From contig MU626347.1 of the NCBI GenBank assembly GCA_025603075.1, positions 1-64,000 of the forward strand: DNA of 64,000 nucleotides. Reading direction: 5' to 3'. The translations under genes and the position numbers were made by a program. This DNA comes from Neoconidiobolus thromboides FSU 785 (lineage: Eukaryota; Fungi; Entomophthoromycota). Below the pieces are notes generated by a model. It did not search any database. It saw only the letters and a program-made list of their open reading frames with translations, and was not told where the DNA came from. Positions 1 through 64,000 of the stretch are shown one piece after another. Numbering within the stretch: position 1 is the stretch's first letter; each line of letters starts with the position of its first letter.

Positions 1-865
1 GAATCCTGAGTAGGAGCTAAAGGAATGACTCCATGGGTAGATACTCTGCCAACAGTAGGCTTAAATCCAAAGGCAGCTGATAATGAAGATGGAGCAATTA
101 TAGAACCATCTGTTTCAGAACCAATCGCCACTACTGCCAAATTACTAGCAATACCAACTGCTGATCCTGTACTGCTACCAGAAGCAGTAGCACTTAATAC
201 ATAAGCATTATGAGTTTGACCACCTCTACCACTCCAACCAGCAAGATCAACAAAATCACGGAAGCTAATAGAAATTGTTAAATTCTTATAGAATAACTAC
301 TAATGAATTATATTACTTAGCGAATTCAGATAAATTGGCTTTAGCTAGAAGATTCAAATTGAGATTTATAATTACTAGAAATGAATTGAATTGATTTACC
401 TAAAATAATCGCTCCAGCTTCACGTAAGTTCTTTATCAATTCAGCTTCTTCTTTAACTTTAGTCCCTAACAAAGCATTTGCCCCTGCTGTTGTATTCATT
501 CCATTAACTGCTATATTATCTTTAATTAATACAGGTATGCCTAACAATGGATATTTATTGAAATTAAATGATTGGATGCTTTCTGCTTCTTTAATAGCAA
601 TTGGATTAGTTTCAATGATTGCATTTAAATGTGGATTCAAGGCTTGAATTCTATTAAGATAACATTCAATTAATTGAGATGGTAATAGTTTTTTCGATTG
701 ATAAAGTTTATGAGCTTTACTGATAGTAAGTTCATAAATATCTTGATTGTGACATAAACGAGTATTAAGATCTAGTTGGTAGATATTCGAAGCAATGGAC
801 TTGTCTTGTGCAATTAGGGTAGAAACCCAAAACATTAATGAATATGAAAAGTAAGATTTTAACAT
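1..865 (-). CDS. Secreted amidase-signature family protein (peptide amidase Pam-like), copy A; 3' part lies outside the window
   Basis: N-terminal signal-like peptide; GIPVLIKDNI (catalytic Lys); introns at 345-399 and 265-316; spliced product continues ANLSEFANFRD..GWSGRGGQTHNAY..SGSSTGS..IGSETDGSI..GFKPTVG. Confidence 0.9.
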
Positions 866-1560
866 TGATGAATAATGAGGTTTATAAAAAAATATTTTTT
901 TAAGTGTTTATAATTTCTGATCATTTCCATTTTATACTTTTTATTTCAAAATCATTTAAGAAAAATTCATACTAATTAAGGGGCTTTAATTCTTCAAAAA
1001 ACAATGATTGGCTTGAAATTAGGATTTTATTAATTTTAAGCCTATTTATTTAATTGATAATCATACAAGACTATTTCGAAGTAATACATATCCCTTTTGA
1101 GCAACAAAATTAGGTTAAGGATACACAGTTGCACAGTTAGTTTTTTTTTGTATGAATAATAGCCTATTTTTAAACATAAAAACTGTTTCTTGTTGTAACC
1201 AATAACTTTGTTACCCTTTTCGCTCAAAAAAAAGAGGTTACTTTAAAAACAATTTTATAATTACAACACCGCTAATTTAGTATCATATTTCTTCTGTTTG
1301 GTATTTGGAAAGGAATAGTAATATTAAAATATATGGTTTTATTATTGATTTTGAATCCAAAAGTTCAAATAAAGTATAGTTAATTAAAACTTCGCTAATA
1401 TAAAATTACGATTCTTAGAATTTTTTATTAAATTGTCAATTATATTATGTGAAATTTAGCTTATTTATGCATTAGAAATATTATTAAGAAATTATAGATA
1501 GATCTTATTTTTTTTGATTATTTAGGTTTAACCCGAAATACTAAAAGTATTAAAGTATAA

Positions 1561-1661
1561 TGGCAATGTATTTTTACATTTAAGAATTTTACTAACAATT
1601 TTTCCACTCAAATAGCGCTTAAAAGATAGAAAAAGTGATGAAGTCAAAAAAAACATCCTCA
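1561..1661 (+). mobile_element. ~100-bp MITE-like TIR element, copy 1
   Basis: Core TTAAGAATTTTACTAACAATTTTTCCACTCAAATAGCGCTTAAAAGATAGAAAAAGT; decayed TIRs TGGCAATGT / ACATCCTCA. Confidence 0.85.
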
Positions 1662-1784
1662 ATAGTATATTTTTTTATAAATTCTAGAAGCCTCAAAAGC
1701 TTCAAGTATTTATTTTTAAAGTAAAAAAGAGACTTTATAATAATTAAATCCAAATAATACTTTACATCTAAGTGATCTATTTTA

Positions 1785-3588
1785 TTAATTTTTTTTAGCC
1801 AAATCAATACTTGTACAACAAGAAATAAACTTTGGGGTGGCCCTTTTCACATCCAAAATACTAGATAGCAACTTAGCTACTCTTAACAACGTCACATCCT
1901 TTTCTGCTGTAGTATACAAACTCATCCCAAACGGGATCTTTTCCTTATTAACATCCAACGGAATTGTAATAATTGGATAACCAGCCACAGCAGCAGGAGA
2001 AAAAGCACCTAAATTAAAATCAGATGGGACTAATAATACATCTAATTTATTTTCTAGTAAAATAGTATCAATGGCATCTTTAGCTGCTTTTACATTTTCT
2101 TGTTTAGCTTGAATATAATTCGGATCATTTAAATTGCTTGTAGTTTCCGCTTGTAATAATAAACCTTGTTTATAAAGATTTAGTTCAGTGGAATTGTTTT
2201 TATTGTTATATTCTATAATTTTGCTTAAGTTTAAAGACTCTCCAGTTACTGAATTGGATAAGTACTCATTTATATAATGTTTAAATTCATAACTTATCAT
2301 TGTAAATTCTATATTGAAAAACTATTAGTCACACTGTTGACTATAATAATAATACTATAACCTACCTTTAATTGGATCAATTTTAGAAGCATCAATAGTT
2401 AAATTATCAACTATCTTTAATTGCTTGTCCCCCTTTAATTTATTGATTGTAGTATTTAATGTAGTAATTTGATCACGAATGGCTTCACTATCAAAATAAG
2501 GGTTTCTTAAAATACCGATAGTAAATTCACCTTCCTAACAATAAATTAAAAATTAATACATAAAGCCATTATTAATTCATATTTATTTATTACCTTAGTA
2601 TCAGATGTACCATTATCAATTAGCTTTGAAATTTGTTCATTATCCTTTTCAAACATAACTGAAGATACAGTAATTAAATCCTCCATATTTCTAGTAATAG
2701 GACCAGGCTAAGAAAGAGGAAAATTAAATGTTAACTCAAGGATAAAAGTTCAATAATCGAGTCCTTACCGAATCCTGAGTAGGTGATAAAGGAATAATAC
2801 CCTTAGTGGACACTCTACCAACAGTAGGCTTAAATCCAAAGGTAGCAGCTAAGGAGGCGGGGCAAATTAAAGAACCATCAGTTTCAGTACCAATACTAAT
2901 AATAGCTAAATTGCTGGCGATACCAACAGCGGGTCCAGAGCTACTACCAGAAGCAGTAGCACTTAAAACATATGCATTACGGGTTTGTCCACCTCGACCA
3001 CTCCAGCCAGAGACATCGGTAAAATCACGGAAACTAAAGTACCTAGGTTAGTTTTGATTCTTTGATAAATTGAAATTGACTTCAAAAAACTCACCCAGCA
3101 AATTCAGATAGGTTGGCTTTAGCCAAAATGATAGCACCAGCTTGTCGTAATTTCTTAACCAACTTTGCTTCATCTTTAGGTCTCGTTGCTAATAAAACAT
3201 TGGAACCAGCAGTTGTATTCATACCATTAACCGCTATATTATCTTTAATTAAAATTGGTATCCCTAATAATGGAAATTTATTAAGATCAAACGATTTAAT
3301 ATCTTTTGCTTCTTGAATAGCGGATGGATTGGTTTCTATAATAGCATTTAAATATGGATTTAAAATTGAAATTCTTTGTAAATAACATTCAACTAATTGG
3401 GAAGGAGAAAGTTTATTGGTTTGATACAGATTATGAGCTTTCCTGATGGTAAGTTCATAAATGTCTTGTCCATGGCATAAACGAGTGTTGATGTCGAGTT
3501 GGGAAACATCCGTCTGGGTTGAGTTAGTCTGAGCAGTGAGCGAAGAGCTCAATAAAAGCAAAAAATACAAAGATAAAGCTTTTAACAT
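1785..3588 (-). CDS. Secreted amidase-signature family protein (Pam-like), copy B, multi-exon
   Basis: Paralog of copy A: signal peptide, GIPILIKDNI, SGSSSGP, GTETDGSL, GFKPTVG, QDS|PGPITRN (intron 2708-2768), C-terminal PAAVAGYPIITIP. Confidence 0.92.
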
Positions 3589-4804
3589 AATAGTCTTTAA
3601 AGAAATTTCTTTATAGTTTTATATTTGCATTTTGATTCCTTTTATACTTGTTTCTTTAATCAATATTAAGATAATTGGTCTTAGCTCTGGGCTCTTTTAA
3701 TCCTTAAATTGAATATAATTGATTACTATTTTTACAACAATTTAGTACTAAATCTTATTCTTGATTTGACTTTTAATCTACTTTTTTACTATGACTAATT
3801 TCAAGCACTCATTATTTAATCTTATTTTTTTTCTTTTGATACTTGGGAATACAGTAGACTCGGATGATGTTTGGGACGTTTAACTTTAATTTTAACAATT
3901 CACTATACTATTCATCCACATGGATGGTTTGATTTAAAGAAAGCTATCACTCTAAAAAACTTAGATAAAGTTGATAGAGAATATTTAGAGAATATCAATG
4001 GAAATCATTTAAAGAACATTGCTACATAATATTTGAAGAACACTAATATGTAATATGCAAGGGTTATCAATTTATTATATTTGGAGAATATCGTTCTAGC
4101 TTATTTTGAAAAGTTTAAAGATTTAAGAATACTTGGCTAACTTAAAGTTTAGTTACATTCATAAGAAAATTCTTTATATCAGAGGGTTTCTCCTTATGGC
4201 TATACTAAGACTTGAGCCTAAGTCTATGGAGAGGAGAAATAATTACAGCTCAATTACTTTAAGACTCAACTACTGGACTTGATAGTTCAAAAATTAAAGC
4301 ATCTTTGGATTAGATTTGAATATACCTTTGCTTCTTGAAACTAGTTTAATGTATCAATATTTTTGATAATAAGGATTGAGCCCATTATTCATCAAAAGTG
4401 AATACGATATTCACAAAGTTTATTTCATGATTCAACTGATTAGTATTCATAATTTTACTGGAAGTTTGTTTAAAATTAGTTTCTAGTAATCATAGTTTTA
4501 TATACCTGTTGTAGCTCTTCTGAGAGCTAATTAGTGGTAGCTTTTATACATAAACTATTTATCTATCCGATTTTTTAAGACTTGATCCTTATATAGATGG
4601 ACTGGGATTTATGTGAAACTCTGGAAAACAATTGCTACACCAACAATAAAAGTCCAACGAACTTGAAAATAGGTATAAATAGTTATGCTGGATTGTAAAA
4701 TAGATTTATATAAAGCAATGAATTTATACCCAAATTCCAAAATTAGTACTACCCGAAGTTGAATCAATGGTCAAAATATATTATTAGAAAATTAAAATAA
4801 GACA

Positions 4805-4905
4805 TAGGGGTGTTTTTTTTGGCTTTATTACTTTTTCTATCTTTTAAGTGCCATTTGAGCGGAAAAATTATTAGTAAAATTCTTAAACACAAAAATACAT
4901 CCACA
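4805..4905 (-). mobile_element. ~100-bp MITE-like element, copy 2 (reverse)
   Basis: TAGGGGTGTTTT...GGAAAAATTATTAGTAAAATTCTTAAACACAAAAATACATCCACA. Confidence 0.85.
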
Positions 4906-6477
4906 TATTTAATCTAAGGTAGGCCCGATTCTAATGACTATTACAAAAAAATTTATAGTTGTAGCAGGAGAGCAGTAGTAAATTAATAAAAGAGCTTAAA
5001 TAAACTTACCTAAACTTTATTATATTATATTATATTATCATGTCTTAGAACAATTATAATATAAAATACAAAAATAAAAATAAAAATAAAAGTAAAAATA
5101 AAAATCAGTTTAAGATTTGGTAACATTCCAATGAGAAAATACATAAAGCATTTTACTTTATACTGTGAAATACTACTTCATCAGGTCATAATTGATTATA
5201 GTATAATAATCACTTAATTTATTCATAAAATTAGCTGCAGTTATATAATCGATTTGATCACAATTTATGTAATATAGCTAATTCAGAGTTTTTTATTTTA
5301 ATTTGTTATGAGAGCTTTACCGCTTAATTCCAAAAGACATTATTTTTGCGATCTATATCTAGCAGTTATAATAATAAGATATTATTATATTTTATATATA
5401 CAGTCACCGATTAAAATGGAACTTTTTTAATATAATAATTTAGAGCTTTTTAATTAATCATTCCCTGTTATCATACTTTTAATAAGACTAATAAGTTTTA
5501 TATCATTTTGCATAAATTTTATAACACCTTTTGTTTTATTTGTTTTATATAATTCATAGCTTATTATGTGTTATTTTTATTAATTTAAGTCTATTTTATA
5601 TAAACTAAGATTTTTTGCTTTATAGCCAGTTAAGCAAAAACCTTTAGCTTTGATTATTAAATATTGACTTTCATATTAAATCTTTTTTATATTTTTTTAT
5701 TAAACAACACTACTTATTATAAGTTTAGCTTTAATTTATAACTTTATAATTTCGACTTGATTTTAATGTGAATTTAATTGATATAGTGTAAAAATAATTT
5801 GAAATTTATCATCAATTTTTTAAAAAAATATAGTTTATAAAATAGCATCAACATTCTTACAATATAGTTTTAAACTAATATAAATTAACATAAATCAACA
5901 TAAAATTATTATAACAAAATTATTGCTTTTACTGCCTTAATAGTTTATTTCAAATATTTTTAAATTATGGTAAGTTTGTCAATAAAACTATACAAAGAAA
6001 TGCTACAACTTATCTCCTATTAAATTTTATTAGTAAAATTTTGTGGACTTTTAATAACCCTTAAAAAAACCTAGTTTGGTGAAATTGCTTTTTGCAATTA
6101 CATCTCATTTAAACAAAATGGGTTGAAATTATTACATTTTAAATTAAGGTTGGAATCATGAAGACGATTAATTAATTGACTTGGCTTAAGTTTAAGCTAA
6201 AATATATGATGTCACGGGTCTAATAAACATCAAAAATGATTTCAAGTATAAAAAAATAATTTGCCCAGAATCCATCATGAATATCTCTATACAATTTTTC
6301 ACGTTTCGATATCTATTCTTTATTTACTTTAATTTCAAGATGTTAAATAAATCACAGAATACCCGTGTCTTCATACGTTTCCTTATATTTTGGCAAATAC
6401 AGTATAGTAAGGGTGTAGACGCTAGTAGTAATTCTACTATCAATAAATTTTTCTAAACATAAAATTGGATATTTATA

Positions 6478-6577
6478 TGAGGATGAATTCCTTTGCTTAA
6501 GAATTTTACTAACAATCTCTCCGCTCAAACAGCGCTCAAAAAAGGAAAAAGTAGTAAAACCAATAAAAACATCCCCA
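6478..6577 (+). mobile_element. ~100-bp MITE-like element, copy 3
   Basis: TA-TGAGGATG...TTAAGAATTTTACTAACAAT...ACATCCCCA-TA. Confidence 0.85.
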
Positions 6578-7174
6578 TATCTTGTACCAAATTTAACTTA
6601 TTGGCCTCTATTGTTTTTGAGTTCAAAGTAAAAATTTAAATGCTTAACTCAAAGTTTAATAAACTTTATTAGCATGAAATACTTTTTATCTTTAGTTAAA
6701 AAGTGACTCTGCTATTGTAATTGATAGCTTGTGTATTTTATTTAATAAGTAAAAGTAAAAACAAAAACCTATTGAAATTATTTTATTAATCCAACTTACT
6801 CCATGTTAATTTTATAATCGCTTTAAACCCAATAGTTTCAAAAATAAATAAATGATTCGAACATAAAATAAGACAAATGAAGATATAATAATGACGCTAT
6901 AAAAAGCTTAATAGAAAATTCTATCTATACATCGAGTTATCATACTTTAGAAATAAAAATTATTAAATCAATTATAAATAAGTCCAAATTGCAAAGCTAA
7001 AATGTTAAATTGAAATTGGAAATGCAGTTTTTAAATTTCATTCTTCCATGAATCTGATTGGACAAACTAAAGCTAACGCCACTCACTATCATTATCAGAA
7101 CAAAAAAAGTCTTTAGGTTTACAATCTAATTTCTTTTTTAACTTTCAATTATCAAAGAAACACCCCTACTTTGA

Positions 7175-10100
7175 ATGATGACAATAAATCACCAACAAAT
7201 TGAACTTATATTAAAACACCAAAAAAAAGAAAGTTTAAGTAACCGTATAGCAATTTACAAATTATTAAAAAAAGAAGAATGTTTATCATATGATGTTGCA
7301 AAAAGGCTCAATATCATTACTGAGTTAACCAATAATAGTAGAAATATAATTGGGATTGAGAGAGATATAACTTCATTTATGGTGGGAACAATGAGATGTT
7401 TAATAAAGGAGAAAAGTGATGAAGATGAATTGTACGATATCGGATTATTGTTTTTTAGTAATTTAATTAGGTTTAATTTTTCGAATTTAAACGACAAAGA
7501 TATTTCAAAGATACTTGAACTGTTATACGATATTGTTGTGAGCGAAAAAGGCGAGTCAAATCTAGAAGAAAGTATATTAAATATTCTAGATATTATTTTA
7601 AGGTATGGGTTTATACCTGACCCTTGTTTAGAAATGTATTTAAGAATTATTGGGAGCTTATACTTTAGTAAAAAGGATGATGAAAAGATATTGAATATAT
7701 TCAAAAATTTATTTAAGAGTCATTATGCTTATAAGACCTTTGATATTCTTTGTGAATTTATTTGTAATTTTAATAATGGACTAAAAGATACGATTAAGAC
7801 TGGTTTAGCTTCAATCGATATCATTAGTCATCTATTCTACTCTTCCGAACCTTACAAATTGACCACTTTTAACTTACATAATAGTACCGTATTTAAAGCA
7901 TTTATCGAAGCTTCTTCAAAAAAGGATAGGAATGTATTGTGGAGCATTATGAGTACACTTGTATCTATTTTTAACTATCAGTTTAATGAGCTTGGGTACT
8001 TGGAGTGGGATATGATATTAGATATACTCTATAATGTCCAGGAAGAAATTGAAATAATCAATAATAAAACAGGAGGTCAAGAGGAAATATTCGAGGATGA
8101 AACCAGACTGTGCAAAGTTTATAATCATTTTTTAAGTTCCATTTTTAAACTACTAGAAAATGACAAATATTTTGGAGATTATCATCGAACAACTAATTTA
8201 CTTCGTAAAAACATATCGGAAAGGGTAACTGAATTTAACTTAAAAGTATTAGCTTATTTTAACGACCGGAATTTTTATTTACCTTGTACATCAACTTGGA
8301 TGGAGGATTTGAGTAAATTACTAGTCATTTATATAAATAGTAAGGATTATGAATATAAAAAAATATTATTGGATATTATTATAAATACGTATCATTGTTG
8401 TAAGGAATTTCATACCAATTTAATAGTGGAAAAATTCATCTTTCCTTTAATTCAAAATATTCATGCTTCTGAGGACCCAAAGCTTCTTTTTGAGATATTC
8501 AAGTTGTGTCTTGATGCTATATTAGATAATGATTTTGATGGCCATATATATCTGTTCAATTTACTTGTAACTATTATTAATCCGGAGATCATAAACATGG
8601 AAGGAGATATTCAAGAGTATGCAGCTACTAGCCATTTAGGAACCCAAGGAGATTTAAAATCAATTCCAGCTACAATATCATTAAGTTATATATATTTGTT
8701 AAGTTTAAAACATCATAATGACAAAAATATTCGGTATTTATTTCAAACATGTTTAAGAGTATTAGCAGTGGTTAATTGTACCACTTCAAAATTGATCTTA
8801 ATTAATGTATTGTCTGGATTAAGAGCAGATTCTAATCTAAACTTGTGCTATAGTGATGAATTTCCAGAGCAAAGTTGTATTGAACACTTATTTGAGCATT
8901 TTATTTTTAAACGGGAATTAACTAATGAAATTACAAATTGTATATTCCTTCCATTTCAAAATCAAAAGGATGATATCAATGATTTTAAATTTGATTGTAT
9001 AAAATTGAATTTTGAACTGAAATTGTTTAATGAAGCAAGTAGTATAAAGCTAAAAGAATCTAACCCATTATGCGATAATGAACCTTTAGAAGGATATATT
9101 CCAATGAAATTATATTTAAACTTATTGAATGAAATGTTAGAAGTAGAAGTAGAATGGAGAGTATTTTGTTTAGCATTAAAAAGATTATCGGACCAATTAT
9201 CAAATCAACCATTATTTATAGGATGTCATTTAGAAATTAATAAATTACGACAAAATTTATGTAATTGGATTACCAGTAATAAGTTAGCAGAAAGTATACG
9301 TGAATTACCAGATCATTATAAACGTGGGGATCTTTATGTCATGGCTTATAAATTATTAAACAGTCTAATCTCCTATAAAAGTCATTTTAGTAAATCAGAA
9401 AGAGATGAAATTATATTAGCTTATCAAGTCGGGCTTAGAAAATGGACTCAAACTTGTCGATTATGTATTCACTCTTTAACAATTTGTTGTTACGAGCTAC
9501 CTTTATCAATGACTAAACTTCTCCCTAGTATGTTGATTAAGCTTTCTCAAATCATGTCCACAGCTACTATTTCTGCCCATATCTTGGAATTTTTAGTTTG
9601 TTTAGCTAGACGACCTAATTTATATGCTAATTTTGTAGATGATGATTTCAAAAGAGTGTTTGGTATTGCACTACAATACATACAATATAATAGTAACAAC
9701 AAATCAAACACCAACAACAATAATAAAGAAATTAAAAGCCTGCCAACAAGTCCTAGCTCAAGGGCGCCAATGCCAATACAAAATAATGAAGAAGCCCATA
9801 TGAAATACGTTTTAGTTTTAGCATATCAAGTAATTTCAATTTGGTTTGTCAATCTTCGATTAAGTGATCGTAGTAAATTTATACCATTTATAGTAAGAGG
9901 ATTGTACAAAGCAAACCTTCAAAGAGGTAAATCCGACGAGATAACAGATAGTTGTTTAGATATGTTAGCGTCCTATTGTTTTTCAAATTTCAGTGAATTT
10001 AATGATCCATTAATTGATAAATTATTTCGAAATTGTGCGAATTTAAACAAGAAACATTACGTTTTAAATGATATGCTTATTGTTGTTGAAGGTAGTAAAG

Positions 10101-11200
10101 AATTACCTTGGATAAGAATAATTGTCCGAAGAGCATCAAGTTATATGGTTTGGTTATGTGAATTTAAAAATGAGTGGTTTAATAATGATGAGTTAAAAGG
10201 AGATGTACTGAATAATTTGATGCAGAAATTTGGATTTAATGAACAAAAATTTTTTAATCAAACTATATTAAATGCGGAGAATGAAATTACCAAACAAGTT
10301 ACCAGGAATGCTTCAAGTCTACCTATAAGCAATAAAGAGTATGGTCAAGATCAAAATGGGTATAAATCAAGTGAAATACTAATTAATAGGGGTATATTAA
10401 TAGGTACTAATAATAATATTAATTATTTTGATCCTGGATTTTTGTATTTGGGTTTTAGTAATAAATCAGAAAGAATTGTTGATGGATTGGTATTAAATGA
10501 TTCAACAGCTGTATCAAGATCTATTGGAGTATTAGATCGAATGCCAATTGTTGATTTTCATAAGATAGGGGTACTTTATGTGGGACCAAATCAAACGAAT
10601 GAAGTCGATATATTATCTAATGAAACAGGATGTATGGAATATAAAGAATTCATTAAAGAATTAGGAGATATTGTATTATTAAAAGGAAATCAAGGACAGT
10701 ACTTAGGAGGTTTAGATACTGAAATGAATTTTGATGGGTATTATACATTGGTATGGAACTCAATTTTATCAAAAGTGGTATTTCATATAGCCACTTTAAT
10801 GCCCACTCAATTGGATAAAGACCCAAAATGTTCATTTAAAAAACGACATATTGGTAATGATTATGTAACAATTGTATTTAATAATTCAGGTAAAGAATAC
10901 CAATTTGATACACTACCAGGCCAATTTAATTTAATCAATTTAATTCTTACCCCATTAAATAAGTTTTGTAACCAGCCTCAATATTTTAAAATTCAAGCTC
11001 AAGTAAGGCAAGATTTACCTGTATTATCACCTGTATTTGAAGCAAAAATTGTATCACATGATAAAGCTGCATTGCTTATACGTCAGTTGGCTCTTAATGC
11101 TTCTATATTTGCCCAATTGTTTTTAAAGGGTGGAGACTATTTAACTAATTATATGATACGATTGGCACAGTTAAGATTATTAAAAGATAGGTTGAAATAA
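7175..11200 (+). CDS. TSC2: Tuberin (TSC2), Rheb GAP; single 1341-aa ORF
   Basis: C-terminal Rap-GAP domain motifs DFHKIGVLYVG, FHIATLMP, KKRHIGNDYVTIVFN; tuberin-domain motif SAHILEFL..LAR.PNLYANF. Confidence 0.93.
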   Translation: MMTINHQQIELILKHQKKESLSNRIAIYKLLKKEECLSYDVAKRLNIITELTNNSRNIIGIERDITSFMVGTMRCLIKEKSDEDELYDIGLLFFSNLIRFNFSNLNDKDISKILELLYDIVVSEKGESNLEESILNILDIILRYGFIPDPCLEMYLRIIGSLYFSKKDDEKILNIFKNLFKSHYAYKTFDILCEFICNFNNGLKDTIKTGLASIDIISHLFYSSEPYKLTTFNLHNSTVFKAFIEASSKKDRNVLWSIMSTLVSIFNYQFNELGYLEWDMILDILYNVQEEIEIINNKTGGQEEIFEDETRLCKVYNHFLSSIFKLLENDKYFGDYHRTTNLLRKNISERVTEFNLKVLAYFNDRNFYLPCTSTWMEDLSKLLVIYINSKDYEYKKILLDIIINTYHCCKEFHTNLIVEKFIFPLIQNIHASEDPKLLFEIFKLCLDAILDNDFDGHIYLFNLLVTIINPEIINMEGDIQEYAATSHLGTQGDLKSIPATISLSYIYLLSLKHHNDKNIRYLFQTCLRVLAVVNCTTSKLILINVLSGLRADSNLNLCYSDEFPEQSCIEHLFEHFIFKRELTNEITNCIFLPFQNQKDDINDFKFDCIKLNFELKLFNEASSIKLKESNPLCDNEPLEGYIPMKLYLNLLNEMLEVEVEWRVFCLALKRLSDQLSNQPLFIGCHLEINKLRQNLCNWITSNKLAESIRELPDHYKRGDLYVMAYKLLNSLISYKSHFSKSERDEIILAYQVGLRKWTQTCRLCIHSLTICCYELPLSMTKLLPSMLIKLSQIMSTATISAHILEFLVCLARRPNLYANFVDDDFKRVFGIALQYIQYNSNNKSNTNNNNKEIKSLPTSPSSRAPMPIQNNEEAHMKYVLVLAYQVISIWFVNLRLSDRSKFIPFIVRGLYKANLQRGKSDEITDSCLDMLASYCFSNFSEFNDPLIDKLFRNCANLNKKHYVLNDMLIVVEGSKELPWIRIIVRRASSYMVWLCEFKNEWFNNDELKGDVLNNLMQKFGFNEQKFFNQTILNAENEITKQVTRNASSLPISNKEYGQDQNGYKSSEILINRGILIGTNNNINYFDPGFLYLGFSNKSERIVDGLVLNDSTAVSRSIGVLDRMPIVDFHKIGVLYVGPNQTNEVDILSNETGCMEYKEFIKELGDIVLLKGNQGQYLGGLDTEMNFDGYYTLVWNSILSKVVFHIATLMPTQLDKDPKCSFKKRHIGNDYVTIVFNNSGKEYQFDTLPGQFNLINLILTPLNKFCNQPQYFKIQAQVRQDLPVLSPVFEAKIVSHDKAALLIRQLALNASIFAQLFLKGGDYLTNYMIRLAQLRLLKDRLK

Positions 11201-12619
11201 GTGAAGTTATATATTGTTAAGTTTCAAGGGTTTTAAATTAGTTGTAAAAAAAAGTTATTATTAATCAAATGATAATAACAATGTTAAGATTTAATAAAAT
11301 CGAATTATGCTGTACTACCTTTATCATAATTTAATTTAATATTTTATGCAGTAAATCATTTAAATTGGTATTATAACTAAATATTTATAATTTACAATTC
11401 CAGATATACTTGTAGTGTTAGCTTATCTATAGAAATTAGTAATGTTATTAGATTATTAAGTTAGCTCTAGTTTAACTTGATTCATTTTTACTAACCTTAT
11501 TTTTAGCATGATTAAATTTATTGTTTATTATAACAATTTTTATACTTTATTTTGAATCATTTAATAAGTCAATATTAAATTAAAACCAGAACATAAATTT
11601 AATAAAGATTGAATAAAAGATAAAAAAAGACGTTGGAATATTTACAACTATATTCACTTTAAATAAACATAAATAAACGATATTAAATTTTTATTTATTT
11701 ACAAAAAAATAAACAATTTAGAAAATATATTTTTAACTTATTTTAACTGTTAATATTAAATTATATGATTTTGATTATAATAAAAAAGCAAATTTGATAG
11801 AATTTAATAAATTCAAAACATAAAATTAATTTTAATTTCAAATATTATTAAAATAAATCATTCTGTTTCATTAATATGTTACTTCAATATTTCACATATC
11901 CCCTTTTTTAATTAATTAAAATTTACCCCAACTAATATATTAAAAAGTTTAAATTTAGATAATAGAAACCATAATTACTAAAATAACTTTTAAAATTTTA
12001 AAATTCATGTTGATATTTTATCCCTGTTATTCTTAATTTTATTTATGTCATTTTTTATTTATAAATTTTTTACATAAATTAACTAAATATAGCTCATTTA
12101 CACATGTATCAAACAAGAAATCAACTAATTTTAATTTCAATTTCATTGATTTTTTATAAATGTTAAATGAAATTACTAATTTAATTACTAATCCCTCCCT
12201 ATCTTTACTATCTTTTCTATCCTCTCTTTATTGATTTTGATTTTCTTTGAATTTTTTTTTACTTGCTGTTATCTTTTATCATCAACTTATTACAACCGTT
12301 TAACTTTCGGTTGTCATTGCAGAATTTGATGCAAGGATTATTCATATCAGTCAATTGATTGGCTAAGTAGCATAAATTTGCCAATTACCCAAGTTTAATT
12401 GCACAATGATCCACCAATGGTGCGCTTATCTCCATTAAGAATATTTTTTATTATTATTCTGTTAAAAAAACTCCATTGATACTAAATTTTGTTTGTTTTA
12501 ATTTTTTAATTTTCAACCTTTTTTATATATTTTACCAATCCTTCTATTTATATTTATTGTTATTATTACTATTCAACTCACTTAAAGATACTTCTTTCAA
12601 TTTATACATAAAAAGTGAT

Positions 12620-14337
12620 ATGTACACCGTCAATTTAAAAATAAGAAAACTTGAAAGGAGGATCACTTCAATTCGTAGTGAGTTTAAAGATGAAAGTTAT
12701 TATTTAAACGAAGAAATCATAAAAGAATATCAATCAACTTCTGAGCTGGACTTGACAAAACAATCTTTTCATAATATAAATAAGCGTTCAACGCTAGCTT
12801 CTCAAGGCATAAACAATCCAACCCTTACTTCCGATTTAAACTATTTTAATCAACCCACTATTATGGCTCTATTAGATAATGATGAAGATGCTATTAATAA
12901 CAAAGAATCTCATAAACCTGGTTTGATTATTACTAACTCTCCCACATTAGATGAGAACTCAAAATCAAACTCTCCAACTATTCCAATTGTTTTATCTCTC
13001 TTAGCCTTCATCTGCTTCATTGCTTTATTTATTTTTATTTTTAATAGATTTCGTTCTCGTAGACCTGTAAGTGTACTTTGTTATCTATAATTTATATTAA
13101 TTTATTATATGTTGAGTAAGTTATTAACTGTCTAATTTATAGATTCAATTACACCCTACACCCTTAATTTCATCTGTTGAATTAGACAAACAAAATAGCA
13201 GAGTAATTTTAGCTGCCCATACTCAGATTACTTTATACTAATATCGTATTTTTTTAGAATGGAAAACTCAATTTAGAAAGTTTATGTAATACAATTAAAA
13301 AGCCCTTTTTTCCATCGTTTAACAGGAATAAAGCTAATTCGGAATTAGTGAATAAAAGTCATTTAAATCTAATTCAAGACCAAAAATCCATCCACCAAAA
13401 TGATAGTAAACCAGATATTAGTTTAGGTTTATCAGATATCGAATTAACTGTAATACTACCTTCCCCAACATCAGCAAACTCAATAGAAGTAACAAAAAAA
13501 GCAGCCACTTATAAGGGTAACGATAGCAACAAAGATAATTCTACTCTCCCTACAGACTCTTGGGATCAATATATGTCGATCATCAAGCACAATGAACATT
13601 TACATTTTGAGGATCTTCAATCTTCTCATCCACCACCACCAGCCAACATACCCATCTCTGAACTTTCAAGACATCGTCACCACCCTTCATTACTCGGGTA
13701 TTATTTTAATAGTACTATGGGCGGCATCAACAAGGTTGGACCTTACAATGGAAGTTCAACAACAGTATCAACTGAAGATTTGTTAAAGAATCAATTAAAC
13801 ATGAACAGTAAAGATCGATTTACTAATAATTTGCACAAATTAAATTCACCAACCAAATCCTGTAAAAGCAAATTTAGCCAATCAAATGAATCTCTCGGGA
13901 AACTTAATTCCGAGCTTGTAGTTGATAAAGCAAAAAACTCAATGGAGTTTGGGAATTCAATGAATACCATGGATCTATTAAAAGCAGGAAAAAACAGGCA
14001 AAACTCAACAGAATCTATAACTGACCAACAATTCCTCTTTTCACCCACAGCTATATCTTCATTTGTAAGGAGAAGCTCTGTTGATATCACAAATGATGGT
14101 CCATATAACAGAATACTTCTATCAAGAGAAAATGGAACAAAGAATTCAAAATCTGGTTTATTACAACAATGTAAAAAGAACAAAAATGAGAATACAATAA
14201 GAGAAAATGGAAGTGGACCAAATTTAGATTCCACACTAAATCATTATGGCTTGTCTTCATTTTTTAAGGATTCTTCTCAGCAGATGAGACGTAGAGCTTC
14301 ACTTGCCGAAGGTAAAAACAGACTCCATTTACTGTGA
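12620..14337 (+). CDS. Uncharacterised single-pass membrane protein with a long S/N-rich tail, 3 exons
   Basis: Hydrophobic segment IVLSLLAFICFIALFIFIF followed by NRFRSRR; two GT-AG introns (about 13070-13143 and 13203-13257) join the ORF-track pieces in frame; start codon uncertain. Confidence 0.7.
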
Positions 14338-14565
14338 ATATAAGTCATAAAGTAGTCTAAAGAATTATAATGCCGTTTTAGTCGTATGTTGTAAAAAGAG
14401 TAAGGTTATTGAATAGTTTAATACTATCATATGTAAATAGTTTTAAATGTTAGAATTTTGAAAGGTTGCATAAACTCAATAGAAAAGACTAAGTTAAAAT
14501 CCAAGTTAAATCCAAGTTATTGTTTAAAAAAAGAAGTATTTTTACCATTATTTAAACTCAATAAA

Positions 14566-14665
14566 TGGGAATGTTTTTCTGACTTCATCACTTTTTCGAT
14601 TTCTTAAGCACTATTTAAGTGGAAAAATTGTTAGTAAAGTTCTTAAATACAAAAATACATCCCTA
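14566..14665 (-). mobile_element. ~100-bp MITE-like element, copy 4 (reverse)
   Basis: TGGGAATGTTTTT...TTAGTAAAGTTCTTAAATACAAAAATACATCCCTA. Confidence 0.85.
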
Positions 14666-14805
14666 AATGTTAGTTTATAAATTCTCTCTTTTTATTATTA
14701 TCTTAACAATTTGTCCTAAATAAAAAAGAATCATTGTATTGTAAATTTTATTTTATTTTGTATTTCAATAATTATCAGTTAATAATTAAGGAGTATCATT
14801 TTCTT

Positions 14806-15528
14806 TTACTGCTTCTTGGTCTTCTTACTTCCACCATCCACTTCTTTCACTTTATCCAATATGTCTAAAGCAATAGTGCCTGATTGAATAATAAAACAGG
14901 TTGGAATGACTAACCATATAGCATTCATGAAAACAAAATAAGCCCAAAAATAAAAGGGTTCTGGACGAGTATGAGGGGCACCTTCAAATAAAGTGGTCAT
15001 ATAATAAAGTACATCCCCATAAATTTGACCTACTGATACAACCACAATGAATAAATGACGTCTGCTATCTTGATGGTAAACCATATAAGCAATTAAATAA
15101 CAAATTGGACCCCAAGCAAACTAAAGAAAATAAGAGATTTATATTGGAAAAAAAGGTATTTTGAAAAATAAACTTACTGCTGTAATAGCTTCCATGAACA
15201 AAACAAAAGGATCAGAAGATAAATATCTAGAATCCGATAAAGCATACTCTTTCCACAATTCACCAAATAGAGTGGAATGTCCAGCTAAAGTTTTGTGGAA
15301 GACTGTAAAGTACCCTTCGAAAAAAAAATGGATACTACCGGATGCCAAAAACCATAAAAAGGCTAATTGATGAGAGAGTTTTTGAGTTTTTTTCTGAATT
15401 ATTAAGTATGCTGGGAGAAGGAGAGAGCCTAAAACTAAGGCAAACATGGAGACTAAATAGATAGTATCTCCTTCATTCTTTTTGTAATGTGGTAATAATA
15501 GGTTGACTGGGTAGTACGGGTGGCTCAT
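14806..15528 (-). CDS. EBP: Emopamil-binding protein family sterol delta8-delta7 isomerase
   Basis: Motifs MSHPYYP, HFFFEGYF, LWKEYALSDSRY, MEAITA|FAWGP, GQIYGDVLYY, MNAIW; intron 15121-15177. Confidence 0.9.
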
Positions 15529-15810
15529 TTTTTGAGTTTTTTTTGAGAAGATTAAAATTTGAAAAAAAATTTATGAACAGATTTTAATCATTCTGGAGTT
15601 TTTATGTTACAAAATGGTACGATTTTTAATTTGTTAATTTAAAGTACGATTTTATGATATATAGATTTTATTCTTTGTTGATTAAAATTTTAGTATTGAG
15701 AATAATAAAATCCACTATTAAATAACAGTTTAAAGAATCTCGGAATAATCTTGATTTTTAAACTAACATGTTGAAAGTCAAGGTCTTTCCGATGTTTATT
15801 TTTAAAAATA

Positions 15811-15911
15811 TGGGGATGTATTTTTGTGTTTAAGATTTTTACTAACAAATTTTCCGCTGAAATAGCGCTTAAAAGGAGGAAAAAGTAATGAAATCAAAAA
15901 AATCATCCCCA
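15811..15911 (+). mobile_element. ~100-bp MITE-like element, copy 5 (close to consensus)
   Basis: ATA-TGGGGATGTATTTTTG...AAAATCATCCCCA-TAT. Confidence 0.9.
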
Positions 15912-16410
15912 TATGTTAAGATTAGAATACTCAGAGTTGGAGAAAATATGCCCTTTTTCAAAGCTTTGGACTGCGTGGCCAATCTAGTAATTTGAGTTTA
16001 ACACTAAGATAAAATACAGAGCTACATGTTTATCTTACGACTGTCCAATATTAAATATAATGATTCTTAGGACGATTAACTACTTTAAGGCTTAACAAGT
16101 ATGTTTTTATGTAAACTTAACTATCAATTTTTAATTTCTAAGCTATTTAAGAAATGGTCAGAATTTAATGCAAAAATTGGATTCCAAGGTTCAAACAAAA
16201 ATCAAGCATCTTTTTTGAAACAGAGGGTGCATTATTATTAAAACTAACATTAAGAAAATTTAAAAATTAAATAAGAAAATATTTAAAAAAGGTTAACATT
16301 TCAAAAAGATAGATTTATTGAATAAGATACAGATTAGAAACTAAAATACAATAAAAAAGTATTTGGTATACAACTTAAAATTAAAAGTATTAAACTTAAA
16401 ATTCAAAACA

Positions 16411-18300
16411 TTAATAATCTTCCCTCGAATATTGTTTATCTACTAAGATCTCATGATGAAAAAGTTGTTGTTGTTCAGCTGACGCATGCATATACCAAAG
16501 CTCGGCAAATTCTTGAAGTAGAGTGGCCAACCCACGTAAGTAACCATGATCGGTCCCATTTGTTGATGGTGGGTAACTGGGGCTAGGATATTTGGTACCA
16601 ATATGACCTAATTCTTCCAGGTACATAGAAGGATGAACACAGTTAGCAAAATCAATAATTTTAATATCAATTTGATTATAAGAAGGTGAAGTTGGTTCTC
16701 CATCATAAATTAATAACAAACTACTAGCATAAAGTCGATACCCATCTAATGTTCTTACAATTTCAAATAACTGACGGAGCTTGGCTATTAAACTAGGTAA
16801 TAGATGAACTAGTAATTTATCCCCATCATGTAAATAATCTATTAAAGATTGACGAAAGGAATTAGTTGATAATTTACGCCCATAATATTTATCATGAAAT
16901 ATATACTTTTTTAAGGCTGACTTATAAATCTATATAAAATTAATATATTTAAATATACGAATAGTGTAAAAAATAGAATAAATTACCTGCATACCACATA
17001 CTCTCACACCTAACGCTTTACTAGTAGATTTTTCACATTTCTTCATTTGACTTTCTCTTTTTTCTGGTGTTGCATAAATCCCGTACTGCCTTGTTCCCAT
17101 CTTTAAATCTAAAATACAAGGTGATTTGATATTATAAGTCAAATCTTTTAAAAGTAAAAATTGATGTATTTTATTTATTGAACTAGAAGAACAAAACTTA
17201 TCCATTGTAGAACGATAAATTTCCATAGACCATGGATTCAATAATGGGGTAGATATTTGGCTAAGCGAACCATTCGAATCATTGTCCTCAAACATCGCAT
17301 CTTTATTGGTAATTAATGTAGGTAAAGAAGATTCCAGATCTTCCATATGAAATAATTCTGTGTCTTCATCTAAAGACATGTCTTGGCTGTTCATTTTTTT
17401 AATTGGTATACTTAATGGGTGTCTTTGAGTTGGAAGCTCTAAACGATCAGCATCAAGACTAACAAGTGAATTTTCATCATCAGATGTATCATAAGGTGGG
17501 CGATCATCAAAAGAAGATCCTAATCGAATTTCACTCTTTTTAACTCTCATCAAAGGTGATTTTGAACTAGATAAGTTATTTTCTGGCAAAGATTCGTCAA
17601 AAGAATGACGGCGACGAGCCTGTCTATTTCCATGTCTTAATCTACGTCGTGTAGATGAATTTTTACGTGCTAGTAGAGAAGGGGAATAAGCTTCTAGGAA
17701 AATTTCTTCTTTAAGCTGTTTATTTGCTTTAGTAACACCAGGTGAATCAAAGTCATTTTTTATAGGTAAAGAACCTAAAAACTTTTTTAAAAGGTGTTCG
17801 GGTACAATATGACGATTTTTTTCAAATTGTACTTCTGGGATAATTTTACTGTTAGTATTATTAAAGGTCACATTTAAAACTCCTAAGTAAGATGAAGTAA
17901 ATGGCAATATTTCCGGATGTGTTTCCTCAAAGTGCTCATACATATTTTTTTCATGCTCAACTAACGGCTTACACACTGCTTTAGGTGAAAATCTTAACAA
18001 TGAGGCATGGCCTCCAACTTGGTTTTGAAAGGGGTATAAAGGTACAGAGGGTGGAGAATAAGTATCAGAATCAAATTCGTCTGATTCATTATCTGTTAAG
18101 GAAGGACTTTCTCCAGCATCTGAAGCATCTGCTGTATCAAAATATTCATTTATATAATCTTTGTTTAATGCAGATTTTTCTATTATCTTTTTTGAAGAGT
18201 TTGAGTTTGATATATTAGAATTCGAACTTGCATTTGATTGTAAGCTATTGTTTTCTATCCTGAAAGGTAGATTTGAATTAGTATTTGGAATTGAAGACAT
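16411..18300 (-). CDS. KCS1: Inositol polyphosphate kinase, KCS1/IP6K-like
   Basis: PFQNQVGGH, PCILDLKMGTRQYG (PxxxDxKxG), SLLLIYDG and IIDFAN motifs; intron 16930-16986; long acidic/Ser-rich insert typical of Kcs1. Confidence 0.85.
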
Positions 18301-19389
18301 GATTGTTTGATAAATCATAAGGTGAATAAAAGAAAACAAAAAGAATTGTTAGTATTTTCAGGTTTAAATATTAACAGAAAGTCACTTGATTGGAGAATAG
18401 TTTTAATACCATATGATTGGCTACATATGAAGTAACCAATATGATTTACCCAATAATAAGCATGGCTAACTCTTAGAAATATGCAGAAAAAACACCACTT
18501 TGTGTGAACCTATCATATATGCATGTGCAGTAAAATTGAAAGAATATATTGGATAAAGAATAAAAGATTCTGTAAGGATGTAATGCATAGACTTAATTTT
18601 GATAAATTAAGAAAACAGTTTTAAATTATTTCAATAGGTAATTTAATTTAATATTAGTATTCTGTAGATACATACCAATTTATTCACTACCACATTCTTA
18701 ATAAAATCTAAGCACCCTTAATAAAAGTTACATTTTATTTCTATATTTTTTAAAATGGTTTGTAATTACATTTAATATTTATTTATAAATATTACTTTCA
18801 ATTTTAACATGAATATAAAAGCAAAGTTACAAACTACAAAGATATAACGTTATATTGAATAAAGTTATTATCAAGAGCTGCGGTAAATTTTTTGATAGCA
18901 ATTGCTAATTAAGCTACAAAATAATGGTTGAGTTTAAAATAAAATTGATTTTGATTTTTTCTAAAACTTAACCACTGATAGTTGTAGTGTTAGTGATTAT
19001 TACTTTAAATGGAATATATGTATAATATCAGTTATTTGTATTTAGCTTAAATGTTTATTAAGTCTAAATAGATAGATGATATATATTATGAGATATAACT
19101 GATACCTTTTAAATAGGCATTAAAGGTATATACAATAGGATATAAATTCAAACCTATACTATTGTTTATAAAAAAGTAAGGATTAAAAATTTATAATAAA
19201 AAATTATTAGCCTAAAGTTTATCAATCAAATAAGTCTCTATTAACAATTTGAAATGATGATTTGGAATATATCTTGGAATTTAGCGTCATATTAGTTTGT
19301 TGAATATCTTCAATAGTATTATACATTGAATAATAACAATACAGTTAGCCAAATAGTGCATATGAAAATTAAATTAAATTAATGAAATC

Positions 19390-19536
19390 GGTTACATTTA
19401 GATGTCTTCGTTTTTATTTCAATCTGACGCAAATTTTTTTATGATAAGTGTATTGACAAAACATTTTATATAATTTATATTCAATGTAAAAAAATTATCA
19501 ATAAATTAAAATAAAACGAAGACATCTAATGTAACC
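19390..19536. mobile_element. 147-bp foldback/MITE-like element of a second family
   Basis: Arms GGTTACATTTAGATGTCTTCGTTTTTATTT (19390-19419) and AAAATAAAACGAAGACATCTAATGTAACC (19508-19536) are reverse complements apart from two 1-nt indels; no TSD evident. Confidence 0.6.
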
Positions 19537-19652
19537 AGTTCTGTTAGTTTAACTCGGAGTTAGCAATTTAGGCATTTTTAGGCATTTTATATTATTTTAT
19601 ACTTTATACTTTATACTTTATGTTTAATATTTAATATTTAATATTTAACATT

Positions 19653-19747
19653 TGAGGATGTATTTTTGTTTGAATTTTATTAATAATCTTTCCGCTCAAA
19701 TAGGGTTTGAAAAATGAAAAAGTGATAAAGCTAAAAAAATATCCCTA
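19653..19747 (+). mobile_element. ~100-bp MITE-like element, copy 6 (small internal deletion)
   Basis: TGAGGATGTATTTTTG...TCCGCTCAAATAG...AAAATATCCCTA. Confidence 0.8.
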
Positions 19748-20186
19748 TTTGCATTTTATATTAATGTTTTGCAAATATATCACGTAGTATTACATAGAAT
19801 TATCAATCTTTTCAAAAATTTCAAATACTCAAAGGAGTTTATGTTTATTCAATGAAAAGAAATCTGATAAAGTTACTGAAAGGAAAGAGTCAAAAAGTGA
19901 TGATACTCGCAGGTAGGGGGAGTTTACCTATAAAACTATTAAACTCATGATCAATTCTAAAAAAAATAATATGAACCTTTATTAGAGAAATAGTATCATT
20001 GTTAAAATTAAATTTAGAAAATAAAATAGCTAGTTATAAAATTAAATATATATAATTTACTAAACGTATTTTACAATAGAAAACAGAAATAACAACAGTT
20101 ACGGAATTTAAATAAAATCATTGTATAAAATTTAAACCCAATTTTAGATCTTTTTTACCTCATGAGTTTAATAAAAAAGTAATATA

Positions 20187-20286
20187 TGGGGATGTGTTTT
20201 TTCATTTAAGAATTTTACTAACAATCTTTCCACTTAAATAGCGCTTAAAAGATGGAAAAAGTAATGAAATCAAAAAAATATCGCCA
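20187..20286 (+). mobile_element. ~100-bp MITE-like element, copy 7
   Basis: ATA-TGGGGATGTG...AAATATCGCCA-TAT. Confidence 0.9.
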
Positions 20287-20494
20287 TATATTATTATAAG
20301 TTATATTATTGATGATAGATTTATGGAAACCATTAAATAAAAGCAACCAAACTTACCTTTATGAAATTATTTAAATATTGACAAAATACACGTTTATAAA
20401 GTAAAAGTGATAGTAATATCCTAATAAATTTAAGTTATGGTCAAATAAGTGGAAAAAGTTGCACATTAAAAGCATATAAAACTTAGACTATATA

Positions 20495-20594
20495 TGGGGA
20501 TGTTTTTTTTGATTTCATTACTTTTGTATTTTTTAAGTGCTATTTGAATGGAAAAATTGTTAGTAAAATTCTTAAACACAAAAATATATCCTCA
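20495..20594 (-). mobile_element. ~100-bp MITE-like element, copy 8 (reverse)
   Basis: ATA-TGGGGATGTTTT...ATATATCCTCA-TAT. Confidence 0.9.
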
Positions 20595-20667
20595 TATTCA
20601 ATATTCTAAATGACAATTTCTAAAGATAATTTTAATTGTGTTAAAACCAGTCTAATAACCATCCAGC

Positions 20668-21268
20668 TTATTCTTTAATATGAACAATATCACAAGGTTT
20701 GACATGCTTTAAAAGCGCTTTAATCGTTTCCTCACTTAATTTGTATTCCTGTGCCAATTCAGCCTCGATGCCTTCTCTATAATTTAAATGAGCTTTTCTA
20801 ATGAGGTCATTAAATTCAATTGGTCTAATAGTGGCGTTTGGACGTTTCAAATTAAATATAACTGTTTCTTCTGCATTCTTATCACCTTCTTCTTGAATTT
20901 TACGGTTTTTTAAGATTTTTAACATATTACCCTTAATATTAATAAATCATAAATTTATAAGATGTATACAAATGCTATTACCTGTCCTTTTGTTTTTAAG
21001 TAGTCTATGCTCTTTTGATTTTCAGTAGGCTTATTAAACTTTTTTAACCTCTCAAACAGCTCGGCTGTTTTTCATTAGTCATTTAATTCTTGAATGAGTT
21101 ATCATGCTTACCTTGCTCTTTTTCACTTGGCTCTGAATACTTGCCTTTAAATTTTGGATCTATTCTATCTCTGGAGAAAGCCTCTTTGCTGGGTAAGCTC
21201 GAGCCTTTGTTTAAGTTTTTAACTTCGGTTGGTAATTTTCTTATCGTCTTTGATGCTTTATTTCCCAT
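20668..21268 (-). CDS. Small protein with an N-myristoylation-type start (MGNKAS), 3 exons; possibly NDUFAF4-like
   Basis: Two GT-AG introns join MGNKASKTIRKLP..EQ|AELFERLKK..KGQ|GNMLKILKNR..LSEETIKALLKHV in frame; family assignment is from remembered resemblance only. Confidence 0.65.
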
Positions 21269-22297
21269 TTTAAAAAAATTAAGTTTATAAAACTCATTTT
21301 TGACTTTGAATTCATAATTTAAGTGCCAAATAGATGATGCTATTGGCTAACTGGAATTTTTAATACTCAATCGAAGTAATTATATTTTTAATTTTTCCTT
21401 TCTATTTAGTATAAACCTTGATTTATTAAGACCCCTAAATGACCTAGGTATGCTCTTCAAAGAGGCTATCAATGAGTATGATTCCTAAATATGAAGTTAT
21501 ATAGTTCCTAAATTGTATTTATAATATTGAGAGTAGCAGCATTTTTGTATACAATAGGAAACATTAAAGGGTAAGTCTAAAGGATTTATAAATAAATGAC
21601 AGTTCATGTTTATAGTGTGCAAGTCTATGATTTACTGATATAACATCAGGTTGGAACAATAATCCCAAGCTTTATTTGCCTTGGCTTATAAAATTATAAT
21701 AAGTTATAAGGAAAACCAATAAATTTAATCTTTTACAATTAACTTTCATAAAGTAACAAAATTGATATTATTTTTATAAAAGACAATATTAGATGGTGTT
21801 AATCAAACACCAAATAAATGGTTCCTAAAACATAAAAATAGGGACTCCTTTACTTATTTTTCTTTGTTATATGATCATAATAACTATATTATCACCCTAG
21901 TTAAATTCACTGAAAAATGATGGTGCTGTTAATCTCTGCATCTTAGATAGCAAAATACACGCTTTGTTTGATATATCAACTCCTGGAAGTTAAGGTTTAT
22001 TAATATAATTTCATAATTTGTACTAAAATCCACAAGAGGTTTAAACTTATTTTAGTAAACTTATATTTTACTTTTATTTTACTACTGCACTTTCTTATGA
22101 GAGCACTAAGAGCGCTTTATTTGATCTTTATAACAAAATAAATAAAGGTTATAATATAGTTTATCTTAAAATTAACAACCATAAAATAGGAAACTTGTAA
22201 AGTAATTAAATAAAGTTCTTAAGCGTTATATTAACACTTATGACATATTTGATATTAAGACTCATAAGCAGTTATGATATTTATCAAGTTTTATAAA

Positions 22298-22397
22298 TGA
22301 GGATGTTTTTTTGACTTCATTACTTTTTCCATTTTTTAAGCGCTATTTGAGTGGAAAAATTGTCAGTAAGATCCTTAAACAAAAAAATATATCCCCA
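22298..22397 (-). mobile_element. ~100-bp MITE-like element, copy 9 (reverse)
   Basis: TGAGGATGTTTTTTTGACTTCATTAC...ATATATCCCCA. Confidence 0.88.
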
Positions 22398-23294
22398 AAT
22401 GTTATTATCCACAATTCGAAATTTTTTATAACCATTGTTGTTTTGCCTTTAATACAAATATCTTATAGTGGATATGACCTGAAAAACTATAAAAACTACT
22501 TATTTAGTATTATTTGGGTACTTTGTATACTTTTATTTATGTAGATCTTATTCTGATAGTCAATCCAGCTTTCATATTTACTAATAATATTTTCTAACTA
22601 CATTTAAAAAATCAAATGACTATAAATTAATACTTACATAAATAACAAATACTATGGATTAGCTTTCTGACATTAAATTCAGTGCTAACATTTATTAATT
22701 TAATGCCAATTTTGAAACAAATAAATAATTAACATGTATGATAAAAGAGTTTATATTTAATATAAATTACCGTTTTTATTTTAAACCATAATATACTTTT
22801 TGTATCAAGGGATTATTTGATTTAGTTAGTTTACCTATATTTTATAAATTTATCTCAGGTTTATATTTAATTTGTACAAATTCGAAGAACCAACTTCATA
22901 TATCCACTAAAAGATATCAGTTACTTAAATATATCATATTTTAAGCATTTTAAATAGTAATGACTTATAAATTTACTAGTATGTACAAAAGTTAGATTAA
23001 TTTCTTCAAAAATGATTAACAAATTTAACACTGATTAAACTTTCAAATATAACTCTAGGTTAATACTAACAAAAAGCATTTACCAAAAGTAAGTATAACA
23101 TAAATACCAAGCCTCTTGTAGCCTGTTCAAAAAATTATCTTTTCAAATATTCTTACTAAACAATCCTAAAACAATAAATATAAACGTATTCTCTTACCAA
23201 AATAAAAATATAAAAAATCTTTCAATTTAACTTGCTTAAGGTTAGTTGATTAAGTTAGTTGTACTTTTATGTTATTTTAATGGGGTTGTTGAAT

Positions 23295-23905
23295 TTATTC
23301 TTCTTCTTCTTCTTCAGCACCACCGGATGACTTTTGACGACGACGCTTTACACGACCTGGACGACCTCCACCATATGGAGAGGTGAGGGCAAAGTCGATG
23401 TGTTTTTGGGATTCAAGACGGACAACGAAAGAAGGAACATTGACAATTTGTTTTCCAACACTATTCACAAAATTAGTTTTTATAAACAAAATAGTTAATA
23501 TACTTACCGAATGTGACGTTGACGGATCAAAACACGGGCATGATGGATAGACTTAGCTAAACCGAGTTTGAAAACTTGGGTTTGAAGACGACGTTCTAAG
23601 AAATCTTCGATCTTAAGACCAAGTACATAATCGAGCTTAGCCTTGGTTTCATCTAAGACACCAATACGAATAAGACGACGGATAAGTGCGTTACCTTCGA
23701 AAAGACGACGGGAGTCTTTTTCATCTAAGGTTAAGAGCTCACGAGCAGCACGACGGATGTTGGAAAGGATATAACCAATACGCCAGATTTCACGCTTATT
23801 ACGGAGACCATACTCACCAACCAATTTTAATTCTTGATCGATACGTTCACTTTCGAAAGGACGTCTTGGGACCTTAGCGGTTTTAGAATAGTTTCTTGGT
23901 GGCAT
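23295..23905 (-). CDS. RPS9: 40S ribosomal protein S9 (uS4)
   Basis: [44 protein letters not shown]|[24 protein letters not shown]; intron 23461-23507. Confidence 0.98.
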
Positions 23906-24432
23906 TCTTAGTTAAATAGTGTAGGAACCTTTTAAAAAATAACTGGTTACTGACGCCGAAAAGAGAGATTCTTTCTTAATTTACCCTAGCTTTAAAAATT
24001 TGGCAAAATTTTTTAAATGGAATGAAAATTTTATAAACTCCCAAAAAATTGGAGAGGATTGAAATTTTTGTCCAATGATATTAAAGTATTCAAGGTATTT
24101 ATTTGCAAATGAATGGTCAATTTTGAAACAAAATTTGCTATCTGCAAAATTTTAATTCGAGTTAAATAATAATAGCAAAATAACCTGGCTATTTATTACT
24201 GCACTTAATAATATAATGAAGCTAATATTAAATTGCCTTGTATATTATCTTGGACTTTCATTAAAACTTTTTTAAGTACATTGACAAAAAAAGCTAAACT
24301 ATAATTATTATAACAGTAGCTTTTTTAATATGTAAAACGTCAAAAACGCTAATAAAATAAAAAGCAAAAAATATAACTATAGTACTGACTTAAAAGAAAT
24401 GTTTATAAAATAATATAGACTTATATTTATAA

Positions 24433-24532
24433 TGAGGATGTTTTTTTAGTTTTATCACTTTTTCCACTTTTTAAGCGCTGTTTGAGTGGGAAGATTGTTA
24501 ATAAAATTCTTAAACACAAAAAAACATCCTCT
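24433..24532 (-). mobile_element. ~100-bp MITE-like element, copy 10 (reverse)
   Basis: TGAGGATGTTTTTTTAG...TTAAGCGCTGTTTGAG...AAAACATCCTCT. Confidence 0.88.
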
Positions 24533-24993
24533 AACGATAATAGTTCAAAACCTTTTGTTATATCTAATCAGTAAAGTTTTAATTAGAAATATTATGCCTT
24601 TACAAAAACTAACCTTGTGTCAAATAACTATTAACTTATACTTGTTAATCAAGACTTGGGTTTAAACCTTTATTAAAAATTAAATATAGCTGTAAATTTA
24701 AAATGTTATATATTAAGCTTGTAACAATGGATTATACAATAAGAGTTTTTCCACACGGGGTATTAAAAATAACATAGTTTTAACTAAATATCGTTTATTA
24801 AGTACAGAAAGTTAAATGAACGATTGTTTTGCTTAGGTATTTTGTCATTTTTAAATTTGCAATTAGTTCAACTTATAAGCACATTATCAAACTAAAAAAT
24901 TAAAACAAAGAAAAATAAAATGAATCTTTGTGTTTTAATAAAAAAATAGTTTTTAAGAGTTGGAGTAGATAGTATTATACGGCATAAAACAAG

Positions 24994-25333
24994 ATGAAAA
25001 AAGAGATCGCACAACCACAAAGAAATAGGATTAGAAAAATCATTAAGGCTCATCAGCCTGATTTTAAACTAGGAAAGAATACTGACATTTTAGTAAGATT
25101 TAATGCTAGGATGGATTTAAATAAATAGCTAACGTCTATTTAGGTTTATCATAACTATCTACTTTTTATGAAGCGCTTATTGACAGAAGCCAAGCAAGCG
25201 GCTATAAGTCAAAAGGAAACTACCATACATTCAAATCATATCAACTCAGTCACTGATGTAAGGATGGCTAATGATTAATTTAGTTAGTACTAATATTACT
25301 TAATAGAAAGTTCTACAAGAGTTCAGAGGGTAA
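24994..25333 (+). CDS. CENPW: CENP-W (Wip1) histone-fold kinetochore protein, 79 aa, 3 exons; not in the ORF track
   Basis: Exons 24994-25092, 25144-25257, 25307-25333 (introns of 51 and 49 nt, both GTAAG..TAG) give MKKEIAQPQRNRIRKIIKAHQPDFKLGKNTDILVYHNYLLFMKRLLTEAKQAAISQKETTIHSNHINSVTDKVLQEFRG*. This matches the CENP-W pattern (D-L-V--N-LLF--RL--E, terminal xRG). Confidence 0.85.
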
Positions 25334-25995
25334 AGAGTAAAGAGTCCTAATATGCTTTATACTGCTTAAATTTATTAAATTTTTGTTTACTGTTTATTTA
25401 TTTTTATTAGTTTGTAGTTAGGGATTTTAATTGACCGACATATTGTTCTACATATATTTTCAACTTGCTGTTTTGCTTGAAATATTTACTGATAACGAGA
25501 AACAAGAACAATTTGAAGTTTTTTTTTCAAAGATTATATAAATTTAAAGTCCATTTGACATTTTCTAAAATTTTAAAGTTGGAGTAATCCTTTAATTCTT
25601 TTATTTTTAATCTCAATATATTTAAGTTGGAAGAGTTAAATGAATATACTGAATAGAAGTGAAACCATGTAAAATTCCATTCCTTTTTGAAAAAGTTATT
25701 TTAACTATATCATATCTATTTGCCTTTTCAACCTCTATTTTATGTATGCTAATCTCATAAATTCTCTAATGCCTTTGACCAAACATAAAATAGAATAAAC
25801 TCACATTGGCGCTTAGCTAAAAGGATTGAAAGACACTTTAGAACCTTAATAAGTTAGACTTAATACCACTTAATTCGTGTTATGATGTTCAATTCACCAA
25901 AGTTTATTTAAACAACTTAAACACTAAAAAGGTAAAATATAATTTATGATTAAAAGGATTGTAAAACAATAATTTAACGATTCATCGCTCTATGA

Positions 25996-26613
<618 letters not shown>

Positions 26614-26710
26614 TATTCATAAAAGATTCCTTTTTTTTCTTCTGAATGTATTTATCTTACGTACAACCAATTAAAGTTAGCTTAGAAGGCCTTTATTTTA
26701 TTTGCTAGAA

Positions 26711-26716
26711 ACGCGT
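26711..26716. promoter_or_regulatory. MCB-like element ACGCGT upstream of CenH3
   Basis: Perfect ACGCGT 98 bp upstream of the CenH3 ATG; several ATTGG (CCAAT) boxes lie just beyond it. Confidence 0.5.
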
Positions 26717-27549
26717 TGAAGGATAGTTATTCGTGTTTATGGTATGAAATTTGATCATTTTATTGGTTATTTAGGTCGCACTTTGATTGGATTAAAGTGG
26801 TTATTTAAACATAATTGGTAAATTCCATTCAATCGTTTAATTGGACATTAGTTATTATAACTACTTTAGATATCTGCTACTTTATTTTTGAAAACAAAAT
26901 TAATAGGATGGCAAAAAAAGAAATATGATCAGAACAAATGATTAGAGAGTAAAAATCATAACAGCCTTAAAAAATAATTAAAATAGCATAATTAACTAGA
27001 GTGTAAAGGATCGAACATGTAAACAGAGCTTCTATAGCTATGTCATATGCTTCTGTCGGATACATAAGAATACTTAAAGGTCTAATTTAGCCCAGGTTTA
27101 ATAAAGACATCAATTTCTCTGAATAGTCTTTTTAATTTATAAGATATACTTTTATGATACTGAATTAGTAATTAATATAAAAATAGTGTCACAATGTTTA
27201 AATTTCTTACAGAGTATAAAGATCTATATTGTTTATGGCTCAAGACTAGTAATTGGTAGTGTGTTTTTGCTATTTTCTATATTTTTCAAAGGTAGCTTAT
27301 TGAGCTATAATATTTACTTCTAAAACTTTCTAGCTCTAAAGTAAAATTAAAACATTTTAATGAAAAGCGTTACTTTGGTATGTAGTAATACACAAGCTTT
27401 ATTATATTAAGTTTCTATCAATTCTTTTAAGCCATACCTCTAATGATAATTTTTGTTAAAAGTTTAATACAGGTGTGTAAACTAAAATAAAACTACAAAA
27501 ACAAATTCAAAAATTATTAAGTTTATTAAATGGAATGCAGCAATTAAAA

Positions 27550-27963
27550 TCAAGAATCGTAGTCATTATAATCATCATAGTCGTTGTAGTTATCATAGTC
27601 ATCGTGATCTTTGTAGTCGTTATCATAATCATTATCACTATAGTCATCATAGTCTTTGTATTTATGCTTGCGCTTCTTATTACATTTCCCTCCTCTACGA
27701 CTACATCCGTCAACAATGACCGTATTTACAATATCAATATTAGTGCCGCCAGAAGATGGTGGAGGTGGCGGTGGTGGCGGGAAAAAGCTAAGGGCTCTAG
27801 TGTCGACTGGATTTTGAGCTACTGGCTGGGTAGCTTCTTTAGGCTGATCTAGACTCAAATCACCAACCAAGGGTTTGGTTAGTTCAGTTAATGGGCTAGT
27901 TTCGCCAGCAGGGAAAGCGGTTATTAGGTTTACAGTAATTGCTAACAAAAAGAATTTGTTCAT
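27550..27963 (-). CDS. Small secreted Pro-rich, Asp/Tyr-repeat protein (137 aa)
   Basis: Signal-like N-terminus, P8 run, TNIDIVNTVIVDG, then DYD/DNDY repeats. Confidence 0.8.
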   Translation of the reverse strand: MNKFFLLAITVNLITAFPAGETSPLTELTKPLVGDLSLDQPKEATQPVAQNPVDTRALSFFPPPPPPPPSSGGTNIDIVNTVIVDGCSRRGGKCNKKRKHKYKDYDDYSDNDYDNDYKDHDDYDNYNDYDDYNDYDS

Positions 27964-28237
27964 TTTAATTATTAATTATGGAAATTATATTAATTCTCTA
28001 TGTAGTTTATATACTTTACTAATTTAGTGTCTATTTTTTAGTTGATATTAAATTATGCCGTTGTGAAAATCTTAAACTTTGAATTTAATATTTATCAACG
28101 CTAATTTAACTTTTAGTCCAAATAAAAATGATCAAATTTTAAAAATAAACTAACGTATAAATAAATAATTCAATTAATCAACATATATAAATATAAACCT
28201 AAAATATAGTTGCATCAAAAATTAATATTACATCAAA

Positions 28238-28651
28238 ATGATTATTCCTAAACTATTAATTAATTTAATCTATCTAATTTTAATAAGTAATACATCGAGT
28301 TCCTTAATACCACTCATTAAAACCACCAATCTAATAACACAAGTATTAACTAACAACAAGCCTCTTTCTTCTATACCTAATGACTTAAATAATAACAAAG
28401 AGCTCTTAATTCCGTTAAAAAAGTTTACAAAATTGAACAAAAATGAACCAATAATACCTTTAAGTAAAATATTAAAATTAAATAATAACAATAACTATTA
28501 TCGAGATTATTATAGTAATCAAAACCAAAATATTCGTATCAATAATTATATTTATGTCCAACATTACTGCCAACGCTATGATTGTTACGAAGATAATGAA
28601 TATTATTATGTTCCAGAGTATGATAGTGAGTATTATGATTATAATAAATAA
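28238..28651 (+). CDS. Small secreted Asn/Tyr-rich protein (137 aa)
   Basis: Signal-like N-terminus, QNIRINNYIYVQH, Tyr/acidic C-terminus. Confidence 0.65.
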   Translation: MIIPKLLINLIYLILISNTSSSLIPLIKTTNLITQVLTNNKPLSSIPNDLNNNKELLIPLKKFTKLNKNEPIIPLSKILKLNNNNNYYRDYYSNQNQNIRINNYIYVQHYCQRYDCYEDNEYYYVPEYDSEYYDYNK

Positions 28652-28860
28652 ATAAATAAATAAATTTCCTAATTAATGTGACTTATAATTATTTGCTTTT
28701 TCACTTCAAATTACTGATTGTAATTTATATCAATACTATATTAACGATTATTAAAATGTATTATCGTTTTTAAAAAATTAGACCTTTTCAAAAATAAACA
28801 ACCTTAAATCATTATGTCTTCATTTATTAAAAAGTTATATTAAATAATTAAATGTTAGTC

Positions 28861-29322
28861 CTATTCCTCAATCTCTGCAATCTCCATATCCTGCTGTGCA
28901 TTCAGCCCTGGATTACCCTGCTGCATTGAAATGGGATTAGGGTTCATTGTTTGAGTAGGTTGTGGTTGTTGGTTATCATTTAGTACAATGGGTGGAAAAA
29001 CAGGTGGAGGAGGTTGAGGATCACTAGGATCATAAGGGTAAGTATGAGAGTTATATGGATCAAAAGGGTTATATGGGTTATATGGGTTATAAGGGTGTTT
29101 ATCATCGTCATCGTTACCATAACCACTCACCCTTACATCATTTCTTATACGTATATTATTGGGTTGTGGTCTTGGTGGTGGTGGTGGTGGTGGTCTTATA
29201 AAAGCATTACTACCAACTGCATTATTATCAGCTATTAACTGAGCTACCAGTTTTCCAGGTTTGGAGGCATCCAAAGGGATACTGGAAACTAGTGGTAATA
29301 ATAGAAGGGAATATAATTTCAT
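28861..29322 (-). CDS. Small secreted Pro-rich protein with PYN repeats (153 aa)
   Basis: MKLYSLLLLPLVSS signal, P7 run, NNIRIRNDVRVSG, (PYN)n repeats. Confidence 0.8.
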   Translation of the reverse strand: MKLYSLLLLPLVSSIPLDASKPGKLVAQLIADNNAVGSNAFIRPPPPPPPRPQPNNIRIRNDVRVSGYGNDDDDKHPYNPYNPYNPFDPYNSHTYPYDPSDPQPPPPVFPPIVLNDNQQPQPTQTMNPNPISMQQGNPGLNAQQDMEIAEIEE

Positions 29323-29982
29323 GGTTTATGGTCAGTAACTAAAAATGAATATTATTTTATTTATATGATTTTTTTATAATAGAATTTTTGTTGTTTTCAG
29401 TTGCTTTGGTTATTAAATTTAGTTGATCATTTTTTAGCTTAACTGTACAGTTTAATATTTTCCATTTTTACGTTGTTGACTAGGTATTTTAGTGATTTAA
29501 GTAATTATCTAATTGAGTATAGTTATTTATTAGGATATTTGTTTAATTTACTGTTTATTATCATTATTTAAAAATTTCTAAAACAAATATATAATTTAAG
29601 CTTTTTTTTTAAAAGTCTATTAAGCTCATTTCATTACTGTTGGCAAAAAAAAATACAAACTGTTTATTTATAAGTCATTATTTTTTAATAGAATTTTAGC
29701 AAACCATGTTATAATTTGAATAACCTAAAGGCGATTTGTATAGGAAAATCAAAAGCCCTTGGGTTGTTAGTTTTAAAAATGCCTTTTACAGTAAGTCAAA
29801 TAGGAGTCTTTCAAATAAAAAATCAAGATTTTGTAAGGAATGAAAGAATTTGATTAAGAAATGCCTAAATATAGCAGGATTTTTGTCAAAGATGCTGCTC
29901 ATGTCCTCAAACAGTGATATAAATGAGAGGGCAGTTTAAATAGGTGGCTATATGATTAAATAATAACAACTGAAAAATGGTA

Positions 29983-30083
29983 TGGGGGTGTCTTTTTTGG
30001 CTTCATTATTTTTTCCATCTTTTAAGCACTATTTGAGCGAAAAAATCGTTAATAAAATTCTTAAACACAAAAAAACATCGCCA
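29983..30083 (-). mobile_element. ~100-bp MITE-like element, copy 11 (reverse)
   Basis: TA-TGGGGGTGTC...AAAACATCGCCA-TA. Confidence 0.88.
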
Positions 30084-30369
30084 TATAAAGTATAGTCAAA
30101 GGTCAGAAAAAGTAAAGAGGTTAGATAAGACGGCTGACATCAAGCAGACTAAAATAACCACATTCTCAAGGAAAGAATATTGGATTGAAAATCCTACAAG
30201 GGGGATTGTTTTATTATCGAAGCTAGTAATTAATTTGATTTTATATACATACAGGGATACAAAATCTTTGGAGTGAATGACAATGTATAAAAAACAAAAC
30301 AAAATGTTTGATGGATATTAAAGAGTTATTTATTTCTATTAGATTAATAATACATGAATTTTGAGAGAA

Positions 30370-31126
30370 CTAAATAGCAGTAGAATATCTTCTGGTAAGT
30401 ACTTCTGCATCTTTTTTAGAGTGAACTAGATGCTTTTCAACTTTACAAAGTTTTAACACTGCCAATCGAAGCTGTTCCTTTAAGCTCGAGTTCCTTATAT
30501 CCTCATTGATGGTATCCATTCTTATCTCATTGATTTTTCCTTCAAGTGCCTCTCTCTTGTCTTTTTTCTATAAATTTATTAATTTTTGATTTTTTTAGTT
30601 AATAGCCTTTACTTCAATTAATAACTGGGAAGTGTATTCAGCCATTAAAGCTAAAACACGTAGAAGTCTTAATACAACTAAAAATCTCCAAGCTCCATAA
30701 GTGATGTCTTTCCAACCTAGTTTTAGTAAAACTTCCATCACAATAAGGAAGATGATCAGTAATAAATCAAACACGCACCATATATTTTTTAAATATGTAA
30801 TCCCAAAGCCTAAGAATAGTTGTAATATAACTTCAACTAAGTAAAAGGTATTAAATATTAATAATACAACTGAAAGAATTAAGTTTGTTATTGTTTCTTT
30901 TTCGGCTGCTTCTTTAAATGTTTCTCTATCTTTTTAATAACGTTAAGTTTGCTAACTAAATAAATAAAAATCTACCTATGATCCTAATAACTGTTATTAA
31001 AACAAATTGGACAACAACCACAGTTGAAGAAAAGAACAAGAGCTGAAAGGAAGTCAATATAATATTGAATTTGACTTTTAGACTACTATCTTTCAATGAT
31101 TCCTTTCTTAAATCTTTTAACACCAT
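30370..31126 (-). CDS. Voltage-sensor-domain-only membrane protein (Hv1/HVCN1-like), 221 aa, 3 exons; not in the ORF track
   Basis: Exons 31126-30976, 30929-30613, 30567-30370 form an open frame. Four TM segments: S2 TFYLVEVILQ, S3 IWCVFDLLLIIFLIVME, S4 FLVVLRLLRVL, then a coiled-coil-like tail. Confidence 0.82.
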
Positions 31127-32161
31127 AATTAATTAGGAAAATAAATAAAAAAATTAGATCTAATTTATTAATTGCTTTTGTTTTATATGTTGATTAATCA
31201 TCCGTTTCTTGTATTATTTGTTCCGATTTTTTTGAATCTTTAATATACTCTTAGATAGCACTATTCTATCATACTACCAATAAGCTACAACTAGAAGTAA
31301 AAATGTGACTAAAAATTGTAAACTAAATTTTAATGTTGATCATAACTATCATAGGGATGATCTATTGAATTAGTTTATACTCTTTTAATCATAAATTTTA
31401 TGAGCCATTTTTGGTCGTTACGTTAATTTCTTAAATCTTTATTTTTTTATTTAATCTTACATATTTTATAAGTGCACATCTATTAAATAACTAGCTAGAA
31501 AATGACTTATACAATAGATATATCAAAACTTTCGATTTGTAGATGGTTGTTTATTTGTGTTGACTTATCTTCAAAAAACTGCTCCATTTCCAAACTATCC
31601 TTACCTTACCTTCCACACCTAACTAAAATAGAAGCTTCATTACAGCATATAGTAGATTTAGGAGCTCGAATTCGAAGCTAAGGGATTTTCAAAACTATAG
31701 GAGAATTATAAATCATAAGGATAGATATAAAATAATAAGTTTAGATAAAATTAACAAATAGTAGATAACTTTAATTATCAATTTGTAAAAATCAAAGACT
31801 TTACTGCCTTTTTTTTTTTTGCCTTGTTTGGATTAATTTATACAATACAAATGAACGCCACCTAGTATTATGGAGCAGTTAAAACAAAACTATTAAAACA
31901 CTTTACTCTAATCTTTCTTAAATTGATTCATTTATTGCCTTTTTTTGAATTTTAAAGCCAAAACCTCCCAGTATGTTAAAATACTAAAAGGCTCTGTGAG
32001 TTTAAAATTTAAAAAAACCCAAAAATATTCTTTTATGAAAAGAGTTTTAAAATTTCGGCTTAAAATAGTATTCTATTATTATGCTTTTTGGCACTTAAAG
32101 TATATATATAAAGAAAGTGACAACTATTTTAAAAATTTCATTTATTGACATATAAAATAAA

Positions 32162-35137
32162 TTAATTATCTTCATTAAAAAGTAAATTCGATTTTAAAAA
32201 TTTACGCTTTAACCATTTGTATGATTCAGATAAAATTAAATAAATGAGACATGAGATAAAGATCATTATCCATTCCCAATCAATAGGAGCATGTCGAAAC
32301 ACTTCATGATTAACACCTGGAATATAAATAGTTGGTATTAACACTATAGCACCGATAATAGCAGACAAAGTCAAAAACTTATTATTTTTAAGAGATTTTA
32401 CTGATTTTAGTGACCATGTGGATTGGCGTAAAGAGCGACAATTAAATCCATGCAATAAAATTAATAGAGCAAGGCAAGCATAACAAGCTGCACGTGCACG
32501 AAAAACTAACTCACATTGTTCACTATAAGTATCATTGCAACTTTCCCCAAGATCACCATTCCCATAAACAAAAATAACACAGATAAAGTTTACTAAAGAT
32601 AAAGTTCCCATAATGATACCATAATATAAAATGTCAGAAATGACTTCCCAAGTAAATAAGCCACCTTTAACTGGACGTGGATGCTGTTGCATGATCCTTG
32701 GATTAGCAGGTTCCAATCCTAATCCCATAGCAGGTGGTGAAGAGGTAATCATATTTAAGAAAAGAATTTGAATTGGAGACATAGGAAACACAGAATTTCC
32801 GCCTTTATCAATAAAGCATAAACCAATTATTAATACAACAATCTCAGAAGCATTAGTTGACATTAAATGTAACACGAATTTCCCAATATTCTCAAAAATT
32901 CTTCTACCCTCTCCAACGGCTTTGACAATAGTAGCGAAATTATCATCGGTAAGTACAATATCTGAAGCTTGCTTAGCAACATCGGATCCAGAAAGTCCCA
33001 TACCAATTCCTACATTAGCAATTTTAAGGGAAGGGGAATCATTAACACCATCACCTGTCATAGCAGCTACTCTATTACGTCTATGTAGTGCTCTAATCAT
33101 CTTAACTTTGGTATCAGGGCTACATCTAGCAATAACATTTGGTAATTCAAGCATGCTATCAATTTCATCTTCACTTAGAGCATCAAATTGTTGAGCAGTC
33201 ATCACTAAATTACTACTAACATTAAGCGACATATGCCCTGGAGCTTGTGTATCAGAAGGGATAATACCAACATCCCTAGCAATCGCAGTAGCAGTAGCTG
33301 GATGATCACCGGTAAGCATATGAACATTGATACCAGCTTTATGGCATTCTAATACTGAAGCACGCGATTCTGGACGAGGAGGATCATAGATACCTACTAA
33401 GCCAATAGCAGTAAGGTTGGATTCAATTTGATCCCGAGTGTAATCCCTAGCTTTTGTTTTATCGAATTGATCAGTAATATCACGGTAGGCAGTACATAAG
33501 GTTCTTAAACCTTGACTAGCTAAATGTTCCATATGTGGGGTATAAAGGTTCTTTAAATGATCAAAGGAGTCGATAGGTAAAGAATTGCTTTGATTCATAT
33601 AGGTAGTACATTTTTCAAGTACACGTTCCATGGCACCTTTGGTAAAAACGTATTTTTTTTGAGTTGGATAATGCAAGTAGACGACAGTCATTAATTTTAG
33701 ACTTGAATCAAAAGGAAATTCAGCTAATAACTCAAACTGATGATTACCATCAGTTTTAGTAAGTTTAGATTGTCCCATTTCAAGTTTATGAGCAAAAGCT
33801 TGAAGAGCATTTTCAGTTGGATCACCTAAACCAACCCATTCTCCGCTAGCTTTATCTTTTTTTAATTTAGCCATATTACATAAAGAGGCAACTTGAATCA
33901 ATCTTAAGGCTTGATCAGTTAATCCATCGGAATGAATTTTAGTTACATTATCACTTCCTTCATTATGATTTCTAATTAATGAATCATCTGGAGTTTCACC
34001 TTCATGTAAAACTTCGCCAATTGGAGTATACCCAGTGCCAGTTACAGAGAAATAGCCATAACCTGGTAACCAAAAACGAGTGAGTACCATTTTAGCTTGA
34101 GTCAAGGTACCAGTTTTATCAGAGCAAATATTGGTAACTGAGCCCAAAGTTTCTAAAGCAGTTAATTGACGAATAATAGCACGATTTTTTGCCATATTAC
34201 GTACACCAGCAGCCATAGTTAATGTAATAACAGCAATTAAACCCTCGGGTATCATAGCAATAGAAACAGCAATAGCATAAATAACGACATTTTTTTCAAT
34301 TACCCAACTATTGACAGAGAATACAATAATAGCTAGTAAGATGGCTAAACCAAATACGATTAAAGCCATGTTGTCCATTGTTTTTTGTAAAGAGGTTTTT
34401 TTACTTCCTTCAGAATCATTCAAAGTCTTTGCAATTTTACCAATTTCGGTATCCATACCAGTTGCAACTACAATAGCGATACCACGCCCTTTAGTTACTG
34501 TTGTACTGGAAAAGATTAAGTTTGTACGATCACCTACTGGTACATCTTTTTCATTAATTGTATCAGTGGTTTTTTCAACAGGAATAGATTCACCGGTAAG
34601 TAAAGCTTCATCAATTGAGAGATTAAATTGTTCAACAATGCGGGCATCAGCACCAACCACATCCCCATTTTCAAGGATGATAATGTCACCAGGTACCAAT
34701 TGATTGGTAGATACTTTACAACGATGCCCATTACGTATAGTGTTAGTAGTAGGTGAAGCCAGCCTCCTTAGAGATTCCATTGTTTTTTCAGCACGATATT
34801 CTTGGAAAAATCCAATAGCAGCATTAGTAAGGATGATAACACCAATAATAGTACCTTCTACCCAATCTTGAGATACAAAAGCAAGGGTCATTGCAATAAT
34901 TAAAATAGCAGTTAACATGTTTGCTACCTGCCTTAATAATATTTTCCAAGGAGATACACCGGAGTCACCAGATAGTTCATTTAAACCATATTTTTGAGAT
35001 AATTCTTTAAGTTGATTGTCATTAAGGCCTTCTTCTAGATCGGTAGAGTATAGAGTCACTACTTCATCAATACCCATGGTATGATAATAAGTAATAGAAT
35101 TTTGAGTCACTCTTTTTTCTTTCTTTTTATGATGCAT
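32162..35137 (-). CDS. ENA1: ENA-type (P2D) Na+/K+ exporting P-type ATPase, intronless
   Basis: TGES, IPEGL, CSDKTGTLT, MLTGDH, MTGDGVNDSPSLK; LTQAKMV and ILFLNMITSSPPAMGLG fit ENA/P2D; start may instead be the ATG at 35077. Confidence 0.88.
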   Translation of the reverse strand: MHHKKKEKRVTQNSITYYHTMGIDEVVTLYSTDLEEGLNDNQLKELSQKYGLNELSGDSGVSPWKILLRQVANMLTAILIIAMTLAFVSQDWVEGTIIGVIILTNAAIGFFQEYRAEKTMESLRRLASPTTNTIRNGHRCKVSTNQLVPGDIIILENGDVVGADARIVEQFNLSIDEALLTGESIPVEKTTDTINEKDVPVGDRTNLIFSSTTVTKGRGIAIVVATGMDTEIGKIAKTLNDSEGSKKTSLQKTMDNMALIVFGLAILLAIIVFSVNSWVIEKNVVIYAIAVSIAMIPEGLIAVITLTMAAGVRNMAKNRAIIRQLTALETLGSVTNICSDKTGTLTQAKMVLTRFWLPGYGYFSVTGTGYTPIGEVLHEGETPDDSLIRNHNEGSDNVTKIHSDGLTDQALRLIQVASLCNMAKLKKDKASGEWVGLGDPTENALQAFAHKLEMGQSKLTKTDGNHQFELLAEFPFDSSLKLMTVVYLHYPTQKKYVFTKGAMERVLEKCTTYMNQSNSLPIDSFDHLKNLYTPHMEHLASQGLRTLCTAYRDITDQFDKTKARDYTRDQIESNLTAIGLVGIYDPPRPESRASVLECHKAGINVHMLTGDHPATATAIARDVGIIPSDTQAPGHMSLNVSSNLVMTAQQFDALSEDEIDSMLELPNVIARCSPDTKVKMIRALHRRNRVAAMTGDGVNDSPSLKIANVGIGMGLSGSDVAKQASDIVLTDDNFATIVKAVGEGRRIFENIGKFVLHLMSTNASEIVVLIIGLCFIDKGGNSVFPMSPIQILFLNMITSSPPAMGLGLEPANPRIMQQHPRPVKGGLFTWEVISDILYYGIIMGTLSLVNFICVIFVYGNGDLGESCNDTYSEQCELVFRARAACYACLALLILLHGFNCRSLRQSTWSLKSVKSLKNNKFLTLSAIIGAIVLIPTIYIPGVNHEVFRHAPIDWEWIMIFISCLIYLILSESYKWLKRKFLKSNLLFNEDN

Positions 35138-35471
35138 GTTTATAATGATCTAGGTAGTGTTTTTCGGCCATATTTATAGTTGCTTTTAACGAAACTACGC
35201 AATTTTTACTAATAATGTGCATATCATAATATTGTATATCGTTGTATATATTCTTTTCTATTTAGAAACGGATACATCATGGTTTCAGTTATTCTTTATA
35301 AAATAAATTAACTAGTTTTACATAAAACTTAGTATCTTTGAATACTTCTTTATTAATAGATGATAAATATCAATGCAACCACTTTTTTTAGCTTATATTA
35401 TCATTCTTATTGTAAATTGATTTTTGGAATTTTCTTTTATTCTTGGATTTTAAAGCGCTTAGTTTCTGTAA

Positions 35472-35479
35472 TGACGTCA
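35472..35479. promoter_or_regulatory. CRE palindrome TGACGTCA upstream of the ENA ATPase
   Basis: ATGACGTCAT about 335-395 bp upstream of the candidate ENA start codons. Confidence 0.45.
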
Positions 35480-36595
35480 TTAAAAAGAACAAGCACCATC
35501 CAGTCAAGAATCTATGCTAAAAGCAACAGCTTTTCAAAAACAAGAATATTCTGAGTGTTCTAGTCTTGCTTTTAGAACATTTGAAAAAAAAACGTGACTT
35601 TTGTTCTAGTTTCATGGGTATTTAAAAGCTATTAAGATGGTTTATCTTGTAGTTATGATAGTTATTTTAAGATTTTTTTTCATCTTTAGATTAGTAATAC
35701 GATTTGACTAAAGCAGATTATACCGTGGTGGTTTAGTCTTGGTAAACCTATTTATATTAAAGGCGGACATTAAAATCTTTGAGTTCAAAAAATTGCCAAG
35801 AGCTTCAATTTCATGCAATGTTGAGATTTAAAGTTAAAGTCAAAGTAATAGTTTAATAACTTAATTAGGCTTTAATAATGTTAAACTTATTCTAGTTTAA
35901 TAAGAAAATGAAAGTCTTTAATCATATTAAATGAACTTTTTTTGAGTTATCACTCATAAATTCATTATCCTAATAGTGCTTTGACATTAGAATATTTCTT
36001 TTAGAATTTAAAGACCTGTTAGGCTTTTGTGATTTTATTGGTTTAAAGAAAAATTCGGAGTTAAAAGCTTATATAGAGCAAGGGGAATTAAAGAGTTATA
36101 AGCCCTTAAAAGTATTGAGGAAGCATTAGAATATTTGATATTTTTAAAAAGTTACTTTTGAGATGTGATTTGTGTTCAAAATTGAACTCAATTATCTACT
36201 AAATAGGGCAATTAATTTGGAATCGCAAATACATCTATAATGTAAAGTTTATGGACTGTTCTTAAAAAAACTATCAATATAAGTGTACCATAAAATTGGG
36301 ATGCAAAATTAAAGTAATCGAAATAAATTACATCTATATATAGAAACCTATAGTTTTAACAAAGTACATAACCATAAAAAAGCAGCTATATATAAGACTT
36401 TTTCTTTTGTAACAAATCTAATACAAGACATGAACGAAAAATAATGTGGAGAAAATGGAATTTAACTACTTCATACCTAATTCAACCAATAAGGGTTTTA
36501 TAATAGCTAAAACAAGTTTAAGTTACATGAAAATAGACTTATATACCAGCATATTAGGTGGCCTAGCTCTAAAGCTTAAAAGTTAATTAAAATAA

Positions 36596-36690
36596 TGGGG
36601 ATCCAATTTTCGGATAAGAATTTTACAAGCAAATAGTTAATTTTCAGATTGCATAAAATAGCCAAAAAAATAAAACAAAAAATATTCATA
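36596..36690 (+). mobile_element. Degenerate copy of the 100-bp MITE-like element
   Basis: TGGGGATCC..ATAAGAATTTTACAAGCAAAT resembles the 5' half; the 3' half is poorly conserved. Confidence 0.45.
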
Positions 36691-36962
36691 ATAGTGCTCT
36701 TTCTTTTAAAAAGGATTTTAATTAATAATCTTTGATATGAATTGTGAGAATTATATATTTTTATTGAAATCCTTTATCTAATAAGCTTAAAACATTAAAA
36801 TAATCAAAAAATATTCTGATTTTAAATATTTGCAAACATGCTTAGTCAAATTTTGAAAAAATAGTTCAGTTTTAATCATTATAAAAATGAAAAAAAATTC
36901 ATTTTTAAAACTTGGCAATTTAAAGATTCGGATTCGACAAAACGTAGGACAAAAATAAAGCC

Positions 36963-38264
36963 ATGGTTGATAAAAAGGAGACAAATAGTAGTCCTATATT
37001 ACTAGATAAAAAGCTAGATGATGATACCATTATTAGTAAAAAAGGATTAAAAGAAGAAGAAGGTAGTAGTGAAGAGGAAGGTGAAATAAAGGAAGATGGG
37101 GAAATCGAAGATGGAGCTGAAGAAGAGGAGGGGATTGCAGTGGAAAAAGAAAAAGAAAAAGAAAAAGTTGAAATACCTAAAGAGAAAGCGAATAAATTGA
37201 AAGAAAAAGAAAAGGAAATTTCAAAAGGAAATAATAAGGCTAAAGTGGAAGAAGATAAAATTAAAGTGGAGGAAGTCGAAGAAATGACAAAAGATATTAA
37301 AGAAATTGAAAATGAGGTGGAGGATAAAGATTATTTACCTAATATCAATGATTATCCAGAATATAAACTTGAAATGGGTAACAGTAATAGAGGCACAATT
37401 AAAAATGTAAAATGAGCTATATTATTAAATTAAAATATTAAATTTGTATCGTAGACACTTACCCTTAGAGAGAGAATATTGCTTAAAATAAAAGGCGAGC
37501 TACTTGAAGTTGAAGGTAAGAATAATATTACTAATTTAAAAGAATTATATATATAATATTTATGGATAGCTAAACCCAAGTTGATACAGAAAGAAACATT
37601 TATATCGGAATATCAAGATTTAAAGGAAAATTTGAAACCTAAGGAAGTAGTTAAAGAAGATAAAGATAAAGATAAAACTAAAATCAAATTAAAAAATGAT
37701 TTAAAAAGAGAAAATGGATATCAAGGAAGAGAGAATAATCTCAATAACAATAAAAATAAGCAATTTAAAAACAATCAAAATCAAGGTATTAAACCAAGAA
37801 ACTTGCATAATAATTATAAGGTAATTGAAAGTATCATTGCTTTATTTTAATGAAAATATTAATATTTAATTTAATTTAATTTAATTTAATTAGGATAAAA
37901 ACCGAAGTAACAATAACATCAAACCATCGAATCATAACAAATTGAATAATTCTAAAGTAATTTGTAACTAAAACAGTAACCAAAACAAAGACATTAATCA
38001 AATTTGATCTTTATTTAGAAACCCAACTTTAAAGAAAATTTAAATATAGTAGTTAAGCCCAAAAGATATACATCATTAGATAATGACTGTGCTACAGAAA
38101 CAAGATTGCTTGATGCGCGACATAATGCTCCAATTGTTTATGATATTGATGATCCAGATCCAACCCCAGAAACTAGTAATCCAAATAAAAAAAGTTCAAA
38201 AAAGAAAGCCAAAAAAGCAAAACTAAAGGAGAATAATAATAATCTACCGGCTAAAAAAGATTAA
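36963..38264 (+). CDS. Uncharacterised K/E/N-rich protein, about 5 exons
   Basis: Purine-rich coding-like blocks separated by GT-AG introns; last exon reads KPNFKENLNIVVKPKRY..DARHNAPIVYDIDDPD..PAKKD*. Confidence 0.65.
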
Positions 38265-39540
38265 TGGCTGACTGCTAGTGTAGAAGTGGTGTGTGGATGT
38301 TGTTTATAATTAAAAGAGTTATTTTTTTGTGAAAATATTGCTTTCATTTTATACCTAATGTCATTTATTATGTTATTGTTATTAAGTCAAATTAATTTAT
38401 AAAAAATTGATCATTTATGATTTGCTATAAGAAGTGCATTAGCCTATCAAACAGCATCAATTACAAATATGAAAACGACATTCATAGTTCTAATAAAACT
38501 GTTTTTTGTAGCTTAATAATTAATTTTTATTAAAGTAAATTATATTTTAATATGTTAGGTACAAGTTATAAAAAATTACTGATAATGGCTTAAAGAAAAA
38601 GATAAAGCAGATGTATATATAATTCAAATTGAGAGTAAATAATAATAATTGAGTTTAGCCCTTAATCAATATTACCCTAACCCAAGAGAAGTTTTTAAAA
38701 TTTCAATTTTCAATTTTCCTCTAGAGCCTTTAATAATCAAAGTAAGCTTTTTATTTTGTTTTCATTAAGTATTATTATATAGTAGAATTTATCAAAATTA
38801 TTGACTAATTTTAAAATATTAAAGATAAATGGATAATGTTTTTAAATTGTAAATTTTTTATTATCCAACTTATTTTTAAATGTTCTAAAATCTTTGTTTT
38901 TATGTTCTATTGTATATTGTTGACATTAACCGATAAAAAAAATAATTTGTTTTATATGAGTTTAAAATGATATATAAAATAGGAATGTAAAATTAGTTAA
39001 TAATTTGGATGATTCTTTATATTTAATTCAGATCCTCTCAACCATTAAAAAAAATTTCAATTTGTAAGGGTGAATTCATTATTATTATTAACTTAGATGT
39101 ATATGTATATTATAAAAAGAAAAAAAAGAATACAATTATATAATATAGAAAAACAAAATTGAATTAAATATTGATATATTTTTATTTGGTTTTTATACCT
39201 ATCAATTAAGCAATTAGCTATCATTTAATTGTATAATTTTTGTTGAATATTAGTTTCTCTTTTCTCTTTTCTGTTGTAAGACTTTATCTATTATTTCTTT
39301 TGTTGAGCCATATCTTTACTCAGAGGAATTATAAGATAGTACCTTGACGTTGGTCTCTGAGCTCTTAAATTTCATAGAGAAATTTGAGTCTAAAACTATC
39401 ATTTATATTATAATTATAAATAAAAAATGAAATATAATAACTATTTTTAATATCAACTTTATTATTAATAAAATGTGGACTTTAAAAAAACTTTTATATT
39501 TTAATTCGTATTATTATAACTTCTATTAATATAACTTGTA

Positions 39541-42095
39541 TTATTCTTTTTTCCTTTTTTTACAATTATTTTTAGCTAAATCTAAAATCCAATGAATATC
39601 AATTTCAGAAACTTGCTTTAAGTAATGATTCTTAGTTAATAATAATTCATTATACATTATCGATTTAGCCTTTTCTCTACCAATCATTACTGATGTAGGA
39701 TGGATTTTAATTATCTAATTGAATGTTAATATAATAATAAATATATAATAATATATAATAATATTATTACTTGATTTGAACCAAAGATAGTATACTTATT
39801 TTCCTTATTTAAAATAGCAATGTTATCATAAAATCCAGTTAATAGACATTTTAATATAATTTGAGAATCACTGGTACTTATAGTTGGATCAATTTCATTT
39901 AATTTACATATTTCTGTCAATTGATCTTTAATTTTCTGTCATAATAAAAATAAATTAATAATAATATATTATAAATAATAATATGCTTTAAATTTAGACT
40001 TACTAATGCTTCATTGAGAGATTTATAATTTAAATAATGATCATTACAAAATTCAATCTTATTATGTTGAGTTATAAATTGTTTAAATATATTTAATAAA
40101 GTTAAATGATCACCTATAGTAATTAATATATAATTAATATATAATTAATATATAATATATGATAAATAATATATTGTAATTAAATTAAATTAAATTAACT
40201 TACTATAATAATTAATAAACTTCTTTCTAGTTTCAGCGGCTTCTTCTTTTTTGTCATTAGTAGGATTAAAATAAATATTTTCAGTTGACATAATCGAAAT
40301 AATCATCAATATTTCTTTTGTACATTTAAAATTTTTAGATTCAATTAATACTTTACTAAATCTAGGCAATAAAGGAAATTTAGCCATTAGTTCGCCTGTT
40401 TCATTTAATTGACAATTTTCATTAATAGCTCCTAATATACTTAAATTACTCAATGTTTTTATCATTGATAATTTATTAGGTGGGTCAATAAAATTAAAAC
40501 TAATGACATTTTTAATACCAGTTGCCATTAAATTTAATATTGAGGAATCTAAACTACATCTTTCTATTTCAGGTGTATCCATAGATAATAAATTATTATA
40601 TAATTCTTTAGTATATAATCGAATACAGCAACCTGGCCCTTCTCTACCTGCTCTACCTGCTCTTTGTATTGCTCCTGATTTAGATATAGCTCCTAATTGT
40701 AAAGCTTCTATCCCTGTATTTGAATTAAAAGAACGAAATTTGGCTAAACCTGTGTCAATCACATAATAAATTCCTGAGATTGTTAAAGAAGTTTCAGCTA
40801 TATTAGTAGCTAATATACATTTACGTAAATTTTGATCTTGTATTGGCTGTAATGCTAATTTTTGTTGTTCTTGTGGTAAACTAGAATATAATTGGTATAT
40901 TTTAAGCTAAACAAGATAAACAATTAATAAAGTTATATATAATTTAACTAAATGATATTACTTTTTTTGCTTCTTCATTGTTACTTTCTTCAATTAATTT
41001 ATCTAGAATTAATTGACAAGTTTCAATTTCTTCTTGTCCTGGCAAAAATACTAGAATATCTTTAGTATTACGTTTATCATCATTATTAGCAACTTGTTTT
41101 AATGGATTAGTAAAGTGAAGTTGCATAACAGTTTGTGCAGCTGATTCAATATAACTTTCTTGTGGATTACAAACATTTAATATTTCTACTTTATTTCCAC
41201 GACCTGGAATTCGAATTATTGGCGCACTATAAAATTAATTCAATATTTTATAAAACTTCCTATGTAAAAAAAGAATATTTACTTATCATAAAATTGAGAA
41301 AATTTTTTGGAATCTAAAGTAGCTGACATAATAATTAAATGAAACTCTTGTTTCAATATATTTCTTCTATAATTAACAATTTGTTTCAATTTGCCCATCA
41401 AAAAATCATTACGAATAGTTCTTTCATGAGCTTCGTCCAATATGATAATTTTATATTGTAATAAATATTCATCATTTTGCACTTCTCTTAATAACATACC
41501 ATCCGTTACATATTTTATAATTGTATTGAAATTCGTTTTATCATCAAATCGAACTGAATAACCTACTTTTCCGCCAAGTTTACAACCAACTTCTTGGCTT
41601 ACTCGTTCAGCTAATGTAGTACATGCTACCCTTCTAGGTTGTGATATACCTACTTTATGATCTTTATCGACTATTGATTCTTCATATAAATATTGCGGTA
41701 TTTGTGTTGATTTTCCAGAACCGGTTTCAGAAACTAAAACAGTTACTGCATTTTCTTGAACAAGTCTTAAAAGTTGTTCACGAGCTAAGAAATATATTAA
41801 TATTCTAAATGAATATAAAATATAAAAACTTACATTTATAAATTGGTAAATTCTGTCTTTCTGATTGAAACTTTGGTAATATTTTATTTTTATGATATCC
41901 ATTGATATGATTATGTTTATGTTTACTATTATTATCAGTAAATTTGATTGAGTTGGACTGTTTATTATTATTAAAATAAGTAGTAATCTTTGGTTGTTCT
42001 TGTTGACTATTATTGCTATTATTATTTAACTGTTTCTTTTTTAATTTTCTTTTTTTATTTTTACTTAATATTGATTTGACTTGATTATTATACAT
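39541..42095 (-). CDS. DHR2: DEAH-box RNA helicase, DHR2/DHX33-like, multi-exon
   Basis: SETGSGKSTQIPQY, ISQPRRVA, DEAHER, MSAT, VFLPGQEEI, QRAGRAGREGPG; basic N-terminal extension; DHR2 versus other DEAH members is less certain than the family call. Confidence 0.8.
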
Positions 42096-44714
42096 AGGTT
42101 GATTTGAATTATATGTACTCCTTTTTGCTGAAATTAATCTAAATTTTAATAGAAACAGATTTTAACTAAATTTTAATTTAAAAAATTAGTTTGGAGGTTT
42201 ATTGGTTATTATTAAAATTAAAATTAATACGAATTTCACAATAAAGTAGAAGAATTTTTCTCAGGTATTCTTTGAAATCTCAATATCCCATAAAGATTCA
42301 AAATCCTTATTAAAAGGAGTAAAATTGGTATTTATTAAAGTTCTTTTTATTAATGTATTTAATTTTCAGTTCTTTACTTTAAACAGAATATACGCTTAAA
42401 TAAAAAATAATAAGGGATAAAAATAAAAGTCATCTAGAACTATTAAAAATTATAAATTTTTATCAAAAAAAATAATTGCTATATAATTAAAAACTAATTC
42501 TTTATCAAAAAGGAAAGGGATATTATTTTTGATTATCCAATCAATGTTTGAATTAAAAATAACTTAAGTTTTAATAATCTGATCAATATGTACTAAGTTA
42601 TTTGAAATTTTAAAATACAAAATTATAACTTTTATAATTATAAGTTTTTTAAATTTACTATATCTACTGACTATTTCTTAGCTTTTATATTAGTTAACAT
42701 ATTTATAATAAAGTACCTTTAATTAAAATTCAGACTGAAAATTATAATATAAAGTTTATAAACTAATCAACTTTACTTTGTTGCTAATAAAAAGAATAGC
42801 ATCATTCATATTATATATGCTTAAAATAGTTCTCTTTTATTAGATTATTAAATGATAAAATAAAACCAATTTATACTATAACGAAATTAAAAGCAATAAA
42901 AACAATATCAATACAACTATTATGATTTATAATATAGATATTAAAAGTTAATTGAGAAAAATAAAAATTATTAATTTTATGCAAACTTGCACTAAACAAT
43001 ATCATATAATAGAATAAATTAACTTATTTCCCATTTGTTGTGAGTTTTTGAGTTGAAATAGATATAAATAATTTATCAAAATCTTTGGTTTATATAATAC
43101 TTTATAGACACTGTTAGCTATTTTATTTTACTTTATACCTTTATTCAATGATCTGGTTGTTTTTACCTGATAGTTGTAAATGAAATGATACCATAATTTA
43201 ACAAAATTACATAACTATATTTTGTAACTTGTTGTCCTCAACATAGTTAATTTTGGAGTCAAACTTTTTACATTCAGATCCTTATTAGACTCCCAGTTTA
43301 TTGATAAATTCGATCATGCTACCACTTGCATTGCCTTAAAATAAGATACCCTTTGACTAGTTTGAGGAGACTATATTGTAATAGTTAAATGAATTATCTT
43401 AAAGCCATCATAAAGCTTTTTACTTTTATAGTTTTTATATAATGAAGACAAATAAGTAAAATAGTACTATCAGATAAGCTTTTGCAAAGTGAAAACTAGA
43501 AAATAAGTTAAGAAACGCTAATTTTAAAAAGGCGCTAAATCTCATATAGAATCTAAAAACGTCTTATAGCTATTTGTTTTTAAAAGATATGTGTAATCCA
43601 TTACAATATATATTATTTATTTATACCACCTTGATTATACAATAAATAAAATGAACTCCTTTTAAAACAACAACTTTACCTTCTCTTTTGTAACCTAAAC
43701 CAATGTTGTAATTATAGTTAAAGTATAGTGATTATCAAATTAAAGATTCTATTTTTATTTTTATTTTTACCTAATATTATGAATATTAAAATTAGATCGT
43801 CCACAATCATAAATACTTAATATTGTCGGATTCAACCCCTTTATACAGCTCACCAATACTTTAATTTTTAAGTATTCTTTAACGGCACCAGAGGAGATTA
43901 ATGAATAACAAAAAGATAATAATAAAATTATAGATAGCTTTGAATTACTCATCTACTTTTAAGTAAAGGTTTACTTTGGCTTTGAAGTAGATGTCTCACT
44001 ACTTACAATGGATATACCATCATCAAAGTCATTTAATCGACCCCTACCTCAATCAATCTATTTTTTATATGTTCGTGTTTAAATCTTTGTTTTTGAAAAA
44101 TTCGATTAACTAACAAATGCTCCTAAAAATCTTATCTTTCCTATAGTAACAACTTCCTTAATACTAACTAAATATTTTTTACCTGGTTTATTGAATCTTT
44201 TAGCTTAATTGTTTTATCTCCCTTACCAATTACCACACTTTATCTTTTAATACTCTATGTTATACCATCCACTCTTCTTCCCCATCTTTTTTAAAATTTA
44301 TACTTGTAAATCTCAAGCGTATAATAGCTTATTTCTATGTTCCAAATTAAATAGCATCGTCACTGAAATTATATATATTTGATCTTAATGATCGTTTAGA
44401 AATAAACTAGACTAATCTAAGCCAATAAAATAACTATAAGGAGTAGATGAGCTTCTTGTACCTTAGCTTTAATGTTATTAGTTGCTAGCTTTATATTACA
44501 GATAAGTTAATGTTAAAGGAGATTGATATTTCTACTATCTATAAACAAAATGTATTAATTGATCAAATTATCTTATTGAATTATTAATGTATAATCTATA
44601 TTTAAAGAACGGTAGCTATACCTAAAATTAAACTTAATAATAATTGTTAAAAAATATTTATACATTTATTTAGCAAGCTTGATTATATTCATAAAATCTT
44701 AAATAAATCTTTAA

Positions 44715-45130
44715 TTAAATTTCAAGGTTACGTTCATGGCTTGCAGTTCCAGGGCCAATTAGTTCTCCTTCTTCAAGGATACGACGAACAGCATCATCTT
44801 CATTATTTCTTTCCAACACATTACTATTACTTTGATTAAAACCTGTTGTCAAATAAAGCAGATAACTATATTACCTTATTGTTTGTTTGGAAGCAGTGGA
44901 AGCAAGGCCAGTATGGCTACCGGTATCTGTATCAAAAATTTGGAAAGCTAATAAAAGAGATTAATAAAAGATAACATTTTACACAAAAGAAACTTACAAT
45001 CAACAACCTCAACCAATGGGATAGATTTGTCTGACTTCCATTTCTTATAGATTTGAGGATCAGCAATAAATACGAATAAATCTTTATCGTGTTCAGATTT
45101 AAATACAACTTTATGAGCGCTATTGGACAT
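44715..45130 (-). CDS. RTC3: RTC3/YHR087W-like small SBDS N-terminal-domain protein, 3 exons
   Basis: KVVFK..DLFVFI..YKKWKSDKSIPLVEVVD|..ASKQTI|SNVLERNNEDDAVRRILEEG. Confidence 0.8.
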
Positions 45131-45196
45131 TTTATTCTTATTTTTATTTTATAATTTAATTTAGTTGCTTTTCATTCTCTTTTATACCTTTAGATC

Positions 45197-45203
45197 ATGA
45201 CGT
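45197..45203. promoter_or_regulatory. ATF/CRE-type site ATGACGT upstream of the RTC3-like gene
   Basis: ATGACGT about 67 bp upstream of the ATG. Confidence 0.4.
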
Positions 45204-45741
45204 AGTATTTTTTTTTACAATTGGTAAAGAGATGATGTCACAATTTGTTAATAAAAGCATTAACTAACTCCGTGAGTTTTATTTCCTTTTGAAGTCAAGG
45301 CCATATAATTTCAAATTTTTCAATTTTGATTTGATTAATGATAAATTTATCAATTATTTCATAATTATCTCTATTCTAATGATATTATTCGATTTGTCAA
45401 TGTAAACCTAAAAGACATCAATTTACTACGTTTTTTAGAAAATGTTGAATCATTTAAAAAACTATTTAGTACTACATAGTAAAAAGCATAATTTATAAAT
45501 AGATTCTTTTTTAATTTAATAAATGTAATCTACTACCTGGTGTTACTATGATAACCTTTTTATTTATTACTTTAATTTTCAAAATAAATTACTATTTAAG
45601 TTTTAATTACGTTTTAAAAAATAATTATTTATTTATTTTTAATTTAATAAATACTATTGTTTCAATAAAATGATACGGTTTTCAATTTCCTTTAAAAAAT
45701 TAATGAAAATAAAAAATTGAAGTTGTATTAAAAAATCCATA

Positions 45742-45842
45742 TGGGGATGTATTTTTGTATTTAAGAATTTTACTAACAATTTTTCCGTTCAGATAATACT
45801 TAAAAGATGGAAAAAGTAATGAAGCCAAAAAAGACATCCTCA
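45742..45842 (+). mobile_element. ~100-bp MITE-like element, copy 13
   Basis: ATA-TGGGGATGTATTTTTG...AAAGACATCCTCA-TAT. Confidence 0.9.
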
Positions 45843-46030
45843 TATTTTAAATTTGTCATGTTGACTATAATAATTTCACTTTAAAATATCTTACAAAATT
45901 ATTTTGAAATATAATTTTATTTTTATTTTAAACTTACTATTGTATTCTTTTTGTTCTATCTGTTATTTTTTTGAATTTTTTTTTCTAAACTTTCATTTTT
46001 AATTAATTTTAATCGAATTTTGATTTTATA

Positions 46031-47219
46031 ATGAGTAGTGTAATTAAATTTATACCCATATTAGATGATGAAGTTAGTGGAGCAGTATGCTATTTATTAC
46101 AATTAGATGAAATCAATATATTATTAGATTGTGGTGCTGTTACTGAATGGACTGAGGAAATATTTCAAAGGATTGAAAGGTAAACAAAAAACAATGGTAT
46201 AAATCTATTTAGCTTAACTATTTATCTCTTTTAGTTATTGTACTACAATAGATTTATTATTATTAAGCCATTCGGATATGTTACATATGGGAGCATTTAT
46301 CGATGTATATTTACGCTATAAAGAAAATATCAAAATCTATTCCACTATACCAATACAAAATCTGGGCAAAGTATCTATATTGGATTATAAAAATCAAAAG
46401 TTTAGTCAAAAGAGTAATTTAGAACAGATCAATTTTACAAAAGAACAATTCCCTTTCTGGTCTAATAAAATTATATTTGAAGCTACAGAAGCTATCAATA
46501 CTTTAAGATATTCCCAACCTACTAGACTTAGTGGTAATTTACTTTACTTTTTATTTTTATTAAGTTATTTAATATAGAATATTTAAGGTAAATGTAGTGG
46601 AGTTAGTATTACTGCTTATGGAGCAGGTCACTCAATTGGCGGTGCTGTTTGGCAAATAACTAATGCAACGGATGTTATTGTATATGCTCCTGATTTCAAT
46701 CATCGTAAAGAAAGGTAATAAATAATAATAATAATAATAGTAATAATAATAATATATAAAATAGACATTTAAATGGTACTGTTTTATTAACTAATGGCGC
46801 TATTTTGGATTCATTATATCGACCATCTTTATTTATTTCTGGTGCAAATTCAAGTCATCCTATTTTATCTTCTCGTAAAAATATCGAACAACAACTATTA
46901 AGTAAGATTAATTATATATAATATGATACAATATTAATGTAATTTATAATTATTATTATGAATTTAATTAGCTAATATAAGGGATATTTTAAATAAAAAA
47001 GGAACAGTATTAATACCAACGGATAGTTCAAGTAGAGTGTTAGAATTAATTTATTTATTGGAACAATTGTTTATTGAAAACGATTTACATTCACCAATTA
47101 TATTCTTAAATTCATGTGCATCAACTACATTAAAATATGCCATGTCTATTTTAGAATGGATGGGTGGTAATATTGTTGAACAATTTGGTATTACAAGAGA
47201 AAATCCATTTGATTTTAGG

Positions 47220-47262
<43 letters not shown>

Positions 47263-48433
47263 AATAAATATTATATAGAAAAAGTAATACAATTAAAATA
47301 GTACATAAAATAGAAGAAGCAAATACATTTAATGAACCTAAAGTAATATTAGCTTCATTAGATTTTTTCAATGAATTATTTAATCAATTAGCAAATGACC
47401 CAATCAATTCTATTATTATTACAGATCATGCATTACCTAATTCATTAGTTAAAGAATTACATCAACTTATTAAAAATAAAGGTCAACAAATTACTTCCGA
47501 TGTAGTTATTTATCAAAATGTTAATGAGTTTTTAGATATCAAAGTAAGAATTTATAATAATACAACTATATAATTATATAAGTAATAATTTTGATTTCTA
47601 TTAGATAAATAAAAAAGTGTTACTAGAGGGTAGTGAATTAGCAATATTTCGACAATTTAAAGAACAAAGAATACAAAAAGAAGCAGAAGCAGCAGCAATT
47701 TTATCAAGAAATAAACATTTAATGGAAAAAGATGATAGCGATGATGATTCAGATAATGATGATTTAGAACTAGATTTAAAAGAATTATTATCAAGACAAT
47801 ATGATATTTATGTTAAAGAAAATTCAAAATTAATTCAAGGTTATTTCAAAAGTGGTAGTAATCATCGTATGTATCCATACATTGAAAAAAAAAGAAAATT
47901 TGATGATTATGGAGAAGAAATTATTAAAGAAAATTATTTAACTAAATTGGAACAATTAAATTTAAAAAAAGAAAAATATCAAAATAACAGTTTAATTGAA
48001 GAAAGTGAAAATGTTATTGAAGATATTAATAATATTAAATTTATTGTCAATCCTATTAAAATAATAACAACTCAAATTAGGTATAATATTAAATGTCAAT
48101 TAAATTATATTGCTATTGAAGGAAAATCAGATACAAAATCAGTAAGAAATATATTAAAAATTATGAATCCTAGAAAATTAGTAAGTATTATCATCAATTA
48201 TATATTAATTATGTATTGACTACTGTTATGTTATTTTTAGGTTTTAATTAATGGAAATAAGAACACTATTAATGAGTTAAAACAAACATTTATAAAAGAC
48301 AAAATGGATGCTAATGCTCAAGTATTTGCACCACATATTGGAGAATGTTTAATGTTAGGAAGTTCAAATAAAACATTAGATCTAAAATTAAGTGACGAGC
48401 TTATAAGAAGTATTAAATTCTACAAAGTAAGTT

Positions 48434-48468
<35 letters not shown>

Positions 48469-48860
48469 TTGTTTTTTATATAGTATCAAGATTTTGAAGT
48501 TGGAAAAATCCAAGGGATTATTCAAGTATTAAAGAATGAAACTTCATCAAATTTATTATTAAATAAGAATGAAGATGCAATTAGTACAAAACCTATAATG
48601 ATTGGAGATATTAAATTTACTGAATTAAGAACTGTATTTCATTCCAATGGCTTTATTACCGAATTTTTAAATGATGGCTCATTAAAAGTCAATCAAAATT
48701 TAATTATTAAAAAGGTAATATAGAATGACAATAATATATTTATATTTATATTTATATTTTATATTAGGATTCCAATGGTAATATTCGTTTAGATGGTAAA
48801 CTTTGTAAAGATTATTATTTAGTACGTTCTATTCTTTATAATGCTTTAGCTGTACTTTAA
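46031..48860 (+). CDS. CFT2: Cleavage and polyadenylation specificity factor subunit 2 (CPSF100/Cft2), many short introns
   Basis: [93 protein letters not shown]. Confidence 0.92.
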
Positions 48861-48996
48861 TAAAATTTAATAAAATTGTTCTTACTAAATTTAGTAAATA
48901 ATAACATTATTCATTAATTAATTCAAAGACATTGTTTAATATAAATAATTAGAATAATGACTTATTTTTAATTGTTTTATTTTTATTTTATTTGAT

Positions 48997-49966
48997 ATGA
49001 AATATACAACCTTGTTATTTATTTTATCTACTTTAATTAATAACATATACGCTATAAATATTAATTTTCATTTTGGTAAATTTTATTTTAATATTAGTTC
49101 AATATAAATAATATCATTAATAAGGCATACGAAACAATCCCATTTCTTGGATAGAAATAGTAATTGGTATTTGCTTTATTGTATTTGGTATATTATTGTT
49201 ACTGTTCTCTTTTAAATTATTGAGATTTATCTATGGGTTTAGTGGTTCTTTATTAGGAGGTAAATAAGTTTTATTTTTCATAGCAATAATATATATGTTA
49301 ATAAAATATTTAGTATTATTAGTATGGTCCATAGCTAACGCATGTCAATCTTATTCTAAATGGACAAAAACATCAACTTACGTTATTATTTCGTTTTTAA
49401 TCTTATTTTCAATTCTATTCATAATATTAGCAACAAAATTTATTCGAGTTGGCGCTTCCTTCTTAAGTTTTAACTTAGGTTTATTTATAAGTATGATAAT
49501 CTTCCAATATATCAAAATAACATCTATTATACGAGTATGCAGTACAATTGGAATAGGACTATTGTTTTCAATAATACAATTTATATTTTATAATAGATTA
49601 CCAAAGTTGCCAATTTTTACTAGTAGCTTTTTAGGTAGCTTATTTATATCTAGTGGTTTAGATTGTATTGCAAGACAAAAGTTTTCAACTTATTTAAATT
49701 ATTTAAAAGATATTACTTACAATTCAAATAATAATGAGATTATTAAACCTACTTTTGAAACTAGTTTGTTATTTATACTCATCCCCTCGATTGCTATTGC
49801 CGGTTATTATATTCAATTTAAGTACATAAATACTCAACAAGAACCTTTAACTATGGTTCCTAATCCTTATATAACATCGAATCCTCAAGAAGAAGAAGAC
49901 CCTTTAATACAGTCCAATTTAAGTAATCGAACAGAATTAAATCAAACTCAAATAACTCAAGCTTAA
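48997..49966 (+). CDS. DUF4203/TM7S3-TMEM198-like multipass membrane protein
   Basis: Signal-like start, GILLLLFSFKLLRFIYGFSGSLLG, several TM segments, TSSFLGSLFISSGLD. Confidence 0.7.
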
Positions 49967-50022
49967 TAATAAAATGAATAAATTATTAATAGATTATATC
50001 TTATTTGTTTATTTAAATATAT

Positions 50023-51374
<1,352 letters not shown>

Positions 51375-52386
51375 ATTGTTGTTTTAATATTATTTTAATT
51401 TTTCAACATATTTTTGGTTCTTTTTATACGTTTTTAAAAGCAAAATATTAACTATACAGATATTGTTTTTCGCATTATATTTTTGAATATTTTAGATAAC
51501 ATAATATTTGTTAAATGTCTTTAATTTTAATTGAAATATTTTTCTAAATTTAATTGTACGCTTTCCAAATTTGGGTCTATTTTTATTTAAAAAAATAAAA
51601 ATAAATATTGATAATTAACAATAACCAATCATCACAGTTTAGCATAAAGATTTATTATATCCATTTTTATGTATTAGTAATGGTATTCAATCGTTTGCGT
51701 TAGTTTCGTTTATGTATTAGTAATTATAATAGATATTTTAATATAGTTATTTATATGTATTAGTAATATTAATGAGTGATTTAGCAAAAAATTTAAATTC
51801 AAAATGAGTCTTATGGTGCTTGTTTAATAAAGAGTGATAAAAAGAGAGTTAGTGAAATGAATTGGAATGAAGAAGAGTCCTTGAATCGAGACAGGATACC
51901 AGATGAGATAGAGAGAATGGCATTTAAGAAGAAAAGAAAAAAAGTATTATTAAGAGGGACAACAAGAGGCTGTTTGAGATAAAATATGATTATTTTTATA
52001 TATAAAAATTTAAAGGTCTGGTTAACTTTAAAATAACAAATTGTGGATCTAGTTTTTTATAGATGGTTCCAGAATTAAGAAAAAATAAACTACTGTAGAA
52101 TACCCTTTCACAACTTCTAATATCTGTAATAAATAAAACTAAAGGGGAGTAGGGATTAGGTCTAAACAAATCTTATTATTAATAATAACTAATACTATAC
52201 AAGACAACAAAAGCAATAATATTAAATTTTAGTTTACTTCTATCACTATTGTTAGTACGATATTTGCTTTTCTATACATGCTAATTGATATACTACTTGA
52301 GTATAATAACTGATTATTTAGACTTTATTAATTTTAAGTAGTAATAATGATAAGCAATAAAAACCATTATAATAAAAATAAAAGAT

Positions 52387-54366
52387 TTAATTAATAAGTT
52401 TTTCAGAATTATTCACTTTCTCCCATTCTCTCTTTTTTAAAAGAAACTTTTGAACCTTTCCGGTGCTATAAAGAATAAACATAAATAAATCAAAAAAATC
52501 AAAAAAAGCAAAAATTACCCAGTCTTAGGCAACTCCTTTAAAAATTCGACCTTAGTAGGACATTTAAATTTTCCAAGTCTATCATGAGAATATTTAATAA
52601 TCTGATTAGCTAATTCATCGGTTGGTTCATGGTTTTGTTTAAGTACAATAAATGCTTTAGGTGTTTCTCCCCATTTTTCATGAGGTGAAGCAACAATCGC
52701 AATTTCCAAAATAGCTGGATGATGGGCCATCGCTTTTTCTACTTCAATTGAAGATATGTTTTCTCCTCCACTAATTATTATATCTTTACTGCGATCTTTT
52801 AAATTAATATAACCATCCGCTTCAACAACTGCTATATCACCAGTATGGAACCATCCCCCTTTAAACGCTTTATTTGTTGCTTCAATATCATTATAGTATC
52901 CCTATCAATTCAAAATTAAATCATTAACATACAAAGTTGTATCTATTTTTTACCTTCATAACCATATTACCACGGAAGACTACCTCTCCAATAGTTATTC
53001 CATCTTTAGGCACATCTTTCATATTTTCATCAACAACCCTAACTGGGTCAGCTAAAACATAAGAAAAACCTTGCCTTGCTAACAATCTATTCCTTTCACT
53101 TGGTGGTAATTGATTCCAATATTCTTGATTATAACCAATAGTACATGGTCTAATTTAATAATAAAATATAAAATTATAAAAGTAAAAGTAAATAAGATTA
53201 ATTACCCATAAGTTTCAGAAAGTCCATACGAATGTAAGAAACTTAAATTCAATTTGTTCATACCTTCAGCTAACGCTGGTGTAGGGGGTGAGCCTGCTAC
53301 CATAGCTACAACTTGTTTTTCTAATCTTTTAGCTTTATTATGATGTATCAAAGAAATTTGTACGGTTGGAGCAGCACAATAATGAGTAACATTATGGTGT
53401 AAAAATAAGTCCCAAATATGACCAGCGTCTACTTTTTTGATGAGTAAACTTGAGCCTAAAATATTAATTATAAAAATCGACAATATTAATAATCAATTGT
53501 ATTACCTGATACTGCTGCTACAGACCAAGGGAAACACCAACCATTACAGTGGAATAAAGGTAAAGTCCATAAATACTTACTATTTTTATTAATACCCATT
53601 TCCAAGGTATTATTTAAACAAGCCAATGTAACAGAGCGATAAGTTAACATAACCCCTTTAGGTCTCCCAGTGGTGCCCGAAGTATAACAAATAGCAATAG
53701 TATCATTTTCTTCATTTGATTCAAATTGGTTCCATTTTAATATGCTTTTATCATTGTCATTTATCATTTTGATTTCTTTTTCAATACTTAATTCATTGTC
53801 GGTACCATTGATTTCTCCACTTTTAATGCAGGTTAATTCATGTTTAAAATCTTTAATTAAACTTTCATATTCTTCTTCATAAATCAAAAGCCTAGCACCA
53901 CAATGTTTAACAATGTAATCAACTTCATTAGCATTTAACCTTGTATTAATAGCTACAATTACAGCATTTAAAGCAGGTATTGAAAAATGAGCATCGTATA
54001 AAATAGGGATATTACGACATAATAAGGCTACTTTATCTCCTTTATTGATTTGATATTTATTTTTTAATAAAGTAGCAAACTTTAATACTCTCTTTTCCAT
54101 TTCTAAATAATTATAAGTAATATTCTCATACTCGACTGCTAATGAAGTGGGATTGATTCTAGCACTCCTTTCCAAAAACGGGATTGGGCTTAATGGAGTA
54201 TAGTTTACAGGCCTATCTTTATGTTTAAAAGAAACTAGTTGTAAAGATTGAATAAGTATTATAATTTATGATAAAGATTAATTTATTTTGATATGTTACC
54301 TTCTACTTTATTACTTAATGTTTCTTGTAGTTGTTTTAACCGACGTACAGCTATTTCTTTTGTCAT
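52387..54366 (-). CDS. AMP-binding acyl-CoA synthetase (medium-chain/AAE type), multi-exon
   Basis: NYTPLSPIPFLERSA, YTSGTTGRPKGV, YGLSETYG, WFHTGDIA, RSKDIIISGGENISSIEVE, STGKVQKF. Confidence 0.92.
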
Positions 54367-55140
54367 TTCAAAATTTGTTTAAAAATTCAAAGTCAATTAA
54401 TTTTGATTTTTTATCTTTTATATTATCTTCTATCATAGATGGAGTTAGATTCATTGAAATCCAATCATATTAGAGTTTTGTTTCATAAGAAGCATAATAA
54501 TGCTAGGTTATATAATTATAGTAAAATACAAGTCAAATAAGGTAGTTTATTCTATTTTTTAAGAAGCAATAAATAATATTTTAAAATGAGTGATATTTCT
54601 AATAGGCTAATAATTAATCGATTGTTTATATTTGGGAATTTTAATTATTTTAATTATTAAGAAATATTTTATTAATAATTTAATGTTAGCCTATTCTATT
54701 ATTTAAATACTTTATTATACTTTTTAATTAACATATTATATAGATTAGAAATGCTGTAAATAATTTCAAACTAAATGAAAATTTATTTGAAAATGGATTA
54801 GCATAATAATAATACCTTTACAATAATCAACTTTATAGATTTATAATAAAATTTTATAACATCCATAATATTATCTGTTTCATCCTGTTAAATTCAAATT
54901 TTATATTCATTTAATAAATTAGGCAAAATAAATTTCATGTTTGTAAATTCATATTGAGTGGTATTTTTGTACGTTTTTTAATTCTTGAATCCTTTAATAT
55001 CTAAAACATAACAAGTTATTTATCGATTTGATTAATAAATAGATAAAAAAAATAGAATACTTTATTCAATATTTAATATTATTTCAACTTTCTGTTATTT
55101 TACAAAAGCATTATTTAAATGTAGCATGTCAAAAACAGTA

Positions 55141-55239
55141 TAGGGATGTGTTTTTGTGTTTAAGAATTTTAGTAGCAAATTTTCCGCTTAAACATGCTTA
55201 AAAAATGGAAAAAGTAATAAAGTTAAAAAAACACTATCA
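55141..55239 (+). mobile_element. ~100-bp MITE-like element, copy 14
   Basis: TA-TAGGGATGTGTTTTTGTGTTTAAGAATTTT...AAAACACTATCA-TA. Confidence 0.82.
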
Positions 55240-55446
55240 TATACTAAATCCAACATGTTATAACTTACAAAGTCATAGAAAATAAAAATATCAAATAAAT
55301 CTTTTTTATAATTAAGAATAATATAATTAAGGATTCAATTCTAATGAATAATCATGGGAGCTTCTCAATATCATTTGTCTTTAAAATAATTAGATTGAAT
55401 TTCGGTTTAATCTTGATGAGTTTAAAAAAGTTCATTCATCTATATA

Positions 55447-55547
55447 TGGGGATATATTTTTTAGCTTTATCACTTTTTCCATTTTTAAGCGCTATTTAAG
55501 TGGAAAGATTGTTAGTGAAATTCTTAAACAAAAAAAATACATCCCCA
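55447..55547 (-). mobile_element. ~100-bp MITE-like element, copy 15 (reverse)
   Basis: ATA-TGGGGATATA...AATACATCCCCA-TAT. Confidence 0.9.
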
Positions 55548-56071
55548 TATAATTAAAGTAACTTAATTTCTTATATGATATTTGAAATAATGTTGAGAGT
55601 TATTTTACTATTTAAGAGTGATCATATAAACTATTAATAAATAAATGGCTTTGTCACTTAAGATATTAAAGAATATAATATAAAATGTACTTTATAAGTA
55701 ATAATATTTAAATAAAAATAATATATACATCAATAAAACAAATAAACTATTGAGTTACTATAAGTTTAACAAAATTGATATTTTTTTCAGAGACTTTTAA
55801 ATGCCCAGATTTAAGTGTGTTTTATTTAGTTAACTTTAAGTATAAATAGAAAAAAACTGACTCTAATGGTTTGAGATTAAAATTTAGGTTCTGATGAATC
55901 TTTTTAAAAAATTTACTGAAATTAATTTTCGCTTTTAACTTAGATGATATCTTTACGAAGGGGCCAATGGTAATCTTCCCTATATTATTTTAATTTTTCC
56001 AAGTTTCCCTAAAGTTGACCTCAGGAATCTGATAATTTTTTTATATTAAATTAAAGAATATTTTAATATAG

Positions 56072-56166
56072 AAATAAAATAAAATAAAATAAAAATAAAA
56101 TAAAATAAAATAAAATAAAATAAAATAAAATAAAATAAAATAAAATAAAATAAAATAAAATAAAAA
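56072..56166. repeat. (TAAAA)n microsatellite
   Basis: About 19 near-perfect pentamer units just downstream of the NOP12 stop. Confidence 0.95.
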
Positions 56167-56216
56167 AGTATATATAAAAAAAGTCTATAGTTTTATTTAA
56201 TCCTTATTAAAAATTA

Positions 56217-57606
56217 TTATTTCTTTTGTGTCTTTTTCCAAGTTTTTGAACGATTTTTGGCATGATCATTTCTTTTACCTTTGACTCTCTTTGGTTTATT
56301 TAATTTTTTAGCTTTTTTATCTGTTCTTTCACCTTCAATAACAACAAATTTGTCTTCTTCTAATTCCCCTTTGGCTTTTCTTTTATTCTTTTGGACTTCT
56401 TTATCTTGTTTTTTAATTCTTGATATTCTTAATTTACGTCCTTCAATTTGAGTAGCATTTAATTTTATAGCTAATGGAACGGAAGTTGGATCCTAATTAA
56501 ATGAAATAAATATGAATTTTTATTAGTAAAATATAATAATATAGTAATAAAACAAAAATACTTCAAATAAAATATAAGCAAATCCCTTTCCTAAATTAGT
56601 TACTGGATCTCGAACTACTCTTACTGCTTCAACTTTACCACAGGAACTAAAATGTTCCCATAATGGTTCATCTTCAATTTCAAAATTAAGATTACCAACA
56701 AAAACTGTACGCTTTGGTGAAAATTCCTAATTGATTATTATAATGTTAACTATTGCTATCAAAAAACAATAATGATTCTTATTACTTTATTTTCCCCAGT
56801 TACATTATCTACACGTAAATGTTTATTTAAAAACATTGTACCATTTAAACTCAAACTTTTTTCAATCGATTCTATTTCTTTATAAATGATATAGGCATTC
56901 ATAAATGAACGCTTGGTATTTAACTTTTTACTAATAAATGCTGCTTTACGATTCATTTGTTTTTCTAGTGCCTATGTTTTAATAAAATTAATCAACTTTG
57001 AACATTGATTTATGATAATAAATAATAATACCAAAGAACGAAAACGATAGGATTCAATTTTACCAAATTGAGAAAATAATTCAATAAATTGTTTCTTTTC
57101 TTCTTTCTATATAATATGTACATTAAAATTTCATTTAAGCAAATAAAAGTTTAATTTACTTTAGTTAATAAATCTACAGATACATTACCGACAAATATGG
57201 TCCTTTTTTTAATTTCTTCATCATTTTTCCCAGGTTTTAAATTTTTTTTCACTTTTTTTGTTACTACTCCAAATTCCGCTTCACTATCGTCACTATCTAC
57301 TTCTTCTTCTTCTTCTTCTTCTTCTACTTGTTTATTCTCATCATTGACTTTTGATTTATTTTCTTCAGTAGTTGCTTTTTCGGTAACATTCTACAAAAAG
57401 TTAATTACAAATTTAAATTATTTTAATATTATTTTTATTTACTTCAGTAGCAACACTTTTAGACTAATAAAAAAGAATTAATTAAGTTTGGGGTTATAAA
57501 AATAATAGCTAGTAATTACTTTTTTAAATAGGTCATCTAATTCAGCATCAAAATTATCTTGTTTAACAAATAAATCAGCTAAAAAGCCTTTGGTATATTC
57601 TGACAT
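56217..57606 (-). CDS. NOP12: Nucleolar RRM protein NOP12/RBM34-like, multi-exon
   Basis: [20 protein letters not shown] start, [50 protein letters not shown], basic tail. Confidence 0.85.
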
Positions 57607-57820
57607 TTTTATAAAATGGTTTTATAGAAAATAATAAAAATAAAAAATATAATAAAAATTCATTAGTTTTGATTGGATAATGTTATTTTCGATAATTTCA
57701 AAGTTTTATAATAAATTTAGTTTCTATACTTAAACAAAATAAAAGTGATAGAAAAATAATAAATAAAATAAATAAATTTCATTTTATAAAAAACATTTTA
57801 TTCTCTATATCTATTTTAAT

Positions 57821-58252
57821 TCAGTTTAATATCTTTTGAATTAATAGTAAATTAGCCTTAGCTTGTACTAACTCCGAATTCCATGTAAATAATCTCTCTT
57901 GATCTCTAATTTTAATCTTTTCGGGTACTCTTAATTCATAATCTTTTTTGCCAACTTTCTCTACTAACTCATCTTTCTTACTATTAATCATTTTGATTTT
58001 ATTTTCAATCTTTTTCATTTCATTATTTAACTTTACAATATCATAATATTTCTTTTCTTTTAAAATAGGAACGCTTAATATGACTTTATTATTTGATTTA
58101 AAATTAACTAAAATCGAATGATGGTTTAATATATTATTATTATTATCATTATTGTTATTCTTTTCTTTATATATTAATTGAATACTTTTCATATTACTCA
58201 TTTTCATTATAATTGGTTGATAATCTTGAAATATATTAATATATTGTTGTAG

Positions 58253-58303
<51 letters not shown>

Positions 58304-59805
58304 TAATTCTTCCTGTTTTTCTATGGTTAAATAAAAAGGTAATTTTAAATCATTTAATAAATGATATGATTGACGTAAGGATCTAGAACTATGAATGATT
58401 CTTAATATAAACTAAAGAAATTCAATAGATTAATTTATTATATATTATATACTATCATATTATAATAATCTTACTTCAAATTCATGTTCTACTTGATCAT
58501 TAATAAATATCTCAAAGTCTTTACTTTGAGGTAATTTTGCTACCATTAAAGAATCATAATTAGGTTTAGATGGATAATAATATGAATGATATAATTCTTC
58601 TGTAATAAATGGCATAATAGGATGTAATAATCTTAATATTATATCAATTGATAAATCCATTATGTTAAAAGTAATTAAATTATTTTGATTTGATAATTTT
58701 GAAAATTCAATACCAATATCACATAATATATTTATAATAAAATTGCGTAATTCTATAGTTGTATTATGTAATTGTAATAAATTTATAGAACTATGATAAT
58801 TTATTATTGTTTTTGATAATTTAGATAATATATATTTTTGGTATAAATTTAATTCATTATAATTAATTATTGTTGGATTTAATATTAAATCTTCATATTT
58901 TAAATTAATTGTTGAATATTGTTTTTTTTTATTAATAAAATATAATACCATGTTCCATAATTTATTACCAAAATGTTTAGTTGTTATTATATTATCTAAA
59001 TTTATATTAATTTGTTTACCCTATAATAACAAAAATTAGTTAATAAATTAATTTATTCTATATTATTCTATATTATTCTATATTATTCTATATTATTCTA
59101 TATTATTCTATATTATTATTATTTTAATAATTACCTGTTGTAAATAGTTAATTAAACTAAATCTTAAGGCATCTGTACCACATTGTTGGATACCATTTGG
59201 ATATTCTATTTTTAAATTATTTAAACTCTTCTCAATTTCATTTAAAGTTAAATGTTTTGAATTGATAATTGGCTCATTCAATTCTTTTAAACTTCTTCCA
59301 TCAATAATATGTATTGGATCAATAACATTACCTAATGATTTACTCATTTTTCTACCTAATTTATCTCGTATCATAGGATGTAATAAGATTGTTTTAAAGG
59401 GTATGAAATTAGAATTCAATTGATTACATAACATTACCATACGTGCTACCCAAAAAAATAAAATATCAGAACCAGTTTCGAGTAAATTAGTACTCTATAT
59501 AAAGAAATAAATATTAAGAAATAAATATTAATTATAACTTACTTTAATATTATTATTATTATTATTATTAATTCCATTCCAATCAAAAGCAGATAAAGGT
59601 AATAAAGCAGATGAAAACCAAGTATCTAATACATCTTCATCTTGAATTAAATTACATTTATTAACTAATGAATTTATTATAAGTTTGTTTTCGTTTTGGT
59701 TTATTAATTCATTTTTTATATTATTTATTACATCATTTTGATTAATACCAACATACCACTTATCTTTTATTTTATTAAATAATATTAATTCTTCATTTGT
59801 TAATA

Positions 59806-59878
<73 letters not shown>

Positions 59879-61647
59879 TATATTGTTATCACTATTTAAC
59901 TTATAAATTGGTATTTTATGACCCCAAATTAATTGTCTTGATATACACCAATCTTGTATATTATTTAACCAGCGATCCCAATCTTTTTCAAAATTATTAG
60001 GTAAAATTTGAATTTGTTCATTTTTAATTAATTGTTTTGCATTAATTGCCATTTGTTTCATATTAATATACCATTGTGGTTTTAATATAGGTTCAATTAT
60101 ATCATTTGTTCTTGAACATCTTAATATAATTGTATTATCTTTTACTTTATGTTTACTATCATAATTATTAGTTAATTTTAAATCTTTAATTATTTGTTGT
60201 CTACAATCATATCGATGTAATCCATTATACTCTTTCCATTCTTTATTGTTATTTATTATATTACCTTTGGAATCAAATATATTAATTAATTCCATTTTGA
60301 TTTTATTTTTATTCCTTTTATAGCATTCAAAATCATTAATATCATGACCCGGTGTTATTTTAACTACTCCAGTACCATAATTCATATCTACTAATATGTT
60401 GTCTGCTATTATTGGCAATTGTTTATCTTTTATTATAGGATGTTTTACCATTTGTCCAATTAATTCTTTATATCTTATATCTTCTGGATGAACTGCTAAA
60501 GCTATATCTCCTAATATTGTTTCTGGTCTTGTTGTTGCCACTATTAAATATTCTTTTTTATTTTTATTAACTAATTCATATTTGATATGGTGTAATACTC
60601 CCATCTCTACTTTTCCTTTATACCCTGGTATTGTCATAAATGTTGGTTTATCTATTACTTCATTCTCTATCTTAAATAATAAATAAATAATATAAAATAT
60701 AAATATAATATATAAATATAAATATAAATATAAATATAAAAAATGTCAAGTACATAAACTATAAATACTAACTTACTTCAATATCACTAATAACTGTTTC
60801 TAAACTTGGGCACCAATTAACAATACGAGTTGAACGATAAATTAAATTTTGATTAAATAACTTAATAAAAGCCATTTTAACAGCAATTGATCTCTTTTCA
60901 TCTAAAGTAAAAAACAATTTATTCCAATCAAAAGAAGTACCTAATCTTTTCATTTGTTCTAAAATAACATTTCCATATGTATTTTTAAATTGAATAATTT
61001 CATTTAAAAACTCTTCTTTTGTTAAATCATGTTTACTTATCCCTTTTTCTTTTAATAATGTTCTTTCAACTACTGCTTGGGTTCCAATACCGGCATGATC
61101 TGTTCCTGGTACCCAGATTACTTTTTTACCATTCATTCGATGATATCTAGCGATACAATCTTGAATTGAAAAAGTCAAAGCATGACCAATATGTAATTTT
61201 CCGGTTACATTAGGGGGTGGAGATAACATTGTAAATGTATTATCTTCATTATTAATATCTTTTTCATTACCATGGGTGAAATAACCTAATATTTAAAAGA
61301 AGATTGCTAATAAATGAAATTGTTTTATTATATTTATATTAAAATTTTACCATTCTTTTCCCACCAATTATACCAATCTTTTTCTACATCTGTCTAATAA
61401 ATAATAATGTTAGTATTTAACATATGAATAAATCTAGTTTTAATAATAACATTCTTACTGGTAAATATTCTGTATTTAGTTTCAATTCGTTATCTTTAAG
61501 CTTTGATTTAATCTTATTAGGTAAAGTATAATAACTCCATCTATTAATAAGAATAGGATTATGATTATTATTACATTGTTTTAACTTGTTTAATAAATAT
61601 TTATTGTCTTTTAGTTTATAAGAATGCTGTAATAGTTTGAGTAACAT
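57821..61647 (-). CDS. VAS1: Valyl-tRNA synthetase, probably mitochondrial, multi-exon
   Basis: [73 protein letters not shown]; basic presequence-like N-terminus. Confidence 0.92.
58253..58303. repeat. (ATT)n microsatellite, probably intronic in ValRS
   Basis: About 17 perfect trinucleotide units. Confidence 0.9.
59053..59110. repeat. (TATTATTCTA)n 10-bp tandem repeat at a ValRS intron
   Basis: 5-6 consecutive identical units. Confidence 0.9.
59807..59879 (-). repeat. (AAT)n tract encoding poly-Asn inside a ValRS exon
   Basis: About 24 consecutive AAT codons in the open 369-aa exon, after WGHKIP. Confidence 0.9.
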
Positions 61648-61735
61648 TTGAGAAAACAAATTATAATTTTTAAGTATTTTTCAAATTGTTTAAAATTTCG
61701 AAATCATCAAATTTTTATTTTATTTTATTTTAAAA

Positions 61736-64000
61736 ATGAATGAATTTATTAAAGATGAAGATTATTTCCAAATATTAAATAGTTTAAGTTTAATGGATAT
61801 AGAAAATGATAATGAACATATTTATAAAATTAAGGATTCAATTAAATATTTAAAATTATACGATTACTTAGCAAAACCTTTATTATCTAATAAACTTGAA
61901 TATTTAAACTATTATTTCTATGAAGGTGTAGGGATAGAATTAATAAAGGTAAAATTAAATTATAATATATATTAAAAGTTAGTTTTAATTAAACTTTATT
62001 AGCGTATTATGGGACCTATACCTAGTGAAGATAGTATATTTTCTGAAGGGGAAGACTTGGATGAATTAAGAAATTTAGCTTTAGGCATTAAATTATTAGG
62101 AGCATTAAGTTATAGCTTAAGTATAAAAACAGATATAAAAGAAGTGTTAGATTATCAAATTCAATTTAATCAATTACTACCTAGTCTGTTTAATAATTGG
62201 TGGTTATATTGTATTCAATCTATTCAACCTATTTTAAGAGATACAGCGCTATTTGCTTTATTTACAGGATTGGAGAATACATATTTAATAGAATGGTAAT
62301 TTAATTTTCTATTTTTTATAAACTAATAATTTATATAAAGCATATTAAAATCAGAAACATTTCCAACTTATTTTTCATGTTTATTATTCGATGAGTCATG
62401 TTTTGTAAGTTTTTAATATAATCAAAAATATCTTAATATAAAAGAAATAGTAAATTAAATTTATACTTAGGTAGCTACTCAAGCTTTTAAATTTTATTCT
62501 AAATGTTTACATTTATCAGTTGTTAATGGAGAAACACCAGTTTATAATGAGTTATTAAGAGAGTTAAACCTAGAAATCATTAATTTTCAAAAAGCATTGA
62601 TTGAGAATGATAATTTATCACAAGCAAATAATATTAAAGTTAAGTTGGATTTGATTTGGTATTTGTGTCATCCTGAAATTAATATTAACATGAAAGATAA
62701 TTATAATATATATATATTGGTATCAGATACTATTAAAGAATTAGGTTTAGTAAGTAGTATTTAGTTATTTGTTTATTTTTTATTTGTGCTTATAGTTTAT
62801 TTAGCTTAATGAGCTTTGGATTATTTGGAAATTAGAAGAAACTTGGTTAAAAAGTCAAGCAGCAGAAACTTTAAATTATTTAATGAAGTTATTGCCCAAT
62901 TTAAGTTGTATTAATAGTATTATATTAAATGAAGAAATAGATAATTCAAATGAAGATGGTAAATATAATTTATAATTTATAATTTATAATTTATAATTTA
63001 TATTAATATTAATAATTATATAGAATGCTTTTTATTAATTAATAATTGTGCTAATTTTATATTAAATGGATTAAAAGAGAACGAAATTGAAGATAATATA
63101 GTAATTAATTTTATGGATTTATATAATCAAACAGCAATAAAATCATCACCTTATTTAAATATATTAAATCGATTAAGCATTATTCGATTTATAGATTGCT
63201 TATCCTCAATATTTGAAAATCATCAATTAAAACAAAAAATTAATTTGAAACAATTATTTTATACATTATATGATTTATTCGTAATTGTAATACAATTTAT
63301 AACTTACCCTAAGGAATTTATAGGTGAAGGTATTAAATTTCATAAAGATTCTAAAGTGTCAGAAACTCAATGGAAAGAATTATTAACTTTAAGAAATGAA
63401 TTTTGGATTTATACGAGACATGAAGAATCAGCAGCTTCTAAAAGACAAGATATTATCTATTATACTTGGTCAGCATTAAATAGTTTATTAACACATGCAT
63501 TATCGGAAAAAGACATGGAATTAGATGTAAATTATAGTTATATTTTAAATCAAAATAATTTATTGATTCAATATTTAATTAGATCTTACCTATGATACAA
63601 CTAATAGAATATCATTTAATACAATGTACATATAATGAACAATTAATTATTTATAAAACACCCCAATATTTAATTGCTGGATTAAAATTAATGCCAACGA
63701 CATTAAAATTTAATAATAATGATAATAATAAATCTCCATTCATTATATTTCATAAAATCGTATTAAATTTATTATCCAACCCATCCTTAAATATACCCAC
63801 ATTAAATTGTATTTATGATTCACTAAAAACAGGTATTTCATTAAAACCTGAGTTGTATTTAAATAATGGGGTAAGGTTCAATAGTAAATTATTAGTTGTC
63901 ATGTTGATAAAGTATAAATATTTATAGGAAGAAACAAAATGTCTATTAACAAGTATTCAAATGAAAATAATAAGTGAATCCTGGGAAGTTCGAGATAGTA
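61736..64000 (+). CDS. Uncharacterised large protein (helical/ARM-like by composition), many introns, 3' end outside the window
   Basis: Consecutive + strand ORF-track exons separated by GT-AG introns; no recognisable family motif. Confidence 0.6.

Follow-up and report, generated by a model that had tools for sequence, protein, structure and literature searches.

What do three small adjacent genes in a 64,000-nucleotide stretch of Neoconidiobolus thromboides DNA (hereafter the window) encode, given that each product carries an apparent secretion signal and one copy of the same 10-residue motif? A first-pass annotation, made from the sequence alone, had read them as a candidate amyloid or adhesive coat system. 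The molecular coat or glue of entomophthoralean conidia and hyphae is not known, and a review of Entomophthora describes the nature of the adhesive as undetermined, with hydrophobins only guessed at (PMC8588673). The trio, designated A, B and C here, bears on this question.

Gene A (27550..27963, minus strand, 137 aa), gene B (28238..28651, plus strand, 137 aa) and gene C (28861..29322, minus strand, 153 aa) each comprise an open reading frame running from ATG to stop, and the intronless minus-plus-minus arrangement reported by the first-pass annotation was found intact. The window has a GC content of approximately 25%, and gene B is very AT-rich (23% GC). Stop codons occur locally at about 0.085 per codon, and at this rate chance would yield frames as long as those of the three genes 0.01-0.08 times per 64 kb, the figure for a frame of the length of B being about 0.06. 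Through the use of a codon log-odds score trained on three bona fide genes from the window, we obtained +0.40, +0.26 and +0.50 bits per codon for A, B and C, respectively; for every gene, the score was positive in the named frame only and negative in the other five. A and B lie head-to-head, and the intergenic region between them (27964..28237, 274 bp, 17% GC) contains TATA-like boxes directed toward both genes, suggesting that it is probably the bidirectional promoter of this divergent pair. B and C are arranged tail-to-tail, with 209 bp between them. As read from the sequence, each of the three start codons is preceded by an A at position -3 and, approximately 35-105 nt upstream, by a TATA-like box, and alignment of the three upstream regions revealed no common element except AT-richness and the TATA-like boxes. 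The genes identified by Pfam in the window encode TSC2/tuberin, an inositol polyphosphate kinase and an ENA-type P-ATPase. Judged from these sequence features, A, B and C are real intronless genes.

The three predicted proteins display a common module order, consisting of a signal peptide, a short Pro-Leu linker, a spacer that is stiff or of low complexity, the motif and an acidic Tyr-rich tail. In A, the signal peptide (residues ~1-16) is followed by a PL-containing linker, a run of eight Pro, the motif, a basic Cys-x6-Cys loop and an Asp/Tyr-rich tail. B harbors a signal peptide (residues ~1-22), three I-P-L-x-K-type units, an Asn run, the motif, a Cys-x4-Cys segment and a Tyr/Asp/Glu tail. 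C carries a signal peptide (residues ~1-14), a linker, a run of seven Pro, the motif, a Tyr/Pro tail with PYN repeats and a Gln/Pro/Asn-rich acidic C-terminus. The spacer is a Pro7-8 run in A and C and an Asn/Tyr run in B. The Pro8 run of A (27757..27780, minus strand) and the Pro7 run of C (29173..29193, minus strand) each lie 5 residues upstream of the motif, and both these runs and the Tyr-rich stretches after the motif in all three proteins are where the first-pass annotation had placed them. A and B contain two Cys each, located directly after the motif in both, and C contains none. Basic sites are also distributed unevenly, with di- and tetra-basic sites beside the two-Cys loop in A and a KK in B. 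Tyr accounts for 5-14% of the mature sequences, and Tyr-x-Tyr is confined to B among the three proteins. The only internal repeats found were 9-nt periodic repeats in the tails of A and C, which have already diverged.

The signal peptides called earlier are supported by an N-terminal hydrophobic peak in all three proteins (Kyte-Doolittle 9-residue mean 2.3-2.7) and by a plausible cleavage site, judged by eye, with small residues at -3/-1. No membrane-like segment or C-terminal anchor signal was detected past the N-terminus of A, B or C (maximum KD19 after residue 25 at or below 0.51). A hydrophobic N-terminus with no later membrane or anchor segment most simply indicates that all three are soluble secreted proteins.

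The motif itself, N-I-x-I-x-N-x-[VI]-x-V, was recovered as described by the first-pass annotation, in one copy per protein: NIDIVNTVIV in A (27712..27741, minus strand; residues 75-84), NIRINNYIYV in B (28529..28558, plus strand; residues 98-107) and NIRIRNDVRV in C (29128..29157, minus strand; residues 56-65). It lies 42-76 residues past the predicted cleavage sites. The best ungapped three-way 10-mer block across A, B and C coincides with the motif and has five identical columns plus one V/I column; five identical columns were reached by 0/300 composition-preserving shuffles. Given its own composition, each protein would match the motif by chance with a probability of 2e-6 to 9e-5. All genome-wide searches were conducted on the organism's own assembly (24.6 Mb, 799 contigs), in which the back-translated DNA pattern occurred at 37 sites, compared with 32 for a reversed control, that is, at chance level. 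Among the 30 of these 37 sites that were translated, a long open reading frame with a signal peptide was found only at A, B and C, and the others lay in short frames, in stop-containing frames or in a dispersed repeat; four of the remaining seven look like members of a repeat family that is interrupted by an in-frame stop.

Across the copies in A, B and C, Ile2 is encoded by ATT, ATT and ATA, Ile4 by ATT, ATC and ATA, and Val10 by GTT, GTC and GTG. The codons thus differ where the residues are the same, indicating that conservation acts at the protein level and does not reflect a DNA element. The conserved positions are 1, 2, 4, 6, 8 and 10, in a pattern that is symmetric about Asn6. In an extended strand, Ile2, Ile4, Asn6, Val/Ile8 and Val10 would fall on one face and the variable residues on the opposite one. 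Of the variable residues, the third is Asp in A, and B and C both carry Arg there.

Beyond the motif, the three proteins had been regarded as otherwise unrelated. This held for B, which showed no whole-sequence similarity to A or C with HMMER and shuffles, but not for A and C, which are collinear over approximately 90 residues. Composition-adjusted pairwise BLASTP among A, B and C gave no match. Using HMMER, we observed that residues 28-117 of A align collinearly with residues 7-93 of C, through the linker, the Pro run, the motif, a Gly and the first Tyr positions. The best-domain scores were 11.8 and 24.0 bits, compared with shuffle maxima of 4.8 and 10.0 (0/300). Following removal of the Pro runs, the score was reached by 4/300 and 0/300 shuffles; following removal of both the Pro runs and the motif, the signal became marginal, with 16/300 and 7/300 shuffles reaching the score. 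A search of the genome with C found A at E=1.6e-3. On this sequence evidence, A and C are old, diverged collinear paralogues, and what links B to them is confined to the motif, the order of its modules, the post-motif Cys pair (shared with A), its size and its location between the two.

The first-pass annotation had not recognized the family, and no known family emerged from our searches either: Pfam assigned no family or domain to A, B or C. A profile built from A, B and C, akin to the motif profile that the first-pass annotation had proposed, gave no fourth member in this genome. When 5.8 billion clusters were searched by word index, A and C each matched nothing but themselves and B drew no match. 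Among 1.84 billion cluster representatives, a profile search likewise recovered A and C alone. The public protein collection contains A and C letter for letter (as P0002 and P0001, respectively) and lacks B, suggesting that B is unannotated. A scan of JGI metagenome contigs found no relatives, and a sequence profile search of the PDB gave chance matches only (best E 0.37). In the ESM Atlas, feature matches did not exceed 0.76, which is chance level, and structure matches did not exceed a TM of 0.33. Kappa-casein and a parasite secreted antigen came nearest among these chance-level feature matches. The term orphan is used here for a family with no called protein relative, as a small gene such as B may escape predicted protein sets. 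With this meaning, it is highly probable that A, B and C form a genuine secreted orphan family, which appears to be new, having no detectable relatives in the sequence sets searched.

The predicted structures offer little order. ESM Atlas models had a pLDDT of 0.47-0.48 (on a 0-1 scale) and a pTM of 0.11. An AlphaFold2 monomer model of A, based on a 3-row alignment, had a pLDDT of 49.6, with only the Pro8 run above 70, and a single-sequence model of B had a pLDDT of 37.8; over all models, pTM ranged from 0.11 to 0.19. A, B and C are thus predicted to be disordered as monomers, and no confident strand was present at the motif in the AlphaFold2 monomer models of A and B. The amyloid prediction suggested earlier was carried out with a simple aggregation scale, a3v. 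On this scale, the motif windows scored 1.00 in A, where this was the top window, 0.71 in B and at most -0.05 in C. The C-terminal half of the A motif is the strongest a3v window of A outside the signal peptide. The C motif, with three Arg and one Asp, has no a3v hot spot. By this simple scale, the motif is a hot spot in A only.

For a lone strand with a conserved face in a disordered chain, order would be expected to arise through pairing, either with further copies of the same protein, with a paralogue or with another protein. Alternatively, the segment may fold into a strand-turn-strand arch whose apex is Asn6. In the mechanism that we propose, the motif segment would serve as a β-pairing zipper through its conserved Ile/Ile/Asn/Val-Ile/Val face, and the otherwise floppy A, B and C would associate through it outside the cell, with each other or with another partner. 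The assembled material would be a component of the extracellular matrix, the wall surface or a mucilage, and the Tyr-rich tails would then be open to oxidation by the many secreted tyrosinases of this fungus. A genome search with the tyrosinase domain gave 34 matches, at least 28 of which were near full length or over the cut-off, and all eight of the tyrosinases sampled had a signal-peptide-like start. Tyrosinases are thus plentiful and probably extracellular, which makes conversion of protein Tyr to cross-linking DOPA or quinone feasible; cross-linking of the A, B and C tails, as the first-pass annotation had in mind, would accordingly be feasible. High tyrosinase counts have been published for Conidiobolus, with 55 in C. 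coronatus and 24 in C. obscurus (PMC12387763), and the tyrosinase expansion seen here, together with the AT-richness and size of the genome, is in keeping with a Conidiobolus-like fungus. That the trio works through β-pairing and extracellular assembly is a tentative proposal, and the overall description that we favor, an orphan disordered secreted family with a β-pairing motif and extracellular assembly, is possible while still falling short of probable.

An amyloid or adhesive reading of the trio, as originally advanced, is a plausible conjecture. In a specific form of it, A, B and C would co-assemble outside the cell, and their single strands would build a mixed cross-β spine in which Asp3 of A faces the Arg3 residues of its two partners. 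The chains would be kept apart by the Pro runs, and the product would be a tyrosinase-tanned amyloid glue or coat of conidia or hyphae, making the trio the entomophthoralean adhesive in a lineage where no hydrophobin was found. From the Asp3 of A as against the Arg3 of B and C, we infer that mixed rather than pure stacking would be favored. Several points weigh against β-pairing as well as amyloid: the AlphaFold2 monomer models of A and B lack a confident strand at the motif, the a3v scale flags the motif in A only, and each protein has a single motif copy, in contrast to known functional amyloids that are built from repeats. In Als5, the V326N substitution, which places an Asn within the hydrophobic amyloid core, eliminates amyloid formation (PMC3050909), indicating that a central Asn does not automatically favor amyloid. 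The specific co-assembled form is distinctly improbable.

The same features can be read without any fungal structure being built. A, B and C could be fast-evolving host-interaction effectors of an insect pathogen, with the motif acting as a docking, uptake or target-binding site and the Pro runs and acidic Tyr tails binding host proteins. Orphan status, small size, a signal peptide, clustering and extreme divergence outside the motif are typical of effectors; the Pro runs and P/Q-rich tails look like segments that bind host proteins or act as transglutaminase substrates; and the nearest Atlas matches, albeit at chance-level scores, are kappa-casein and a parasite secreted antigen. However, motif-defined effector families usually have tens to hundreds of members and only three exist genome-wide here, with housekeeping genes rather than a variable compartment as neighbors, and we consider an effector role unlikely. 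A more skeptical account would hold that these are young or decaying genes of little or no function, in which the motif is a relic of common descent within drifting, AT-biased, low-complexity reading frames. Such an account has to accommodate three frames that are intact despite about 0.085 stops per codon, five to six motif positions that are kept with differing codons while the rest has diverged past BLAST recognition, and a signal peptide, module order, A at -3 and TATA-like boxes that are kept in all three. It is nonetheless consistent with the lack of relatives in our searches, with the predicted disorder of all three proteins, and with the near-intergenic composition of B (23% GC) and its absence from public protein sets. 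We judge it quite unlikely.

Two further explanations would place the function in a smaller product. If the proteins were precursors, the motif would serve the pro-region in recognition, sorting or folding, and the payload in A would be the basic Cys-x6-Cys loop (for example, an antimicrobial-type peptide), neutralized by the acidic tail. An anionic pro-piece combined with a cationic peptide is a common precursor layout, and A does present di- and tetra-basic sites by its two-Cys loop, with a strongly acidic tail beyond the loop; in B, too, a two-Cys loop comes right after the motif. Neither the basic sites nor the Cys pair is conserved, however, as C contains no Cys at all and its post-motif part lacks a dibasic site. 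Processing thus cannot account for what the conserved segment does in the family as a whole, and the precursor explanation is very unlikely. The other explanation is that these are Tyr-sulfated secreted peptide signals of the plant PSK/PSY type, for which the Asp-flanked Tyr of the tails and the Y-I-Y-V-Q string in B, which we take to be close to the PSK pentapeptide, could be cited. The YIY string occurs in B only, with A and C differing at those positions, and a genome search limited to Sulfotransfer_3 (PF13469, TPST-type) gave no match, which makes Tyr sulfation less likely. On these two grounds, the second within the scope of PF13469, we rejected YIYVQ as a PSK-like signal, and peptide signals of this type are extremely improbable.

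The importance of the favored reading, a disordered secreted family that assembles outside the cell through a β-pairing motif, depends on where the proteins are made. If A, B and C are expressed on spores or hyphae, they would provide a compact, testable model of a non-hydrophobin surface or adhesive, composed of three genes and one 10-residue motif. If they are not expressed, they would represent one more orphan cluster of small secreted proteins, and fungi commonly have such clusters of low-complexity proteins. Importance would rise sharply if the proteins occur on conidia or in the adhesive.

To place the trio among known systems, we compared it with several classes of surface, amyloid and effector proteins, some of which could be rejected. 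A hydrophobin of class I or II has an eight-Cys pattern, which is absent from A, B and C (2, 2 and 0 Cys), and there was no Pfam match; PF01185 matched nothing across the genome, and control genomes gave no match with it either. Repeat-built amyloids such as curli CsgA, chaplins and HET-s-type solenoids need at least two strand repeats, and each of our proteins has one motif copy. The fungal amyloid signaling motifs (HET-s, PP and sigma; RHIM-like) are cytosolic, whereas A, B and C have signal-peptide-like N-termini; no NLR gene is present among the Pfam-identified neighbors in the window. An RxLR-like effector superfamily was also rejected, since a large family with its motif soon after the signal peptide would be expected; only three gene-sized open reading frames were found genome-wide, and their motif lies 42-76 residues past the predicted cleavage sites.

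The remaining comparisons are instructive as analogies. In yeast adhesins, the amyloid cores are short, β-aggregating Ile/Val/Thr segments that mediate extracellular protein clustering (PMC9306254, PMC3050909). The motif half I-V-N-T-V-I-V of A resembles these cores of Candida Als5 and Als1 and of Flo proteins and likewise sits in a low-complexity protein of extracellular type, whereas the motifs of B and C are not strongly hydrophobic. Als-type adhesins are large and possess an Ig-like ligand domain, Thr-rich repeats, a glycosylated stalk and a GPI anchor (PMC9306254). By contrast, A, B and C are 137-153 aa long and have no Pfam domain, tandem repeats, GPI signal or sequence homology to Als/Flo adhesins. 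Mussel foot proteins and plant extensins share with the trio a secreted-looking, disordered character, polyproline and clustered Tyr, and this genome is well supplied with matching oxidases. However, the mussel proteins are basic and rich in Gly and Lys, and extensins contain many Ser-Pro(3-5) repeats with hydroxyproline glycosylation. In the trio the tails are acidic, a Pro7-8 run occurs once in A, once in C and not in B, and the conserved β motif has no counterpart in either of those families. [quoted passage not shown] Rep1 is one precursor that is cut by Kex2 into 11 related peptides; unlike it, the trio consists of three separate genes with one motif each, with no repeated Kex2-bounded units and no homology to Rep1. 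Collectively, these comparisons suggest that A, B and C belong to none of the known systems and would, at most and by analogy, work like adhesin cores, repellents and oxidase-cured proteins.

The middle member of a trio of small secreted-looking proteins, gene B (28238-28651, plus strand), was not found in either of two public protein collections searched, but it scores as coding despite this absence and appears to be an unannotated gene. The N-terminal half of its mature product carries three units of the type hydrophobic-I-P-L-x-K-x-x-K-L-N. Opposite the flanking genes A and C, the plus strand carries long antisense open reading frames (27535-27852 and 29014-29238) with Ile/Val-rich and Trp-rich translations; their coding scores were negative, and they are by-products of the repeated codons for Asp/Tyr and Pro. 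The sites that matched the back-translated motif of the trio by chance also included a dispersed repeat whose copies have a nearly identical 29-nt stretch in common (C18:138512, C59:108557, C77:8534, C78:91387, C367:11819, C502:1758 and C753:357, by contig); it probably represents a small mobile element such as a MITE.

At the start of the window, three minus-strand ORFs match the Amidase family (PF01425). Two (341-865 and 3091-3588) match its N-terminal part, each with a signal-peptide-like start, and the one between them (1785-2300) weakly matches its C-terminal end, below the cut-off. The three ORFs probably belong, as exons, to two amidase genes in tandem whose products are secreted.

The hydrophobin family (PF01185) had no match across the whole assembly, which is weak evidence of absence because the control genomes were bacterial and likewise gave none. 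The tyrosinase family (PF00264) is large in this genome: its domain was matched 34 times, for example at C42:87127-87681 (minus strand) and in five copies on contig C16 (about 3031, 52611, 59655, 63659 and 115706), and no fewer than 28 of the matches are near full length. All eight tyrosinase genes sampled have a signal-peptide-like N-terminus, which makes secretion probable for many of these enzymes. Tyrosinase expansion has been reported before in C. coronatus and C. obscurus (PMC12387763).
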